NCBI GenBank assembly: GCA_022567305.1
Contig: JADFHF010000004.1
Location: forward strand, 40,623-104,622
DNA: 64,000 nucleotides
Direction: 5' to 3'
From: Bacteroidota bacterium
GTDB taxonomy: Bacteria; Bacteroidota; Rhodothermia; Rhodothermales; UBA10348
Shown: positions 1 through 64,000 of the stretch, in pieces
Numbering within the stretch: the first letter of the stretch is position 1
How the letters are laid out: every line of letters starts with the position of its first letter
Translations under genes and position numbers: made by a program
The notes under the pieces: model-generated
Told to the model about the DNA's origin: nothing
Databases searched by the model: none
The model's input: the letters and a program-made list of their open reading frames with translations, nothing else

Positions 1-1154
1 CCAGCCAGGCCAAACATAAAGAAGACCATGCTCCAGGCGAGGAGCGGTTTCTTATATCCGATTCCCGATAGCGAGTCGAGCGACTGTTCACTTCCTTGGG
101 TGCCGTCCCATTCGAGCAGCGCAATCACGCCGAAAGCGCCAATGTTCATGACCGTGTAAACCAGCAGGTAGAAGAGAGCCCCGGAGTATCCTTCCGGGCT
201 TCCTGCCGCCAGGCCAACGAGTATATATCCGGCATGGGCGATCGACGAATACGCCAACATGCGCTTCACATTCGTTTGCGCCAGGGCGATGACGTTTCCA
301 ATGACCATGGTGAGCAGCGCAATGACCGCGACCACGCCGATCCACTGCGTAGAGGGAAGCGCCAGGTACAGCACCAGAATCAGTGAGGCAAATGCCGCCG
401 ACTTCGAGGCTGTCGACATGTAGCCAACGAGGGGCGTAGGCGCGCCCTGATACACGTCTGGCGTCCACATATGAAACGGTACGGCGCTCACCTTGAACAG
501 GAAGCCTACCAGAAGCAAGCCAACGCCCGACCTGAACATCGTCTGATGGTCACCGACGGCGCTCTGCATTTCATGCAAATACATCGTTCCGGTAGCGCCA
601 TACATCAGGGCAATGCCATACAGTAAAAAACCGGTCGCAAAGGCTCCCAGCAGGAAGTATTTCAACGCGCTTTCTGTGGCGCCCTGATTGGTTCGAACGA
701 GTCCGGTAAGGATGTAGAGACAGATGGACATGGTCTCGAATCCGACGAAAATGGTGATCAGACTATTGGCTGTGCCAAGCACAATCATGCCCGTCGAAGC
801 GAACAAGATGAGGGCATACACTTCGCCAATATGGTGCCCGATGCTTTCCAGGTAGGGTCGAGCCAGAATGACGGTCAGCAATCCACTCCCGAAAATCAAC
901 GCATTCACGTAGGCGGCCATGCCGCCTACTCTGAGTAAGTCGTAATACGCGGTACCGGACGCCGCACCGATCCGCGTAATCTCCATGACCAGTCCAAACG
1001 CCAATGTAAGAGCGGCAATCCACGGAGTGGCAACATGATTTCTCCGGAAAGCATCCAGAACGACGATGACGAGTCCCATGACCATCGTCAGAACGAGAGG
1101 CGCGCTGACTATGATATCGGCCCCGAGCGATGAGAAGGATTGCGTTAAATCCAT
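1..1154 (-). CDS. nuoN: NADH-quinone oxidoreductase subunit N (Nqo14), N-terminal ~384 codons; the C-terminus runs off the left window edge
   Basis: Absent from the ORF track because no stop codon lies inside the window. Hand translation from the ATG at 1154-1152 gives MDLTQSFSSLGADIIVSAPLVL... The frame stays open to position 3 (...IGYKKPLLAWSMVFFMFGLA). It contains PFHMWTPDVYQGAPTPLVGY, typical of antiporter-like complex I subunits. It lies downstream of nuoM-nhaD-pcd on the same strand. Confidence 0.85.
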   Translation of the reverse strand, partial: MDLTQSFSSLGADIIVSAPLVLTMVMGLVIVVLDAFRRNHVATPWIAALTLAFGLVMEITRIGAASGTAYYDLLRVGGMAAYVNALIFGSGLLTVILARPYLESIGHHIGEVYALILFASTGMIVLGTANSLITIFVGFETMSICLYILTGLVRTNQGATESALKYFLLGAFATGFLLYGIALMYGATGTMYLHEMQSAVGDHQTMFRSGVGLLLVGFLFKVSAVPFHMWTPDVYQGAPTPLVGYMSTASKSAAFASLILVLYLALPSTQWIGVVAVIALLTMVIGNVIALAQTNVKRMLAYSSIAHAGYILVGLAAGSPEGYSGALFYLLVYTVMNIGAFGVIALLEWDGTQGSEQSLDSLSGIGYKKPLLAWSMVFFMFGLA

Positions 1155-1186
1155 GAAGTGAAGGATCGGTAATGCGATACGATGAA

Positions 1187-1483
1187 TTACGTCCAGGAGA
1201 AGCTTTCGATGGCGCGTGCGAGTTCGAGATCTGTCTCGGTTACCCGATTTCCCGCGTCATGTGTGGTTAGCGTAATGTCGACCCGGTTATAGACGTTCTT
1301 GAGTTCCGGATGATGGTCAAGCGATTCCGCCTCGAATGACACGCGAACAATGAAGCTGATGGCCTCCTTGAACGATGAGAATTGGAATCGTTTTTGGATC
1401 GCTTCCGCTTCCCAGGTCCACCCCGGGAGGTCGGCGAGGGCGAGTTCGATTTCTTCTGTATTAAGTGGTGCGCGTTTAGGCAT
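1187..1483 (-). CDS. phhB: pterin-4-alpha-carbinolamine dehydratase (PCD/DCoH family)
   Basis: 98-aa ORF with the PCD core ...ESLDHHPELKNVYNRVDITLTTHD... A 5-nt gap separates it from the upstream antiporter gene, and it sits between nhaD and nuoN. Confidence 0.85.
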   Translation of the reverse strand: MPKRAPLNTEEIELALADLPGWTWEAEAIQKRFQFSSFKEAISFIVRVSFEAESLDHHPELKNVYNRVDITLTTHDAGNRVTETDLELARAIESFSWT

Positions 1484-1488
1484 ATCGG

Positions 1489-3057
1489 TTAAAAAATCCA
1501 GCCGCTGAAAAAGACGACGTAGACAATAAGGTAAATGGGTAGTAGGATCGGGATCGAATACTTGAATATGTATCCCATAAACGACGGTGTTTCGACTCCG
1601 TTTGCTTCAGCGATCGCTTTTACCATGAAATTCGGAGCATTTCCGATGTAGGAGAGCGCGCCGAAGAAGACGGCTGCCACGGAGATGGCCTGGAGAACAA
1701 CTGCCGAACTGGATCCTCCCTGGACAACCCCTTCGGCAAACTTGACAACATCCGCAGGATCATTCACATCCATGCTGAATTTGCCCATAGCCGCAGCCAT
1801 GAAATTGAGGTAGGTCGGCGCGTTGTCCAAGATTCCGGAGAGCACACCCGTTCCCCAGTAAAACATTCCAACCGTCAGGGATTCGGAATTTTGTTGGGCA
1901 AAGTTTGCGATGAGCTGCAGTGCCGGTTGCATGGTCGCGAAAATCCCCAGAAAGAGCCAGCCGACTTCACGAATGGGTTCAAAATTGAATTCGTTTTTCT
2001 CGAGAGCCTCTTTGTCTGCCGTTACGAAAGCCAGGCCGGCGACGGCGAACATGATGATTTCTCGGATTCCAAACGGAATGCCGTAGATCTCGCTGAGATT
2101 CGGAACCCACTTGAATACATTGGGATCAATAAAGACGGAAGCAACAATAATCGCGACCCAAATGAAATTTTTCGTGCCCAGAATACTGATGATCGGCTCG
2201 CTGGGATTCACTTCTCTACCCGGCTCCGTATTTCTTTTGTCGAAGACGTAGAAGACGGCGAGTATCATGAAGGTCGTCGGGAGCCATATGTACCAGACAT
2301 TGGCCAGCGTCCAGAAGAAAGGAACACCCCGTAAGAAGCCAAGAAACAGGGGGGGGTCTCCGATGGGAGTGAGGGCTCCGCCGACATTTGCGACCAGGAA
2401 AATAAAAAAAATGATATGGTAGGCCTTCAATCGACCCTGATTCAAACGCATAAACGAGCGAATGAAGAGCATGGCTGCGCCTGTCGTTGCAATAATATTT
2501 GCGACGACCGATGCGATGAGCAGAAGGATAATATTGTTGCGCGGAGATCCTTTCAGGTTCATGGACAGGAAAATTCCGCTGGCGGCAACGAAGAGTGAAG
2601 CGACCAGGGCAATGAACGAAAGGTATTCGCTCACTGCATGCTCAATCGGGACAATGGTATCGAGCACAAAGATGTAATACGCACCTACGAAAAGTCCCAG
2701 GCCGATTGCGTATTTCGGATAGTGGCGATGCCAGTGATGAGGATAAAACAATGGCCCCGTCGCGATCATTAGCAGAATGGTAACGAAGGGCAGCACCAGC
2801 CAGAGTGGGGGAAGCGGTCCGTGTTCGTCATGACTTTCCGCTCCTTCCGCGTGATCTGCAATCTCGTCCTGATTATCCGCGCCTTCCGTGTGATCTGCAA
2901 CCTCGTCCTGATGATTCGCATCTTGACCTTCGGCTGATACCTGCTCCGCCCGGTCAGTTGGAGTCTGCTCTTGTGCGAATACAGGTCGAACCAGTTCTAC
3001 CGCAGCGATTAGAAAAATCGCGCTAACCCTGAGCCATATTAGAGAAGCTGCCTTCAT
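1489..3057 (-). CDS. nhaD: NhaD/ArsB-superfamily Na+/H+ antiporter-like membrane protein with an acidic, His-rich N-terminal segment
   Basis: 522-aa ORF. It has a signal-peptide-like N-terminus and a DE/H-rich repeat, followed by many hydrophobic helices. Its embedding between nuoM and pcd matches the R. marinus nqoB operon as I recall it. Confidence 0.7.
   Translation of the reverse strand: MKAASLIWLRVSAIFLIAAVELVRPVFAQEQTPTDRAEQVSAEGQDANHQDEVADHTEGADNQDEIADHAEGAESHDEHGPLPPLWLVLPFVTILLMIATGPLFYPHHWHRHYPKYAIGLGLFVGAYYIFVLDTIVPIEHAVSEYLSFIALVASLFVAASGIFLSMNLKGSPRNNIILLLIASVVANIIATTGAAMLFIRSFMRLNQGRLKAYHIIFFIFLVANVGGALTPIGDPPLFLGFLRGVPFFWTLANVWYIWLPTTFMILAVFYVFDKRNTEPGREVNPSEPIISILGTKNFIWVAIIVASVFIDPNVFKWVPNLSEIYGIPFGIREIIMFAVAGLAFVTADKEALEKNEFNFEPIREVGWLFLGIFATMQPALQLIANFAQQNSESLTVGMFYWGTGVLSGILDNAPTYLNFMAAAMGKFSMDVNDPADVVKFAEGVVQGGSSSAVVLQAISVAAVFFGALSYIGNAPNFMVKAIAEANGVETPSFMGYIFKYSIPILLPIYLIVYVVFFSGWIF
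2851..2928. repeat. tandem 39-bp (13-codon) repeat, about 2 copies, inside nhaD
   Basis: gtgatctgcaatctcgtcctgattatccgcgccttccgt (2851-2889) is followed by gtgatctgcaacctcgtcctgatgattcgc... On the minus strand it encodes DEVADHTEGADNQ / DEIADHAEGAESH. Confidence 0.75.
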
Positions 3058-3078
3058 GCAAAGGGGTTCTGACCTCAG

Positions 3079-4749
3079 TTATTTGAGTCCGAAGCTCGAT
3101 TCGGTTTCCTCCGCTGACGCTCCGGTAATCTTCCTCGCGGCTTTTAAAGCCGCTTCGTCGATTTCGGGAACGCGGAATTCCGGCGTGTCTGCATATCGAT
3201 ACTCGAACTCTAGAGACGATTCGGATTCTGCCGCGGCTCTCTTCGATTCAATCAATTCCAGGAGATCGCGGACGGCAGGTTCGCTTTTCTCGAGAAATGG
3301 ATTCGGGGCGACCCCAAGTATAATCATCAGGAGTACCAGAGGCACCAACAGTCCTATTTCCCTGCCATTCAGATCAGCCATTGAGGCATTTTCCTCGTTC
3401 TCGAGGCTACCCCAAAAAATCCGATAGACCATCCAGAGGAGGTATACGGCGGCCAAAATGACACCCGTCGTCGCAAGCGCGACCAGCATGGGACTGCCCA
3501 ATACGGATGATTTGAAAGCCCCGATGAGGATCAAAAATTCGCCTACGAACCCGTTCAACCCCGGAAGTCCCGCCGAAGCCAGGACGGCAAAGATCATAAA
3601 AAAAGAGAGTATCGGTACCGATTTCGCGATGCCACCGTAGTCTTTCATGAGTCGCGTGTGGCGTCGTTCGTACATCATTCCAACGATCAGAAACAAGGCG
3701 CCCGTTGAGATGCCGTGATTGACCATTTGGATGAGGGCCCCCTGCATGGCTTCTACGTTGAACGCAAATATTCCCAATACAACGAATCCAAGGTGACTGA
3801 CGGATGAGTAGGCAACTAGCTTTTTGACGTCGGTTTGTGCACGGCACACCAGGGCGGCATATAGAATTCCGATGACGGCCAAAACAGCAAACATCATCGC
3901 GTATTTCTGCGACGCGACGGGGAAAAGGGGAAGGCAGAATCGCACGAGACCGTAAGTACCCATTTTCAGTAACACGCCCGCCAGAATAACACTTCCGCCG
4001 GTGGGTGCCTGCACGTGTGCGTCCGGGAGCCACGTATGCAGAGGAAACAGTGGGATCTTAATGGCAAACGCCAGAGCGAACAGCAGGAATAACCACCCCT
4101 GAGAACTCACTGGAATGTTGTAGGATACGAGTTTGTACCAGTCTGTGGTGAACACACCGCCATTAATGGCATCGCCGGCCATGAACCCCAAGGCGAGAAG
4201 GGCAACCAGCATGAGAAGCGAACCGACCAGCGTGTAAATGATAAACTTGAAAGCGGCATAGATTCGATTTTCTCCGCCCCAAATGCCAATGATGAAGTAC
4301 ATAGGGATGAGCGTGAGCTCAAAGAACACGTAAAAAAGAAATAGATCGTAGGAAGTAAAGACACCCGTCACACCCGTTTGTAATACCAGGAGGAGCGTGT
4401 AATAGGCTTTTTGGTGCTCCTTGATGGACGTCCATGAGGAAAGAATGACGATAGGTCCGAGAAGAGTCGTCAGCAGAACGAGAAGCAGGTTCAGACCATC
4501 AATTCCAACGAAATATTTAATGTCGAAGGCGACGGGAAACCACAATGCAACGTCCCCCATCTGGGGGCTCGAAGCGGTTGAGATACCGGGGTCGAAGCCA
4601 ACGTATAGACCCAGGGAGGCCAGAAATGTCACGGACGTGACAACGAGCGCAACCCACTTCACCTGCTCGGTCCGACGCGCGAGAATAGTCAGAATCGCAC
4701 CCACCATAGGCAGAAAGATGACGATCGATGTCAGGTGAGGAATGTTCAT
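3079..4749 (-). CDS. nuoM: NADH-quinone oxidoreductase subunit M (Nqo13) with a hydrophilic C-terminal tail
   Basis: 556 aa and polytopic, with HTWLPDAHVQAPTGGSVILAGVLLKMGTYG (antiporter-like subunit motif). The last ~75 aa are charged and non-membrane. Confidence 0.9.
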   Translation of the reverse strand: MNIPHLTSIVIFLPMVGAILTILARRTEQVKWVALVVTSVTFLASLGLYVGFDPGISTASSPQMGDVALWFPVAFDIKYFVGIDGLNLLLVLLTTLLGPIVILSSWTSIKEHQKAYYTLLLVLQTGVTGVFTSYDLFLFYVFFELTLIPMYFIIGIWGGENRIYAAFKFIIYTLVGSLLMLVALLALGFMAGDAINGGVFTTDWYKLVSYNIPVSSQGWLFLLFALAFAIKIPLFPLHTWLPDAHVQAPTGGSVILAGVLLKMGTYGLVRFCLPLFPVASQKYAMMFAVLAVIGILYAALVCRAQTDVKKLVAYSSVSHLGFVVLGIFAFNVEAMQGALIQMVNHGISTGALFLIVGMMYERRHTRLMKDYGGIAKSVPILSFFMIFAVLASAGLPGLNGFVGEFLILIGAFKSSVLGSPMLVALATTGVILAAVYLLWMVYRIFWGSLENEENASMADLNGREIGLLVPLVLLMIILGVAPNPFLEKSEPAVRDLLELIESKRAAAESESSLEFEYRYADTPEFRVPEIDEAALKAARKITGASAEETESSFGLK

Positions 4750-4798
4750 GTGTACGTTAAAAAATATCTGTGGCTTTTCGAGTAGTGGGTTAACTGAA

Positions 4799-6796
4799 TT
4801 ATCCGAACATCATCATCGCAAGTACGAGTATGACACCGATGACAATGGCCATGGCATAGATCTGTACGACCCCAGTCTGGATGTATTTCAACACGAAACT
4901 CAGACCACGAGTGATGAAGGCCACGGCGTTCACGAGACCGTCCACCACGTATGTGTCGAATGGTGCCAACCCTTTCTCGGCGCCCACGATGAGCGGCTTG
5001 ACGATGACTTTTTCATAGGCCTCATCCACGAAGTACTTGCCTTCGGCCGCTCGGTATAACCGACCGAATCGAGAGCGAAGCCTGTCGTCAAACGCAGGTC
5101 CGTGTTTCGAATACCAGTACCAACCCAGCGCGACACCCGCAATGGCAATAGCCGCTCCCAGTGCGAGCAGAATCCACTCAGTTGAAAGCGCGACGTGTGC
5201 CTCTCCGTGTACTTCCGCCAGCGGGCCCCCGAACGACTCTCCGAGATAATGATGGATCAGATTCCAATCCCCGTGCGCGAAAACACCCGGCAATCCGATG
5301 TAACCGCCCACAATGGAAAGAATTGCGAGGACCCAAAGTGGAAGTGTCATGGTCCAGGGCGACTCGTGTGGCTGAATGGTATCTGCCTTTGGCCAGCGAG
5401 GCTCGCCTTCAAAAGTCAGTACATAAGCCCGGATCATATAGACCGCCGTCAGGAATGCCGTGACCATTCCGACAATCCACACGAGCATGCCGTAGTCGTT
5501 CGTTGACGCCGATTCGAACGCTCTGAAAAGGATTTCATCTTTCGAGAAAAAGCCCGAAAGCAGAGGAATTCCTGCGATAGCCAGCGTTGCGATCAGAAAC
5601 GTAATGCGCGTTGAAGGCATGAATTTTTTCAGCCCGCCCATGGTCCGCATGTCCTGGGGGTCAAATTTGCCGGTATGGCCTTCGGGTTCCAGTTTCTGCG
5701 AAAGTTGATGCTCTACGTCGTGCATGGCGTGAATGACACTTCCCGAGCCCAAGAAGAGGCAGCCCTTGAAAAACGCATGCATCACCACATGGAAGATGGC
5801 CACGAAAAAGGCTCCGACCCCGGTGGCCAAAAACATGAATCCCAGTTGTGAGACGGTCGAATAGGCAAGGACCTTTTTAATGTCATTTTGCGTGATCGCA
5901 ATCGTTGCCGCCATAATCGCCGTTAACGCGCCGATGATGGCGATGAAGGCCATGATGCCTTCGGCGGCAAGAACAAGCGGCGAAAATCGTGCGAGCAGAT
6001 AAAGACCACTCGTAACCATTGTGGCCGCATGAATGAGCGCCGATACGGGTGTGGGACCTGCCATGGCGTCGGGCAGCCATGTAAAAAGTGGAATCTGCGC
6101 GCTCTTTCCGGTAGCGCCCATAAAGAGAAGAAAGACCGTCAGGTACAGAACGCCTTCGTCCAATGACGGACCCTGAACGAGCAGGACATCAAAGTCCAGG
6201 CTTCCGAGCTCCCGAAAAAGTAGAAACATGGCGAGAAGGAAGCAGAAGTCTCCTACCCGATTCATGATGAACGCCTTGTTTGCAGCGGCGCTGTTCTTCA
6301 GATCCGTGTACCAAAATCCGATGAGCAGATACGAGCACAGGCCCACTCCTTCCCAACCCAGAAAGAGTACGACAAGATTGTCGCCCAGTACCAGGTTGAG
6401 CATGGCGAAAATGAACAGATTCAGGTAGGCGAAAAATCGCCAATATCCGGGGTCTCCGTGCATATACCCGATCGAATAGAGGTGGATAAGTCCACCCACG
6501 CCTGTTACCACGAGCGTCATGACCAAGGAAAGCTGATCAACTCGATAGGCGAATGCGACGCTCAGGTCACCCGCCGCCATCCAGGTGTAGAATTCTACGA
6601 CAATCGCACCGCCGTCAAAATTCAGAAAAAGGTAGAGGACCGCGAGAAACGGCACGATTACCATGGCCGTACCCACGACGCCGATCAGCCCTTCACGCTG
6701 GCGAAGTGCCGGTACAAAAAGACCCACGAGTCCGCAGAACAGCGCCCCCGCGAGCGGGAGAAGTAGAATGACAGGTATGAGCGTGCTTGCATTCAT
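4799..6796 (-). CDS. nuoL: NADH-quinone oxidoreductase subunit L (Nqo12)
   Basis: 665 aa, with FTWLPDAMAGPTPVSALIHAATMVTSG and a long C-terminal region as in NuoL. Confidence 0.9.
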   Translation of the reverse strand: MNASTLIPVILLLPLAGALFCGLVGLFVPALRQREGLIGVVGTAMVIVPFLAVLYLFLNFDGGAIVVEFYTWMAAGDLSVAFAYRVDQLSLVMTLVVTGVGGLIHLYSIGYMHGDPGYWRFFAYLNLFIFAMLNLVLGDNLVVLFLGWEGVGLCSYLLIGFWYTDLKNSAAANKAFIMNRVGDFCFLLAMFLLFRELGSLDFDVLLVQGPSLDEGVLYLTVFLLFMGATGKSAQIPLFTWLPDAMAGPTPVSALIHAATMVTSGLYLLARFSPLVLAAEGIMAFIAIIGALTAIMAATIAITQNDIKKVLAYSTVSQLGFMFLATGVGAFFVAIFHVVMHAFFKGCLFLGSGSVIHAMHDVEHQLSQKLEPEGHTGKFDPQDMRTMGGLKKFMPSTRITFLIATLAIAGIPLLSGFFSKDEILFRAFESASTNDYGMLVWIVGMVTAFLTAVYMIRAYVLTFEGEPRWPKADTIQPHESPWTMTLPLWVLAILSIVGGYIGLPGVFAHGDWNLIHHYLGESFGGPLAEVHGEAHVALSTEWILLALGAAIAIAGVALGWYWYSKHGPAFDDRLRSRFGRLYRAAEGKYFVDEAYEKVIVKPLIVGAEKGLAPFDTYVVDGLVNAVAFITRGLSFVLKYIQTGVVQIYAMAIVIGVILVLAMMMFG

Positions 6797-6894
6797 GGAT
6801 TCGGAAACAGACCAGGTTGGTTATGGTCGCAAGCGAAGTGCGTCTCGACGCGGGCGAAGAGCCTTTCGAGGGGAGCAAAGAGTTTCTCGACGCA

Positions 6895-7200
6895 TCAGTA
6901 TTTAAAGAGATTGATTTCGGTAACGTCAACGGTCTGCTGATTCCGGAAAATGGCGATAATGATCGCGAGTCCGACTGCGGCCTCAGCGGCCGCCACCGAG
7001 ATCACGAAAAAGACGAGTATCTGCCCGGTTGTATCACCCATGTGTTGAGCCAGGGCCACCAGCGTCAGGTTAACCGCGTTGAGCATGAGCTCGACCGACA
7101 TAAAGATGACAATCACATTTCGTCGGAATAGAACACCCAGCACACCAATCACAAAGAGGATTGCACTGAGCATCAGATACCAGTTCAGAGTGACTTCCAT
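6895..7200 (-). CDS. nuoK: NADH-quinone oxidoreductase subunit K (Nqo11)
   Basis: 101 aa with three hydrophobic helices, including ...[16 protein letters not shown]... It lies between nuoJ and nuoL. Confidence 0.9.
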
Positions 7201-7230
7201 TCGGGCTGCAGCCTCGGTTTACGGATGGAT

Positions 7231-7740
7231 CTAGACGGGCTTTCTCTTGGCGAGCATCACGGCTCCAATCGTTGCCGCCAACAACAGAATACCGATGACC
7301 TCAAGAGGCAATGCGTACTGTGTGAAGAGTACTTCTCCCAGCGACGTGGCAGATCCAACTTCGGCGGCCCTTCGTGCCGAGATTTCGTTCGGAAGGATAT
7401 CCAGGCTGGAGGCTACGACGAAGCTTAAAAGACCCAGAACGCCCATTCCAAGTGTGAATCCGAACACTTTCTTCCACTCGATATCCTTGATTTCGGGCAG
7501 AACGTCTAGATTCAGCAGCATGATCACGAACAGGAACAACACCATGATGGCGCCGGCATAAACGAGTATCTGAACGACGGCGATAAACTCCGCGTTCAAG
7601 GTCAAGTAAAGACCTGCGATGCAGAACAAATTCAGTACGAGCCAGAGTGCGCTACCGACTGGATTTCTTGAAAGAAGCATCCCAAGTCCTGCTGCGATTG
7701 CAACCGTCGCGAGCAAGAAGAACAAAATCTGAGCAGCCAT
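7231..7740 (-). CDS. nuoJ: NADH-quinone oxidoreductase subunit J (Nqo10)
   Basis: 169 aa and TM-rich. It is the first gene of the J-K-L-M...N block and has ~420 nt of non-coding DNA upstream. Confidence 0.85.
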   Translation of the reverse strand: MAAQILFFLLATVAIAAGLGMLLSRNPVGSALWLVLNLFCIAGLYLTLNAEFIAVVQILVYAGAIMVLFLFVIMLLNLDVLPEIKDIEWKKVFGFTLGMGVLGLLSFVVASSLDILPNEISARRAAEVGSATSLGEVLFTQYALPLEVIGILLLAATIGAVMLAKRKPV

Positions 7741-8161
7741 TCAAATGAAGGGTGGGCTTTCGCTCGCGGCGCACAAGATGAGCGCCGTTCTCTCGATAAT
7801 CGGCGCGCAAATTAGCCACTGGCCATTCACGCAGCAAGAAAAGATCCGGTAAAGACAGCCCCGTACTTTGAACCGAAACGGCCCGTGGAAATTTTCATTC
7901 CTTCCCGGGATCATCTATTTTCTATGAACTTGTGACCCCGTAAAAGATCGCGTTTTCATGAGCGTGACTGAGATCATCTTAGGACCCGCCGAACGAACGC
8001 TCTAGACGTTCAACCACGATAGCATTTCTCACGCGCGGGTGGGATTTCCGGTAATCGTATTGTCCAGGAGAATTTGTCGTCAGGCGTAACTCGATTCTCC
8101 ATCCAGACCTCTCCAGAAGAACAATCAACGAGCAGGAAACCCACCGAAAAACACGGTTAAC

Positions 8162-9586
8162 ATGCCTTCCAATCATCAATCACAGGACCCTTCTTCTCTT
8201 TTCAGCGGACTCTATTCCGATATCCGGGATTCGCTGAAAGGAAAAGCGCGGGACTACACCTCCGGCAGCATTCCACGCGCAATTATTGTGCTGTCCGTAC
8301 CCATGGTCCTCGAGATGTTTATGCAATCCATCTTCGAGGTGGTGGACATCTTCTTCGTCGGAAAACTGGGCGCGGATGCGGTGGCGGCCGTAGGTCTTAC
8401 GGCTTCACTCATCATTCTGATTTTTGCAGTCGGCCTCGGCATCGCGATGGCTGCCGGAGCCATGGTAGCCCGAAGAATCGGCGAGAATGATTTCGAGGGT
8501 GCGGCGAAAGCGACAGGCCAAGCGTTTTGGGCGAGTGTAGTCAGTGCAATTCCGGTAGGAATAATCGCCATTCTTGTAGCAGACGATCTGCTCAGCCTGA
8601 TGGGAGCAAGCTCTACCGTCATTGACGTGGGTTCGGGATATACAGCCATCCTCTTGGGCGGCAACGTCACGATCATCCTGCTCTTCCTCTTCAATGCTAT
8701 TTTCCGTGCGGCAGGGGATCCCGGTGTGGCCATGAGGGCGCTCTGGCTCGCCAACATTCTGAACATCATCCTGGATCCACTATTTATTTTTGGGATCGGA
8801 CCGTTTCCGGAGATGGGCGTGACGGGCGCAGCCGTGGCATCGACACTCGGTCGTGGGATTGGCGTTGCGTATCAAATCTGGGTTCTTTTCAAAGGCTCGT
8901 CGCGTGTGCATATACGAAGAGAACACATGCGGCTGGATCTGGATATTCTGAAACGCTTGCTCAGGATATCCGGCCCGGGCATGCTTCAGTACTTGGTCGG
9001 AACGGCTTCCTGGATGGCCATCATGCGTCTGATGTCTGAGTTCGGTAGCGCTTCGTTAGCCGGATATACGATCGCCATCCGCGTGGTCATTTTTGCTCTG
9101 CTACCTTCCTGGGGGATCAGCAATGCAGCGGCAACGATGGTCGGACAAAACCTGGGCGCACAGAAGCCGGAACGCGGTGAACGTGCGGTCTGGATATGTA
9201 CTGTTCTAGACGCATTTTTTCTGGGCATCCTGGGCGCGGTATTTTGGTTCGCTGCTCATCCTATTCTGGCCGTCTTCTCAGCAGATCCAGAGGTGGTCCG
9301 AGTGGGGGTTCGATGTTTGCGAATATTGGCGCTCTTTTTTCCGATCTGGGCGGTTGGGATGGTGACGGTCCAGGCGTTCAACGGTGCGGGAGACACAAAA
9401 ACCCCGACCTGGATCAATCTTTTTGCGTACTGGATCCTGCAGATCCCTTTAGCATGGGCGTTTGCGTGGCCTTTGGGAATGGGGGAGGAAGGTATATTCT
9501 GGGCAATTGCCGCGGCCCAGTTGGCACTTGCCATTATTGCAGCCATTGCGTTTCGTAGAGGGAGGTGGAAGACGGTTGTCGTGTAG
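8162..9586 (+). CDS. MATE family efflux transporter
   Basis: 474 aa with about 12 hydrophobic segments and NorM/DinF-like sequence character. Confidence 0.8.
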   Translation: MPSNHQSQDPSSLFSGLYSDIRDSLKGKARDYTSGSIPRAIIVLSVPMVLEMFMQSIFEVVDIFFVGKLGADAVAAVGLTASLIILIFAVGLGIAMAAGAMVARRIGENDFEGAAKATGQAFWASVVSAIPVGIIAILVADDLLSLMGASSTVIDVGSGYTAILLGGNVTIILLFLFNAIFRAAGDPGVAMRALWLANILNIILDPLFIFGIGPFPEMGVTGAAVASTLGRGIGVAYQIWVLFKGSSRVHIRREHMRLDLDILKRLLRISGPGMLQYLVGTASWMAIMRLMSEFGSASLAGYTIAIRVVIFALLPSWGISNAAATMVGQNLGAQKPERGERAVWICTVLDAFFLGILGAVFWFAAHPILAVFSADPEVVRVGVRCLRILALFFPIWAVGMVTVQAFNGAGDTKTPTWINLFAYWILQIPLAWAFAWPLGMGEEGIFWAIAAAQLALAIIAAIAFRRGRWKTVVV

Positions 9587-9595
9587 CAGGTTCGT

Positions 9596-11041
9596 ATGAG
9601 ACCCGATTGGACAACAATTGAAGAGCTGAGCCATCGACAGCACGTGTTGTCGATGCTCGATGAGCTGCCAAAGGATGGGCTTGGTGTCGTCTCATCACAG
9701 CATATCGCCGATCGAATTACGGCTGCGGCGGGCCATTTGTCGGGGGGTGGCGATCCATCCGCTCGTGCGGTGGCCGTCTACAGCCCGGGGCGGATAGAAC
9801 TCGTGGGTAAACACACTGACTACGCCGGAGGAAGTAGTCTGACGTGTGCGAGTCAGCGATCATTCTGCATGGTGGCTTGCGCCGCACCGGAGCCGGGAGT
9901 CCAGATTGAAGACCTGGTTTCGGGAAATTCAGCCTTCATTTCCTTCGAGAGTGACTCGGGCAACCCAGGTCCCGGCTGGACGGCGTATCCGAGTACAGTG
10001 CTAAGAAGGTATTGCGCCAATTTCGGAGTTCCAGAGACTGGCATGTCTTTGGTGTTCAGCAGCGATATACCGAGGGCGTCCGGAATGAGTAGCTCCAGCT
10101 CCTTTGTGATCGGAACATGGATGTGCATCGCAGCGCTTTCTGAAGTCACCCGAATCGATTCGTTTCGACAGAACATTCAAACGGGAGCAGATCTCGCGAG
10201 CTACATGGGGTGTGTGGAAAATGGATATTCGTTCAAAGATCTCGATGGTGATGCGGGTGTAGGCACGATGGGAGGGGCCCAGGATCATACGGCCATTCTA
10301 TTCTCTGATCCGCGAACGCTTGGCCACTTTCAATATCGTCCTCTGGTGCGACTGGAGGGCGTTTCTATACCCAGCGAACTCACTTTTGTGATCGCATCCA
10401 GCGGCGTTCGCGCCCCAAAGACGACCGGCGCAAAGGAGGATTACAATAACACGGTGCAGTTAGCCGCTCGGTCCGTAGATATCTGGTCGAAGCGAATGGG
10501 CGGGGTGAGGGGAATCGGCGAGGAGAAAGCGACACTCCGCGACACCGTCACATCCGGCAATTTTTCACTGGACGCGTTCGAGGTCTGCGTCGAAAAAGAA
10601 GAGGCAGATGTGGAAGTTCGACGGGCTCTTCTCAACCGGGTGAGGCAATTCATCGAGGAAACCCAAACGGTAATTCCTGGCGTAATTAAGTCTCTTCAGA
10701 CGGGCGACTATGAATCGCTCCAAAACCATGTATCTCGTTCTCAACAAATGGCGGACGAGTGGCTCGGGAATCAGGTCCCCGAAACCCGCTATCTGGTGGA
10801 AACGGCTCGCGAACACGGAGCTGTCGCATCATCGGCATTTGGCGCCGGCTTTGGTGGCTCTGTCTGGGCCCTGGTTCCATCAAAGAACTCGCCCCGGTTT
10901 CTTATGCGCTGGTTTGCTGCGTACGGACGGTCGTTTCAGCATCGATTGAGGAAGGCCTACTTCTTCCAGGAAAAGACGGGTCCGGGGACTTTTGTTCTCG
11001 GCGTAGATCCCGAATCGCTCCTATTCAAATCGAATTTTTGA
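9596..11041 (+). CDS. galactokinase-family GHMP kinase
   Basis: Contains GRIELVGKHTDYAGG (galactokinase signature-like) and SSDIPRASGMSSSSSF (GHMP phosphate-binding motif). At 481 aa it is longer than classical GalK. Confidence 0.7.
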   Translation: MRPDWTTIEELSHRQHVLSMLDELPKDGLGVVSSQHIADRITAAAGHLSGGGDPSARAVAVYSPGRIELVGKHTDYAGGSSLTCASQRSFCMVACAAPEPGVQIEDLVSGNSAFISFESDSGNPGPGWTAYPSTVLRRYCANFGVPETGMSLVFSSDIPRASGMSSSSSFVIGTWMCIAALSEVTRIDSFRQNIQTGADLASYMGCVENGYSFKDLDGDAGVGTMGGAQDHTAILFSDPRTLGHFQYRPLVRLEGVSIPSELTFVIASSGVRAPKTTGAKEDYNNTVQLAARSVDIWSKRMGGVRGIGEEKATLRDTVTSGNFSLDAFEVCVEKEEADVEVRRALLNRVRQFIEETQTVIPGVIKSLQTGDYESLQNHVSRSQQMADEWLGNQVPETRYLVETAREHGAVASSAFGAGFGGSVWALVPSKNSPRFLMRWFAAYGRSFQHRLRKAYFFQEKTGPGTFVLGVDPESLLFKSNF

Positions 11042-12790
11042 CCACAGTCGGTAGAGCGCTAACATCGAAACCGCTGCAACACCAGCCATGGCGATGGCCG
11101 CAGGTAGACGGCCATATATAAAGTAGCCTGTGGCGAATAGAAGGCTATAAATCCCTAATGCTCCAACCACGGTAGCCAGTAGGCCCGTCGGGATGTCAGA
11201 GCCACCCGTCACATGGTCGATGCCCAGGCGGCTCCGTACGGGCTTCCAACCCGGTCCACCCGGTCGAATTTTCTGGTAGAATGAGTCCAGAACAGCTGGT
11301 TCGGTTGTAGGCCCCAGGAAAGCAACCGAAAGCCAGGCCGTTGTCGTTACTCCAACGCCTACAAGGAGTTGCTGCCACGACTCCATCCCGAAACCGTGCC
11401 CAATCAGAAATAAAATGGCCACAAGAAAGGAAACGACCATTGCAGTTAGCTCTGAGGCTGCATTTACCCGCCACCAATACCACCGGAGGATGAAAAGAAG
11501 TCCGGTACCCGCGCCGATCTGAAGCACGATATTAAATACCTGTAGCGCACTTTCTAGAAACAATGCCAGCGTACAGGCGACCCCCATGAGTACCACCGTC
11601 GTGATTCGACCAGACCAAACCTGCTGATTTTCTGTGGCATCCGGTCGAATGAATCGGTGGTAGATATCGTTGACGATGATGGACGAGCCCCAATTCACTT
11701 GGGTCGACATCGTCGACATATAGGCAGCGGCCAACGACGTGACCACTAGCCCCAGGAGTCCGCTGGGGAGATAGGTCAGCATGGCGGGATAGGCCAGGTC
11801 ATTTTGTACTTGTGCCGTCGGCACATTGGGGAAACGCTCAGCAATGGAGGCCAGATCTGGGAATACGATGAGCGAAGCGAGTGCAATCAAGATCCACGGC
11901 CACGGCCTGAGCGCATAGTGGAGACCGTTGAATAATAGGGTTGCGCCCGCAGCATGCCGTTCGTTTTTAGCCGAAAGCATACGCTGAACGATATAACCCC
12001 CGCCACCTGGTTCTGCGCCCGGATAGTAGGCGGCCCACCACTGAACAGACAGCGGAATAATGAAGACCGGAACGAGTACGTCCATCGATACGGTATCAAA
12101 GGACGGTAGAAAGTCCAGCGAGGAGACGACATTTTCATGGACCAGGAGTGAACTCAGTCCCCCGATTTCTGGAAGATTTAGAACGTAAATGGTCGCCCAG
12201 ATGGATCCGACCATCGCGAGTGAAAACTGAACGAGATCGGTTAAAATAACTCCCCGTAAACCACCAAGAGCTGAATAGACGACCGTTACACCCGCAGCGA
12301 TGACGACCGTTTGAATGGGCGACCAACCCATCATTACGGTACCGATTTTGATTGCCGCCAGCGTGACTGAGGCCATGATGATGATGTTGAACAGGATGCC
12401 CAGGTATACAGCCCGGAAGCCTCTAAGAAACGCGGCCGTTTTACCCGAATAGCGAAGCTCGTAGAATTCTACATCCGTCAGGACACCCGATCGCCGCCAC
12501 AGCTTTGCATACAGAAATACGGTCAACATACCTGTCAGCAGGAAGGACCACCATGCCCAGTTGCCGTACGTACCCCCGCCGCGTACGATGTCGGCCACGA
12601 GATTTGGTGTGTCGGTTGAAAACGTAGTTGCAACCATCGAGACACCGAGCAACCACCAGGGCATGGACTGTCCGCCAAGGAAATAGGATCGAAAGCTTTT
12701 TCCAGAGGTTCGAGAAACAGACAGGCCTATCCCGAGAGACACCGCAAAAAAGGTGGCCATGATGGCCCAGTCTATACCGGAGAGATGCAT
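11021..12790 (-). CDS. sodium:solute symporter (SSF) family transporter
   Basis: Polytopic. I chose the ATG at 12790 (MHLSGIDWAIMATFFAV...) rather than the track start at 12970, because the extra 60 codons are basic and non-membrane. The 3' end overlaps the convergent kinase gene by 21 nt. Confidence 0.8.
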   Translation of the reverse strand: MHLSGIDWAIMATFFAVSLGIGLSVSRTSGKSFRSYFLGGQSMPWWLLGVSMVATTFSTDTPNLVADIVRGGGTYGNWAWWSFLLTGMLTVFLYAKLWRRSGVLTDVEFYELRYSGKTAAFLRGFRAVYLGILFNIIIMASVTLAAIKIGTVMMGWSPIQTVVIAAGVTVVYSALGGLRGVILTDLVQFSLAMVGSIWATIYVLNLPEIGGLSSLLVHENVVSSLDFLPSFDTVSMDVLVPVFIIPLSVQWWAAYYPGAEPGGGGYIVQRMLSAKNERHAAGATLLFNGLHYALRPWPWILIALASLIVFPDLASIAERFPNVPTAQVQNDLAYPAMLTYLPSGLLGLVVTSLAAAYMSTMSTQVNWGSSIIVNDIYHRFIRPDATENQQVWSGRITTVVLMGVACTLALFLESALQVFNIVLQIGAGTGLLFILRWYWWRVNAASELTAMVVSFLVAILFLIGHGFGMESWQQLLVGVGVTTTAWLSVAFLGPTTEPAVLDSFYQKIRPGGPGWKPVRSRLGIDHVTGGSDIPTGLLATVVGALGIYSLLFATGYFIYGRLPAAIAMAGVAAVSMLALYRLWSKIRFE

Positions 12791-13000
12791 AATGCGCCGA
12801 AAGGACAGGAATTGGATGTGCTCCGCCAAAGGTAGCAAAAAAGGAAGATCACACACGAGCGATGAATGAGCGCGGAAGAAGAACGCCGCGTCTTGACTTT
12901 GGCCCGGGCGCTGGCGTTTTTGCGACGGCCGCGCAACACACGAGCGATTCCCATGGAATAAAGACGGCAACTCAAAGAAAGACTACAGGACGCCCACAGA

Positions 13001-14881
13001 ATGGCCACAGAATGCTCACCCGAAACGCCTCATCCGAAGGTTGATATCCTCCGGCTCTTGGGGCAACCGGGTACCGTGCTTCTCGATGGATCGTTGGAGC
13101 CGGGGCAGCGATGCCTGCTCTTCACGGCGCCGGATCGAATTCTGTCTGCGTCTCGGCCAGCTGATGTTCCGGCGCTTCTTGAGTCCGTCGACCAGGTGCT
13201 AAGCGAAGGATGGCATATCGCCGGCTACCTGGCCTATGAGGCTGGATATGGATTCGAGCCGGATCGATTCAGTCACGTAGCGGACAGAGATTACGAACTA
13301 GAATTAGGGTACCCGATTGCTTGGTTCGGACTCTACGAAGAGCCCGATGAGATAGCTTCGGCAGACATCGGAGAGCTGTTTCCACCGCCTGAGGGCGGCT
13401 TGCTTCTGGACGATCTGGTCCTTCAGGAATCGGACGACGAGTACCGTGTTAAGGTCGAAAGGATCCGTGAGCTTATTCGAGATGGCGACGTCTATCAGAT
13501 CAATCTGACGGGTCGATTCGAAGCCCATTCGGATCGCGGAATCCTCGAGCTGTATGGGTTGATGCGGCGCCAGCAACCGGTTTCCTACGGTGCGTTCATC
13601 CAACTGGGGGACGTGCAGATTTTATCTTCCTCGCCAGAACGATTCGTCGAATGGGAAGGAGGGGTCATCCGCGCGCAGCCGATGAAAGGTACTGCACCGC
13701 GGGGGGCCACCGACGAATTGGACAACTATTTGTCTTCGTGGTTACGTACAGATTACAAAAGCCGAGCGGAGAATCTGATGATCGTGGATCTCCTTCGCAA
13801 CGATCTCTCCATGGTGAGTATCCCCGGTACCGTCCAAGTTCCCCGGCTGTTTGAGGTGGAGCAGTACGCCACGCTTTTTCAAATGACGTCGACGATTGAA
13901 GCTCAGCTTCGACCGGGTGTTACGTCGTCTGAACTGATGTCGTCGCTCTTTCCGTGTGGATCGGTCACCGGAGCGCCAAAAATTCGAGCCATGCGACGGA
14001 TACTGGAACTCGAATCGAAACCCCGCGGCGTCTATTGCGGGGCCATCGGCCATATTTCGCCGCATTCGCAGGGCACATTCAGCGTGGCCATTCGAACGCT
14101 CACAAACCGGGAGGGACATTTTATACTCGGCGCAGGTGGCGGCATCGTTTGGGATTCTGATTCTGCTGACGAACTTGAGGAAGCGGTTCTTAAAATCCGA
14201 TTCCTTTCGAGCCGGGCTCAGAATAAATCGGCGCCGATTGAGATCATTGAGACCATGAAATGGCACGATGGCATCGATCTTCTGGATCATCATTTGGCCC
14301 GCCTCCAGCAAACAGCCGATCGACTTGGTTATGCTCTGCCATTCGACAAAATCTCTCGCGAACTGGAGCGGATCGAAAACACACTTGAATCCGGATCACC
14401 TCATGTCATCCGCCTGCTTCTCGGCCCCTATGAAGGGCTGAGAGTTGAAGCCAAACCGCTAATTCATGACATCAAACGGGACTACCTCGTTGGAATCTCC
14501 CAGAATCCCGTACACTCCGATAACCCATTCCTGCAAGTCAAGACTACGTTTCGGCGTATTTATGAGGCCGGTCGAAGGGAGGCTGAGCAGCGCGGACTGG
14601 ATGAAGTTCTCTTTCTAAATGAACAGGCAGAACTCACTGAGGGAACGATTACAAACGTGTTTCTTCTGTTGGACGGAAATTGGAAGACTCCACGGCAATC
14701 TTGCGGTTTATTGGCCGGCATCGGGAGGGAGATCGAACTGGGTTCGAAACGATCACCCGAAGAATGCATTCTTACGCGAGACGATTATCTGAGGGCGGAA
14801 GAGATCGTCCTGACCAATGCTGTCCGGGGTCGAATACGAGCGGTTCGTGAGGAAGACGAATCCGTCGAGGCATCGAAATGA
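13001..14881 (+). CDS. pabB: fused aminodeoxychorismate synthase component I (PabB) and aminodeoxychorismate lyase/class IV aminotransferase (PabC)
   Basis: 626 aa. The N-terminal ~420 aa form a chorismate-binding domain (...SPERFV...MKGTAPRG...CGSVTGAPKIRAM...). The C-terminal ~200 aa are class IV aminotransferase-like (...EGTITNVF...). Confidence 0.8.
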   Translation: MATECSPETPHPKVDILRLLGQPGTVLLDGSLEPGQRCLLFTAPDRILSASRPADVPALLESVDQVLSEGWHIAGYLAYEAGYGFEPDRFSHVADRDYELELGYPIAWFGLYEEPDEIASADIGELFPPPEGGLLLDDLVLQESDDEYRVKVERIRELIRDGDVYQINLTGRFEAHSDRGILELYGLMRRQQPVSYGAFIQLGDVQILSSSPERFVEWEGGVIRAQPMKGTAPRGATDELDNYLSSWLRTDYKSRAENLMIVDLLRNDLSMVSIPGTVQVPRLFEVEQYATLFQMTSTIEAQLRPGVTSSELMSSLFPCGSVTGAPKIRAMRRILELESKPRGVYCGAIGHISPHSQGTFSVAIRTLTNREGHFILGAGGGIVWDSDSADELEEAVLKIRFLSSRAQNKSAPIEIIETMKWHDGIDLLDHHLARLQQTADRLGYALPFDKISRELERIENTLESGSPHVIRLLLGPYEGLRVEAKPLIHDIKRDYLVGISQNPVHSDNPFLQVKTTFRRIYEAGRREAEQRGLDEVLFLNEQAELTEGTITNVFLLLDGNWKTPRQSCGLLAGIGREIELGSKRSPEECILTRDDYLRAEEIVLTNAVRGRIRAVREEDESVEASK

Positions 14882-14883
14882 CA

Positions 14884-15807
14884 TCATGGCTTGTCGGAAT
14901 GGACAGGAGGCCTTTTGCGACCTTCAAAATCATCCATTGAACAAGAAATCCCGAAAAACGTTATCAGCGCGTCAAACCAGGCAACCGGAAGAACCCGAAT
15001 AAGAAAAACAGCAAGAACGAACCGGGGCATGATCAGTCTTTTCTTTCCTGTGTAGATCGCACGCACGGTCTTCTTTACAACGAACTCCGAAGACAGAATC
15101 GGAAGAAGCCAGCTGAATCGCGTTTTGACACCTGAAAACATCCCTGTATCGACATAAAATGGGCATATGAGGGTTGTTTTGACCGGATGTCCGAGGTGCT
15201 TCATCTCGAGTCGCAGCGACTCGTCGAAGGCAACTGCAGCCGACTTGCTGGCAGAGTAGTCTGCCAATTTAGGCGTGCCAACAAAGGCGCCTGCAGATGC
15301 GATCGTTACGACGTGTCCCTTTCCGCGCGAGATCATTTCGGGAAGAAAGGCTTTTGTAACTCTAAAGGGCGCCAGGGCATTGACCGCAAACGTCTTCTCG
15401 ATGTCCTGGTCCGAGAGTTCGGATATCCAATTTCCGTTTACCACCCCGGCATTATTGAGCAGAATATCGACGTGTCCGAAATCACGTAATGTTTCTTCTG
15501 CGGCTTGCAGGATCGAGTCATTGTCTGCGAGGTCGCACGTATACACGTGAAGATGGTTCTCCGTCGGACTTGGCACTGATTTTCCGCTCTCGACCAGCCG
15601 GGCGAGTCCCTCAGAGTCGATGTCCCACGCAGCAACCCGGGCGCCAAGCCCCAGGAAAGTGAGCGCGAACAATCTTCCCATGCCGCTGGCGGCACCCGTG
15701 ATAACGATATGATTGTTAGAGAAATCGATGAATGAGGGCACCATTTGTCGGTCATAAGGGGCCCGTCTCAAGATAAGTGTCTCGTGCACATTCCGAATCC
15801 AATTCAC
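14884..15807 (-). CDS. SDR family oxidoreductase with a hydrophobic C-terminal segment
   Basis: [10 protein letters not shown] (TGxxxGxG), NNAG, and YSASK (catalytic YxxxK). Confidence 0.8.
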
Positions 15808-15934
15808 GCGGAGACCAGGAAATCTTTTTGTTCCGTTAGTATTCTATGCAGAAACGCGTAGATGCAAAGGGCGAAATTCAGGACTCGGCCGTATTCTTGA
15901 TCTACAGACGCGACCGGTAATTGAGAGGTCACAT

Positions 15935-17881
15935 ATGGACGAGCGATTTCAAGCTTCGGAAGGGTTCAGTAGCAGGGCTCATGTCAAATCGTATGAGGAG
16001 TACGATGTCCTCTACAAACAGTCCATCCAGGAAAACGAATCATTCTGGGAGGATCAATCGAAGCGAATTGAGTGGTTCGAGCCCTTTCACACCGTCAAAG
16101 ACGTGTCGTATGCGTCCGACGACGTCCACATCGGCTGGTATCTGGGGGGTAAAACCAACGCGGCGTACAACTGCATTGATCGACATCTGGAAACCCGCGG
16201 AGACCAGACGGCTCTGATTTATGAACCCGATGATCCTAAGGACAACGTCCGGCACATCACGTATCGCGAACTACACGCGGCTGTTTGTCGATTGGCCAAC
16301 GTTCTCAAGACTCACGGCGTGAAAAGGGGTGATTGCGTAACGATTTACTTGCCCATGATTCCGGAGGCCGTGTACGCCATGCTGGCATGCGCACGAATCG
16401 GCGCCGTTCATTCGGTTGTGTTCGCTGGGTTCTCACCGGATTCGCTTGCGGACCGGATCTTGGACGGTCATTCACGGATCGTGTTGACGTCCGATCAAAG
16501 CCTTCGAGGTGGAAAGCGAGTGCCTCTTAAAGACAACACGGATAAGGCCCTGGAGCGTTGTCCAGACGTTGCGTCGGTGATTGTCGTAAAGAGAACGGGG
16601 GGAGATATCCATTGGACGGACGGTCGCGACCATTGGTACCATGAAGAGGTAGCCTCGGCCTCCGGCGATTGTCCCGTAGAATACATGGACGCGGAAGACC
16701 CGCTCTTCATGTTGTATACGAGTGGATCGACCGGGAAACCGAAAGGACTGGTGCACTCCACAGGCGGGTATCAGGTCTATGCTTCCCTCACACACGAACT
16801 CATTTTCGACTATCAGGATGGAGACGTGTTCTGGTGTACGGCAGATATCGGTTGGATTACGGGCCACAGTTATATCGTGTATGGCCCGTTACTGAACGGC
16901 GCCACGCAGGTCTTTTTCGAGGGCATTCCTACGTATCCAGACGCGAGTCGATTTTGGGAGGTCGTCGATAAGCATCGCGTGAACCAGTTTTATACCGCAC
17001 CGACAGCGATTCGGGCGTTGATGGCCCAGGGCGATGAATTCGTCACCCGCACCGATCGTTCGTCGCTCAAGGTGCTTGGTACGGTGGGCGAGCCGATCAA
17101 TCCCGAAGCCTGGCTTTGGTATTACAATGTCGTCGGAAACGGAAAATGTCCGATCGTTGACACGTGGTGGCAAACGGAAACCGGCGGGATCATGATCACC
17201 CCGCTTCCCGGAGCCGTACCGCAGAAGCCGGGTGCCGCGACCGTTCCGTTCTTTGGTATAAAACCTGAAGTACTCGATACAGAGGGCAACGTGTTGGATG
17301 GCGAGGTCGAGGGAGTTCTTGCGATTGCGGATTCCTGGCCCGGTCAAGCTCGAACGATTTACGGTGATCACGAGCGCTTCGTACAAACGTACTTTTTGAC
17401 GTTCGAGGGGAAATACTTTACGGGAGACGGTTGTCGCCGGGATGAGGACGGATACTATTGGATCACCGGCCGCGTGGACGATGTCATCAATATTTCAGGC
17501 CATCGAATGGGTACGGCCGAGGTGGAAAGTGCTCTGGTTGCCCATGCAAGCGTCGCGGAAGCGGCGGTTGTCGGGGTGCCCCATGATATCAAAGGACAAG
17601 GTATCTACTGCTATGTCTCCCTGAATGCCGGGGAGGAGCCAACAGAAGATTTGCGTCAAGATCTCAGGCAACAGGTTCGCAAAGCAATCGGTCCCATTGC
17701 GACGCCGGATTTTGTTCAGTTCGCTCCGGGACTTCCAAAAACCAGAAGTGGAAAAATTATGCGGAGAATCCTGCGGAAGATTGCAGCGGACGATTACGAA
17801 AACCTGGGTGACACGTCGACGCTTGCCGATGAAACCGTCGTCTCAGACCTTATTGAAAATCGCCAAAACAGGCTCAGTTAG
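15935..17881 (+). CDS. acs: acetyl-CoA synthetase
   Basis: 648 aa. Contains [11 protein letters not shown] (AMP-binding motif), a typical Acs N-terminus (...[21 protein letters not shown]...) and a C-terminal ...[11 protein letters not shown]... Confidence 0.95.
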
Positions 17882-18057
17882 CTAACAAATCAAATCATTT
17901 AATCCAAAGTGAGAAAACGGCCGATTCATTCAATCTGGAATGTGGCATAGATTCTGAACGATTTCGGATGGTTCCCAAAAAGTCCTTAGAATGGTCTTTT
18001 TCGACGTTATGCAACCAAATGGGAATGAAGCGTCTCCATACTCCGAACTGCTCCGGG

Positions 18058-18146
18058 AATGAGTACACCATCGGCTCAGATGACGTCCGTCGTATAACCC
18101 GATCGCGCTTGTCGTAGACAAGGGTTGTTCTCATGTCTGCATGGTT
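18058..18146. repeat. non-coding paralogous element, copy A (~89 nt)
   Basis: Aligns with 19911-19998 at 71 of 89 positions (hand count) with a 1-nt indel. The conserved core is gacgtccg.cg.ataaccc...cgcttgtcgtaga.a.gggttg.tctcatgt.tgc. Confidence 0.55.
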
Positions 18147-18385
18147 CGCCGGGTAGATGGCGAGAGATGGGGGGTAGACGGGCCGGGTACAGAGGTTGGT
18201 TTCCTGGGGGAGAGGTCTTAGTACGGGAAGTTTCTCTCTTCTAGACTTGGTCGTATTTCCCTCTATTAAGGGCAAGGAATGATAACGCCTCCTCCCCAGA
18301 AGCAATTCTCACGTTCGCAAAATGTACAGAGAGCGACTACGCACCTGAGATATACGTCCAAACCTAAGGGCACGAAAATAGCGTA

Positions 18386-18408
18386 GAACTACCCCTATTC
18401 TTTACGTC
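18386..18408 (+). promoter_or_regulatory. ECF-sigma-type promoter-like box (GAAC-N15-CGTC) upstream of the response regulator gene
   Basis: GAACTACCCCTATTCTTTACGTC lies 53 nt upstream of the ATG at 18461. The box and its flanks are nearly identical to 19199-19221. Confidence 0.4.
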
Positions 18409-18460
18409 AAAGATGATGGATTATTTGATCTAACGAATTGCTTCGCCCAAGGCTACCGGA

Positions 18461-19114
18461 ATGGCTACCGTCGTTCTCGCAGAGGATTATTCGATTGTTC
18501 GAGAAGGGATTCGGGAGCTTCTAACCCAGACGACCGAACACGAACTTGTCGCCGAATGCGGTGATGGCTTAGCTGCCCTGGAGCTCGTAAAAGAACATCG
18601 CCCCGACATCCTCATCACCGATCTTCGTATGCCTGGTCTCGACGGGTTGGAAGTGACTCGGCGGGTTCATCGGGAATTTCCCAACACGGCCGTCGTCGTC
18701 CTCTCGGTGTATTCGAGTGATTCTTGTGTTTCCCTCGCCTTTCGAAACGGCGCCTTGGCCTATGTGCTCAAGAATTCAGACATCAAGGAGCTGAATGATG
18801 CCATCGTTAGTGCATTAAACGGAAAGCGCTTCATGAGCAAAAGCTTGGCAAGTCTCACCCAACGCGAGCCGATTCCGGCGGATCGCTACGAATTACTCAC
18901 AACTCGAGAACGAGAGATATTCCAGCTGGTTGGTGAAGGATTAACCGTATCAGAGATCTCGGAAAAGCTTTGGATCAGCGTTAGGACCGTCGAAAAAGAC
19001 CGGTCCAACTTAATGCAGAAGCTCGAGGTGGAGAAACCTGCTGACCTGATTCGATTTGCACTTCATCAAGGCCTCATTCCGCTTGACCTTGCCGGCGACC
19101 GAGCCGCTGCCTAA
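18461..19114 (+). CDS. NarL/LuxR-family response regulator (REC + LuxR HTH); no kinase gene is adjacent
   Basis: Receiver domain (...ILITDLRMPGLDG...) and HTH (LTTREREIFQLVGEGLTVSEISEKLWISVRTVEKDRSNLMQKL). Confidence 0.9.
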   Translation: MATVVLAEDYSIVREGIRELLTQTTEHELVAECGDGLAALELVKEHRPDILITDLRMPGLDGLEVTRRVHREFPNTAVVVLSVYSSDSCVSLAFRNGALAYVLKNSDIKELNDAIVSALNGKRFMSKSLASLTQREPIPADRYELLTTREREIFQLVGEGLTVSEISEKLWISVRTVEKDRSNLMQKLEVEKPADLIRFALHQGLIPLDLAGDRAAA

Positions 19115-19198
19115 TCGGGACAACGGTCTCCGATGTTCTCTTGTCGCTCTCGCCGACGGGCATCCGTAGAGCGAACCTGGCTTTACGAAAAATACGCC

Positions 19199-19221
19199 GA
19201 ACTACCTATATTCTTTACGTC
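19199..19221 (+). promoter_or_regulatory. ECF-sigma-type promoter-like box (GAAC-N15-CGTC) upstream of the STAS gene
   Basis: GAACTACCTATATTCTTTACGTC. The surrounding ~60 nt (19185-19245) are similar to 18372-18430. Confidence 0.4.
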
Positions 19222-19419
19222 TCCGAGAGCCGATTACATGAACTAGAAATCGTGAGATTAACTCATGGTGGAAGTTTACTTATCCGCTTCCATGATGGTT
19301 GATTTGAGATAATGTGGTTAATATGAGATAATGCGTGGCTCCTGGAGAGGGTCCCGGAGCTGCGTGTTATTTCATTACGCTTGTTGTCGTTCCAGAAAAC
19401 AGGTTGAAGGCGGACATTA

Positions 19420-19797
19420 ATGACGTGTGATCATGGCAGGCATAAAGAAGAATTTTTTTCCGTCGATCCAATTACCACTGATACGGCCGTCGTGACCGTT
19501 GGTGAATACCTTGATTTTCGGAATGCATCGGATTTCAATGTCATTCTAAAAGACCAAGTTCGTCAGGGTACTCGGAAATTCATCCTGGATTTCTCAGATA
19601 CAAAATCAATCGACTCGACAGGACTAGGTTCGATATTTACGTTGTACCGCCAGCTGAAGCCGTTGAGCGGAATGATCTGTTTCGCCTCGGCATCAGATAC
19701 GGTTAGGATTACATTAAAATTGACGCGATCGTACAAGGTGTTCCAGCAATTCCCGACCGTCGAGGAAGCACAAAAAGCAGTTTGTACGCTGGGATGA
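19420..19797 (+). CDS. STAS-domain protein (anti-sigma-factor antagonist, SpoIIAA/RsbV-like)
   Basis: ...ILDFSDTKSIDSTGLGSIFTLYRQLKP... contains the conserved DS(S/T)GL phospho-serine region. 125 aa; the true start may be internal. Confidence 0.75.
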   Translation: MTCDHGRHKEEFFSVDPITTDTAVVTVGEYLDFRNASDFNVILKDQVRQGTRKFILDFSDTKSIDSTGLGSIFTLYRQLKPLSGMICFASASDTVRITLKLTRSYKVFQQFPTVEEAQKAVCTLG

Positions 19798-19910
19798 TAG
19801 CGATCGAGTTCACGGGCGCCGGGAAAATCGACGACGACCCTAATGCAGCCCTGAGCGATCCGCCGGATGGCTGAATGCGGTAGTCGATCGCTTGATATAG
19901 GGCTTCCGAA

Positions 19911-19998
19911 AATGAGTATACAATTCGCTCGACCGACGTCCGCCGAATAACCCATCCCGCTTGTCGTAGAGACGGGTTGCTCTCATGTTTGCGAGGTT
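19911..19998. repeat. non-coding paralogous element, copy B (~88 nt)
   Basis: See copy A. It lies between the convergent STAS and Tat-lipoprotein genes. Confidence 0.55.
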
Positions 19999-20040
19999 GA
20001 CTTAAAAGAATCGGGGCTGTACCGTACGATCCGTTACTTC

Positions 20041-20445
20041 TCAATACCCTATATCCGTCAGATCGTTATTCGTCAATGAAAACGTAAACTGATGCGTGTG
20101 TCCTACGGAGCTTGATGAGCCCACCGTGACAGAAGTGCCCGTACTAATGGTTCCCAGTTGCGTAGCTGACAACGTAACGGTATGCACATGTTGGTCAGAA
20201 TTAGACGACTGATAACTTTTCGCGGTCGCCGAGTCCAAATCAGCAATCGGAATTGATGCCGAGTGAGAATGCCCGGCAACGATAGTGGAAACAGCGCTCA
20301 ACGTCATGATCTGATTGCCGCCATTATTTCCGGTGTTCGAATTATTCTCGCCATCTGAGTTCGTATCGCAGCCCACTACATAAATGGCTCCAGCCACGAC
20401 AGGGAAGGCCTTTCCAGCTTCAATAATAAATCGGCGTCTATTCAT
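20041..20445 (-). CDS. small Tat-signal lipoprotein with three H-x-H motifs (putative metal-binding; function unknown)
   Basis: Start chosen at MNRRRFIIEAGKAFPVVAGAIYVVGC (twin-Arg motif plus lipobox Cys). The mature part is Ser/Thr/Asn-rich with GHSHS, HVHTV and GHTHQF. Confidence 0.55.
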   Translation of the reverse strand: MNRRRFIIEAGKAFPVVAGAIYVVGCDTNSDGENNSNTGNNGGNQIMTLSAVSTIVAGHSHSASIPIADLDSATAKSYQSSNSDQHVHTVTLSATQLGTISTGTSVTVGSSSSVGHTHQFTFSLTNNDLTDIGY

Positions 20446-20762
20446 AGTCGTGTACCAGTGATTTTGGTTTGGCTTACGTCCGATGCCCACCACTCATATG
20501 TCACTATTCTGCACGTTACTCACGCAATGGATAGAAATATCTTTACTCAATTGCCATGAATTGCCAGGGCAATTAATTGTGCCCTAACAGTCCCTGGAAT
20601 TGCAATACGTCCAAATACCTCCGCGGCCCCGTTCTTCGAGGATCTTGAAGTGGGATAAGTTTTTGCCGACCATGGCGATCCCGGATGGGTGAGTCTAAGG
20701 AAACGGGGCTCAGGGCGAAAGTGCAAATACCCGGCGTTCATTCAGCCGGTGTCTACAATAGC

Positions 20763-21131
20763 CTATTTGTAGGCAATCGCTGCGCTTGCTGGGCCGGCAT
20801 TTGGAAGGATCTCGAAGCGCGTAAATCCAACTTCCTCACACCATGTACGAAAGTCGGCTCCAGGTTAGTCGAAGGCTTCACTAAATTCGATGAGCATGTT
20901 GAGTGACATCAACAGGCCAAATTCGTTTTCTCGCCGGGCATTGTCGATCAGATTCTCGACGGCGATACACGCTCCTCCCTCAGGAAGCGCATCTTGAAGC
21001 TCCAGGCCGGTCTTCGGCCCGTCCCCCAGGTGTGTGAACACCTCAAACTCTACCGCTGACCGCAGAACGTTGGAGGCCTAGAAACCCGAGCCAATTTGCA
21101 CAATGTGTGATGGGTTAACGGAGTGGTCCAT
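20763..21131 (-). pseudogene. remnant of a class I SAM-dependent O-methyltransferase (two in-frame stops; central domain missing)
   Basis: Hand translation gives MDHSVNPSHIVQIGSGF*ASNVLRSAVEFEVFTHLGDGPKTGLELQDAL... ...NEFGLLMSLNMLIEFSEAFD*PGADFRTWCEEVGFTRFEILPNAGPASAAIAYK*. The N-terminal dimerisation-like and C-terminal ends are present. The SAM-binding core is absent. TAG and TAA fall where I would expect Trp and Tyr. Confidence 0.6.
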
Positions 21132-21293
21132 CGGAGTTACCTCAAATCCTGTTAATAAGTCGTTGTAGGACAAGGGGAAATTCAAGTTTACAGTACGCCC
21201 AAATTGAAACGGATAAGATTATTATGTTGGCAATTCTAGATGTATATCGTTATTCATTTACAACAACTCAATTAATTAATTAAGGAGAACGTT

Positions 21294-21953
21294 ATGCCAC
21301 TCAGAATCAACGATGAAGCGCCTAACTTCACGGCTCAAACCACCCATGGGGAAATAAATTTCCATGAGTGGTTAGGTGATGGCTGGGGAGTTTTGTTTTC
21401 ACATCCTAAAGATTTCACGCCCGTCTGTACCACCGAATTAGGATATATGGCTGGTTTGTTGCCCGAATTCACCAAGAGGAACTGTAAAGTTATTGGTTTG
21501 AGTGTCGACACGGTCGACGACCATAATGAATGGGCTAAGGATATTGAAGAAACCCAGGGGCACGCGGTTAATTACCCGATGATAGGTGATCATGATTTAG
21601 CTGTCGCAAAATTATATAACATGCTTCCTGCTGAAGAAACAGGTACGTCAGAAGGACGCACAGCGATGACCAATGCGACCGTTCGATCCGTATTTATTAT
21701 TGACCCTGATAAAAAGATTAAATTAATGTTAACCTATCCAATGACGACAGGACGCAATTTCGATGAGATCTTACGAGTCATCGATTCTATGCAGTTGACA
21801 GCCAAACACAAAGTAGCTACTCCTGTAAATTGGAAAGAAGGTGATGATGTAATCATCGTACCCAGTGTGTCCAATGAAGAAGCTGAAACGATATTTCCTG
21901 ATGGTTGGCAAACGGTAAAACCGTATTTGCGAACAGTAAAGCAACCCAACTGA
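21294..21953 (+). CDS. 1-Cys peroxiredoxin (Prx6-type)
   Basis: 219 aa, with ...HPKDFTPVCTTELG... A strong AAGGAG lies 7 nt upstream of the ATG. The gene is visibly more AT-rich than its neighbours. Confidence 0.9.
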   Translation: MPLRINDEAPNFTAQTTHGEINFHEWLGDGWGVLFSHPKDFTPVCTTELGYMAGLLPEFTKRNCKVIGLSVDTVDDHNEWAKDIEETQGHAVNYPMIGDHDLAVAKLYNMLPAEETGTSEGRTAMTNATVRSVFIIDPDKKIKLMLTYPMTTGRNFDEILRVIDSMQLTAKHKVATPVNWKEGDDVIIVPSVSNEEAETIFPDGWQTVKPYLRTVKQPN

Positions 21954-21971
21954 AACTTGCTCACCGATCAA

Positions 21972-22000
21972 TTCAGCCGAGAGCTTTCGCGTCGGCTGAA
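21972..22000 (+). terminator. possible stem-loop terminator after the peroxiredoxin gene
   Basis: TTCAGCCGA-(11 nt)-TCGGCTGAA forms a 9-bp stem, but no clear U-tract follows. Confidence 0.35.
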
Positions 22001-22923
22001 ATTGACTGGAGCCATGATTCCGAAACGGCGGTGGCATCAAGAACCAATCGTTTGAGCTTTAGCTTAGGGCTGCCAGGTATAGAGTCGTTAACGCTCCGGT
22101 GCTGTGCCCCAAAGCACCTACTCTTTTCAGATCGACTTCTGGCGGCATCGCGCACGATAAAAATTACCCAGAACACCGATCAGCAAGAGGCTATTCGTTC
22201 TGAACGACGCGCCGTATACGAGCAGAACCAACGAGATCGGTCTCAGATTGGCGGTATCACTGGCAACGAGAGAGGGCGAAGCTCAGTCGACGAACTCACG
22301 GACTGGGCGCCGTGGGCGGATCGGGGTCTTGTTTTTTAGCGAACCAGGATTACGTTGAATATCCATATTCGAGAAAGGAAAAGAAGAGCGGTTCAGTCGA
22401 TTAGACTGAAGTGCGTTCCTCATCCGTTTATAACCGGTGCGCTCCGTATGTCCGGAGAGCTCGTGGGCGGTTCTTGCGGATTACAGCCTCATGCCGGAGT
22501 CATCATGTAATAATCGTCCCCAGGCAGCGGATCTTGGATATGGTATCGAACACCTGTTACGAGCCCCTATCTGGTGCTCAGTTCGTCCTTAGCGCTCTCG
22601 CATGAGTAGACGCCGTCGCACGATCACGTCGCGGGTTACTTTTATGGAATCGGAGGCGTAACAGGGCACTCGGTTCGTGGACGTCATGACTGACCTCCTT
22701 TTCTAGCTCGATAGGCTTCAAGAGATTGAAGCGAGCGGGAGCGTCATCCTTGGAATTTGATTCTGAATCTGCTTGGGATATCGCACCATTTTGAAGTATT
22801 GTATCGGGCGTCATTTTCGGGTACGTACGTTCTTGGTTTTACTCAAGGAACACTAGGTTCCTTAACCGCGACCTTAACCATGCTAAATAAAAATAATCGT
22901 AAGTACTTTATAAACTGATATTT

Positions 22924-24516
22924 ATGTCTAAGTCCTTTTACTTCAACCTGAAACAATATGGCATAGACGTAACCACGATCGTTCGCAACGCATCGCCCGC
23001 GCGGCTCTATGAGGAGGCGATCCTGTACGACGAAGGTGCAGCGGTTTCGAGTACGGGTGCCATCATGCTAAGATCGGGCACCAAGACAGGGCGATCTCCT
23101 AGCGACAAGCGGATCGTCGAATCATCCGAGAGCCGGGATGACATTTGGTGGGGTGACATCAATATTAAGATGGACCTCGACATCTTTGAGATTAATCTGG
23201 AGCGCGCGATCGACTATTTCGATACATGCGAACGCTTGTATGTCTTTGATGGCTTTGCTGGATGGGACCCTGTATATCAGATCAAGGTGCGCATCATTTG
23301 CACTCGTCCGTATCACGCGCTTTTCATGCATAACATGTTGATCCGTCCATCGGCGGAAGAACTTGCAAAGTTCGGCGAGCCCGACTACGTAATTTTCAAT
23401 GCGGGAAGGTTTCCTGCCAACCGCAATACCCAACAGGTCACTTCCAAGACGTGCGTCACGCTCTGTTTAGAGAAGAAGCAATTCGTGATTCTTGGGACGG
23501 AATATGCGGGTGAAATGAAAAAGGGTGTGTTTACGATCATGAATTATATCATGCCCAAGCAGGACGTTCTTTCCATGCACTGCTCGGCCAATGAGGGTCC
23601 TGATGGAAACGTATCCCTTTTCTTCGGCCTTTCCGGTACGGGTAAGACCACGCTGTCAGCCGACCCGCATAGAGCTCTTATCGGAGATGACGAACACTGC
23701 TGGACCGATCACGGAATCTTCAATATTGAAGGGGGCTGCTACGCCAAAGCCATCGGACTTTCAGCAGAGAAAGAGCCGGAAATCCACGGTGCCATTCGGT
23801 TTGGAGCCGTCCTGGAAAATGTGGTCTACGATCCAGATACACGCGAAGTGGACTACGATGACGTCTCGATCACGCAGAACACGCGGGCATCCTATCCGAT
23901 CGAGTTTATTGAGAATGCCAAGATTCCGGGGATTGCGGGACATCCGAATCACATCATTTTTCTTACTTACGACGCATTCGGAGTCCTTCCTCCCGTCTCC
24001 AGGCTCTCTCCTGCACAGGCCATGTATCATTTTATGAGCGGTTACACGGCAAAGGTAGCCGGTACCGAAGTGGGTGTAACTGAGCCCAAAGCAACGTTTT
24101 CCGCCTGTTTCGGGGCAGCCTTTATTGTCTGGCATCCAGCCAAATATGCCGAACTCCTGGCGGAGAAAATGCGATCGCATAGCGCCAAAGCGTGGCTGAT
24201 CAATACAGGTCTTACGGGTGGGCCGTATGGTAAGGGTGAACGGATGTTACTCAAGTACACACGGGCCATTATTGATGCCATCCACGATGGGTCACTCGAC
24301 CATGCTGATTCGATTCCAGATGCCGTATTCGGTTTCGATGTCGTTACATCCGTTCCGAACGTTCCGTCGGAGGTGTTGAATCCGCGCGATACTTGGGACC
24401 GTGCCGACGAATACGATGCTACGGCAAGTAAACTGGCTCGCTCATTCAGGGAGAATTTCGAGCAGTTTGAGGAAGGATCGTCTGACGAGGTGCTTCACGC
24501 CGCACCGAAGGGGTAA
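22924..24516 (+). CDS. pckA: phosphoenolpyruvate carboxykinase (ATP)
   Basis: 530 aa, with GLSGTGKTTLS (kinase-1a) and typical PckA blocks (...IGDDEHCW..., ...GGCYAK...). Confidence 0.95.
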   Translation: MSKSFYFNLKQYGIDVTTIVRNASPARLYEEAILYDEGAAVSSTGAIMLRSGTKTGRSPSDKRIVESSESRDDIWWGDINIKMDLDIFEINLERAIDYFDTCERLYVFDGFAGWDPVYQIKVRIICTRPYHALFMHNMLIRPSAEELAKFGEPDYVIFNAGRFPANRNTQQVTSKTCVTLCLEKKQFVILGTEYAGEMKKGVFTIMNYIMPKQDVLSMHCSANEGPDGNVSLFFGLSGTGKTTLSADPHRALIGDDEHCWTDHGIFNIEGGCYAKAIGLSAEKEPEIHGAIRFGAVLENVVYDPDTREVDYDDVSITQNTRASYPIEFIENAKIPGIAGHPNHIIFLTYDAFGVLPPVSRLSPAQAMYHFMSGYTAKVAGTEVGVTEPKATFSACFGAAFIVWHPAKYAELLAEKMRSHSAKAWLINTGLTGGPYGKGERMLLKYTRAIIDAIHDGSLDHADSIPDAVFGFDVVTSVPNVPSEVLNPRDTWDRADEYDATASKLARSFRENFEQFEEGSSDEVLHAAPKG

Positions 24517-24526
24517 CATTCTCCGA

Positions 24527-25471
24527 CTAGACGTCCGTACCCGAAAGCGCCTCAGCGAGTCTGAGCGCTCCTATTTCGGGTGGATGATCTGGATCGGTGA
24601 ATTCGACGTTGGGATTTTCAGTCGTTAACGCCTTTTCGAGCAAGCTCCGATACAGCGGGTTCTGGCAAAGCCCACCCATGAAGGCGAGTCGCGAGTTGTC
24701 GAGTTGATCAAGAACCAAGCCTGCTTCGCGAGCCAATTCGGTGGCCTCCGTTCGGAGGATTTCGATGGCCACTTCATCGCCGTTTTCAGCAGCTTCAAAT
24801 ACAAAGGGAGCCAGCGTCGAAAATTTCAAATTCTCATCGTTCACGGCTGCGATCATTCCATCTCTGTCGGTGATTTCCAGTTCGACCGTCAACCGTTCGG
24901 ACAATATTTCGGACAAAATTGCTGACAATGATGTGCTTTTACCTCCGTCCAATGCCATGCATATGGCGCGCACGGCTCGCCGACCGATTTGTTCACCGCT
25001 CCCCGGATCTCCCAGGCGAGCTCCCCATCCTCCCGCGCGCAAGAAATCACCCGTGTCGGTATTTGCGAAGATTCCCGAGCCTGTGCCCGCGATGAGGATC
25101 GTTCCCGCCCGACCCGAAAACGCACCTTCAAGGGCAATGACGGCATCCGAGTGAGCCTCGAACCGATCGAGGGGGTTTGTTCGGGCAGTTACAAACCCCT
25201 GATTCAACTCGTTCAGGATAGCACTCCGACCGGCACCGGCTACGCCGGCTACCGAGTATATAATGGCGTCCGAATGAGCTTCTTCTCTGATTCGCGCGAG
25301 TGAAGCGGCAATGACGCCGATGACTTGAGAAGCATTGGCTCTATGATAATTTGCTCCATGTGTACTAAATCGGATAATGTGTTCCGCGTCTGCGTCCCTG
25401 TGCCGGTATGCGACGGACGTTTTGGTTCCACCGATATCGAACCCTACATACATTTTGGACTGTGATTCCAT
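24527..25471 (-). CDS. BadF/BadG/BcrA/BcrD-type ATPase (N-acetylglucosamine kinase-like)
   Basis: MYVGFDIGGTKTSV and ILIAGTGSGIF are ASKHA-fold phosphate motifs. Confidence 0.75.
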   Translation of the reverse strand: MESQSKMYVGFDIGGTKTSVAYRHRDADAEHIIRFSTHGANYHRANASQVIGVIAASLARIREEAHSDAIIYSVAGVAGAGRSAILNELNQGFVTARTNPLDRFEAHSDAVIALEGAFSGRAGTILIAGTGSGIFANTDTGDFLRAGGWGARLGDPGSGEQIGRRAVRAICMALDGGKSTSLSAILSEILSERLTVELEITDRDGMIAAVNDENLKFSTLAPFVFEAAENGDEVAIEILRTEATELAREAGLVLDQLDNSRLAFMGGLCQNPLYRSLLEKALTTENPNVEFTDPDHPPEIGALRLAEALSGTDV

Positions 25472-27429
25472 TATCTGGCCGGCCTGAGTTCGGTCCGTTC
25501 GTATTCCATTTCGTCGACCCCCATGTGGACGCTGACGGGGGCCCGATTTTCAGGTAGAAATCGCCCCAGGAATGATGCGTAACGAACGATAGGTCGTTCA
25601 AATTCAAACGTGGATCCTGGTCGACTGCCGAACAAGCCCTCCCAAGCGGTCGCAGCTTTCAATTTAGACGCATCAATCGCCGGTCCCCACGAAAGAGAAG
25701 TCGGGTGACCCCGACCTGCGACCGACACCGGCAGAAACTCGTTTTGAAATTTACTGACACGCCGATCCGTTGTTGTCAGCGTACTCATCCATCCCGGATA
25801 GTAAACTTGTAATTCTTGTACGCTCTCCCAGCGCCATTCTCGCATGTCCGCGGTGTACCGTCTGGTCAAGGCCATTACCGCATTCGCCAGGGAACTCTCT
25901 GCGGTTTCTCCAAGAAGCGAATCTTCAGGCGATCGCCTCAACTCCTGATCCGCATATTCTGCAATCGACGCCGCGATAGAGGATCCTCGGTAACTCAGGT
26001 CCCAATTCCGCAGGTAGTCAACGGCTTCATTTTCTCGAACTGTCCGATTTGTTACGGAATCAAGCGCCGATAGGTAACGGTCTGTCCATTTCTTTGCTGA
26101 TGTGCTGAACGTGTCGTGCAACAAATCCCAGTCAGATTGAGCTTCAGTCTGTCCAGAAATTATTTCCTGCAACCGTTCTTTCAGATCGGAGCCGGATTCA
26201 GAATTACTAATAAATAGGACACCGCTCGGGTGTCGAAAAGAAGTCAATGGAAAGCCGGTGATTGTCGCGCCGACCCCGGATTTGTTGACAATTCCATCAT
26301 CTCGGAAGAGCGAAAAGGGGCGAAGAATTCCAGCCGTCAATTTAATCCAAGACTCGCTGTCCGTAGAATGATTCATGCCCGACCATTTCAAAAGCGTCCG
26401 GAGGCTATCGGTCGAGGCGCTATCGTCGATCGCAAGAGCTCCATTGATCCTCTCGATTTGGACCACCTCTTCGAAGCCTTCAGCATCTTTCAGGCGGTCG
26501 TAAATCGTCTCGGATGATGTAATATCCGCCAGTGATACTTGCTCCACGGATACGTTAGCAGCCATCAACAAAGTCCAGGAAAACTCGTAGGTTCGTCCGG
26601 CCGGAAATAAGATCGTCCCCGGAATCGATAACCCGTCAATTCTCTCCCCCGCCGATGACGCGAACGCAAACTCCTGGAGGATGGGTTGACCAGAATTGCC
26701 CATTAGATAGCGGAGAAGATGGCGCATCTGTTGTCCACCCCCGATGAGAAGATTCATGTTTTCACCCATGCCGAAAACGTGCAATCGAGAACGAAGCGAA
26801 CGGTCCGCCGCAAGGAGCTCTTGTACTCCAGGAATTCTTGGATCGAGTCGTTGAACGGGCGCACTGAGCCAGGCCCATAACCGTTCCACGGCAATAGAAT
26901 GCCAGGGCTGCCAACTCTCCGGTACGATCTCAAGAAGTACAAGGACTGCTTTACGTTGAACCCGTTTGGTCATGAGCGCTGCGGTCATCCCGTCCGCGTA
27001 ACGTTCAAGTTGTGTACGGACCTCCGGGGAAAGCGAATCAAAAGAGCGCCGGGCATCCTTTGCAAGTTCTAAGCTTCTCGCAAGACGGTCTTCATCCCAC
27101 GCCTCCTGTCCGAACCATTCGCTCAGTTTCCCCAAAGATGCTTGTCGCATCAGCAGCGATATCCACGGCCGATTCATCCCGTGGGCATACCCGAGTGCGG
27201 TATAAAAATCTCCACGCCCTTCCGCCTGAATGTGAACGGGTCCTTCTTCGGCCCAGTAGATCGAAACCGTCTCTGCAAGACCCTGAATAGGATGACGGGC
27301 CGGAGGCGCCGTCTTTACACCGTAAGAGAGGTAGTACAGAATACCGATGAACCCGGCGGCAAGCGCCAGAATCGTTCCGACGATGACACCAGGTTTTGAC
27401 ACGTGCCAAACTCGGGAATACGCTGTCAT
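25471..27429 (-). CDS. penicillin-acylase (S45, Ntn-hydrolase) family protein, membrane-anchored, possibly non-catalytic
   Basis: N-terminal TM segment. YTALGYAHGMNRPWISLLMRQASLGKLSEWFG matches the conserved acylase alpha-chain block. At 652 aa it is shorter than typical acylases. GENMNLLIGG sits where GSNxW is expected. Confidence 0.65.
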   Translation of the reverse strand: MTAYSRVWHVSKPGVIVGTILALAAGFIGILYYLSYGVKTAPPARHPIQGLAETVSIYWAEEGPVHIQAEGRGDFYTALGYAHGMNRPWISLLMRQASLGKLSEWFGQEAWDEDRLARSLELAKDARRSFDSLSPEVRTQLERYADGMTAALMTKRVQRKAVLVLLEIVPESWQPWHSIAVERLWAWLSAPVQRLDPRIPGVQELLAADRSLRSRLHVFGMGENMNLLIGGGQQMRHLLRYLMGNSGQPILQEFAFASSAGERIDGLSIPGTILFPAGRTYEFSWTLLMAANVSVEQVSLADITSSETIYDRLKDAEGFEEVVQIERINGALAIDDSASTDSLRTLLKWSGMNHSTDSESWIKLTAGILRPFSLFRDDGIVNKSGVGATITGFPLTSFRHPSGVLFISNSESGSDLKERLQEIISGQTEAQSDWDLLHDTFSTSAKKWTDRYLSALDSVTNRTVRENEAVDYLRNWDLSYRGSSIAASIAEYADQELRRSPEDSLLGETAESSLANAVMALTRRYTADMREWRWESVQELQVYYPGWMSTLTTTDRRVSKFQNEFLPVSVAGRGHPTSLSWGPAIDASKLKAATAWEGLFGSRPGSTFEFERPIVRYASFLGRFLPENRAPVSVHMGVDEMEYERTELRPAR

Positions 27430-29108
27430 GTAGGGAGAGCTGTTTTGCGGGCCTGAACCCAGGCGTCAAACTCGTCCAGGCTCATTGCATTCAGGCATTG
27501 GTCCGAAGTCAGATATCCCTTTCTTGCCACCGCCACACCCCATCGAGTGTAAGCAAGTTGATCAACGGCGTGCGCATCAGGATTGATCGAGATCTTTATT
27601 CCTCGTCGGGTCGCTTCGCGAATCCAACGCCAGTCCAGGTCGAGGCGATAGGGGTTGGCATTCAGTTCAACAGCTACTCCGTGCTCTAGACACGCGTCCA
27701 GGACAGCTTCGTGATTCAATGGATATCCTTCTCGTCGGAGGAGGAGTCTTCCAGTGGGATGACCGAGGATCGACGTATGGGGGTTGGATACCGCCGTAAT
27801 CACGCGCGTCGTGGCTTCCTCCTCCGTCATGTTGAACCCTATATGCACACTAGCCACGACGAAATCGAATGACGCCAGGATCTCGTCCGAATAATCCAGG
27901 CTTCCGTCCGTAAGGATGTCGCTTTCGATGCCTGAAAAAATGCGAAACTCGCTTCCGCCATCTTCGGAGAACTCGCGATTCAGCGCATCGATTTCCTCCT
28001 GTTGACGGGTTACTTCCTCAACGCTCAACCCATGGGCGATCTTCAGAGACTGGCTGTGATCACAAATTCCAAAATACGACAATCCCATCTCACGAGCGGC
28101 TTCCACCATTTCGCGGAGCGTATGCGCGCCATCACTGTACGTCGAATGATTATGGAGTGTACCTCGGAGGTCAGCGTCACACATCAGGTCGGGAAGTTCG
28201 CCACCTTCGGCCATCGAAATGACTTCTCCGGACTCCCTCAGTTCCGGAGGTATGAAGGGCACGCCGACGAGTGCAAATACTTCTTCTTCCGAACCTGCTT
28301 CGCTAGGTTCCGGAAACCGGTCGAGCCAAGCCTTAACAAAACTATCGCTTCCAGTCCGACGGAAAAGGTGAACTCCTAACTGACCTTTGTCTGCCAGGTG
28401 GAGTTTCAGCCGGAGCCCGTCCTGTAGCTGCGTAGTGATCACTCCGTTGTCGATCGGGCCGAAACGATCGACCAGGTGAGAGCTGCCAGCGTCTGAATCC
28501 AGTTCGATGATCAACTCGACTTCGGATACGGTTTCCAAGTTGCGTCGTAGCTCGCCGGTGATCTCGACGGCCGTCACGCCCGGTATTTTCTGGAGCTCCT
28601 CGACGAGATCATTCGTTCGTACGAATGCATCGGCATAATGACGTTTCTTTCGATACGTGCGCAGTGCGGCCACATTCTCCAATATGGAGGCCTCGCTTTT
28701 TTTCCCAAAGCCGTCCAACTCAGAGATATATCCTGATTCGGCCGCGGCTTCAAGCTCGTCAATCGTTTGAATGCCCAGCGTTTTCCATAGCGAGCGGACT
28801 TTCTTGGCACCGAGTCCTTTCACCGAGAGAATGTCTAGAAGGCCTGGCGGGACCGCACCGAGCAGGTCATCGCGAACATCGAATGACCCTGTTTCGAGGA
28901 TTTGACCGATCTGATCGGCCAATCCCGTGCCGATTCCCTTGATGTCCGTTAAGGTACCGGCATCTAGAAGGTCACCGACGGCGTCTTCCAGGCGTTCTAT
29001 CGTTCGAGCTGCATTTGCGATGGCACGGCTCCGAAACGGGTTTCCACCTGTGAGATCGATGAGTGCCGAGGTTTCTTTGAGTACACGTGCGACTGCTTTA
29101 TTGGTCAT
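27426..29108 (-). CDS. polX: family X DNA polymerase with C-terminal PHP domain (PolX)
   Basis: 560 aa. The N-terminus is HhH/Pol-beta-like (MTNKAVARVLKETSALIDLTGGNPFRSRA...). PHP motifs are present (...HNHSTYSDG..., ...CDHSQS...). Confidence 0.85.
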   Translation of the reverse strand: MTNKAVARVLKETSALIDLTGGNPFRSRAIANAARTIERLEDAVGDLLDAGTLTDIKGIGTGLADQIGQILETGSFDVRDDLLGAVPPGLLDILSVKGLGAKKVRSLWKTLGIQTIDELEAAAESGYISELDGFGKKSEASILENVAALRTYRKKRHYADAFVRTNDLVEELQKIPGVTAVEITGELRRNLETVSEVELIIELDSDAGSSHLVDRFGPIDNGVITTQLQDGLRLKLHLADKGQLGVHLFRRTGSDSFVKAWLDRFPEPSEAGSEEEVFALVGVPFIPPELRESGEVISMAEGGELPDLMCDADLRGTLHNHSTYSDGAHTLREMVEAAREMGLSYFGICDHSQSLKIAHGLSVEEVTRQQEEIDALNREFSEDGGSEFRIFSGIESDILTDGSLDYSDEILASFDFVVASVHIGFNMTEEEATTRVITAVSNPHTSILGHPTGRLLLRREGYPLNHEAVLDACLEHGVAVELNANPYRLDLDWRWIREATRRGIKISINPDAHAVDQLAYTRWGVAVARKGYLTSDQCLNAMSLDEFDAWVQARKTALPT

Positions 29109-29345
29109 TTACCGGGACGAATGAATCGTCATTGCGTTGATTCCAAGGTACATACGCCCTCGATCGGGAGAAAGGAACGAATTTTGAATCTGCCATCCGC
29201 GATAAACAGTAGCAAAATGGATGGTTAGGGCCATTATTGATGCCCGACCGGGATCATTCAGAATATCGTTCATGTTAGCCACCCTCTCAGGGTGCCCGGC
29301 TTGTTCATTGCTACCCGACCAATACCCAATCTGATCTTAAAGAGT

Positions 29346-31040
29346 ATGAAATTGCGCAGATCTTTTGTTTACGCAAGTGTCATGGCCGTCGTGATCGCCT
29401 TGTTCGTCGGCCTTCAACTCGGAGCCAGCGTGTCTACGGCTGATACGGCCAAGGCACTGAAAAAGCTCGAGGAGACCTTCCTGCTGCTGAACCGACAATA
29501 CGTAGAAGAGGTCGATGCCGACAAACTGGCCGAGACGGCGATTCGGGCGATGCTTAAGGATCTGGATCCGCATTCGCTCTACATCGACGCGGATGAGCTG
29601 AAAGGCGTCAATGAAAATTTCAATGCCGAGTTTGAGGGAATCGGGATTGGATACGAGCTGCTCAAAGGACCCGACGGCCAGGACACGCTGGCGGTGTTGA
29701 ATGTTCTTCCCGGTGGCCCGAGTGAGGAAGTGGGGCTACAATCAGGTGACCGAATTATTGAAGTAAATAAGGTGACTTCGATTGGTTACAAGAATGCGGA
29801 CGTTGAGAAAAACTTGAAGGGGCCTAAAGGATCCGAAGTGAATATTACGGTTCGACGCCCGGGCGTTCCGAATCTGCTTTCGTTCGACATTACTAGGGAT
29901 AAAATTCCCATTTATACACTCGATGTCGCGTATATGTTGGACGATGACACGGGCCTCATTCGTCTGAATCGATTTGCCAGCAATACGGACAGAGAGTTTC
30001 GTGAGAGTCTAAAGGATCTCAAGAAAAGGGGAATGAAACGGTTGATTCTGGACCTTCGGGGTAACTCGGGTGGATACATGAATATGGCCGTACGAGTGGC
30101 GGATGAATTTTTGAGCAGTCGGCAGTTGATTGTCTCGCAAGGCGGCCGGACCCGTGATTCCAATGAGAGCTTTCGTGCAAGTTCAGGCGGCCTGTGGGAA
30201 TCTGGACCCATCATGGTTCTGGTTGACGGCGGTTCGGCCTCGGCCAGCGAAATTGTAGCCGGAGCCCTTCAGGATCATGATCGAGCTCTGATTGTGGGTC
30301 GAAGAACGTTTGGTAAAGGACTGGTTCAGAAGCAGTGGCGCCTGAATGACGGAAGCGCTCTTCGCATAACGGTCGCTCGCTACTACACGCCCTCGGGAAG
30401 ACTGATTCAGACGCCCTATGAAAACGGAGATCGAAAGGATTACTATAGCAGCAAGATGTCGCTTCGTCTTCAGGATGGTCCGAAGACAGCCGTCGAGCTC
30501 CTGAATGAGGTTCCGGATTCACTCCGCTATCGAACGGACGCCGGACGACTGGTCATAGCGGGTGGAGGAATCATCCCGGACTATATTGTGCCCGTGGACA
30601 GTCTTTCAGACCTCGTACAAACGATTCTGAGTCGCAGTCTGGAAAATCAATTTATCCGATCATGGATTGACACGCATTCAGAGGCGCTGCAAACCACCTG
30701 GGTAGAAACAGAAAACCAGGCTGGCTTTATCGAAGACTATTCTGTTGACGATCAAATGCTGAATGCATTTCTTGATTTCGTTGCGGAAAGGGGAGTGGTA
30801 GTTGGGGATCGTGTATCAGGCGACGTGGACGAAACCGCCATCAAACGGTTTTCTTTAGCTGATCTTGCAGAGAACACAGAATTCCTTGAGACCATTTTGA
30901 AGGCCAGATTGGGCACGAGACTTTTCGACCGGAGTTTATTTTATCCGATTTTCCGGACGGTTGATCATGACCTCAAAGAAGCACTCAAACTCTGGCAGCC
31001 TGCCGAAAATCTTGCGCAGGCGTACGCGCAGGTAAATTAG
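29346..31040 (+). CDS. ctpA: S41 family carboxy-terminal processing peptidase
   Basis: Start chosen at MKLRRSFVYASV (signal anchor). It has a PDZ region, then LDLRGNSGGY and GGSASASEIVAGALQD (catalytic Ser region). Confidence 0.85.
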   Translation: MKLRRSFVYASVMAVVIALFVGLQLGASVSTADTAKALKKLEETFLLLNRQYVEEVDADKLAETAIRAMLKDLDPHSLYIDADELKGVNENFNAEFEGIGIGYELLKGPDGQDTLAVLNVLPGGPSEEVGLQSGDRIIEVNKVTSIGYKNADVEKNLKGPKGSEVNITVRRPGVPNLLSFDITRDKIPIYTLDVAYMLDDDTGLIRLNRFASNTDREFRESLKDLKKRGMKRLILDLRGNSGGYMNMAVRVADEFLSSRQLIVSQGGRTRDSNESFRASSGGLWESGPIMVLVDGGSASASEIVAGALQDHDRALIVGRRTFGKGLVQKQWRLNDGSALRITVARYYTPSGRLIQTPYENGDRKDYYSSKMSLRLQDGPKTAVELLNEVPDSLRYRTDAGRLVIAGGGIIPDYIVPVDSLSDLVQTILSRSLENQFIRSWIDTHSEALQTTWVETENQAGFIEDYSVDDQMLNAFLDFVAERGVVVGDRVSGDVDETAIKRFSLADLAENTEFLETILKARLGTRLFDRSLFYPIFRTVDHDLKEALKLWQPAENLAQAYAQVN

Positions 31041-31316
31041 GACATCGTTAAGTTGGGAGGAATTCTCCGGCAACTTCGGGCAACTGGTTGTGTCTTGAGG
31101 GTGTCGAGCACGTGATTGCGTACTTGCTTGGCTTCGTGCATTGACAAATGACGCTAGAATAGATATCATTGAGCCTCGTTTTTACGGCCGATCTTCATTT
31201 TAGAATGGGGCGGCCGTTTTCAAAAAAGAGGGTTTACTAGAATTTGGAAAGGGTTCCCACCATTACCCCGACACTCTTTCAGCTAACTAACCTGTCCCAA
31301 CGGAGGGATGTAATCC

Positions 31317-32012
31317 ATGAAGCTTTATAGCTTGGTTCTCATGCTGCCCCAAGAGGTAGCGGCCGATGACGGCTTGGTCAACATGCTTGTTCAACGTTTC
31401 AACGAAGGCGGCGAGTTTATGTGGCCCGTTCTCGTATCGCTGATCATCGGACTTGCTATTGCCTTTGAGCGCATCATCACGTTGAACCGAGCGGATATTA
31501 ACACGCGTAAATTCATCGTTACCGTAAAGGGAGCGTTGGAAGAAGATGGAATCGCCGCGGCTGAGGCGGTCTGCGCAAATACTCGCGGCCCAGTTGCCTC
31601 CGTCTTCCAGGCCGGACTTCTTCGTCACGACGAAGGAATCGAGGCCGTCGAAAAGGCCATTGTATCCTACGGCTCCATTGAAATGAGCTTTCTGGAGAGA
31701 GGCCTTGTCTGGCTGTCACTGTTTATTTCGCTGGCTCCAATGTTTGGATTCCTCGGAACGGTTGTTGGAATGGTCGCTGCGTTTGACGCGATTGAGAAAG
31801 CCGGTGATATCTCGCCGAGTTTGGTAGCCAACGGTATTAAGGTGGCTCTCCTCACAACGGTGTTTGGTCTGATCACGGCGATCATTCTTCAGTTCTTTTA
31901 CAATTACGTCATTTCAAAAATCGACCGAATTGTAATCGATATGGAAGAAGCTGCGATCGAACTGATCGATTCGCTCGTTCTGCTACGCGCTGGCCAACCA
32001 GGAAGCGAATAG
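31317..32012 (+). CDS. exbB: MotA/TolQ/ExbB proton-channel family protein
   Basis: 231 aa with three TM segments, including ...LAPMFGFLGTVVGMVAAF... Confidence 0.85.
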   Translation: MKLYSLVLMLPQEVAADDGLVNMLVQRFNEGGEFMWPVLVSLIIGLAIAFERIITLNRADINTRKFIVTVKGALEEDGIAAAEAVCANTRGPVASVFQAGLLRHDEGIEAVEKAIVSYGSIEMSFLERGLVWLSLFISLAPMFGFLGTVVGMVAAFDAIEKAGDISPSLVANGIKVALLTTVFGLITAIILQFFYNYVISKIDRIVIDMEEAAIELIDSLVLLRAGQPGSE

Positions 32013-32024
32013 AACAAAATCGGG

Positions 32025-32351
32025 ATGGACGAGTCTCTGATTCGCTCGTTAATCCCCAAAAAACTTGATTCTGATATGGCTGGAATCGTTCCATACCTAA
32101 TCTGGGCTGCTCTCATCGTTTCCGGACTGAGTCTGGCGGCGATGGCTGTGTTCGGAATTCGAAATATCGCCTACGGGAAGATGGACTATGTAACCGCTGG
32201 CTTGCTGGGCACACCCGGCCTTCTTCTCGTGGTTTTAGGGTTCGTAATGGATTCGTGGGCTGAAGCTGCCGTAATGACCTTCATGATTTTATTGGTCCTA
32301 ACGTCTCTTTCCTTACTTATTTCGAGCCTCCGGGGACTCTTGGGCCTGTAA
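32025..32351 (+). CDS. small integral membrane protein (unknown function) between exbB and exbD
   Basis: 108 aa with about 3 hydrophobic helices. It is tightly spaced within the operon. Confidence 0.5.
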   Translation: MDESLIRSLIPKKLDSDMAGIVPYLIWAALIVSGLSLAAMAVFGIRNIAYGKMDYVTAGLLGTPGLLLVVLGFVMDSWAEAAVMTFMILLVLTSLSLLISSLRGLLGL

Positions 32352-32377
32352 TTCTGCTCACGTAACCTTATCGCCTC

Positions 32378-32926
32378 ATGCCGGTAATTAAGAAAAAAGA
32401 ACGCGTAGAGCCATTTATTCCGACTGCGTCGATGGCGGATATCGCGTTTCTGCTGCTCATTTTCTTCCTCGTCACCACGACCATTGATGTCGATACGGGG
32501 ATTGGGATGGTGCTTCCGCCAAAACTTGAGGAGGATGTTATCCCACCTCCGATCAAGGAGCGGAATGTTTTGAAGATTTTGGTGAATGAACAGGGCCAGG
32601 TACTGCTCGAGGACCTGCCGTCTGCCGTAGGTCTTGTTCGCGACCAGGTGAAAAAACACGTTCTAAATAATGGGGTGGATCCTCGTTATGCTGAAGCCAC
32701 GGATAAGGCCCTTGTCTCGATTAAAACGGCACGGGAAACTCCTTATGATGCGTATATCCAGGTTCTTGACGAAGTCTGGATGGCCTACTTCGAAATGTGG
32801 GACTCGGAGGCTCGCCAACTGGGTTATGCCAACTACCGTGACTATGTCGCTGTCGTGGGTCAGGATAACCCGATCCGTGAGAAGATAAAGGCGGCTATTT
32901 CCATCGCTGAACCCGACGCGGCCTAG
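32378..32926 (+). CDS. exbD: ExbD/TolR family biopolymer transport protein
   Basis: ...PTASMADIAFLLLIFFLVTT... N-terminal TM signature; 182 aa. Confidence 0.8.
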   Translation: MPVIKKKERVEPFIPTASMADIAFLLLIFFLVTTTIDVDTGIGMVLPPKLEEDVIPPPIKERNVLKILVNEQGQVLLEDLPSAVGLVRDQVKKHVLNNGVDPRYAEATDKALVSIKTARETPYDAYIQVLDEVWMAYFEMWDSEARQLGYANYRDYVAVVGQDNPIREKIKAAISIAEPDAA

Positions 32927-32964
32927 CGGCGTCGTTTGACGACTGACTGAATTAGGTAACTGAT

Positions 32965-33417
32965 ATGGCCGGGCATTTTAAACAGAAGAGCAAAGCGAAG
33001 CAGGATATTCCAACAGCATCCCTTCCTGACATTATTTTCATGCTGTTGATTTTCTTTATGGTTACGACCGTACTTCGCGAAACCACGGTTCAGGTTCGAA
33101 CCATTCTTCCGAAGGCCGAGGCTCTGACAAAGATCGATCAAAAAAGATTGGTCACTTACTTATGGATCGGTCCGAAGAAGCTTCCCGACAACGCTATCGG
33201 AGAGACGGGCGTCCAAATTGACGATGCGCTGGTCGAAGATTTGAGCAGCGTGCGTTCGATCATGTATAGGAAGTTGGTCGAACAACCCAAATTGATCGTT
33301 TCATTGCGGGTTGACGGGACGTCTGAAATGGGGATCCTGATGGACGTTCAACAGGAACTAAGAGAAGCGGGTACTCTCCGGGTCAACTTCTCTACAAAGC
33401 GGGACGTCGTACTCTGA
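32965..33417 (+). CDS. exbD: ExbD/TolR family biopolymer transport protein (second copy)
   Basis: ...PTASLPDIIFMLLIFFMVTT...; 150 aa. Confidence 0.8.
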   Translation: MAGHFKQKSKAKQDIPTASLPDIIFMLLIFFMVTTVLRETTVQVRTILPKAEALTKIDQKRLVTYLWIGPKKLPDNAIGETGVQIDDALVEDLSSVRSIMYRKLVEQPKLIVSLRVDGTSEMGILMDVQQELREAGTLRVNFSTKRDVVL

Positions 33418-33493
33418 CCGCCTAAATCACGGCGTGTGGCCCCCATGTGACTCTATGTTGGACGTCCGCGTGAATCGTCCCTGAATTCGAACA

Positions 33494-33520
33494 AGCCTCG
33501 CATTGCGGGGCTTTTTTTTT
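33494..33520 (+). terminator. rho-independent terminator of the exbB-exbD operon
   Basis: GCCTCGC-ATT-GCGGGGC forms a 7-bp stem with one G.U pair and is followed by T9. Confidence 0.75.
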
Positions 33521-33636
33521 GGCCGTAACCCGGTACCTTTGCCCGCTTCCAAAACCCGGGTGAGTGTTACCCCGAGCTCATCTTAACGTCGACCGGAATT
33601 TCTGAAACCTGTTCCTCGCATCTATCCCTGGCAAGA

Positions 33637-34656
33637 ATGGCTTATCGGATTACGCTACTCCCCGGAGACGGAATCGGCCCTGAGGTAACTAGAGCGACAG
33701 TCACGGTTCTCAAGGCAACCGAGCTGGAGTTCGAGTGGGTTGAGTACCCGGACCTCGGAGCGTCCGCGCTCGAAAAATTAGGGACGCCGCTTCCAGAATC
33801 CATTCTTGAGTCGATTCGAGAAACAAAAGTGGCCCTCAAAGCTCCGGTTGCCACGCCCGTGGGAACGGGCTTCAAGAGCGTGAACGTACAGCTTCGCCAA
33901 AAACTTGATCTGTATGCAAATGTTCGGCCGTGCAAATCACTGCCGGGTATCCCGTCCCGATTCAAAGAGGTGGACCTCGTGATCTTTCGGGAGAACACAG
34001 AGGGTCTGTATTCCGGAATGGAGACATACGATGAGCGACATGATATAGCGGATTCCATCGCTCGGATTTCCCGCGCAGGATCAGAACGCATCATTCGATT
34101 TTGTTTCGAATATGCTCAGGCGCATCACCGAAATCCGGTGACCGTCGTTCATAAAGCCAATATTCTTAAACTGACTTCTGGAATGTTTCTGAAGATTGCC
34201 CGCGAATTTTCTGACCAATTCCCCGATGTAGAATTCAATGACCGCATTATTGACAACATGTGCATGCAGCTTGTGATCAATCCCCAAGATTACGACTGCA
34301 TTGTGACGACCAATCTTTTTGGAGACATCTTGAGCGATCTGTCTGCCGGGTTGGTGGGTGGTCTCGGCGTCGTCGCGGGCGCCAATATCGGAGATGAATA
34401 TGCTGTATTCGAAGCCGTCCACGGCAGCGCTCCGGATATAGCTGGACAGAATCTAGCGAATCCGACGGCGTTAATTCGATCCGCTGAAATGATGCTTCGG
34501 CATCTTGGGGAGATGAACGCCGCAGACGCCGTTGCGAACGGATTGTCGGAGATGTATACGGAAGGCAAATATCTCACTGCAGACCTTGGCGGCTCGACCG
34601 GAACCATGGAGTTTGCCGAGAAACTGGCCGAGCGGGTGGCGATTCATGTGGAATAA
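33637..34656 (+). CDS. NAD-dependent isocitrate/homoisocitrate dehydrogenase-type beta-decarboxylating dehydrogenase
   Basis: 339 aa. Contains LLPGDGIGPEV, then ...DNMCMQLVINPQDYDCIVTTNLFGDILSDLSAGLVGGLG... and ...HGSAPDIAGQNLANP... Confidence 0.8.
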   Translation: MAYRITLLPGDGIGPEVTRATVTVLKATELEFEWVEYPDLGASALEKLGTPLPESILESIRETKVALKAPVATPVGTGFKSVNVQLRQKLDLYANVRPCKSLPGIPSRFKEVDLVIFRENTEGLYSGMETYDERHDIADSIARISRAGSERIIRFCFEYAQAHHRNPVTVVHKANILKLTSGMFLKIAREFSDQFPDVEFNDRIIDNMCMQLVINPQDYDCIVTTNLFGDILSDLSAGLVGGLGVVAGANIGDEYAVFEAVHGSAPDIAGQNLANPTALIRSAEMMLRHLGEMNAADAVANGLSEMYTEGKYLTADLGGSTGTMEFAEKLAERVAIHVE

Positions 34657-34686
34657 GTTGATCGCGCTAATACGCGCGGATTTGGT

Positions 34687-35112
34687 ATGATTCATAGAAT
34701 TCAAAGTGCATATCTCATTCTCGGAGCGATCTCAATCGGATCGATCTATCTTCTTAGTGATATCTGGACCGGACCGGCTGCGCTCAAATCGTCCTGGTTT
34801 ACGGCCGTAACGCTAGGGATTTCCGGAATTTGCGTCGTAGGTGCTTTCGTTGCCGTGTTCCTGTACAAGGATCGCAAGCGCCAACGGAGCGTGGTCGTGC
34901 TGTTGCAGGTATTTACGATCCTGGGACTTCTTACACTTTTTGCTGGAGAATACTTCGGCGGGACCTTGCCGTTTATCGGCACGGACTCGAATGGAATGAT
35001 CGAAGGCATTGGTCTTGGACTTACGGCCGCCGGATATCTTTTCTTTTATATGGCCCGCCGGGCGATCGACAAAGACATTGAGCTCATCAAGTCCGTTGAT
35101 CGCCTGAGATAG
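34687..35112 (+). CDS. small integral membrane protein (DUF4293-like)
   Basis: MIHRIQSAYLILGA... N-terminus and 4 TM segments, as I recall for DUF4293 proteins of Bacteroidota. Confidence 0.5.
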   Translation: MIHRIQSAYLILGAISIGSIYLLSDIWTGPAALKSSWFTAVTLGISGICVVGAFVAVFLYKDRKRQRSVVVLLQVFTILGLLTLFAGEYFGGTLPFIGTDSNGMIEGIGLGLTAAGYLFFYMARRAIDKDIELIKSVDRLR

Positions 35113-35134
35113 ATTGCCTGAGATAAATAGTACC

Positions 35135-36211
35135 TCAGGAATTGAAGTTCTCTGCAGGAAGATCTTTGAACAGGCGTCTTCCCTTTACAAAGTAGTCGAT
35201 CACGATGTTGCCTTCGTATGAGGGCAGTACGCTTTTCTCGTTTGCTCCCGGTCTTTCCTCACGCATCATCTTTTTCATTCTGTGAGCGCCCAAGAATGCC
35301 CGAAGAATGGCGAAGGATTCTCCGGGTCGAAATAGAAAAAGTGCGCGGAGAACGGCGATCCCGTCCAGCAAGACTCGCTTCAACAAAACCCTTGGCCAGA
35401 CACGTTTTGGTAGGTTCTTGTAAAGAACGAGCAGGTTATTCCTGTAATTGAGATACACTTTCTGCGACGAGCCCTTCGCGAGCGACGCTCCTCCGATATG
35501 AAAGACATGACTATCGGGATTGCAGACAATCCGGTAGCCCTTTCTTTGCAGTCGCCAGCACAAGTCAATTTCTTCCATGTGCATGAATAAACGTTCGTCC
35601 AGTCCACCGAGTTGGTCGTACAGATCTTTTCGAATCATGACGGCTGCACCGGTGGCCCAAAAGATGTCGCGCTCATCATCGTACTGCCCGGTATCTTCTT
35701 CGATCGTAAAGAAAAGTCGGCCTCTCGTGAACGGATACCCGTTTTTATCGAGAAATCCCCCTGCGCCCCCAGCGTACTCAAATCGGGTTCTGTCTGAGAA
35801 ATCAAGAAGTTTCGGCTGAACGGCGGCAATTGACGGATCGCTCTCCAGCGTCGCGACAAGAGGCTGCAACCATTCGAATGACACCTCAACGTCGTTATTG
35901 AGAAGTACGACATATTTGCCTGAGGCGTGTCGAACCGCCTCGTTGTTGCCCTTGCAAAAGGCCCAGTTTTCAGGGTGCCGGACGATTTTGACCGATGGAT
36001 AGTTCGATTCAATCCACTCCGATGAGCCGTCCGAAGAGGCGTTATCGGCAAAAATGATCTCAAGCCGTGAATAGGTGGATTCGATCACGCTGGGAAGGCA
36101 CCGTTTAACCGTGTCGATGGCGTTCCACGAAACAATTACCACGGACACAAGCGGCTCGCTGCTGTCCCGTGAATTCAGGTCGTCGGGCTGGGGGAAAGGC
36201 GTCTCGTTCAT
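35135..36211 (-). CDS. family 2 glycosyltransferase
   Basis: Start chosen at MNETPF (36211); this gives an ATGA start/stop overlap with rnhB. Contains VSVVIVSWNA... and ...ADNASSDGS... Confidence 0.8.
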   Translation of the reverse strand: MNETPFPQPDDLNSRDSSEPLVSVVIVSWNAIDTVKRCLPSVIESTYSRLEIIFADNASSDGSSEWIESNYPSVKIVRHPENWAFCKGNNEAVRHASGKYVVLLNNDVEVSFEWLQPLVATLESDPSIAAVQPKLLDFSDRTRFEYAGGAGGFLDKNGYPFTRGRLFFTIEEDTGQYDDERDIFWATGAAVMIRKDLYDQLGGLDERLFMHMEEIDLCWRLQRKGYRIVCNPDSHVFHIGGASLAKGSSQKVYLNYRNNLLVLYKNLPKRVWPRVLLKRVLLDGIAVLRALFLFRPGESFAILRAFLGAHRMKKMMREERPGANEKSVLPSYEGNIVIDYFVKGRRLFKDLPAENFNS

Positions 36212-36852
36212 GAATACAGCCTGAACGAGCGGCGATGATGCGCGGTGAGTCCGAACTGTGCGATGGCCTGATAATGAGCTTGAGTCGGGTATCCCATATT
36301 CGTATCCCAACCATACATGGGGTTTTCAGCATGGAGTTTTTGCATGGCTGCGTCTCGGGATGTTTTCGCAATAATTGAAGCCGCTGCGATCGAGTGACTT
36401 CGCGCATCCCCCTTGATCACGGTTTGTATCTTAACCGGAGGATTTGAAAAACAGACGTTTCCGTCAATAAGAAGATGATCCGGTTCCGTGTTTAGGGCGA
36501 GTACGGCTCTTCTCATGGCTTCAAGCGCAGCCTGCAAGATGTTCAGTTGATCGATCTCCTGAGGAGAACACGATCCCGTAGCCACGGCAATGGCCTCCTC
36601 GCGAATGATTTCAGCCAACTCGACCCGTGTTGTATGCGTCAGTTTCTTGCTGTCTTTTACACCGGGGATCTGATGCTCAATGGGTAGAATCACCGCGGCC
36701 GCGACTACCGGTCCGCAAAGACATCCTCGACCCGCTTCATCTACACCTGCAATCGTGGAATAGCCCCGAGCCCAGCATTTTCGCTCGATGCGCAGCGATG
36801 CACTTTCGGCATGATCGACTGGAAATAACTCTAACGTCTGTTCAGCTTTCAT
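36208..36852 (-). CDS. rnhB: ribonuclease HII
   Basis: GVDEAGRGCLCGPVVAAAV and ...DSKKL... Start taken at MKAEQT (36852), which overlaps the upstream gene by 11 nt. The track start at 36912 is also possible. Confidence 0.85.
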   Translation of the reverse strand: MKAEQTLELFPVDHAESASLRIERKCWARGYSTIAGVDEAGRGCLCGPVVAAAVILPIEHQIPGVKDSKKLTHTTRVELAEIIREEAIAVATGSCSPQEIDQLNILQAALEAMRRAVLALNTEPDHLLIDGNVCFSNPPVKIQTVIKGDARSHSIAAASIIAKTSRDAAMQKLHAENPMYGWDTNMGYPTQAHYQAIAQFGLTAHHRRSFRLYS

Positions 36853-38470
36853 TGAACTGATCGGGAAGGTCGTTTTCGAAGAGCACTGCGTCGCCGGATT
36901 CGAGGGCCCCATTCAGGAAATCCTTGGCCTCGAACAACGACTGAACGACCTGAATATTCTGGTCGGGAAAATCGGCCTCCCTGAGACCTTCGGCAATGGC
37001 ATAGGTTCGACGCTCACCTACGAGTATAGCCACGTCCACGTTTTTAGCTATGTGACGACCCAGGAGTCGATTTTCCTCATCCTGTCGTTCACCCAGTTCA
37101 ATCATGCCGGGGGTGACTATAAATCGCTTGCGTGCCTCTAATTGACCCAGAATTTCGACCGCATTTCGGGCGCCGACCGGATTGCTGTTAAAGGCATCGT
37201 CAATCACGGTGATGGTACCTTCGCGGCGGACCGCAAGTCGGTGCGGAACTGGAGTCAGTCTTGAAACAGCCTGCGCGATCTGTCTCAGACGCAGACCGTA
37301 GATTCGCCCGACGGCAATCGCCATCAGGATATTTGTGACATTGTGGCGGCCGACCAGGCGTGTGTGCATCTGGATGGAAGCCCCGGATTCATCGGATGCT
37401 CGAAATGCCGAGCCTTCGGGTCCAAAGTGAATCTCCGACGCCCGTATGTGGGCATCAGGATGATTCTCACACGAGACCAACCACGTTTCTCCTGGAAATT
37501 GTGCCGCCATGGCCCGAACCTGTTCATCATCGGCATTGAGTACGGCGTGGCCGTCAGACCGGGTAAACTGAAGTAACGCTCCCTTCTCATGGGCAATCGC
37601 TTCGGTGGATCCCATGGACTCGAGGTGGGCGATCCCGACCGACGTCACGAGGGCGATTTTCGGCGTGGCGATCAAACACAGCTCTTCGATATCTCCCGGA
37701 TTTCGGATACCCATCTCCAGAATCAAGACCTGATGCGCGGGGGAGAGGTCGTTGTTAACCACCTTGCAGATGCCCATCGGCGTGTTATACGAATTCGGCG
37801 TGGCGAGCACGGAGAATCGGTGGGCGAGCACCTCCTCCACCGCGAATTTAACACTGGTTTTTCCGTACGAACCCGTGACCGCTATAATATCCAGATCGGG
37901 ACGGGCTGATAGTTTCTTGCGAGCAGCTCTCTTGAATCCATTTTGGATTGAGGTTTCAACCGGATGGAGAAGAATGGAGGCCGCGTAAAGGGTAAAAGGA
38001 GCAAAAAAATCAGCAGCGAGAAATCCCGCTAGGAATAGAATAGCCGCCCGCCATCCAGAAAGTCCCGTTGCGGGAAGCGCCCCGGCGACGACCAGCGCCA
38101 GCGAGAGGCCAGCTGACAACGCGAGTAGCCGTTTCATTCGGAAGGTTAATACAAGGGGCTTTTTCGGTTGGTCGCGACGATATCGCCGGGATGAAGCGAA
38201 AGTCATGGCCCAAAGTAGATAGAAGCCGGGGATAAGCGCTGTCGGGAGAAAGCTGTCGAGCGAAATCTGGACCAGAATGACGATAACGATCCAAGTCACG
38301 GCCAAGCGGTGTGAAACGCGCAGGACCACATCCCCAAACCGATTCCGGACCCAATCGAGATAATTCGCTGCCTGGTACGCTTCAAGCTGAAAGATATGCG
38401 CAAAAAATTGCAATCTTCGCCCGATCCGCCACGTACAGAACGCAACTGCTATGATGATCGTGAGGATCAC
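36842..38470 (-). CDS. MurF-like Mur ligase with an N-terminal ~190-aa polytopic membrane domain
   Basis: GTG start. Four to five hydrophobic helices come first. Then IIAVTGSYGKTSVK (P-loop), NSYNTPMG, EMGIRNPGDI, GRHNVTNILMA and IDDAFNSNP, which are MurF central and C-terminal domain motifs. Confidence 0.75.
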   Translation of the reverse strand: MILTIIIAVAFCTWRIGRRLQFFAHIFQLEAYQAANYLDWVRNRFGDVVLRVSHRLAVTWIVIVILVQISLDSFLPTALIPGFYLLWAMTFASSRRYRRDQPKKPLVLTFRMKRLLALSAGLSLALVVAGALPATGLSGWRAAILFLAGFLAADFFAPFTLYAASILLHPVETSIQNGFKRAARKKLSARPDLDIIAVTGSYGKTSVKFAVEEVLAHRFSVLATPNSYNTPMGICKVVNNDLSPAHQVLILEMGIRNPGDIEELCLIATPKIALVTSVGIAHLESMGSTEAIAHEKGALLQFTRSDGHAVLNADDEQVRAMAAQFPGETWLVSCENHPDAHIRASEIHFGPEGSAFRASDESGASIQMHTRLVGRHNVTNILMAIAVGRIYGLRLRQIAQAVSRLTPVPHRLAVRREGTITVIDDAFNSNPVGARNAVEILGQLEARKRFIVTPGMIELGERQDEENRLLGRHIAKNVDVAILVGERRTYAIAEGLREADFPDQNIQVVQSLFEAKDFLNGALESGDAVLFENDLPDQFNES

Positions 38471-39300
38471 TGGCCGTTCAAAAAGTGAAGCATTGCATTT
38501 CCAACCGTGTCCGGCTGATCGAGATAGGCGAAATGGCCGGCATTCTTGACGGTTACGAGCCCGGCATCGGGTATCTCCTGTTCCATAAGTTTGACCTGAG
38601 CCTGTGTGACGGAATCGTCGTTCTCACCCCGAAAAAGCAATACAGGTCGGAGAACGTCGGGCAGACGATCCTCAAGATAGCAGTTCACGGTCTTCACAAA
38701 CGTCTCTCGCATCACACCCTCCAGCTCCCGATAATCAGGTGATGACAGCAGCTTCCACACCAAAGAATGACGGAGCCAATCGAGCCCGAATTCCCGAATT
38801 GGTTCGGGTAGAATCTGGAATGGAGCTTTTAGAACAGATGCTACGACCGCGCGGATGTAGTAGCGTATCGATCGTCGCCGCCGAACTCCGGAAGGACTGA
38901 GAAGGATCAATTTTTCCAGGGAGTCGGGCGTGGAGGCATCTGACGAAACAAATAGAGCGATCCGCCCACCGTTTGAGTGTCCTACGATACTGAAGGGACC
39001 GGCAAATACTTGATCGGCAACCTGCCGTACCGCGGAAGCATAATCTTCCATTTCCCAGGCCGTTGGCGGTACGGGGCTTTTCCCGTGTCCAGGCAAATCT
39101 AAATTGACTACATAGTGGGTCGCTTCGAGCCGTTTTGCGATCGGCCGCATCATCTGCGCGCTGCTTCCCCAACCATGCAGCAAGAGCACGCCTGGTGATC
39201 CCTTTTCGCCGCTCGACTCGAAGGAGAGTCGCACGCGATGTGAATCCACTTCAATTTCGAGTGTATTCGGATGCTGAAGATCGCTGTTCCGTTGCTGCAA
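38467..39300 (-). CDS. alpha/beta-fold hydrolase
   Basis: 277 aa with LLLHGWGSS and IVGHSNGG (nucleophile elbow). Its stop overlaps the GTG of the Mur ligase gene (GTGA). Confidence 0.75.
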   Translation of the reverse strand: MQQRNSDLQHPNTLEIEVDSHRVRLSFESSGEKGSPGVLLLHGWGSSAQMMRPIAKRLEATHYVVNLDLPGHGKSPVPPTAWEMEDYASAVRQVADQVFAGPFSIVGHSNGGRIALFVSSDASTPDSLEKLILLSPSGVRRRRSIRYYIRAVVASVLKAPFQILPEPIREFGLDWLRHSLVWKLLSSPDYRELEGVMRETFVKTVNCYLEDRLPDVLRPVLLFRGENDDSVTQAQVKLMEQEIPDAGLVTVKNAGHFAYLDQPDTVGNAMLHFLNGQ

Positions 39301-39612
39301 GACTAGAAACCACCTATCTTATCCACCGATTCAGCAGAAATGCTTTTTCTATCGGCAACGACCTCTTTTTAGTCGGAGGTTTTAGTTGCCCGCGGTCGCC
39401 CTGTGGTCTGGGCACCTTATTTGGACGTATGTCTTGGTTGAAGATAATCAACGCTTCGCTTTTATCCCCGACACGCCATTGCCGTGCTTTCGACGGGCAC
39501 GTTGAATGGTTGATTGTTTTAGGTTGAAGCGAACCATGATTTTTCTGACCGGTCTTGTCGCGATAAAATGGATCGTTATCAAGATACCTCAGGGAAAAAT
39601 TCAGAGCGTAAT

Positions 39613-40731
39613 ATGGAAGAAAAGACATTTTCCGGAATCCTCGAATTGATCGGGGATAAAAAGTTCGGGTTTATCCGTCCCTTTGAACCAGCTCTCCCCA
39701 AAATGAAGGGGGACCCATTCGTTTCCCCCTCTCTAATCAGCAAGCACGGGCTACGCGATGGTATCGTGATGGAAGGGACGCTTCGACCCGGTCGCAAAGG
39801 CGACATGCAGGTCCATCGGATTGATTCCGTGATGGGTATTCCACCGGATGAGTGGAGCAAAATCGACGACTTTGAGTCAGGTGCGGTCATCTATCCAGAG
39901 GAGAAACTCCGCATGGTTTCTGAGACCTCCGCAAATGCGACGAGACGAGTCATCGACCTGGCAGCACCCATTGGAAAAGGCCAGAGAGTACTAGTTGTCG
40001 CACCTCCGAGAACGGGGAAGACGTATATCCTTAAGGAAATCGCGGCAGCCGTGACCGAGAATCACCCCGAGTGCGAACTGGTTGCGCTTCTGGTCGACGA
40101 ACGACCGGAAGAGGTAACGGATTTCAAGCGCACGACATCGGCTACCGTTTTTGCCTCATCCAACGACCGGGAAGAAGACAATCACGTCCGCGTGGCCACG
40201 CTCACTTTGGAATACGTGAAACGTCTGGTCGAGTTGGGTAAAGATGTCGTCCTGCTTCTTGATTCGCTAACGCGTCTTGGGCGAAATTTTAATCTCTTCA
40301 TGGGAGGAAGTGGACGAACACTTTCCGGAGGATTGGATTCCAAAGCCATGACCATTCCGCGGAAACTTTTTGGTGCTGCGAGAAATATCGAAGACGGTGG
40401 ATCGCTGACGATCGTCGCCACCGCGCTTATCGAAACCGGGAGCAGAATGGACGAGGTTATTTTCGAGGAGTTCAAAGGGACCGGAAATGCTGAAATCGTT
40501 CTCGATAGAGAAATGGCTGACAAACGCATTTATCCGGCGATCAATCTGCGAAAATCCGGGACAAGGATGGAAGAAATGCTGATCGGTGACAAAATCGACC
40601 AGCACCGACGCCTCTTCCGGGCTCTGAACACGCGCAAACCAATCGATGCCATGCAGGCGCTGCTGAGACACATGCAGAAGGTGCCAACGAACGACGAGCT
40701 ATTGGACAACTTGATTCCGGCGGCTGACTAG
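39613..40731 (+). CDS. rho: transcription termination factor Rho
   Basis: Start taken at MEEKTFSGILE. It has a CSD-like RNA-binding region, PPRTGKTYILKE (Walker A) and ...LLLDSLTRLGRNFN... A ~310-nt leader lies upstream. Confidence 0.9.
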   Translation: MEEKTFSGILELIGDKKFGFIRPFEPALPKMKGDPFVSPSLISKHGLRDGIVMEGTLRPGRKGDMQVHRIDSVMGIPPDEWSKIDDFESGAVIYPEEKLRMVSETSANATRRVIDLAAPIGKGQRVLVVAPPRTGKTYILKEIAAAVTENHPECELVALLVDERPEEVTDFKRTTSATVFASSNDREEDNHVRVATLTLEYVKRLVELGKDVVLLLDSLTRLGRNFNLFMGGSGRTLSGGLDSKAMTIPRKLFGAARNIEDGGSLTIVATALIETGSRMDEVIFEEFKGTGNAEIVLDREMADKRIYPAINLRKSGTRMEEMLIGDKIDQHRRLFRALNTRKPIDAMQALLRHMQKVPTNDELLDNLIPAAD

Positions 40732-40771
40732 CCTGAAGGTTACGTACGGTCGATGGTCGTGTCCTGCTTCC

Positions 40772-41524
40772 GTGAACAATCGCCAATCAAGACGAATAAC
40801 AGGCATTCGCACGTGGGCCGATGAGGACCAGCCCCGGCAAAGAATTTTCGATTCAGGATCTCAGGTGCTCTCCAACGCCGAGTTGATTGCAGCCATTCTT
40901 GGATCCGGCACGAGCACCACGAAGGGTTCTCTAACCGCCGTGCAATTGGGAAGGATTATTCTTTCCAGACACGAATCTATTAGAGATCTGGCGGCTGTTG
41001 AGGCGGTCGAGCTGGTCGCGCTGCCCGGGATGGGAATGGCCCGGAGTGCTCAGTTGGTGGCTGCGTTTGAACTGGGTCGTCGAGTATCAGAAACTCCGGA
41101 ACGCTCCCGCGTTGTGCTTCGCGGCCCGAAAGACGTGGCCGCTCATTTCGCGCCGTCGATGCGCGATCTACACCGGGAGGTGTTCAAAGTGGCTATGTTG
41201 AACAGCGCGGCCCGCTTGATCCGCACATTCACGGCCAGCGAGGGGGGACTGGCTGCCAGCATCGTGGAACCCCGACTCGTATTTCGTCGAGCGATTCTAG
41301 CTCACGCGGCATCGATCATTTGTGTGCACAATCATCCTTCAGGAAATCGCGAACCCAGTCAGGAGGACATCCGCATTACGAAACAGCTTGCACTAGCAGG
41401 GCAGGTCGTGGGCATTACGCTCAACGACCATATTATCATCGCCGGGGACGGGTACACGTCGCTTGCGGAACGGGGATTTCTCGAGCGGACGGGATCAGAA
41501 AACGCGGATACGACTGCGAAATGA
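40772..41524 (+). CDS. radC: RadC-family JAB/MPN domain protein
   Basis: Contains ...LSNAELIAAILGSG... (HhH region) and ...CVHNHPSGNREPSQED... (JAMM motif). Non-ATG start. Confidence 0.85.
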   Translation: MNNRQSRRITGIRTWADEDQPRQRIFDSGSQVLSNAELIAAILGSGTSTTKGSLTAVQLGRIILSRHESIRDLAAVEAVELVALPGMGMARSAQLVAAFELGRRVSETPERSRVVLRGPKDVAAHFAPSMRDLHREVFKVAMLNSAARLIRTFTASEGGLAASIVEPRLVFRRAILAHAASIICVHNHPSGNREPSQEDIRITKQLALAGQVVGITLNDHIIIAGDGYTSLAERGFLERTGSENADTTAK

Positions 41525-41645
41525 GCTAGATATTCAATTCTACTGGATTGAAGCCTCGTGGGCGTTATGGTAACTTGAATGCCAAATCTGATCCTTCCGA
41601 TCGGGACGCCCATTTCTTTCCTGGACCGACTTACTCACATCGTTC

Positions 41646-43085
41646 ATGAGCGCTCAGTTCGATCAAATCGTTTCTCTCAGCAAGCGTCGCGGATTCATAT
41701 TTCAGTCCTCGGAAATCTACGGCGGTCTTGCAGCCACGTATGACTATGGCCCGATGGGAGTCGAGATCAAACGAAACGTCGTCCAGTGCTGGTGGGATGA
41801 AATGGTTTATCGCAACGACAACATTGTTGGGTTAGACACAGCCGTTTTTATGCACCCGACCGTCTGGAAAGCTTCGGGGCACGTGGACGCGTTCAACGAC
41901 CCGATGATTGACGACAAGACGACGAACATGCGTTACCGGGCCGACGACCTGATTGAGGGTCACATTGCCCGCCTGAGAAAGAAAGGAAAAGATGAACGGG
42001 CTGATCAAGTACATGAGCGTCTCGTTGCAGCGTTGAATGACGAAAATATGACGGATGCCCTCCATGATCTTATCACGGAGGAGGAAATTCGATCACCGGA
42101 TTCGGGGCAATGCAATTGGACCGAAGTGCGTCAGTTCAACCTGATGTTCGACACCCGTCTCGGCGCATCGTCGGATTCGGAGAACAAGATTTATCTCCGC
42201 CCGGAAACGGCACAGGGCACGTATGTAAACTTCCATAACGTCCGGGAGACGGCACGGCTTCAGATCCCGTTCGGAATTGCTCAGGTAGGGAAGGCTTTTC
42301 GGAATGAAATCGTTGCACGGCAGTTCATCTTCAGGACGAGGGAGTTTCATCAGATGGAGATGCAATACTTCGTCGCACCAGGCTCGCAGATGGAAGCTCT
42401 CGAAATGTGGCGCGAACGTAGAATGCAGTGGCATCTGGACAACGGTATTCGGCCTGAAAAACTGCGCTGGCACGAGCACGAGAAGCTGGCGCACTACGCC
42501 GATGTGGCCTTCGACCTGCAATACGAGTATCCGAATGGTTGGCAGGAACTCGAGGGGGTTCATTCAAGAACCGACTTCGACCTGAAAGCCCATCAGAAGT
42601 ACTCGGGCAAGAAGATGGAATACGTAGATCCCCAGACCCGTGAGCGCTTCATCCCTTATGTAGTTGAAACGGCAGCGGGCCTGGACCGAATCATTCTCGC
42701 CCTCCTTTGTGAAGCCTATCGCGAGGAAGAGGTCAACGGCGAAAAACGAACGCTCATGGCGTTTCACCCGCGAATCGCGCCGATCAAAGTCGCGATTTTG
42801 CCGCTCGTGAAAAAGGACGGCATGCCGGAGGTGGCCCATGCCATAAAAGACTCTCTGAAAGCGGATTTCAACACGTTTTACGATGAGAAGGGGGCGATCG
42901 GTCGCCGGTACCGCCGAATGGATGAAGTTGGGACTCCATTCTGTGTCACCGTAGACGGCGAAACGTTGACCGATGGAACCGTCACCATAAGAGAGCGGGA
43001 CTCCATGGAGCAAATTCGGGTGGAAAAGGATGCGGTCGCCGGCGTGCTGATCGAAAAGCTGAGATCCTGGGAGGCCGGAACCTGA
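41646..43085 (+). CDS. glyQS: glycine--tRNA ligase (dimeric class II type)
   Basis: 479 aa. MSAQFDQIVSLSKRRGFIFQSSEIYGGLAATYDYGPMG is a typical GlyQS N-terminus. Confidence 0.95.
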   Translation: MSAQFDQIVSLSKRRGFIFQSSEIYGGLAATYDYGPMGVEIKRNVVQCWWDEMVYRNDNIVGLDTAVFMHPTVWKASGHVDAFNDPMIDDKTTNMRYRADDLIEGHIARLRKKGKDERADQVHERLVAALNDENMTDALHDLITEEEIRSPDSGQCNWTEVRQFNLMFDTRLGASSDSENKIYLRPETAQGTYVNFHNVRETARLQIPFGIAQVGKAFRNEIVARQFIFRTREFHQMEMQYFVAPGSQMEALEMWRERRMQWHLDNGIRPEKLRWHEHEKLAHYADVAFDLQYEYPNGWQELEGVHSRTDFDLKAHQKYSGKKMEYVDPQTRERFIPYVVETAAGLDRIILALLCEAYREEEVNGEKRTLMAFHPRIAPIKVAILPLVKKDGMPEVAHAIKDSLKADFNTFYDEKGAIGRRYRRMDEVGTPFCVTVDGETLTDGTVTIRERDSMEQIRVEKDAVAGVLIEKLRSWEAGT

Positions 43086-43091
43086 TTCTGG

Positions 43092-43514
43092 CTATTTCCG
43101 AAACGCCAAATCGATCCAGTCCTTTAATTCGTCTCTCGTTTCCCTAAACGCTTTTCGGCGATCCTCCGAGGAGCCTTTCACTTCTGATGGATCTGAAAAA
43201 GCCCTGTGAACCTGATTTACCTTTCCTGGAAATACCGGGCAGGCTTCTTTTGCCGAGTCGCAAACCGTTACCACCCAGTCAAAATGCCGATCGTAGTACT
43301 CCGCAAGCACCTTGGAGGTGCCGGCGGATATGTCAATTCCTATTTCAGACATCACTTCTATGGCGAGCGGATCGACCGACGTAGCCTCCGTACCGGCGCT
43401 ATACACGTCGTATTGATCACCGTGAAATGCGCGAAGGAGTCCCTCAGCCATCTGGCTCCGCGCACTATTGTGTGTGCACAGGAAAAGCACCGTTGTTTTA
43501 CCTGAATCGGCCAC
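43092..43514 (-). CDS. arsC: arsenate reductase, thioredoxin-coupled LMW-PTP type
   Basis: Contains VLFLCTHNSARSQMAEG and TVCDSAKEACP. I chose the GTG at 43514 because the track N-terminus (to 43646) is basic, non-homologous and overlaps nadA. The start is uncertain. Confidence 0.75.
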   Translation of the reverse strand: MADSGKTTVLFLCTHNSARSQMAEGLLRAFHGDQYDVYSAGTEATSVDPLAIEVMSEIGIDISAGTSKVLAEYYDRHFDWVVTVCDSAKEACPVFPGKVNQVHRAFSDPSEVKGSSEDRRKAFRETRDELKDWIDLAFRK

Positions 43515-43620
43515 CTTAATCGAACTATTGAATCGCGAAGAATAGCGACGGTGAATGGAACGGATCCACCGTCCAAGAATACGAAAGTATCGAAACACGC
43601 CTACTCGATGCTTAATAATC

Positions 43621-44610
43621 ATGAGCATTCCCGTATTGGATCCCATCGTCGGCTACATCGATGAACCCGTCGATCCGGGACTGGATCTTTATGATGAGAT
43701 CGAACGCCTGAAGCAGGAAAAGAATGCGTTGTTATTGGCGCATTATTACCAGGAGCCGGCCATTCAGGATGTCGCTGACTATGTCGGGGATTCGCTGGGC
43801 TTGTCCCGACAGGCGGCCGAAACGGATGCCGATATAATCCTGTTCGCCGGTGTGCATTTCATGGCCGAGACCGCCAAGATTCTGAGCCCCGAAAAGAAAG
43901 TTCTTCTTCCGGATCTGAATGCCGGTTGTTCGCTGGCTGATGCCTGCCCCGCCGATGAATTTGCGGCGTTCAAGGCGCAATACCCCGATCACGTGGTGAT
44001 TTCTTATATCAACTGTTCAGCCGCCACGAAAGCACAGAGCGATATCATTTGCACATCCTCGAATGCCGAGCATATAGTCGATCAAATTCCTGAGGACCAA
44101 CCCATCATTTTCGCTCCGGACAAAAACCTGGGCGCGTACCTCATCAAGAAAACGGGCAGGGAAATGGTGTTATGGGATGGTGTGTGTATCGTGCACCAGT
44201 TGTTTAGCGAACAGAAACTCGTAAGGCTTAAGACCAGATATCCGGATGCGCCCGTATTGGCCCATCCGGAGTGTGAAGAAAATCTACTGAAGCACGCCGA
44301 TTACATTGGATCGACCAGCGGGATTCGCCGATTTGCTGTAACAGAGCCATACGACACCTTTATCATTGCTACAGAAGAGGGAATCCTGCATCAGATGCAG
44401 AAGGATTCTCCCGAGAAAACCTTCATCCCGGCCCCTCCAGAAGGCGGGTGTGCGTGCAGCCAGTGCCCGCACATGCGGTTGAACACGCTCGAGAAGCTTT
44501 ATCTGTGTCTGGTCCACGAGGAACCTGAAATTCTTCTCGACGAGGAGATACGGATTCAAGCGCTCCGTCCGATCGATCGAATGATGGAGATGAGTGTTGC
44601 CGTGCTCTAA
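43621..44610 (+). CDS. nadA: quinolinate synthase
   Basis: Start taken at MSIPVLD. NadA-like blocks are present (...LLAHYYQ..., ...[12 protein letters not shown]..., ...[11 protein letters not shown]...). Confidence 0.9.
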
Positions 44611-44868
44611 CACCGTTCGAGTGGTGCTCGGAAGCTCCCTTCTCGGGTCCATCTAAAATCCAATACGAAGTCCAACGAGAGGGTCTAACCTTTGCTGGGC
44701 GTCCGTACAAGAGCAGGTCACCTTCGCTGCGCACTTTTTCGTACGTGGATCTCGCTTCAATCATGACCCACGGTTATTCAAGAATGACATGAAGAATTGA
44801 ATATCCTGGAACGGAGATTTGGTTGTCAAGGTTGGTGTCATCCGACCACCGCGACCAAATTGACGAAT

Positions 44869-45507
44869 ATGAGCGAGATCGTTTTCCCTCTCTTCCCCCT
44901 TGATCTGGTTCTGTATCCTGAGGAAGAACTCCCATTGCACATTTTTGAACTCCGGTATCGCGAGATGGTAGAGTTTTGCCTTGAATCCGATTCACCGTTC
45001 GGCGTTGTGCTCAATCAGGATGGTGATCTATCGGATGTCGGCTGTTCGGCCAGAATCGAACAAATTGTAGAGTCTTACGAGGACGGTAGAAAAGATATTC
45101 TAGTCTACGGCCTTCACCGTATTCGCGTGAAAGAAGTTAGCGACACGAGATCGTATCTGACCGGCGACATAGAAATACTGGCCGAGATCGAACAGGCGAT
45201 TGATATCCATCTAAGAGAACGTGTTATCGCCCAACACATCAAACTGCTCGAGTTGGCCGGACGTATGCCGGCACCTACGAGCTACCAAAATCGGAGCTTT
45301 CTATCCTTCTTTATCGCTCACAATGCAGGATTAAGTCTTGACCAGAAGCAGAAAATTCTCGAAATGGGTGGAGAAGCTGACCGCTTGGAATTTTTAGTCG
45401 AACACCTGGAGCGGTTCCTCCCCATGGTCGAAGAAGTAGAGTCGGTCCGGATGAAAGTGCTCTCTAACGGTCACTTTAAAGATTTTCCTCCCGGCCTTAC
45501 GAAATAA
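44869..45507 (+). CDS. LON N-terminal (substrate-binding) domain protein
   Basis: Start taken at MSEIVFPLFPLDLVLYPEEELPLHIFELRYREMV (typical LON_substr_bdg start). 212 aa with no ATPase or protease domain. Confidence 0.75.
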   Translation: MSEIVFPLFPLDLVLYPEEELPLHIFELRYREMVEFCLESDSPFGVVLNQDGDLSDVGCSARIEQIVESYEDGRKDILVYGLHRIRVKEVSDTRSYLTGDIEILAEIEQAIDIHLRERVIAQHIKLLELAGRMPAPTSYQNRSFLSFFIAHNAGLSLDQKQKILEMGGEADRLEFLVEHLERFLPMVEEVESVRMKVLSNGHFKDFPPGLTK

Positions 45508-45565
45508 AATAAGAAATTAGCGCGGCATGGTATTTGGAGATCGATGAAAAACTTACCCTGTTTCA

Positions 45566-46645
45566 TTGTATATCCCCACGGCCGTGAAAAACTCAAAATA
45601 CGTTTCCAACTTGTTCTCTCTCAGCAGGTTACAGTTTAATCGGATACCGCTCGATGGATTGGTTCGGTTCTTTTTATTTCCAGCCGCCGTCGTTATTTCA
45701 ATAGCTGCCCTTGTTTTGGCAGTACAAACCTATTCAGATCTTCAGCAAAGCTCAGTTTCGAGTGCATTTGCTACGGTCCAGTCCGTCCAAGAGGCCTACC
45801 GGCTCGAAACAGAGTATCCGGAGGAGGTCGTTTTTTCGCCCTCAGAACGTCGGCTTGATCGTTTTTGGGTGATATCCGAGTCAGGTGAGGTTCTCGCTTC
45901 AAGTGAGGAAAAAGCTGAACTGAGCCCAGATATCTGGGCGCTCACGGCAAATGCAATCGATGGGATGATTATGGACGAGTACATCGCTGACGATGAAGTT
46001 TTCGTATTAGCCGGGACGATTTCTGCAGACGGGTCGTATTGGACTATGGTCACGCTTTCGCCACCTTTAAAGTTTGCGAAAGTCATTTGGCTGATATTTG
46101 CCATTCTCGCCCTGAGTCTCATGTCGGTAACGGGCGTGATCGCTATCCGCTTTTTCGGGATGAATGCGGCCAAAGATATTTCTTCTGTAAAACCATCCAT
46201 CGATATTGATGTCAGCGCGATTGAAGTCGGTCGAAACGGCTCGAGTGAGTCTGTCGAACCCTCTTTTCGGCCTGACCTATCCAAACTGCACGAGGCTGTG
46301 CTCGATGCAACAGAGGACTTTGTTCTCGTGCTTGATAGCGAACGAAAAATCATCTATTCCAGTCTAAAATCGGCTGATCTTCGTACAGATGAGACCGTCG
46401 ATCAGGCCTCATTAGCTGGATTTGTGGATTGTCATCTTGACCAGAAAGCGAAGTCGCGATTTGAGAAATGGCTCGAAGAAGGGCCATCCGAACGTTCGCT
46501 GATTATGGATGTGCGCGGTCTCGATGGACAGTCATACGCTTCAAGGTGGGTAGCACGCACACTGAAAATGAAGTCAGGAACCTCGTTCGACGTATTTGTT
46601 GGTCGGCGACTCATGGTCGAAGAATTCCCCGTTCCTTCAGCATAA
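45566..46645 (+). CDS. membrane sensor protein (2 TM flanking an extracytoplasmic region, then a PAS-like segment); possibly the 5' part of a disrupted histidine kinase gene
   Basis: There is no ATG in the first ~130 codons, so the start must be TTG or GTG. Hydrophobic segments occur at ~aa 35-55 and ~170-195. LHEAVLDATEDFVLVLDSERKIIYSS is PAS-like. The ORF ends at a TAA that is in frame with the next ORF. Confidence 0.45.
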   Translation: MYIPTAVKNSKYVSNLFSLSRLQFNRIPLDGLVRFFLFPAAVVISIAALVLAVQTYSDLQQSSVSSAFATVQSVQEAYRLETEYPEEVVFSPSERRLDRFWVISESGEVLASSEEKAELSPDIWALTANAIDGMIMDEYIADDEVFVLAGTISADGSYWTMVTLSPPLKFAKVIWLIFAILALSLMSVTGVIAIRFFGMNAAKDISSVKPSIDIDVSAIEVGRNGSSESVEPSFRPDLSKLHEAVLDATEDFVLVLDSERKIIYSSLKSADLRTDETVDQASLAGFVDCHLDQKAKSRFEKWLEEGPSERSLIMDVRGLDGQSYASRWVARTLKMKSGTSFDVFVGRRLMVEEFPVPSA

Positions 46646-46714
46646 ATCGAAGCGTCACACCGGGAACAGCAGCCCAGACGATGGATTAACAGACTCGAGT
46701 CGAACACTACGCCT

Positions 46715-47011
46715 TTGAGGACGATGGAGAAGGTCGAGATGACGCGGGATGAATCCGAAAAGATTCACACAACGTTACGCACGGTGCGCAAACACCTTTC
46801 GCGGATCCATCACGATTTGAACAATCCGCTCTCGATCGTCTCGGGTAACGTGCAACTTATGGACGAGCTTTCAAAAGCTCTCCAGGTTGGCGATGATTTT
46901 GAAGTACCGATCAAGGACGCGATGGTCGCCGTCGAACAACTCACTGGAATAACTGAAGAGCTACTGGTTCTTCGGAATGTCCTCGCGCAACTCGAAGAGA
47001 ACTCAGATTGA
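46715..47011 (+). CDS. stand-alone HisKA/DHp-like domain (H-box) with no ATPase domain; same frame as the preceding ORF
   Basis: ...LSRIHHDLNNPLSIVSGNVQLM... is an H-box. The ORF is 98 aa, and no HATPase_c-like sequence follows. Confidence 0.5.
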   Translation: MRTMEKVEMTRDESEKIHTTLRTVRKHLSRIHHDLNNPLSIVSGNVQLMDELSKALQVGDDFEVPIKDAMVAVEQLTGITEELLVLRNVLAQLEENSD

Positions 47012-47252
47012 CGTGGTCGGAATTGGGCGGAGACCGATTTCTCCCTTGTCCGTGCCGAACGTAGCGGGTAAATTCGAGCGTTCAAATCTGCGTAACATTC
47101 TGAGAAAAAACGCCCGGGATCGGATCTAGTAATCCTTACCAAGACCTTTCTACAGCCTATCGACGATCATCGCTACGACTTGAGATCAGACGATCGTTCA
47201 TCGCTTAACGAGAACGACATGTATCTCTTTTCGAAATCATCATCACCTCCGT

Positions 47253-50200
47253 ATGCGAATTCGATCGGACCGGGATTTTTTTTGTAGAGCCGACCTCTAC
47301 ACGAACGCGGCCTTTTTCGTGGTGTGCCTAGTGGGCATATCCACTGTTTCGGCTCAGTCCATTCGAACCCGTATCATCTCCGACGACGGGCAATCGGCCT
47401 TGGTCGAGTTTAATTTCGAATGGCGGACTTCGCTCGAAGAAGCTATCGATTCCAGCGGCATACAAGCCTGGAATCAACTCACTCTGAAGAAATATTCTGC
47501 GGGTTTTGATGCAACTTCTCTAGTCCTAAAAGCCGGTTCTCTTGAACTACCGCGAGTCACGGTCGTGGAAAGGGAGTACGATGAAGTCGCCGTTGCCATT
47601 TCTCCGCAGACCGATTTCGCGAAGCGAGAAACGCCAGAGGTCGAGGCGGTCGGTCTGGGTACGCACCGGAAAGAACCCGTGGTTTCTCTTCTGGCCCGAC
47701 TCTATCAACTCGATGGAAATACCGGAGCGCTCCGGCGTTACCGACGACTGCGCGTTTCTGTAGAACGTCAGGCAGCCGTTCCCGTCCGGTTCCAGGTCGA
47801 CCCATCCGACAATCCGCATCTGCTCGTGAGTCAGAGTGTGCTTGCCAATGGGACGATCTTTAAAATTCGAATCAGGGAAGAAGGGATTTATCGAATCGAT
47901 CGGGGTCTTCTTACGGGGCTTGGACTGTTGCCAGACTCGATAGACCCGGATGACATTAAAATTTTCGGCAACGGTGGGGCGCCTGTTCCGGCATCCAATG
48001 AGGGGTTTCGGTACGCAGATCTGGTCGAAAATGCAGTTTTCTCGAACGGTGGCGGGGACGGTCGCTTCGACGAAGGCGATGAGATCCTTTTTTACGCGGC
48101 AGGTCCAAGAGGATGGGTCTATGCGGGAGGAGTATGGGTACACTATGTCCATCCATTCTCCAACGAAAATACGTACTTCCTGAAAATCAGCCAGGGTGCG
48201 GGTGCGAGACTCACCCCACTGCCGTTTCCCGGACTCACTGGCGCTACGCTGCATACATCCACGACGGGCAGATACGTGGAAGACATCGAAGAATTCATCT
48301 GGAGCCGGGAGCACGGCTCTGGACATGACTGGATGAGCCAGACGATTCGAGTGGGCGGTTCTCGGACGATTCTGGATGATGTGACCCTTCCTGGACTGCT
48401 TAGCGGGACGGTTAGATACCAGGCTCGGGCGGCTATTGCATCGAATCCGAGGGCCACAGTGGCCTTTCAGTCGAACGGGGTGAGTCTCGCCCAGATGACT
48501 GCACCGCAAATTATTGTCAACCGCTCGGAGTCTCCAACTGCTTCTGCCGGAGTGATTTCGTTCAACCAGGCAGTGACTGCTGGACAAATCCTGGATTTGA
48601 ACATGATCCTCCTGAATCAGGACAATGAGCCTCAAGCTGCGGTCGATTGGGTCCGATTGACGTATGACCAGGACCTGGTCGCCACGGACGACTTTCTAAG
48701 GTTCGCGACGGAGCCAGGCACGAGCGGTCCGCAATCGTATCAGCTTCGAGGATTCTCCGGGACACCCATGATCTGGGATGTTTCAGATCCTTCGTCGTAT
48801 TCCTGGTTGGGCGTATCCGTTGGAGGTGGGAACCACGAATTTCAAATCGATCCCATTAGCGATGCCCTGCCTCGCGAAATAATTGCATTCACACGCGCCT
48901 CAGCGACCACTCTGGTTACAGAGAATTTTTCGCCGATCTCAAACCAAGATCTCCACGGGGTATCCGGCTTCCCGGATCTAGTCATCGTTACACCCGAGGA
49001 GTTTCTCGACCCGGCTAATCGCCTGGCCGATCATCGTCGACAGGATGGCCTCGAAGTTCAAGTGGTTCTGATTGACCAAATCTACAATGAATTTTCAGGC
49101 GGCCTGCCTGATATGCGGGCGATTCGAGATTATTTTAAGTTTCTCTATGATCGTGCTCCCGATGAAGCCAGTCTATTTCGCTACGCGCTTCTCTTTGGAG
49201 ACGGGCACTATGATTTTCGGAATCTGTCGGGAGTCGAAAATCAACTGAATAATTGGATCTTTCCGTACGAAACGCCGGAGTCTCTAAATACCGATGCGAG
49301 CTTTACTTCGGATGACTATTTCGGACTTCTCGACGATGACGAGGGTGTATGGACCTATTCAGGATTTACCGCCATCAGCACCGAGCGAGTCGATATTGGA
49401 ATCGGCCGTTTTACAGTTCAGAGACGATCGCAAGCGGATCTGCTTGTGGACAAGGTCATTCAGTACGAAAGCCCCGAATCTTTTGGAGCGTGGCGCTCTC
49501 GATATATAGCGGTGGCCGATGACGGGCCGACTGGACTCGCCGGTATCCAGAACGACGCAGATCTCCATCTCCAGAATATCGATCAGGTTGTCGAACTGCT
49601 CCGCGTAGGTCGTTTTCCCAAACTCGATTTCGACAAGATCTATGCAGAGAGTTTTGATAGGGTTTTTCAGAACGGATTCCGGATTCCTGGCGCAGCGCAA
49701 GAGATAAACGGAGCCCTGAATGCGGGCGCGCTTGTGTTTAATTATAGCGGCCACGGTGGGCCCGATGGATTGGCTCAGGAAAAAATATTCACGAGGGAAG
49801 ACGCGGAGTTACTGATGAACGGAAACCGTCTTCCGCTCTTCATTACGGCCACGTGTTCATTCGGCTGGTGGGATCTCGAGAACGGAGAGAGTGGCGCTGA
49901 AGCCCTCTTGTTGAACGACTCGGGAGGGGCCATCGCGCTCTTTACCACGGTACGACTTGTTTACACCTCCGGAGACACGACGTCGCTTAACGCAGGCCTC
50001 AATCGTGCCCTCAATTTGGAGCTTTTTCGCCAGGACGATGAAGGAAAGCCCCGACGGCTGGGGGATGTCCTTCGGCTTACCAAGAACACGAATGTAGGCT
50101 TGCAAGGTAACAGCCGTAAATTAGGCCTGCTCGGCGATCCCTCGATGCGAATTGGCGTTCCTCGCAGCGACGTCCAGGTCGAGATGCTAAATGCAACGCC

Positions 50201-51269
50201 ACTGGGAACGACTACGGGCCAGCTGAAGGCACTTGATCTGGTTCAGATTTCCGGGCGCATTAATTACTCCGATGGTTCGGTAAACATCGGGTTCAATGGC
50301 ACCGCCAATGTGATCGTTTTTGATGCGGTTCGAAATGTCCCATTGCTTGAACAGGTGCGAATGCCCACTCCGTACTACCAGATCAGGGAAGATCTCATAT
50401 GGCGGGGAGACGTTGAGGTTCAGGCGGGACAGTTCACGGCTCAATTTGTGGTTCCGAAGGACATTTCCTATTCGAACGAACCTGGAAGGATTACCGTGTA
50501 CGCGGCTTCTGCGGATGTCGATGCACTGGGTTATTCCGAGAATTTTCTAGTGGGAGGGACTTCAGACAATCCGCCGAACGACCAGGTCGGCCCTGAAATC
50601 GAACTTTTCATTAATGACACTACGTTTGTCTCTGGCGGCCTCGTTCCGGCCGCTCCAGAGGTAATTGTCCGTCTTTTTGATCAAAGTGGTGTCAATACGG
50701 TGGGCGCTGGAGTTGGACACGAGATGCTTTTGGTGCTGGATGGGGATGAAAGCGCCGCTCAGGATATCTCAAGCGGGTTTGTTTCGGATAAAAATTCGTA
50801 TCAACGCGGTGAAGCCAGGTGGCCTTTGGGCGCGATTTCGCCGGGTCCTCACTCCCTAACGGTGCGCGCCTGGGACGTATTAAACAATTCTTCTTCTGCG
50901 GAAGTGCTGTTTACCGTGTCAGATGATGAGGTATTGACGATTACTAATGTGTATAACTACCCGAACCCTATGAATCGGGAAACCCGGTTCGTTTTCGATC
51001 ATAATCAGCCCACTGGTACCCCTGCAAGGGTTCAGATTAGGATTTACACCTTAAGTGGACGACCGATTCGGACGATCGATACGGAAGAATCGTTACCGGA
51101 AGGTGTTTTGACCGGTAGTTCACTGCAGATCGAATGGGATGGACGAGACGAAGATTTCGATCGTTTGGCAACCGGGATCTACTTGTATAAGTTGCGCGTC
51201 GAAGTCGAACATCCTGACGGTTCTGTTGAGGTAAGTGAACGAATAGAGAAATTGGCAATCATACGATAG
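47253..51269 (+). CDS. porU: type IX secretion system sortase PorU (C25/gingipain-like peptidase)
   Basis: 1338 aa with a signal peptide. NYSGHGG (catalytic His region) and ITATCSFG (catalytic Cys region) are present. The C-terminal beta-sandwich is CTD/FlgD-Ig-like (...YNYPNPMNRETRFVF...GIYLYKLRV...). It lies immediately upstream of porV. Confidence 0.85.
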   Translation: MRIRSDRDFFCRADLYTNAAFFVVCLVGISTVSAQSIRTRIISDDGQSALVEFNFEWRTSLEEAIDSSGIQAWNQLTLKKYSAGFDATSLVLKAGSLELPRVTVVEREYDEVAVAISPQTDFAKRETPEVEAVGLGTHRKEPVVSLLARLYQLDGNTGALRRYRRLRVSVERQAAVPVRFQVDPSDNPHLLVSQSVLANGTIFKIRIREEGIYRIDRGLLTGLGLLPDSIDPDDIKIFGNGGAPVPASNEGFRYADLVENAVFSNGGGDGRFDEGDEILFYAAGPRGWVYAGGVWVHYVHPFSNENTYFLKISQGAGARLTPLPFPGLTGATLHTSTTGRYVEDIEEFIWSREHGSGHDWMSQTIRVGGSRTILDDVTLPGLLSGTVRYQARAAIASNPRATVAFQSNGVSLAQMTAPQIIVNRSESPTASAGVISFNQAVTAGQILDLNMILLNQDNEPQAAVDWVRLTYDQDLVATDDFLRFATEPGTSGPQSYQLRGFSGTPMIWDVSDPSSYSWLGVSVGGGNHEFQIDPISDALPREIIAFTRASATTLVTENFSPISNQDLHGVSGFPDLVIVTPEEFLDPANRLADHRRQDGLEVQVVLIDQIYNEFSGGLPDMRAIRDYFKFLYDRAPDEASLFRYALLFGDGHYDFRNLSGVENQLNNWIFPYETPESLNTDASFTSDDYFGLLDDDEGVWTYSGFTAISTERVDIGIGRFTVQRRSQADLLVDKVIQYESPESFGAWRSRYIAVADDGPTGLAGIQNDADLHLQNIDQVVELLRVGRFPKLDFDKIYAESFDRVFQNGFRIPGAAQEINGALNAGALVFNYSGHGGPDGLAQEKIFTREDAELLMNGNRLPLFITATCSFGWWDLENGESGAEALLLNDSGGAIALFTTVRLVYTSGDTTSLNAGLNRALNLELFRQDDEGKPRRLGDVLRLTKNTNVGLQGNSRKLGLLGDPSMRIGVPRSDVQVEMLNATPLGTTTGQLKALDLVQISGRINYSDGSVNIGFNGTANVIVFDAVRNVPLLEQVRMPTPYYQIREDLIWRGDVEVQAGQFTAQFVVPKDISYSNEPGRITVYAASADVDALGYSENFLVGGTSDNPPNDQVGPEIELFINDTTFVSGGLVPAAPEVIVRLFDQSGVNTVGAGVGHEMLLVLDGDESAAQDISSGFVSDKNSYQRGEARWPLGAISPGPHSLTVRAWDVLNNSSSAEVLFTVSDDEVLTITNVYNYPNPMNRETRFVFDHNQPTGTPARVQIRIYTLSGRPIRTIDTEESLPEGVLTGSSLQIEWDGRDEDFDRLATGIYLYKLRVEVEHPDGSVEVSERIEKLAIIR

Positions 51270-51422
51270 TTAAGTGATATAGCTCGATCCGCTACAGCGA
51301 TACGAACACGATTAACGAGAGATCTTGTACCTGGCGAATTACCTCGTTAGGGTCTCCCGACATACTTAACTTCTTCAATGATTGTCATGCATTTGTCTAT
51401 TTTAGAGCGATATCAAGGGTTT

Positions 51423-52595
51423 ATGAAACGCCCAGAAAAAATCAACCGGTCGATCTACGGGATCGCACTAGTACTCATTTTTGCCCTGTCCGCTCCGGTC
51501 GTTGGGACCGTTGTCGCTCAGGGAGGACCTGGATCGGCGGCCGTAGTCTTTCTGAAAATTGAGCCGGATAGCCGGGCAGCAGGAATGGGAAATGCCGGAG
51601 TGGCCCTCGCTGACAATGCCAGCGCGATTTTCTGGAATCCAGCCGGATTGGCGTTTCAAACGGGAACGGAAGCAGCCATCACACACTCCGAGTGGCTACC
51701 TGAGTTCGACGCCGGTCTCTATTACGAATATTTGGTTGCGAAGCATCATCTTCCGGGATGGGGAACGATCGGTGCTCATCTTACCTATCTCAATCTGGGT
51801 AAGCACGAAGGCCGAGACGAGCAAAACAATCCCACTGGCACGTTTAATTCTTACGACATGGCGTTGGGGCTTTCGTATGGCTTTAAAGTGACCAAACGAT
51901 TCGCTCTAGGTACAAGTTTGAGATTTATCTACTCCAATCTGGCACCGGGCCAGATCGTCGGCGCACAGAAAACGAAGGCCGGTGTTTCCACGGCGTTCGA
52001 TCTTGCGGGTTTGTACAGAATGAAACCTTTCAATTTGGGGAATGCGTTGGGCTCCCTTTCTCTCGGATTCAACCTTGCAAACATGGGTCCGAAGATTCAG
52101 TATTCCGACAACGCACAGGCCGATCCAATTCCGACTAATTTCAGATTCGGATGGGCCTTCACGATTGATTTCGATGAGTACAATTCACTGACGTGGGTAA
52201 CGGACTTCAACAAGGATCTGATTCACTCCTCTCGAAATGATTCGACCGGAGTTAAGTATGATCCGTTCTACCGGGCCATCTTCTCGTCGTGGACGTCATT
52301 CCAGGTGCCCAATGGCCCGATCGGTGACGAGGATACGACTTTTGATACTGTTTCCGTTCTGGAACAGCTTACGATTGGAACCGGAATCGAGTATTGGTAC
52401 GATCAGCTGTTGGCTCTGCGGGCCGGGTACTTTTACGAGAATCCGAATAACGGTAATCGACAGTTCCTCACGCTTGGAGCCGGTGTCCGATACAATATCA
52501 TCGGCGTCGACTTCTCCTATATCTATGCGCTCGAAGAGGAATCGCCCCTAGCAGGAACCATGAGATTCTCGCTCCTACTGAACTTTACCAGGTAG
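51423..52595 (+). CDS. porV: T9SS outer-membrane shuttle/channel protein PorV (LptO)
   Basis: Start taken at MKRPEKINRS (signal peptide). AAVVFLKIEPDSRAAGMGNAGVALADNASAIFWNPAGLAF is the PorV signature block. The composition is beta-barrel-like. Confidence 0.85.
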   Translation: MKRPEKINRSIYGIALVLIFALSAPVVGTVVAQGGPGSAAVVFLKIEPDSRAAGMGNAGVALADNASAIFWNPAGLAFQTGTEAAITHSEWLPEFDAGLYYEYLVAKHHLPGWGTIGAHLTYLNLGKHEGRDEQNNPTGTFNSYDMALGLSYGFKVTKRFALGTSLRFIYSNLAPGQIVGAQKTKAGVSTAFDLAGLYRMKPFNLGNALGSLSLGFNLANMGPKIQYSDNAQADPIPTNFRFGWAFTIDFDEYNSLTWVTDFNKDLIHSSRNDSTGVKYDPFYRAIFSSWTSFQVPNGPIGDEDTTFDTVSVLEQLTIGTGIEYWYDQLLALRAGYFYENPNNGNRQFLTLGAGVRYNIIGVDFSYIYALEEESPLAGTMRFSLLLNFTR

Positions 52596-52695
52596 GACCG
52601 ACGGAGTACCTTTCAATCGGTTCCGCTTCATCGTTTCAGGGACCGCTTGGGGAATCTCGGTATGACAGGGCATTCTGTATGAAAGGGCTTCTCGT

Positions 52696-55600
52696 ATGAA
52701 GGGATTGCGGGTTGATCGCCAATTCCCTGTGAACGGATATTTCACTTCGTGTATCATCGCCTCGCTCGCGCTCTTGTCGGTGCCGGTCACGGGACAGGAT
52801 CGCTCCGTTGGTTTTCACAAGGGACTAACCACAGAGATATCAATTCTTCAGCGTCCGGCCGAATCCCGGTACGACGTCGTCGCACTGCGGGTCGAATTTC
52901 AGCCCGATTCGACCGATTTTACAACAGGAGACGGTACGTTTGGCGGTCGGCTGTTCGAAGACATCGACGCAGAATCGCTCTCCGGATCGTTTGCAGCAAC
53001 GCTCGAACCAACGCTGGATCCGCTACCGCACGATTCGGCCTATTTCGATGCCCACCTCCAGTTTCTGGAGAATTATATCGAAAGCGTTTCGGATGGACGC
53101 ACGACGGTCAGTACGTATCTGATCCCGGTTGTCGTCCAGGTATCCGGGAAAATGGGCGAGTATGCCCCGATTGGATTCAATGCGAGTTCGGACACCGAAC
53201 TTCAAAAACTGGCCGGATTTGTCAAAGAAGCCTGGACCCTGGCCAGCCAGCTCGATTCATTTGATCTTCCGCCAGACCTGGACCCGGAGCGAACGGCATT
53301 CGTGATTTTTCACGCGGGTGTGGGTCGGGACGTCGAGTTAACGGGGACCACGTTGGATAAGACGCCAGAGGATTTGCCTTCACTTTTCTTCAGCCCCGAG
53401 ACGTTCGATCGGCTTCTGGGTACATGGGTCGTCTCGGTCGACGGGGTTCCCGTGACGAATACCATGCTCATTCCCCGGACGGAAACGCGCCGAGGATTTA
53501 ATTTTATACTGGATGAGCCTTTTCTGGCTGAGTTTTCGATCAACGGCATGCTGGCCGCCAATTTTCTCAGCTTTCTGGGCGTTCCCGATTTATTTGACAC
53601 GGCGACCGGCGAAAGTGCGATTGGTCCGTTCGGAGTGATGGACGGTCTCGGGATATTCGCCTACGGCGGGCTACTGCCACCCGAGCCTTCCGCCTGGACG
53701 AAGGTTTATTTGGATTGGGCGGATCTGATTTTCCCCGATGGGGCTGTCGAGCAGAGCATCTCTTTGCGTCATATGGGATCGGTGGAATCAAACGATGTAT
53801 TCGTCGCGCCCGTATCCGAAGGAGAATATTTTCTGGTCGAGAATCGGAATCGGGATCCCGAAGACGACGGAATCAACCTGCGCGTCTGGCGAGACGGTGA
53901 AACGCAAGACGTACACTTCGATAACGGAGCTGACGACTTCAACAGTCTCTCGCGGCGCGGATATCCAGGGGGCGTAGTCATCGATGCGGACAATTTCGAT
54001 TTCGCGCTTCCGGGCGGAAGAGATGATATTGGGAACGTGCTGGTGGGTGGGGCGCTCATCTGGCATGTGGACGAGAGAAGACTCGAGGCCGGGATACGTT
54101 CAAATTCCGTGAATGCAAATCCGGACCGCCGTGCCATTGACCTTGAAGAAGCAGATGGAGGCCAGGACCTGGGAGAGCCCAGCCTCGGCATTTTTGGACC
54201 TGCATTCGAACAAGGATCGCCGTTTGATTTTTTCTATGCCGGCAATCCAACCGTCGTTGTTACGCCTGCCGGATCCGAAATTCGTCTCTACCAGAACCGG
54301 TTTGGCCCGGAAACTTTTCCGAACAGCGACTCGAACGCGGGTGGAAACAGCTTCGTCGAACTCTCCGCGTTTTCGTTGCCCGGGCCGGAGATGGAGCTTA
54401 CCTATCGCCGAGTGGGCGCAGACGGTATTGAGCAGCGTGCCGATCTGGCTTTTTCATTTGATCTCGACGACCGTGACAGGGCATCGGGTGGCGCGTTAAA
54501 GCACATCGGCGGAGAAGGCGTAGACATCGCGGGATTTTTCGTCGACAACAGCGGTACTGCTTCGCTGCAATGGGCGAAGTCCGGACAGGTTATGGGTTCG
54601 TATTCTCCGTTGTTGCCTGCGGTACCAGCAGTCACGAATTCACGCGTGATTGCCCTGGGGCCACACAATTTCTGGGAGCTCTTGCCGAACGGAGTCCTGC
54701 AGGTAACGGCAGGGCTTCCTTCATCGCTGCAGATCACGGACGTGACGACCCCGGTCGTTGCAACGTTAGACGACACGTATATGGTAGGAGCGGTCGATGC
54801 TTCGGGGCCCTTTCTACTCTCAGCGCAATACGGCTCCATTCGCGTCGATCGATTTCAGGAGCGCCTTATTTCACTTGCTGTTGTAGAAGGGCTACAGCCA
54901 GTGCATGTCTTTCCTACGCATGCTGAAATTCCAAATTTGTTGAAGCGCTGGACGTTTGACGAGATACCCGAACAGGGTCCGCTCTATGCCGCGTTTGCCA
55001 CAAATGATCGCGGAATTACGGGTGTTGTCCCGGATCCGCAGAATTCGAGACTGATCATCCTACACAACCTGGGCACAACACTCGAAGTGAGCGTGAACGC
55101 CTATGAAGAGATCGGAGTGTCGGGAACGTTGAATCGGTATCCAATGATCGTGGATCTCGATGAAGACTCACGTCCAGATATTCTAGCGGTGGTTGGAAAA
55201 ACGCTGGTCGCCTTTAACCAGGAAGGAGCTGTTGTCAACCGATTTCCGATCGAGTTGCGCGCGGAAACAACGACTCAGCCCCTGGTGGTCCGGTTTGAAG
55301 GGGACGGCGCCCCTGTGATATTGATCGCGGCAGTTGATGGACGCATCGATGCATACGATCTGGGTATTCGGAACCACCGCGTTCCGGGATTTCCTCTATC
55401 TGTAGGTAGTGAGCTGGATGTCACGCCACATATGGATGGCACGTCGTTGTACGCCCTGTCAAGCACTGGAGCGGTCAATCAATGGGATTTCGCCGTGGTG
55501 GATGAAATCGTCTGGGGGGAATTGTTCAGTACTGGAAATCGAAGCTTTACACAGTTGCCGGGGATTCCATTCCCGCCAACAGGAGAACGCGATAGGCTCG

Positions 55601-55890
55601 AAGAAATGGCGAGGATCAACGAGACCTACAACTGGCCCAATCCCATCCGGGATGGCGTGACCTGGATACGTTTCAAGCCGGATTCGATCAGCGACGTCGA
55701 AATCACGATCGTAGACATGACCGGTCAACACATTGAAATCCTTGAAATGAAAGGCGCACCGGCAGCTGTTTCATCCGAAATACAGTGGCGGCCAAGTGTC
55801 GGGAGCGGTGTGTATCTGGCACGAGTTCAATTGACGGACGACGGAGGACGAGTCCGGACCCACCTGATCAAAATGGCCGTGATTAGATGA
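52696..55890 (+). CDS. large secreted M6 (immune-inhibitor-A)-like protein lacking HExxH, with a propeller-like region and a T9SS C-terminal sorting domain
   Basis: Has a signal peptide. M6-like blocks GVPDLFD, EGEYFLVENRNRD, GGALIWHVDE and DLEEADGGQDL are present. The expected HExxH position reads NGMLAANFLSF. FG-GAP/propeller-like repeats follow (...VDLDEDSRPDILAV...). The C-terminus ...YNWPNPIRDG...GVYLARV...KMAVIR is T9SS-CTD-like. Confidence 0.55.
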   Translation: MKGLRVDRQFPVNGYFTSCIIASLALLSVPVTGQDRSVGFHKGLTTEISILQRPAESRYDVVALRVEFQPDSTDFTTGDGTFGGRLFEDIDAESLSGSFAATLEPTLDPLPHDSAYFDAHLQFLENYIESVSDGRTTVSTYLIPVVVQVSGKMGEYAPIGFNASSDTELQKLAGFVKEAWTLASQLDSFDLPPDLDPERTAFVIFHAGVGRDVELTGTTLDKTPEDLPSLFFSPETFDRLLGTWVVSVDGVPVTNTMLIPRTETRRGFNFILDEPFLAEFSINGMLAANFLSFLGVPDLFDTATGESAIGPFGVMDGLGIFAYGGLLPPEPSAWTKVYLDWADLIFPDGAVEQSISLRHMGSVESNDVFVAPVSEGEYFLVENRNRDPEDDGINLRVWRDGETQDVHFDNGADDFNSLSRRGYPGGVVIDADNFDFALPGGRDDIGNVLVGGALIWHVDERRLEAGIRSNSVNANPDRRAIDLEEADGGQDLGEPSLGIFGPAFEQGSPFDFFYAGNPTVVVTPAGSEIRLYQNRFGPETFPNSDSNAGGNSFVELSAFSLPGPEMELTYRRVGADGIEQRADLAFSFDLDDRDRASGGALKHIGGEGVDIAGFFVDNSGTASLQWAKSGQVMGSYSPLLPAVPAVTNSRVIALGPHNFWELLPNGVLQVTAGLPSSLQITDVTTPVVATLDDTYMVGAVDASGPFLLSAQYGSIRVDRFQERLISLAVVEGLQPVHVFPTHAEIPNLLKRWTFDEIPEQGPLYAAFATNDRGITGVVPDPQNSRLIILHNLGTTLEVSVNAYEEIGVSGTLNRYPMIVDLDEDSRPDILAVVGKTLVAFNQEGAVVNRFPIELRAETTTQPLVVRFEGDGAPVILIAAVDGRIDAYDLGIRNHRVPGFPLSVGSELDVTPHMDGTSLYALSSTGAVNQWDFAVVDEIVWGELFSTGNRSFTQLPGIPFPPTGERDRLEEMARINETYNWPNPIRDGVTWIRFKPDSISDVEITIVDMTGQHIEILEMKGAPAAVSSEIQWRPSVGSGVYLARVQLTDDGGRVRTHLIKMAVIR

Positions 55891-58800
55891 GGCCTAGCGC
55901 ACTCCAAAATATCGCCTGGAAGGCTCTCAGGTCCCTCTCTGTGGCCTGCTTGCTGGTATTCGCGGGCCCGACCCGTGCCCAGGTCTCCCCGGCATTTTAC
56001 GATTACGTGAGAAGCGATCTAGACTGGTATACGATCGAAACGGAACATTTCCTCATTCATTTTCACGCCGATGAAAGCGGGTTGGGAAGTAATCGATCGG
56101 CCCGTGTCGTCTCTCAGATCGCCGAGGACATCTACGCCCCAATCACATCCCTTTATAATTATGAGCCGGATACGAAAGTTTCTTTTGTACTGAAGGACTT
56201 TGAAGACTACTCCAATGGAGCGGCCTACTTTTTCGACAATATCATCGAGATTTGGGCGCCGGCCCTGGATACCCCGTTCCGAGGAAGTCACCACTGGCTC
56301 AGAAACGTGATCACGCACGAATTCACGCACATGGTGCAGGTTCAGAAATCGATGAAAGGCTCGCGCCGCGTCCCGTTTTACTACCTGCAGCTCCTGGATT
56401 ACGAAGAGGTTCGCCGTCCGGATGTTCTCTACGGATATCCCAATGTGATTGCCACGTACCCCATTCCCATCCTGAATAATCCGGCATGGCTGGCAGAAGG
56501 AACAGCTCAGTACCAGCGCCACTGGATGGACTACGATCATTGGGATACCCACCGTGATATGCTCCTCAGAACGCGGATTCTTGCCGGCAAAGAGCTTTCA
56601 CTCGCGGATATGGGCGGATTCTATTCGCATACCAGCCTGATGCGCGAGGGCGTGTACAATCAGGGCTTTGCCTTTACGACATACATCGCAAACCGATTCG
56701 GCGAGGAAGCGCTGAATTCGGTCACGGAGCAACTTGGAAAGTGGAGCAACTGGAATTTCGAGTCCGCAGCCAAAGACGCGTTGGGTATCGCTGGGGACCA
56801 GCTCTACGAAGAATGGATTACATCACTTCGAAGGGCATATTTGGCTGGGACCGAGGAAATCAGGAGTCAAGCGTCGTCGGGATCCGTTCTGATCGAGGAG
56901 GGCTTTAGCAATTTCTATCCCAGATTTTCGCCGGATGGCGCCAAGATTGCGTACCTGTCAAACCGGGGAGAGGACTATAGTCGAACTCGAATTCACCTGC
57001 TGGATCTTGATGCGCGCAGCGAAACCGTTCTTGAACTTCCAGGCGCGAATCGGCCCATCACGTCAGGCCTAACCTGCTCGTTCGGGTATGCCCTAACCAA
57101 ACCGGCGACCGGCGCCATTGACTGGCACCCGGATGGAAATTCGATCGTCTACGCGCGTATCCGGGATACCGAGTTCGGGCACCTATACTCCGATCTGTAT
57201 TCGATCGAGATTTCAACCAAAACCGAAACGCGCCTGACTAGTGAGCTTCGAGCGCGTTCTCCGTCGTACAGCCCGGACGGTTCAACGATTGCCTTTGTCG
57301 GCGAACGCGATGGTTCGGCAAACCTCTTTTTGCTTGATGTGAAAACCAAAAACGTGTCGCCCGTCACTAGGTATCAAGACGGTACCCAGATCAGTGAGCC
57401 CGCCTGGCACCCGGAAGGTGACTGGATCTACTTTGGTTGGGCAAGGGATGGGACGAGGGACATTTTTAGGATTCGATCGAATGGCGAGGAAATGGAGTCG
57501 GTAGTCGCCGACCCGGCAGCGGATGACCGCTCGCCCGCATTTGACAAAGACAACGTGCTCTATTTCTCATCGGATCGGACGGGCATCTATAATTTGTATC
57601 GGAATTCGGGAAAGGTCGAGCCTACAGAGCAACTGACGAATGAACTGGGCGGCGCATTCACGCCACATCTTTCGCATACAGGGCACGTAGTGTATGCTCG
57701 ATATGAGGCCACGGGGTATCAAATCGCGCTTCTCACTGATCCTAGTGACCTTCCCGCTGCATCACGTGGGATAGCGTATTCACCACCCGCGACCACAAAA
57801 AAGATCGATTCAAGCCCACCTGAGGGTCTTCACGTGGATCCCATCGACTTCGACTCAGGAATCCGTCCGTTTCCCGCGAGCAGTTTTGAGCACAGCGCCG
57901 AGTTGCGACCGTACGATGATGTTTTCACCTCGTTCAGTTTCCTGCCTGTTCTCCGCCTCGACCAGTACGTCTCTCGTCAACGCAGTCGAACCGAAGTTCG
58001 CCTGAAGGATCGATCCCGCGCCGAAACTCTCTGGCGAAACCTGAAATTTGGTATGTATACGACTTCGAGAGAAATCCTGGGCGGATTGAGCATGTTCGGG
58101 GGCGTACTGATTGCTCCAGGGTCAACGTCGCCCGGGTCGCTCGGCGACTTCTTTAATCCGAGCAATCTGTTGGATTTGGAACGCGATCTGTTTCTACAAT
58201 TTGATTATAACAAAGGGATCGGACTGGTGAAGGCCCGATGGTCACCCCAGATTTCGCTCGAGCTATTCAATATTCGACGTAATGTTGAGAAGGGCCTGGC
58301 CATCGACGAGTTTCCTTGCACGGCGTGTTATCCCGATACGACGCTTGTCGATCTCTCCTACAACCTGTGGGAGGTCAATCTGTCAGCAAGAAGTAAAATC
58401 AATCGTTCGTTGCTGATTGAAGCTGGATACCGATACAGCCCGTATCAGGTCACCACCGAACGCTTTTTTTCGAAAGAGCTTCGTGGAGCTGTGCCGGAAT
58501 CATCGTCGAAATACTTTATTGGTCACGGGCCTCGCATCAAGGCCTATTTTGAGTCATTTCATTCGTATCGGGACGCGGACGTCGTACCCCACGGGCTGCG
58601 CGTAGAGGCAGGGTTCGAACTGGAACAGGGTAAATTGCTCGAGCGATTTACGATAGAAAACGGATTCCTGAGGCCGATCTATGAGAAATCGCAGATTTTT
58701 AGATATACGTTTGATGGTCGTGTGGGGTATCGGATAACCGAATCCGGGCACGGTCGTGGTGCACTGGGTGTGGGGTTTCGATTCAAGCACAGCTCGATCC

Positions 58801-59252
58801 TGGGAGACGCTGTCGACGACTTTTACGACGACTACGTGGGTGGCTTCTCTGGTGCCCGGGGATATCCGTTCTATGCACTCGGCGGCAATGAGACACTATG
58901 GACGCAGCTCTCGGTTACGTTCCCGATTGCCGCCAGGATTAAGAAACAGATCCTTTTCACATACATAGACAAGATCTACGCTCGAATTTACGGCGATGCA
59001 GCTCTTGCCTGGACGGGCGCCTGGCCGGGATTGAGGAATACCCGAAAAGACGTTGGCGCAGAGATCCGACTCGGTTTGGGTTCGTACTATTTACTCCCAA
59101 CCGCCGTGTTCGTGAGCGCGACGTATGGAATCGACACGTTCGAAATCGATCTGGATGACGGATTTGTGACACCGAGCGGATCGAAATCGGTAATCTACGG
59201 GAACGAACTTCTGTGGCACGTCGGAGTCATGTTTGGATTCGACCTGTTTTAG
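55887..59252 (+). CDS. large outer-membrane protein: HExxH metallopeptidase-like domain + TolB-like beta-propeller + C-terminal beta-barrel
   Basis: ATGA start/stop overlap with the upstream gene. It has a signal peptide and VITHEFTHMVQ. TolB-type repeats are present (FSPDGAKIAYLSNRGED, WHPDGNSIVYA, YSPDGSTIAFVGERDGSANLF, SPAFDKDNVLYFSSDRTG). The last ~450 aa show an alternating beta-strand pattern ending in ...GFDLF (terminal Phe). Confidence 0.55.
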   Translation: MRPSALQNIAWKALRSLSVACLLVFAGPTRAQVSPAFYDYVRSDLDWYTIETEHFLIHFHADESGLGSNRSARVVSQIAEDIYAPITSLYNYEPDTKVSFVLKDFEDYSNGAAYFFDNIIEIWAPALDTPFRGSHHWLRNVITHEFTHMVQVQKSMKGSRRVPFYYLQLLDYEEVRRPDVLYGYPNVIATYPIPILNNPAWLAEGTAQYQRHWMDYDHWDTHRDMLLRTRILAGKELSLADMGGFYSHTSLMREGVYNQGFAFTTYIANRFGEEALNSVTEQLGKWSNWNFESAAKDALGIAGDQLYEEWITSLRRAYLAGTEEIRSQASSGSVLIEEGFSNFYPRFSPDGAKIAYLSNRGEDYSRTRIHLLDLDARSETVLELPGANRPITSGLTCSFGYALTKPATGAIDWHPDGNSIVYARIRDTEFGHLYSDLYSIEISTKTETRLTSELRARSPSYSPDGSTIAFVGERDGSANLFLLDVKTKNVSPVTRYQDGTQISEPAWHPEGDWIYFGWARDGTRDIFRIRSNGEEMESVVADPAADDRSPAFDKDNVLYFSSDRTGIYNLYRNSGKVEPTEQLTNELGGAFTPHLSHTGHVVYARYEATGYQIALLTDPSDLPAASRGIAYSPPATTKKIDSSPPEGLHVDPIDFDSGIRPFPASSFEHSAELRPYDDVFTSFSFLPVLRLDQYVSRQRSRTEVRLKDRSRAETLWRNLKFGMYTTSREILGGLSMFGGVLIAPGSTSPGSLGDFFNPSNLLDLERDLFLQFDYNKGIGLVKARWSPQISLELFNIRRNVEKGLAIDEFPCTACYPDTTLVDLSYNLWEVNLSARSKINRSLLIEAGYRYSPYQVTTERFFSKELRGAVPESSSKYFIGHGPRIKAYFESFHSYRDADVVPHGLRVEAGFELEQGKLLERFTIENGFLRPIYEKSQIFRYTFDGRVGYRITESGHGRGALGVGFRFKHSSILGDAVDDFYDDYVGGFSGARGYPFYALGGNETLWTQLSVTFPIAARIKKQILFTYIDKIYARIYGDAALAWTGAWPGLRNTRKDVGAEIRLGLGSYYLLPTAVFVSATYGIDTFEIDLDDGFVTPSGSKSVIYGNELLWHVGVMFGFDLF

Positions 59253-59276
59253 TTCAGAAAGCTTAAACGGAATGAG

Positions 59277-59939
59277 ATGGGTACAGGAATGGTCATAGGA
59301 ATGTCGATCGTGATGATTCTCATTGGCGTCCTATTTCTCTATTTGTTACTGAAAGGAAAGAAAGCCGGTCAGCCGCGGGATCAACTGGAAGTGATAGGGG
59401 CAGCGCTTTCTGGTCTTCTCGTAATTTCGGCGCTCGCCCTTATGGTCATGGCGACGAAGTCATCGACTCCTCGATCTATGGCTGTTGAGGAGCGGCCACC
59501 GGTCATCGAAGACATCACACTCGAAGTCCCTGCCAGCGATTTTTCGTTTACGGGACTTCACGACGACGCGGAATATTCTCTTTCGGATTTCAAAGGGAAT
59601 GTCGTCCTGATCAATTTTTGGGCGACGTGGTGCGTGCCCTGCCTGATTGAAATTCCGGACCTGAATCGGCTCCAGGAAAAGTATCGGGATCAGGGTCTTG
59701 TGATCGTTTCCATCTCGGATGAGGAGAAAGAACTATTACTGGAGTTCGAGAAACGACTCCCCATGGTTACGACCAGGATGCGATTTCCCGAGCTCGTTCG
59801 TCTTCCATCTCCGTTTACGGGTGCTCTCGAAATCCGCCCATCGAGCTTTATCATTGACCGAGAAGGAACGGTTCGCAGGTATCTATTGGGTGCACGCTCA
59901 TATGGCTTTTTTGAGCGAGTGATCACTCCTTTCTTGTAG
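59277..59939 (+). CDS. membrane-anchored TlpA/ResA-family thiol:disulfide oxidoreductase
   Basis: N-terminal TM segments and INFWATWCVPC (CxxC thioredoxin motif). Confidence 0.8.
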   Translation: MGTGMVIGMSIVMILIGVLFLYLLLKGKKAGQPRDQLEVIGAALSGLLVISALALMVMATKSSTPRSMAVEERPPVIEDITLEVPASDFSFTGLHDDAEYSLSDFKGNVVLINFWATWCVPCLIEIPDLNRLQEKYRDQGLVIVSISDEEKELLLEFEKRLPMVTTRMRFPELVRLPSPFTGALEIRPSSFIIDREGTVRRYLLGARSYGFFERVITPFL

Positions 59940-59963
59940 ATCTGGGGAAATCCGGTCGATCAG

Positions 59964-61001
59964 GTGAAGCAGAACACTAGCGTCTTTTCAACTCTTTCAG
60001 CAAAAGTCGCTGTACTTGCCGTCACCGTAGTTATTGTGTTTTCAGGCCGTCCTGGATTTGTGCTAGCCGTGTGTGACGAGAATCCAGAGGAGTGTTTGCA
60101 CCAACGATCGCGCGCGTCCATTCGAGCCTTCCTGCTTTACCGTTCAACAGGGGCATCCGAGTCGTACCTAGTAAGAAGAAGCAGCTTCGGTAGTAGAAGT
60201 ATACCACTGGCATTCGGGATGTCTGCGATTCTACCGGGCGCCGGGCAGGCATACAATGGTCACTGGACCAAGGCCGTGATCGGCGTGGCCCTCGAAGCCA
60301 CAGCGATCGCTATTTGGGCTACGTCCAGATCAAATGGCCTGGATGCTGAGGATGATTTTAGAGCGTTCGCCGATCGGGACTGGGCGCCAGACAAGTATGC
60401 AGCGTGGATCAATGATTACTCCGATTTCCTGGAAGCCGAGCATGGGGCAAATATCTCCGCACCTTCAGTTTCTATCGTTTCCGACGTTGACTTTCAGAAT
60501 CCGAATTCCTGGACCAGCCAGGAGCGATCTGCCATCTTCCAAATGTTCAGTCAAATACAAACCGTAGAAAGGGAGCTATTTCATCCCGAGACGGGCGCCA
60601 CGTTCTCCCATCGAATTCCAAATTTCGGTGAGCAGCAGTATTATGAATTGATCGGTAAGTACTTTCAATTTGCTCCGGGATGGAACGATTATCCCGAATG
60701 GATCGATGAAAACGGGAATTTTACGGCAGCGATCGACCCGGAAATGTCAGGTTCGGGAAATACGAAGCCCAATGTATCCGACAATTTCTATGCTTATGCC
60801 CACGATCACGCGGACGCCCAGGATCTTCTAAGAAGGGCGTCGCAGGTTTCTCTTATCGTGATTGCCAATCACGTGGTGGCGGCCATTGACGCCGCTGTGA
60901 GCGCCAAACTTCACAATGACAGGATCTCCACAAGCATGGGCATTTCTTACTCTTTGGAGGGTGATCCCGTACCTTTCGCGTCGATTCGCTATCGTCTTTG
61001 A
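59964..61001 (+). CDS. hypothetical membrane-associated protein (DUF5683-like segment)
   Basis: GTG start with a signal/anchor. ...SAILPGAGQAYNGHWTKAVIGVALEATAIAIW... resembles the DUF5683 core as I recall it. The rest is unassigned. Confidence 0.45.
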   Translation: MKQNTSVFSTLSAKVAVLAVTVVIVFSGRPGFVLAVCDENPEECLHQRSRASIRAFLLYRSTGASESYLVRRSSFGSRSIPLAFGMSAILPGAGQAYNGHWTKAVIGVALEATAIAIWATSRSNGLDAEDDFRAFADRDWAPDKYAAWINDYSDFLEAEHGANISAPSVSIVSDVDFQNPNSWTSQERSAIFQMFSQIQTVERELFHPETGATFSHRIPNFGEQQYYELIGKYFQFAPGWNDYPEWIDENGNFTAAIDPEMSGSGNTKPNVSDNFYAYAHDHADAQDLLRRASQVSLIVIANHVVAAIDAAVSAKLHNDRISTSMGISYSLEGDPVPFASIRYRL

Positions 61002-61147
61002 ATCGGTCTCGTTGTTCCCTACGGATCGATCTGATAACTTGACATGTTAGCTCTGTAAGACGTTCTTACGGTGCGCTGTCGCTGCGGCAGACATTCGGGC
61101 ACGTTTTTTCAGTGCCACCTGCTATCAACCGTCAATTCCTACGCTCT

Positions 61148-62461
61148 ATGTCCTGGCATAAAAAACTCCATTGGCAGATCATGATCGGCCTGGTTTTGGG
61201 CCTTATTTACGGTGTAATTGCGGCGGCGGCTGGCTGGGGCGATTTCACATCAGATTGGATCGCTCCATTCGGACAGATCTTCCTGAATCTCCTCAAATTG
61301 ATTGCCGTGCCTCTGATTTTGGCTTCTCTGATTACAGGTGTGGCCTCCCTGTCGGATATGAAGAAGCTTTCCCGGATCGGAGGAAAGACGATTGGCATTT
61401 ATATAGGGACGACACTGATAGCCCTGGTTATTGGCTTGGTTCTGGTGAATGTCCTTCAGCCTGGATCGTCCGTACCGCCGGAGATGAGAGAGAAGCTGGA
61501 GGCCACGTATCAGGACGACGTGGAGACGCGAACCCTGTCCGCAGAAGACATCGCCGAAAATAGCCCGCTGCAGCCCATCGTCGATATGGTGCCCGATAAC
61601 ATCTTCTCGGCCACGACGCGCAACCGAGATATGCTAAAAGTGGTCTTCTTTGCAATCTTCGCGGGAATCGCGATTCTAATGATTCCGGGTGGGAAAGGAC
61701 AACCACTGCTCGATTTTTTCTCAGCCATCAATGAGATGGTGATCAAGATGGTTCAGATCATCATGTACATGGCTCCAGTGGGTGTGTTCGCACTTCTGGC
61801 CGATGTGATTACGTCAGTTGCCGGGGATGACCTCAGAGCAATTCTGGAATTGATCTCGGCGCTGGGGTTTTACAGTATTACAGTTCTGATGGGGCTCTTT
61901 CTTCACATGAGCATCACGTACACGGGCCTCATAAAATTTATGACACCGCTAAGGGTGCGAGATTTTTATCGCGCTCTCGTGCCCGTTCAGCTGGTGGCAT
62001 TTTCCACGTCCTCCAGCGGCGCTACGCTCCCAGTAACGATGGAAACCTGCGAAAAGGAGATTGGCGTATCCGAAGAAGTTTCGTCTTTTGTTCTACCGCT
62101 CGGAGCGACCATCAATATGGATGGAACCGCTCTCTATCAGGCTATCGCCGCCGTGTTTATTGCTCAGACCATCGGGATGGATCTCGGACTGGGCGCCCAG
62201 CTCACGATTGTCTTTACGGCGCTGCTGGCTTCCATCGGAACGGCAGCGGTCCCGGGAGCTGGCATCGTGATGCTGATCATTATCCTGGAAGCGGTCGGTG
62301 TACCAGCCGCAGGAATCGGGCTCATCCTGGGCGTCGATCGAATTCTTGACATGTGCCGAACCGTTACGAACGTAACCGGTGATGCGGCGGTCGCCACCAT
62401 CATCGCGGCAAGTGAGGGGGAGCTCAAACTTGCTCCCGTCACCGGAGCGGTCTCATCCTGA
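61148..62461 (+). CDS. dicarboxylate/amino acid:cation symporter (DAACS, GltP-like)
   Basis: Start taken at MSWHKKLHWQIMIGLVLG. Contains ...FSTSSSGATLPVTM... and ...LGATINMDGTALYQ..., which are DAACS hairpin motifs. Confidence 0.85.
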   Translation: MSWHKKLHWQIMIGLVLGLIYGVIAAAAGWGDFTSDWIAPFGQIFLNLLKLIAVPLILASLITGVASLSDMKKLSRIGGKTIGIYIGTTLIALVIGLVLVNVLQPGSSVPPEMREKLEATYQDDVETRTLSAEDIAENSPLQPIVDMVPDNIFSATTRNRDMLKVVFFAIFAGIAILMIPGGKGQPLLDFFSAINEMVIKMVQIIMYMAPVGVFALLADVITSVAGDDLRAILELISALGFYSITVLMGLFLHMSITYTGLIKFMTPLRVRDFYRALVPVQLVAFSTSSSGATLPVTMETCEKEIGVSEEVSSFVLPLGATINMDGTALYQAIAAVFIAQTIGMDLGLGAQLTIVFTALLASIGTAAVPGAGIVMLIIILEAVGVPAAGIGLILGVDRILDMCRTVTNVTGDAAVATIIAASEGELKLAPVTGAVSS

Positions 62462-62574
62462 ATCTGGCGTGTTTTCGATATTTGAGACAGATCTGACCCG
62501 ATTTCTCAAAATGAAAAATCGTCCATACGTCCATTTTTTGCTTTTTTGCGCAGCATATCTCCATAATTCACAGT

Positions 62575-63115
62575 TTGGCATCATATTCGAGTAAGCACGT
62601 GACAGTTCATTGCTTTGTTGTCACGTATTTGGGTTACGTAACTCGCTGAATCAGAACGCTGATTCCCCATCGAGACGCTTGATCCACCCTCAACGCCACC
62701 CTCTGGCTTCGGAAACGGTTCCCTCACTGTAAAACCCGCCCTCACGGGTTTCGAAACCGTATTGATTCACACGCCCCTCAAGTGTGAATCATTTAGGCAG
62801 CGATTGTCCCTGACAAATCCCCCTCACGCTTGCTTCCAACCCTCAAGGAAGCCAGCGCTTGTCAGGGCTTGAACTTGAATCGTAAGCGTAACGCTTGCGG
62901 TCAGTATCGAGAGATACCCCTTTAGGAACTTCTCCTATTCCAGGAAGCACCAACCCCCGATATGAATTCGTGAATACGGTCATCGCGGTATAGACCCTCA
63001 TTCTTATACACGCGGCTGCAGCAACAGCAGCGCACGATTTCATCTCTTCTGGAATAGGAGCGGTTCCGTTCTTCAGGGTGAAATGTGGCATTCAGGCTGA
63101 TCAATCCAGACCCCT
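62575..63115. ncRNA. candidate structured non-coding RNA (unclassified): hairpin array with 7 x CCCTCA; strand unresolved, with weak evidence for +
   Basis: There is no credible ORF, at least 10 hairpins and one long-range 15-bp helix. The hexamer is strongly over-represented and sits mostly in loops. See the first finding for coordinates. Confidence 0.35.
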
Positions 63116-63123
63116 TGCTCCCG

Positions 63124-63161
63124 AAGCAAAAACGCCCCGCCATTGAAAAATGACGAGGCGT
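63124..63161 (-). terminator. rho-independent terminator downstream of tRNA-Arg
   Basis: On the minus strand, ACGCCTCGTCA-TTTTTCAA-TGGCGGGGCGT forms an 11-bp stem with two G.U pairs, followed by TTTTGCTT. The G.U pairs become A/C mismatches on the plus strand. Confidence 0.7.
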
Positions 63162-63178
63162 CTGCAGCTCTCGAGCTG

Positions 63179-63252
63179 CGCGCTTGAGAGGATTCGAACC
63201 CCCGGCCTCTGGAACCGGAATCCAGCGCTCTATCCAACTGAGCTACAAGCGC
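63179..63252 (-). tRNA. tRNA-Arg (anticodon CCG)
   Basis: The reverse complement is GCGCTTGTAGCTCAGTTGGATAGAGCGCTGGATTCCGGTTCCAGAGGCCGGGGGTTCGAATCCTCTCAAGCGCG. It folds as a cloverleaf with a 7-bp acceptor stem, anticodon loop TTCCGGT and T-loop GGTTCGAATCC. No CCA is encoded. Confidence 0.9.
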
Positions 63253-63438
63253 TAACGGTGCGCAATATACCCACTGGTGACACGCGTCGCCAGGGTGGGA
63301 GAGTCCCACTCAGACGCGAAGTAAACGAGTTGGACCCAATCCCCGACCCACGTTGAAAAACGACTCGAAAGTTGATAGCAGAACTAGATCGTGTGAGGCG
63401 CCTGTCTCATACGATTCTGTGTTAATGACGGATACCAT

Positions 63439-64000
63439 ATGACCGACGCTGCCCTTATAAAGAAATTCAAGGTCGATCCTGCCGCCGGCTATTCTGCACT
63501 GCTCGATCGCTACACGCCGATTATTCTGCGAATGATTCGTCGTTTCCTCTCCGATCCGGACGAGGTCATGGAGACGTATACGTCCATTTGTGAACGGCTC
63601 CGTCAGAAAAATTTTCAGGCTCTCCGACGATTCCGCATCAACAGTGACCTTACTCCTTGGTTGAGCGTCGTTGTGGCCAATGCCTGTCGTGACCTGTTTC
63701 GTAGAAATCGCATGATCTCCATCCCCAAGTCCGTGATCAGTCGGCTGAATGAACGGGAGAAACTGATTTTCAAATATTATTTCCAGGACCACGTACCACA
63801 GTCGGAGATCCCGGAAACCATTGAAGGCCGTCACGGCATGCCGTGCTCTTCCATCGACGTTGCGAGGGCCATCGAACGAATTGACCGGATGCTATCCGTC
63901 AACAAACGATGGCATCTCCTGGCCGCACTGGGTGCCAATAGACCAACCCTTTCCCTGGATGATTCGTCTGATTCAGGCGGAACGATTCTCGACCAGCTAC
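63439..64000 (+). CDS. ECF-type sigma-70 family factor; 3' end runs off the right window edge
   Basis: Absent from the ORF track because there is no stop in the window. Hand translation gives MTDAALIKKFKVDPAAGYSALLDRYTPIILRMIRRFLSDPDEVMETY... Region 2-like: ...LTPWLSVVVANACRDLFRRN... Region 4-like: ...LNEREKLIFKYYFQDHVPQSEIPETI... Confidence 0.75.
   Translation, partial: MTDAALIKKFKVDPAAGYSALLDRYTPIILRMIRRFLSDPDEVMETYTSICERLRQKNFQALRRFRINSDLTPWLSVVVANACRDLFRRNRMISIPKSVISRLNEREKLIFKYYFQDHVPQSEIPETIEGRHGMPCSSIDVARAIERIDRMLSVNKRWHLLAALGANRPTLSLDDSSDSGGTILDQL

Follow-up and report, generated by a model that had tools for sequence, protein, structure and literature searches.

Regulatory RNAs have hardly been characterized in Rhodothermales and related Bacteroidota, which, to our knowledge, are generally described as being without Hfq and CsrA. 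Elsewhere, CrcZ and CrcY of Pseudomonas and NrsZ are intergenic small RNAs with a -24/-12 promoter served by an enhancer-binding response regulator (CbrB or NtrC), and each repeats its functional unit several times in an RNA of 200–400 nt. CsrB and RsmZ titrate CsrA, and CrcZ, which titrates Hfq/Crc, is a precedent for a sigma-54-dependent sponge RNA. Other small RNAs act by base pairing. The motifs of 6C, LhrC and RsaE pair with G-rich ribosome-binding regions of several mRNAs, the seeds being redundant in each RNA, and 6C, LhrC and the UCCC motif of the Rsa RNAs are precedents for pairing by C-rich loops (PMC6486639, PMC4132741, PMC2790875). The cuckoo RNAs consist of two to four hairpins with variable stems, each loop of which shows the anti-Shine-Dalgarno-like sequence CCUCCUCCC (PMC4615179).

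Analysis of a window of Rhodothermales DNA (the whole stretch of 64,000 nt) showed that the gap between a transporter gene and a tRNA-Arg gene is a conserved, previously uncatalogued structured non-coding RNA locus of the order. A preliminary description of the window had presented this gap as an ORF-free, hairpin-dense block that matched no known RNA family. On both points it was right: no ORF of more than 82 aa was found in the transporter–tRNA gap, and the indels between orthologues have lengths that are not multiples of three. An Rfam scan of positions 62400–63300 with E-values up to 10 returned the tRNA only, as did scans of the whole window and 17 relatives at gathering score. A literature search on non-coding RNAs in Rhodothermales and Bacteroidota relatives, Rhodothermus included, yielded nothing relevant.

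The homologous regions that the preliminary description had proposed to look for in related genomes were found at 33 loci of Rhodothermales genomes and metagenomes (28 distinct sequences, about 20 lineages, one copy per locus), the hosts being Rhodothermales MAGs. The score gap was clean, with members at 34.7 bits or more and other sequences at 15.5 bits or less. Gene order was the same in 33 of 33 loci: the SDF transporter gene is followed by two inverted GTCTC/GAGAC sites, the block TTGGCAYCAnnYTNG, the box CAGTTCMTTG, a 5' hairpin, a variable body, a hairpin common to the convergent tRNA-Arg(CCG), and a sigma factor gene. The body varies from 110 to 580 nt and from zero to nine YCCCUCR motifs; the window copy, which is 81% identical to that of locus L001 over 693 nt, is the longest form in the family. 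Three loci (L007, L009 and L022) keep the gene order and have no element, which shows that the flanking genes do not need it. The proposal of a dedicated structured RNA locus thus holds: the locus is conserved and syntenic and is absent from Rfam, its motif is multiple, strand-asymmetric and preferentially unpaired, and its stems carry compensatory changes. The best reading is that positions 62575–63161 form an independent gene for a structured small RNA, predicted to lie on the plus strand and to end as listed in Table 1.

Table 1. Coordinates of the features of the locus in the window
Feature	Sequence	Position	Strand	Remark
Distal upstream site	GTCTCATCCTGAATC (family consensus GTCTCGAWTTGATCC)	62450–62464		Overlaps the transporter stop codon
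Transporter stop codon		62459–62461		
Proximal upstream site	TTCGATATTTGAGAC	62474–62488		Inverted copy of the distal site; candidate site of an enhancer-binding protein
Palindrome	CGATTTCTCAAAATGAAAAATCG	62499–62521		Inverted repeat between the upstream sites and the promoter-like block
Promoter-like block	TTGGCATCATATTCGA	62575–62590	+	Sigma-54 -24/-12-like
5' hairpin	Arms ACGTGACA / TGTCACGT, GTTCATTGCTTTGT in loop	62597–62626	+	Inverted repeat 62597–62604/62619–62626
Predicted transcript		62598–63161	+	About 530–565 nt; both ends predicted
Invariant box	CAGTTCATTG (family CAGTTCMTTG)	62603–62612	+	Every member, 12–13 nt after the promoter-like block
First motif pair	TGATCCACCCTCA, then ACGCCACCCTC	62680–62703	+	Conserved
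Motif pair	CCCTCA in small loop or linker (62721); hairpin AAACCCG[CCCTCA]CGGGTTT (62732–62751)	62721–62751	+	Unpaired probability 0.93 and 0.99
Hairpin	TGATTCACAC[GCCCCTCAA]GTGTGAATCA	62763–62791	+	Inverted repeat 62763–62772/62782–62791
Nested domain	Outer helix CCCTGACAA/TTGTCAGGG, linker CCCTCA (62821), inner hairpin loop AACCCTCAA (62840)	62808–62867	+	62808–62816/62859–62867 encloses 62827–62837/62847–62857
3' domain of the window lineage	Hairpin with loop GACCCTCATTCT (CCCTCA 62995) and GCTGC/GCAGC hairpin inside	62925–63067	+	19-bp closing helix; only in L001, L082, L002 and L089
Hairpin	ACGCCCCGCCAT/ATGACGAGGCGT	63132–63161		Minus-strand terminator of tRNA-Arg, followed there by TTTTT
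tRNA-Arg(CCG)		63178–63252	-	Convergent neighbor; ARAGORN; Rfam 66.3 bits; syntenic in all members

The preliminary description had counted seven CCCTCA hexamers and one CCCTCT in the block. The count is correct: on the plus strand, CCCTCA starts at 62687, 62721, 62739, 62775, 62821, 62840 and 62995, and CCCTCT at 62699. The seven copies within 315 nt, where about 0.045 were predicted, are a cluster far beyond chance (Poisson p ~1e-13), and the remaining 63.7 kb of the plus strand hold nine others. Across the family, CCCUC was seen 80 times against 15.4 expected, and its reverse complement twice. The bases of the motif have an unpaired probability of 0.79, compared with 0.36 elsewhere; 42 copies were assigned to hairpin loops, 34 to otherwise unpaired positions, 30 to partly paired positions and 10 to stems. 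The unit seen most frequently is the pentaloop U[CCCUC]A, and the motif loops measure 5 nt (nine loops), 6 nt (five), 7 nt (six), 8 nt (two) and 9 nt (three). In the window copy, eight YCCCUCR motifs alternate between linkers and hairpin loops of 5–9 nt, and across the family the spacing of adjacent motifs has its mode at 17–23 nt (20 of 62 spacings). The first motif pair includes a GAWCC..CCUC element that loosely resembles the 3' tail of 16S rRNA. The pattern G[AU][AU][CU]C..C[CU]UC, which does not match the real 16S tail, occurs within the first 130 nt of 17 of the 28 members, against 1.6 expected from shuffles.

The repetitive look of the hairpins and the frequent use of tRNA genes as sites of integration meant that a dispersed repeat of the REP or MITE type, or chance palindromes beside such a site, had to be weighed. 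The preliminary description had named such a repeat family as the alternative to its own proposal. This explanation is refuted for the window and the loci examined, and we give it almost no credence. In 867 kb of related DNA the element occurs once per locus, and its copies are syntenic orthologues throughout an order. Its units share the loop and not the stem sequence; the stems that support the motifs can vary freely. Hairpins with CCCTC loops outside the element are sporadic in the 64-kb window (two on the plus and five on the minus strand), and CCCTCA is not over-represented window-wide (33 found, 30 expected).

All hairpins listed in the preliminary description lie where it had placed them. 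Besides the elements in Table 1, the repeat search found inverted repeats at 62648–62654/62659–62665, 62732–62738/62745–62751 and 62881–62889/62891–62899. The minimum free energy (MFE) fold shows a GAGA-loop hairpin at 62904–62917 and hairpins at 62984–63014 and 63015–63031. The repeat search also returned the long-range helix 62925–62943/63049–63067 (19 nt, 89% complementary). The fold of the window copy has an energy of -196 kcal/mol on the plus strand (z = -7.5; z = -4.9 on the minus strand), and the shuffle z-scores of the long members range from -4.8 to -10. The compensatory changes sought in the relatives are present: in an alignment of five sequences, 23 pairs changed in this manner, compared with 2–6 in slid controls, and 87% of the cells were paired, compared with 34–43% in these controls; none of 500 shuffles reached the observed values. 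The helices tested for covariation included helix 9 (the hairpin at 62763–62791), 14 and 16–18 (3' domain). The stem of helix 9 is replaced in L001 (TTCGCGC/GCGTGAA) and L002 (GCTTCCA/TGGAAGG), and its CCCTC loop is kept. The helices of the nested domain (10 and 11) show one-sided and two-sided changes, and the inner hairpin is the best-conserved element of the body. A further long-range helix after the first motif (CUCGAG... with ...CUCGAG) appears in the MFE folds of several lineages and was set aside as individually non-significant against shuffles.

The most conserved block of the whole locus is TTGGCAYCAnnYTNG, which is found in all members at a fixed spacing to CAGTTC. A canonical sigma-54 promoter reads TGGCAC-N5-TTGC, with GG at -24 and GC at -12. 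In TTGGCATCATATTCGA of the window, the GG at 62577–62578 would be the -25/-24 pair and the G at 62589 would be -13. This -13 G occurs in all members and TGGCAY is invariant, whereas the canonical C at -12 is replaced by A or T (A in the window), which gives the -12 variants TTCG, TTGG, CTGG and TTAG (family T[CGA]G[A/T], compared with canonical TTGC). Upstream, the distal GTCTC lies 34–52 nt before the proximal GAGAC in most members. The distance from GAGAC to TGGCA is fixed at -68 in 12 lineages, at -92 in the window lineage and L003, and at -110 in the short-form lineage, and the sequence between them is not conserved; a fixed distance across unconserved DNA argues for constraint at the DNA level. 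The inverted sites fall within the activator-site range of sigma-54 promoters (~80–150 bp from the start), and we infer that they would bind an enhancer-binding protein. The palindrome between them and the promoter-like block, whose core TTCTCA-N3-TGAAAA is kept in L001, L002 and L082, may be a further site of degenerate sequence, the third, or a place where the DNA bends. Directly upstream of the block, many members have a hairpin followed by a T-run.

Judged from these signals, the RNA is probably transcribed from an activator-dependent promoter of the sigma-54 type at TTGGCATCATATTCGA. The search for a conserved sigma-70-type promoter at the locus found none. The sigma70-like TTGCTT-N18-CATAAT of the preliminary description exists in the window; however, it is not conserved in L001, L002 or L082 and fails a consensus scan, and it was abandoned. 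A Bacteroidetes-type sigma-A promoter (TTTG at -33 and, at -7, a TAnnTTTG whose last letters fall in the TTTGG of the block) was also rejected, its TA being never present and its -33 element unconserved. TTSG-N14/15-GTTCATTG was rejected as well, since its start would fall downstream of a covarying hairpin. The sigma-54 assignment itself is imperfect, given the replaced C at -12 and a covarying hairpin arm that begins before the canonical start. Genes for GAFTGA or RpoN-box proteins were found neither in the window nor in any of the 106 loci. Canonical TGGCAC-N5-TTGC sites are absent from the non-coding DNA of the loci, and therefore a local sigma-54 consensus could not be calibrated. The rpoN gene is recorded for Rhodothermus marinus and Salinibacter ruber (supplement of PMC12316311); a literature search on R. 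marinus rpoN gave nothing relevant.

Sigma-54 geometry, with a start 11–13 nt after the -12 element, predicts +1 at 62602, and the invariant box lies at or just after the predicted start (about 62598–62602). The arms of the 5' hairpin covary across lineages (GGCAG/CTGCC, GGGCAG/CTGCCC, GGACA/TGTCC, ATACAG/CTGTAT and GCGTGACA/TGTCACGC), and the covarying 5' arm begins before the canonical sigma-54 start, by 2–7 nt across lineages and by 5 nt in the window (at 62597). Pairing of the box with the start of the downstream sigma factor gene, seen as 7 bp plus a bulge in some relatives and not kept in the window, was treated as chance. At the other end, the hairpin at 63132–63161, an equivalent of which adjoins the tRNA gene in every member, is likely the 3' boundary of the plus-strand RNA. 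Some members have a short plus-strand U-run there (e.g., GGGTTTTG in L006 and L097), and the window has no good plus-strand U-tract after this hairpin.

This weakness of the plus-strand terminator in some members, the window included, together with the strict synteny with the transporter and the sigma factor operon, would also suit a cis-acting element. The transporter mRNA would then have a long structured 3' UTR, or else a leader would run through the antisense tRNA into the sigma factor operon. We regard it as quite improbable. The presence of upstream sites and of a promoter-like block implies that transcription starts anew here, and many members have the hairpin and T-run between the transporter and the conserved block. 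To reach the sigma factor gene, transcription would have to read through a stable hairpin, the antisense tRNA and the tRNA promoter. Moreover, the element is absent from the three syntenic loci L007, L009 and L022.

With respect to the strand, the preliminary description had favored the plus strand on the basis of G.U-compatible pairs. This argument failed: internal mismatches of the G.U type numbered 10 and those of the A.C type 17, and the alifold SCI was 0.50 on both strands, so that these structure-based tests are neutral. The shuffle z-score favored the plus strand in 14 of 19 members (19 of the 28 members were scored). A minus-strand product has to be considered, made either as a trailer by read-through from tRNA-Arg or as an RNA of its own showing (Y)GAGGG(R) loops that are SD-like or contain GGA, the TTGGCA...CAGTTC block being its 3' domain. 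Apart from the neutral structure tests, it would agree with a raw folding energy slightly lower on the minus strand, with the 42% of motifs that would read GAGGGA and so contain GGA, and with two G.U pairs on the minus strand of the terminal hairpin of the window. However, every member has a strong intrinsic terminator (hairpin plus 5–8 U) between the tRNA and the body, and no conserved minus-strand promoter follows it, this part being the least conserved. The -24/-12 geometry of the best-conserved block exists on the plus strand only, phased to the upstream sites, and the z-scores point the same way. A functional minus-strand RNA therefore appears unlikely.

For the plus-strand RNA, we tentatively favor a mechanism in which the C-rich, anti-Shine-Dalgarno-like motifs pair multivalently with GAGGG-type RNA sites. 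A regulator would bind the inverted GTCTC/GAGAC sites ~90–125 bp upstream and turn on the sigma-54-type promoter. The RNA would start near 62598–62602 with a 5' hairpin bearing the invariant CAGUUCMUUG and would end at or near the hairpin shared with the convergent tRNA-Arg. Its working parts are the multiple single-stranded YCCCUCR motifs, which would base-pair with G-rich (Y)GAGGG(R) sites. Shine-Dalgarno sequences are rare in this lineage (about 5 of 34 genes), where such sites should mark few mRNAs, or another RNA. Once the activator is on, a single RNA molecule could bind at several sites at a time and alter how they are translated or how stable they are. We infer the strand, the ends, the sigma-54 dependence and the nature of the partner from the DNA. 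One lead is the neighboring conserved DUF2007-like gene, which, among 16 RNA-positive loci, has GGAGG(G) or a different SD-like 4-mer in 14, and has neither in the two syntenic RNA-negative loci. The lead does not hold for L004 or for L082, to which the window is most closely related, and it is weak because any SD sequence is complementary to the motif by definition.

Against base pairing, only 5–6 nt are invariant and many motifs lie in tight pentaloops; the multiplicity within a single molecule and the modal spacing of adjacent motifs look more like a protein sponge. In such a sponge, encoded by the same gene and promoter, the YCCCUCR loops and linkers would bind an RNA-binding protein, possibly a dimer, that is titrated when the RNA is induced. 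This could be a protein of the KH, RRM or cold-shock type, or else a factor whose usual ligand is the C-rich 3' tail of 16S rRNA. The many sites per molecule, the single gene per locus, the change in site number between lineages, the short invariant core in tight loops and its high exposure are in agreement with this possibility. So are the linker/loop pairs 17–23 nt apart, a spacing that resembles the twin sites of CsrA dimers, and the enrichment of the GAWCC..CCUC element near the 5' end, although its likeness to the 16S tail is loose and its search pattern misses the real tail. On the other hand, our literature search found no bacterial global regulator that binds CCCUC, nor do we know of one; a search for CCCUC small RNAs gave nothing relevant; the locus has no linked gene for a candidate protein; and the published small RNAs with C-rich loops found in our search all act by base pairing. 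A sponge is possible; we consider it somewhat doubtful and favor pairing over it. Of the "large structured or titrating" RNA of the preliminary description, the structured part stands, whereas titration is only one of two live mechanisms, and the closest C-rich-loop analogues base-pair.

There is also a slim chance that the RNA is a decoy of the anti-Shine-Dalgarno tail of the ribosome, competing with or replacing the 3' end of 16S rRNA. The enhancer-activated RNA would then carry the GAUCC..CCUCC element and up to nine CCCUC loops. In a lineage with hardly any SD-led initiation, it might sequester the few strong-SD mRNAs, e.g., that of the DUF2007-like gene, or titrate a protein (a binder of the bS21, Era or KH type) that usually occupies the 16S tail.

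The locus offers a clean, testable example, with a conserved predicted promoter, putative activator sites and a defined 5' box. Its body evolves by gain and loss of hairpins around one invariant 5-nt motif, which provides a natural series from zero to nine motifs. If the preferred pairing with GAGGG sites is true, the solution of a C-rich loop against a G-rich ribosome-binding site arose again in an SD-poor phylum, and the RNA leads to those few mRNAs in which SD-like sequences are still needed. A protein sponge would reveal a new global RNA-binding regulator, and with a decoy, SD-dependent translation could be switched across the whole genome, a type of control not known from any bacterium. 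With either pairing or a sponge, the signature of GTCTC/GAGAC sites and TTGGCAY gives a way to track down the regulon and its activator.

Comparison with the known systems showed partial likeness to each. The locus shares with CrcZ/CrcY and NrsZ the intergenic site and the repeated unit, and its putative sigma-54-type promoter would be a further likeness. However, the CrcZ motif is A-rich (AAnAAnAA) and largely unstructured, and the modules of NrsZ are repeats at the sequence level. CrcZ and NrsZ adjoin the genes of their own regulators, whereas the Rhodothermales locus has no linked activator gene. Its -12 element is also non-canonical. The comparison with CsrB/RsmZ drawn in the preliminary description is a fair one, since CsrB, RsmY and RsmZ also repeat a short motif in loops and linkers, with variable hairpins and a site number that varies between species. 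As it had noted, the motif is not GGA: theirs is (A)GGA/ANGGA, whereas CCCUC stands on the predicted strand here and GAGGG(A) on the reverse strand only. Their promoters are of the sigma-70 type and dependent on GacA/UvrY, unlike the sigma-54-like block, and no Rfam match of the CsrB/RsmZ type was obtained. The 6C RNA of actinobacteria, LhrC of Listeria and RsaE/RoxS of Firmicutes, to which there was no Rfam match either, likewise have C-rich motifs in loops or single strands. They are ~60–120 nt long with two or three motifs (CCCCCC or UCCC) and belong to other phyla with wide SD use, compared with ~110–580 nt and up to nine motifs here.

The cuckoo RNAs (RSs0680/CcsR, SmelA075/A099; RF02344) have no match to the locus in Rfam, either at E-values up to 10 (62400–63300) or at gathering score (window and 17 relatives). 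They are clustered RNAs of alphaproteobacteria made of two to four simple adjacent hairpins, with their motif in loops of 9–27 nt. The Rhodothermales element has a single copy per locus, a sigma-54-like promoter with upstream sites, unlike cuckoo, and up to nine CCCUC(R) motifs in loops of 5–9 nt and in linkers, within up to ~560 nt that form multiloops, nested domains and long-range helices. Nevertheless, the two are alike in their modular hairpins, the C-rich anti-SD-like motif in loops, the highly variable stems, the module number that varies between lineages and the conserved genomic neighborhood (PMC4615179).

The preliminary description had placed seven copies of CCCTCA and one of CCCTCT on the plus strand between the SDF transporter gene and the tRNA-Arg gene, and all were found at those positions. 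Only nine further plus-strand copies of CCCTCA occur in the other 63.7 kb of the window, and the hexamer is not over-represented window-wide (33 found vs. 30 expected). About 0.045 copies are expected per 315 nt, as against the seven present (Poisson p ~1e-13, from window counts); thus, the cluster is a genuine local one. Every hairpin listed in that description was recovered by a repeat finder or in the minimum free energy (MFE) fold, and the plus strand folded at -196 kcal/mol (z = -7.5 relative to dinucleotide shuffles; z = -4.9 for the minus strand). The claim that the gap holds no credible ORF also stood: its longest ORFs, of 82 and 73 aa, are both on the minus strand, and orthologues carry 1- and 2-nt indels there. 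The suggested comparison with Rfam 15 (E-value cut-off 10 on 62400-63300; gathering scores on the whole window and 17 related loci) matched only the tRNA.

Eighty loci, anchored on the transporter, were fetched from species-representative genomes, mostly Rhodothermales MAGs. In L001, with 91% transporter identity, the whole region is retained at 81% nucleotide identity over 693 nt, and the locus L002 has a more diverged copy. A search pattern built on the best-conserved block (TTGGCAYCANNYTNG-N11-14-CAGTTCMTTG) matched 16 of the 80 loci; L004 is a diverged 17th member, in which TTGGTACGA replaces TTGGCAYCA. In metagenome contigs, the same pattern yielded 15 further true copies and 11 coding false positives. 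A profile of the promoter block and 5' end separated 33 true loci (28 distinct sequences), scoring at least 34.7 bits, from all else, at 15.5 bits or less, with one copy per locus. The gene order (transporter, element, hairpin, tRNA-Arg on the opposite strand, sigma factor) is identical in all copies, and the syntenic loci L007, L009, and L022 have a short spacer only, without the element. That the element is a repeat or a product of chance is highly improbable: its units are not scattered, and elsewhere in the window only two hairpins on the plus strand and five on the minus strand, all attributable to chance, have CCCTC in the loop. The locus very likely harbors a genuine, conserved non-coding RNA gene.

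The homologous region and the compensatory changes by which the preliminary description proposed to judge the RNA are both present in the orthologues. RNAalifold, applied to an alignment of the window with L001, L082, L002, and L089, predicted 118 pairs, 23 of which were changed on both sides (2-6 in slid controls), and 87.4% of cells were paired (34-43% in slid controls); the observed pairing values were reached by none of 500 shuffles, and they refer to five sequences from three lineages and to a structure derived from those very sequences. The clearest case is a hairpin whose loop keeps CCCTC while its stem is replaced (TTCACAC/GTGTGAA in the window, TTCGCGC/GCGTGAA in L001, and GCTTCCA/TGGAAGG in L002). 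Across the wider family, identical loops are carried by unrelated stem sequences; at the level of paralogues, this corresponds to covariation.

Composition predicts 15.4 copies of CCCUC in 22 non-redundant members; 80 were counted, along with two of its reverse complement. The motif logo is Y-CCCUC-R, the core being followed by A in 51% and by G in 23% of cases. In partition-function folding, the mean probability of being unpaired was 0.79 for the bases of the motif vs. 0.36 for the remainder; in the MFE structures, 42 motifs lay in hairpin loops, 34 were otherwise unpaired, 30 were partly paired, and 10 were in stems. The commonest unit is a pentaloop, U[CCCUC]A, within a loop range of 5-9 nt. 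Neighboring motifs are most frequently spaced by 17-23 nt (20/62) because motifs recurrently come in pairs, the first in the linker immediately 5' to a stem and the second in the loop of that stem.

Coordinates of features at the element and its flanks (positions within the window)
Feature	Position	Strand	Remark
SDF-family transporter gene			flanks the element upstream; Pfam PF00375, 1.4e-126
Region equivalent to relatives' transporter-upstream element	near 61040-61060		CGTTCTTACGG
Transporter's real start	61151		MSWHKKLHWQ
Upstream sites	62450-62464 and 62474-62488		inverted pair
Palindrome	62499-62521		CGATTTCTCAAAATGAAAAATCG
Promoter-like block TTGGCAYCAnnYTNG	62575-62590	+	best-conserved sequence of the locus
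Start of 5' hairpin arm	62597
Predicted sigma-54 +1	62602
Invariant box CAGTTCMTTG	62603-62612	+	12-13 nt after the promoter block, within a hairpin
GAWCC..CCUC element	62680-62692		TGATCCACCCTCA
CCCTCA starts	62687, 62721, 62739, 62775, 62821, 62840, 62995	+
CCCTCT start	62699	+
Hairpin with replaced stem	62763-62791
Long-range helix	62925-62943/63049-63067	+	recovered by repeat finder or MFE fold
tRNA-Arg(CCG)			other flank, convergent to the element; then a sigma-70-family gene
tRNA-Arg promoter region	63253-63285	-	GGTATATTGCGC

The arms of the 5' hairpin co-vary between lineages (GGCAG/CTGCC, GGGCAG/CTGCCC, GGCAGT/ACTGCC, GGACA/TGTCC, ATACAG/CTGTAT, ACGTGACA/TGTCACGT, and, in L002, GCGTGACA/TGTCACGC); therefore, the RNA contains these bases. 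The body that follows ranges from ~110 nt in L016 and L026 to ~580 nt in the window lineage. Both short bodies have AUCCUCA and no CCCUC, and that of L026 also has GAUCCACCUC. Near the 5' end, a GAWCC..CCUC element is present in 17 of the 28 members (1.6 expected); it loosely and inexactly recalls the GAUCACCUCC end of 16S rRNA, a resemblance that may serve as a lead only. In one sub-lineage (L013, L014, L028, and L098), an internal GGAGGG at ~60-95 of the RNA pairs with one of the RNA's own CCUCC copies in a long hairpin (AAAAGGAGGGUGC...GCAUCCUCCUUUU), so that one motif is masked by an SD-like sequence inside the RNA. The 3' hairpin adjoins the tRNA; on the minus strand it reads as a classic terminator, and 1-4 U follow it on the plus strand.

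Conservation starts abruptly at TTTGG, which places all promoter information within ~26 nt of the start and fits a -24/-12 promoter. The block is laid out like a sigma-54 promoter, with TGGCAY followed by G at the exact -13 position, but it has A or T in place of the -12 C. Upstream, the family has two inverted sites, GTCTCGAWTTGATCC and a partner ending in WTTGAGAC. The proximal GAGAC keeps a fixed distance from TGGCA: -68 in 12 lineages, -110 in the short-form lineage, and -92 in L003 and the lineage of the window. The intervening DNA is unconserved and often holds a hairpin and then a T-run, resembling a terminator of the transporter gene. Phasing fixed across unconserved sequence indicates a constraint at the DNA (promoter) level, not the RNA level. 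No sigma-70-type promoter is conserved in the family, contrary to the earlier assignment of TTGCTT-N18-CATAAT (62538-62567), and no Bacteroidetes-type promoter is conserved at the element in the relatives compared. Sigma-54 genes are on record for two cultured members of the Rhodothermia, R. marinus and S. ruber (supplement of PMC12316311). Neither rpoN nor a gene for an AAA+ activator accompanies the element in the window or the related loci, and the 5' hairpin arm starts 2-7 nt ahead of the position of a canonical sigma-54 +1, a discrepancy for that start. On balance, we lean toward a sigma-54-dependent promoter. Between the upstream sites and the block lies a palindrome, whose core TTCTCA-N3-TGAAAA is kept only in L001, L002, and L082; a third half-site for the activator and a site of DNA bending are possible roles.

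Structure-based tests leave the strand undecided: shuffle z-scores favored the plus strand in 14 of the 19 members folded, the structure conservation index was 0.50 on either strand, and the G.U pairs once adduced for the plus strand lost their weight, internal G.U-type mismatches (10) being no commoner than A.C-type ones (17). Gene architecture suggests that the plus strand is probably the one transcribed, since the promoter-like block with its phased upstream sites reads rightwards, a terminator-like hairpin stands ahead of it, a strong minus-strand terminator cuts the tRNA off from the body, and a minus-strand promoter after that terminator is not conserved. A functional product of the minus strand is improbable, and a role of the region as a cis-acting UTR or leader is equally improbable.

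Side observations were made at the flanking genes. In the tRNA-Arg promoter region of all relatives, TATATT(T/G)(G/C) is conserved ~10 nt before the mature 5' end, and ~45 nt farther upstream most relatives have a ACAAACTTTGTG box that is absent from the window. At ~75-110 nt upstream of the transporter start, L005, L008, and L012 have a promoter-like CTTGATTTG-N15-GTTCTTTG, which a different sequence replaces in the window; the GTTCTTTG box also occurs in L006 and resembles the CAGTTCATTG box of the RNA. Close to gene ends, L018 has short tandem runs of CTCACTC/CTCCTCA, and L031 has runs of GGATTTT and of GGGCAAAT; these repeats are unrelated to the RNA finding.

As for function, the exposed C-rich, anti-SD-like motifs would base-pair with G-rich sites; we commit to this mechanism tentatively. 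Of the 34 window ORFs of at least 200 aa, ~5 have an SD-like GGAG, GAGG, or AGGA no more than 30 nt ahead of the start, and such rarity would make GAGGG sites selective. No relative has an SD-like sequence at the transporter's real start. Beyond the tRNA, the operon of the relatives encodes the sigma factor, a CPBP protease, a small DUF2007-like protein (M..DGW..VF..G.DYEADLVRDRL), and CdsA (e.g., L006:7902-8210, L013:7742-8065); except for the sigma factor, these are presumed names, read from sequence with no Pfam result. The DUF2007-like gene, which lies beyond the window's end, is preceded by GGAGG(G) or another SD-like 4-mer in 14/16 RNA-positive and 0/2 RNA-negative loci, the exceptions being L082, the window's closest relative, and L004. 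The SD-bearing gene may offer a lead to a pairing target.

The titrating role proposed initially, in which the motifs would sequester an RNA-binding protein, also fits and is kept as a somewhat less likely alternative to pairing. Many sites per molecule, tight loops, twin-site spacing, and one gene per locus bring the RNA nearer to CsrB/RsmZ or CrcZ than to a typical seed-bearing sRNA; however, we know of no CCCUC-binding regulator. For base pairing, the closest architectural match is provided by the cuckoo RNAs of alphaproteobacteria, with 2-4 hairpins, CCUCCUCCC in each loop, and variable stems and module number (PMC4615179). The 6C, LhrC, and Rsa RNAs bind G-rich ribosome-binding regions through C-rich or UCCC loops (PMC6486639, PMC4132741, and PMC2790875). 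Exposed C-rich motifs resembling the anti-SD sequence do the work in several families of sRNA. The RNA family of this locus was absent from the literature searched. Modular RNAs that present a single C-rich motif are an already known kind. This family has no Rfam entry, and it is set apart from its analogues by its motif, the size of its loops and of the whole RNA, its nested and long-range structure, its phylum, and its type of promoter.
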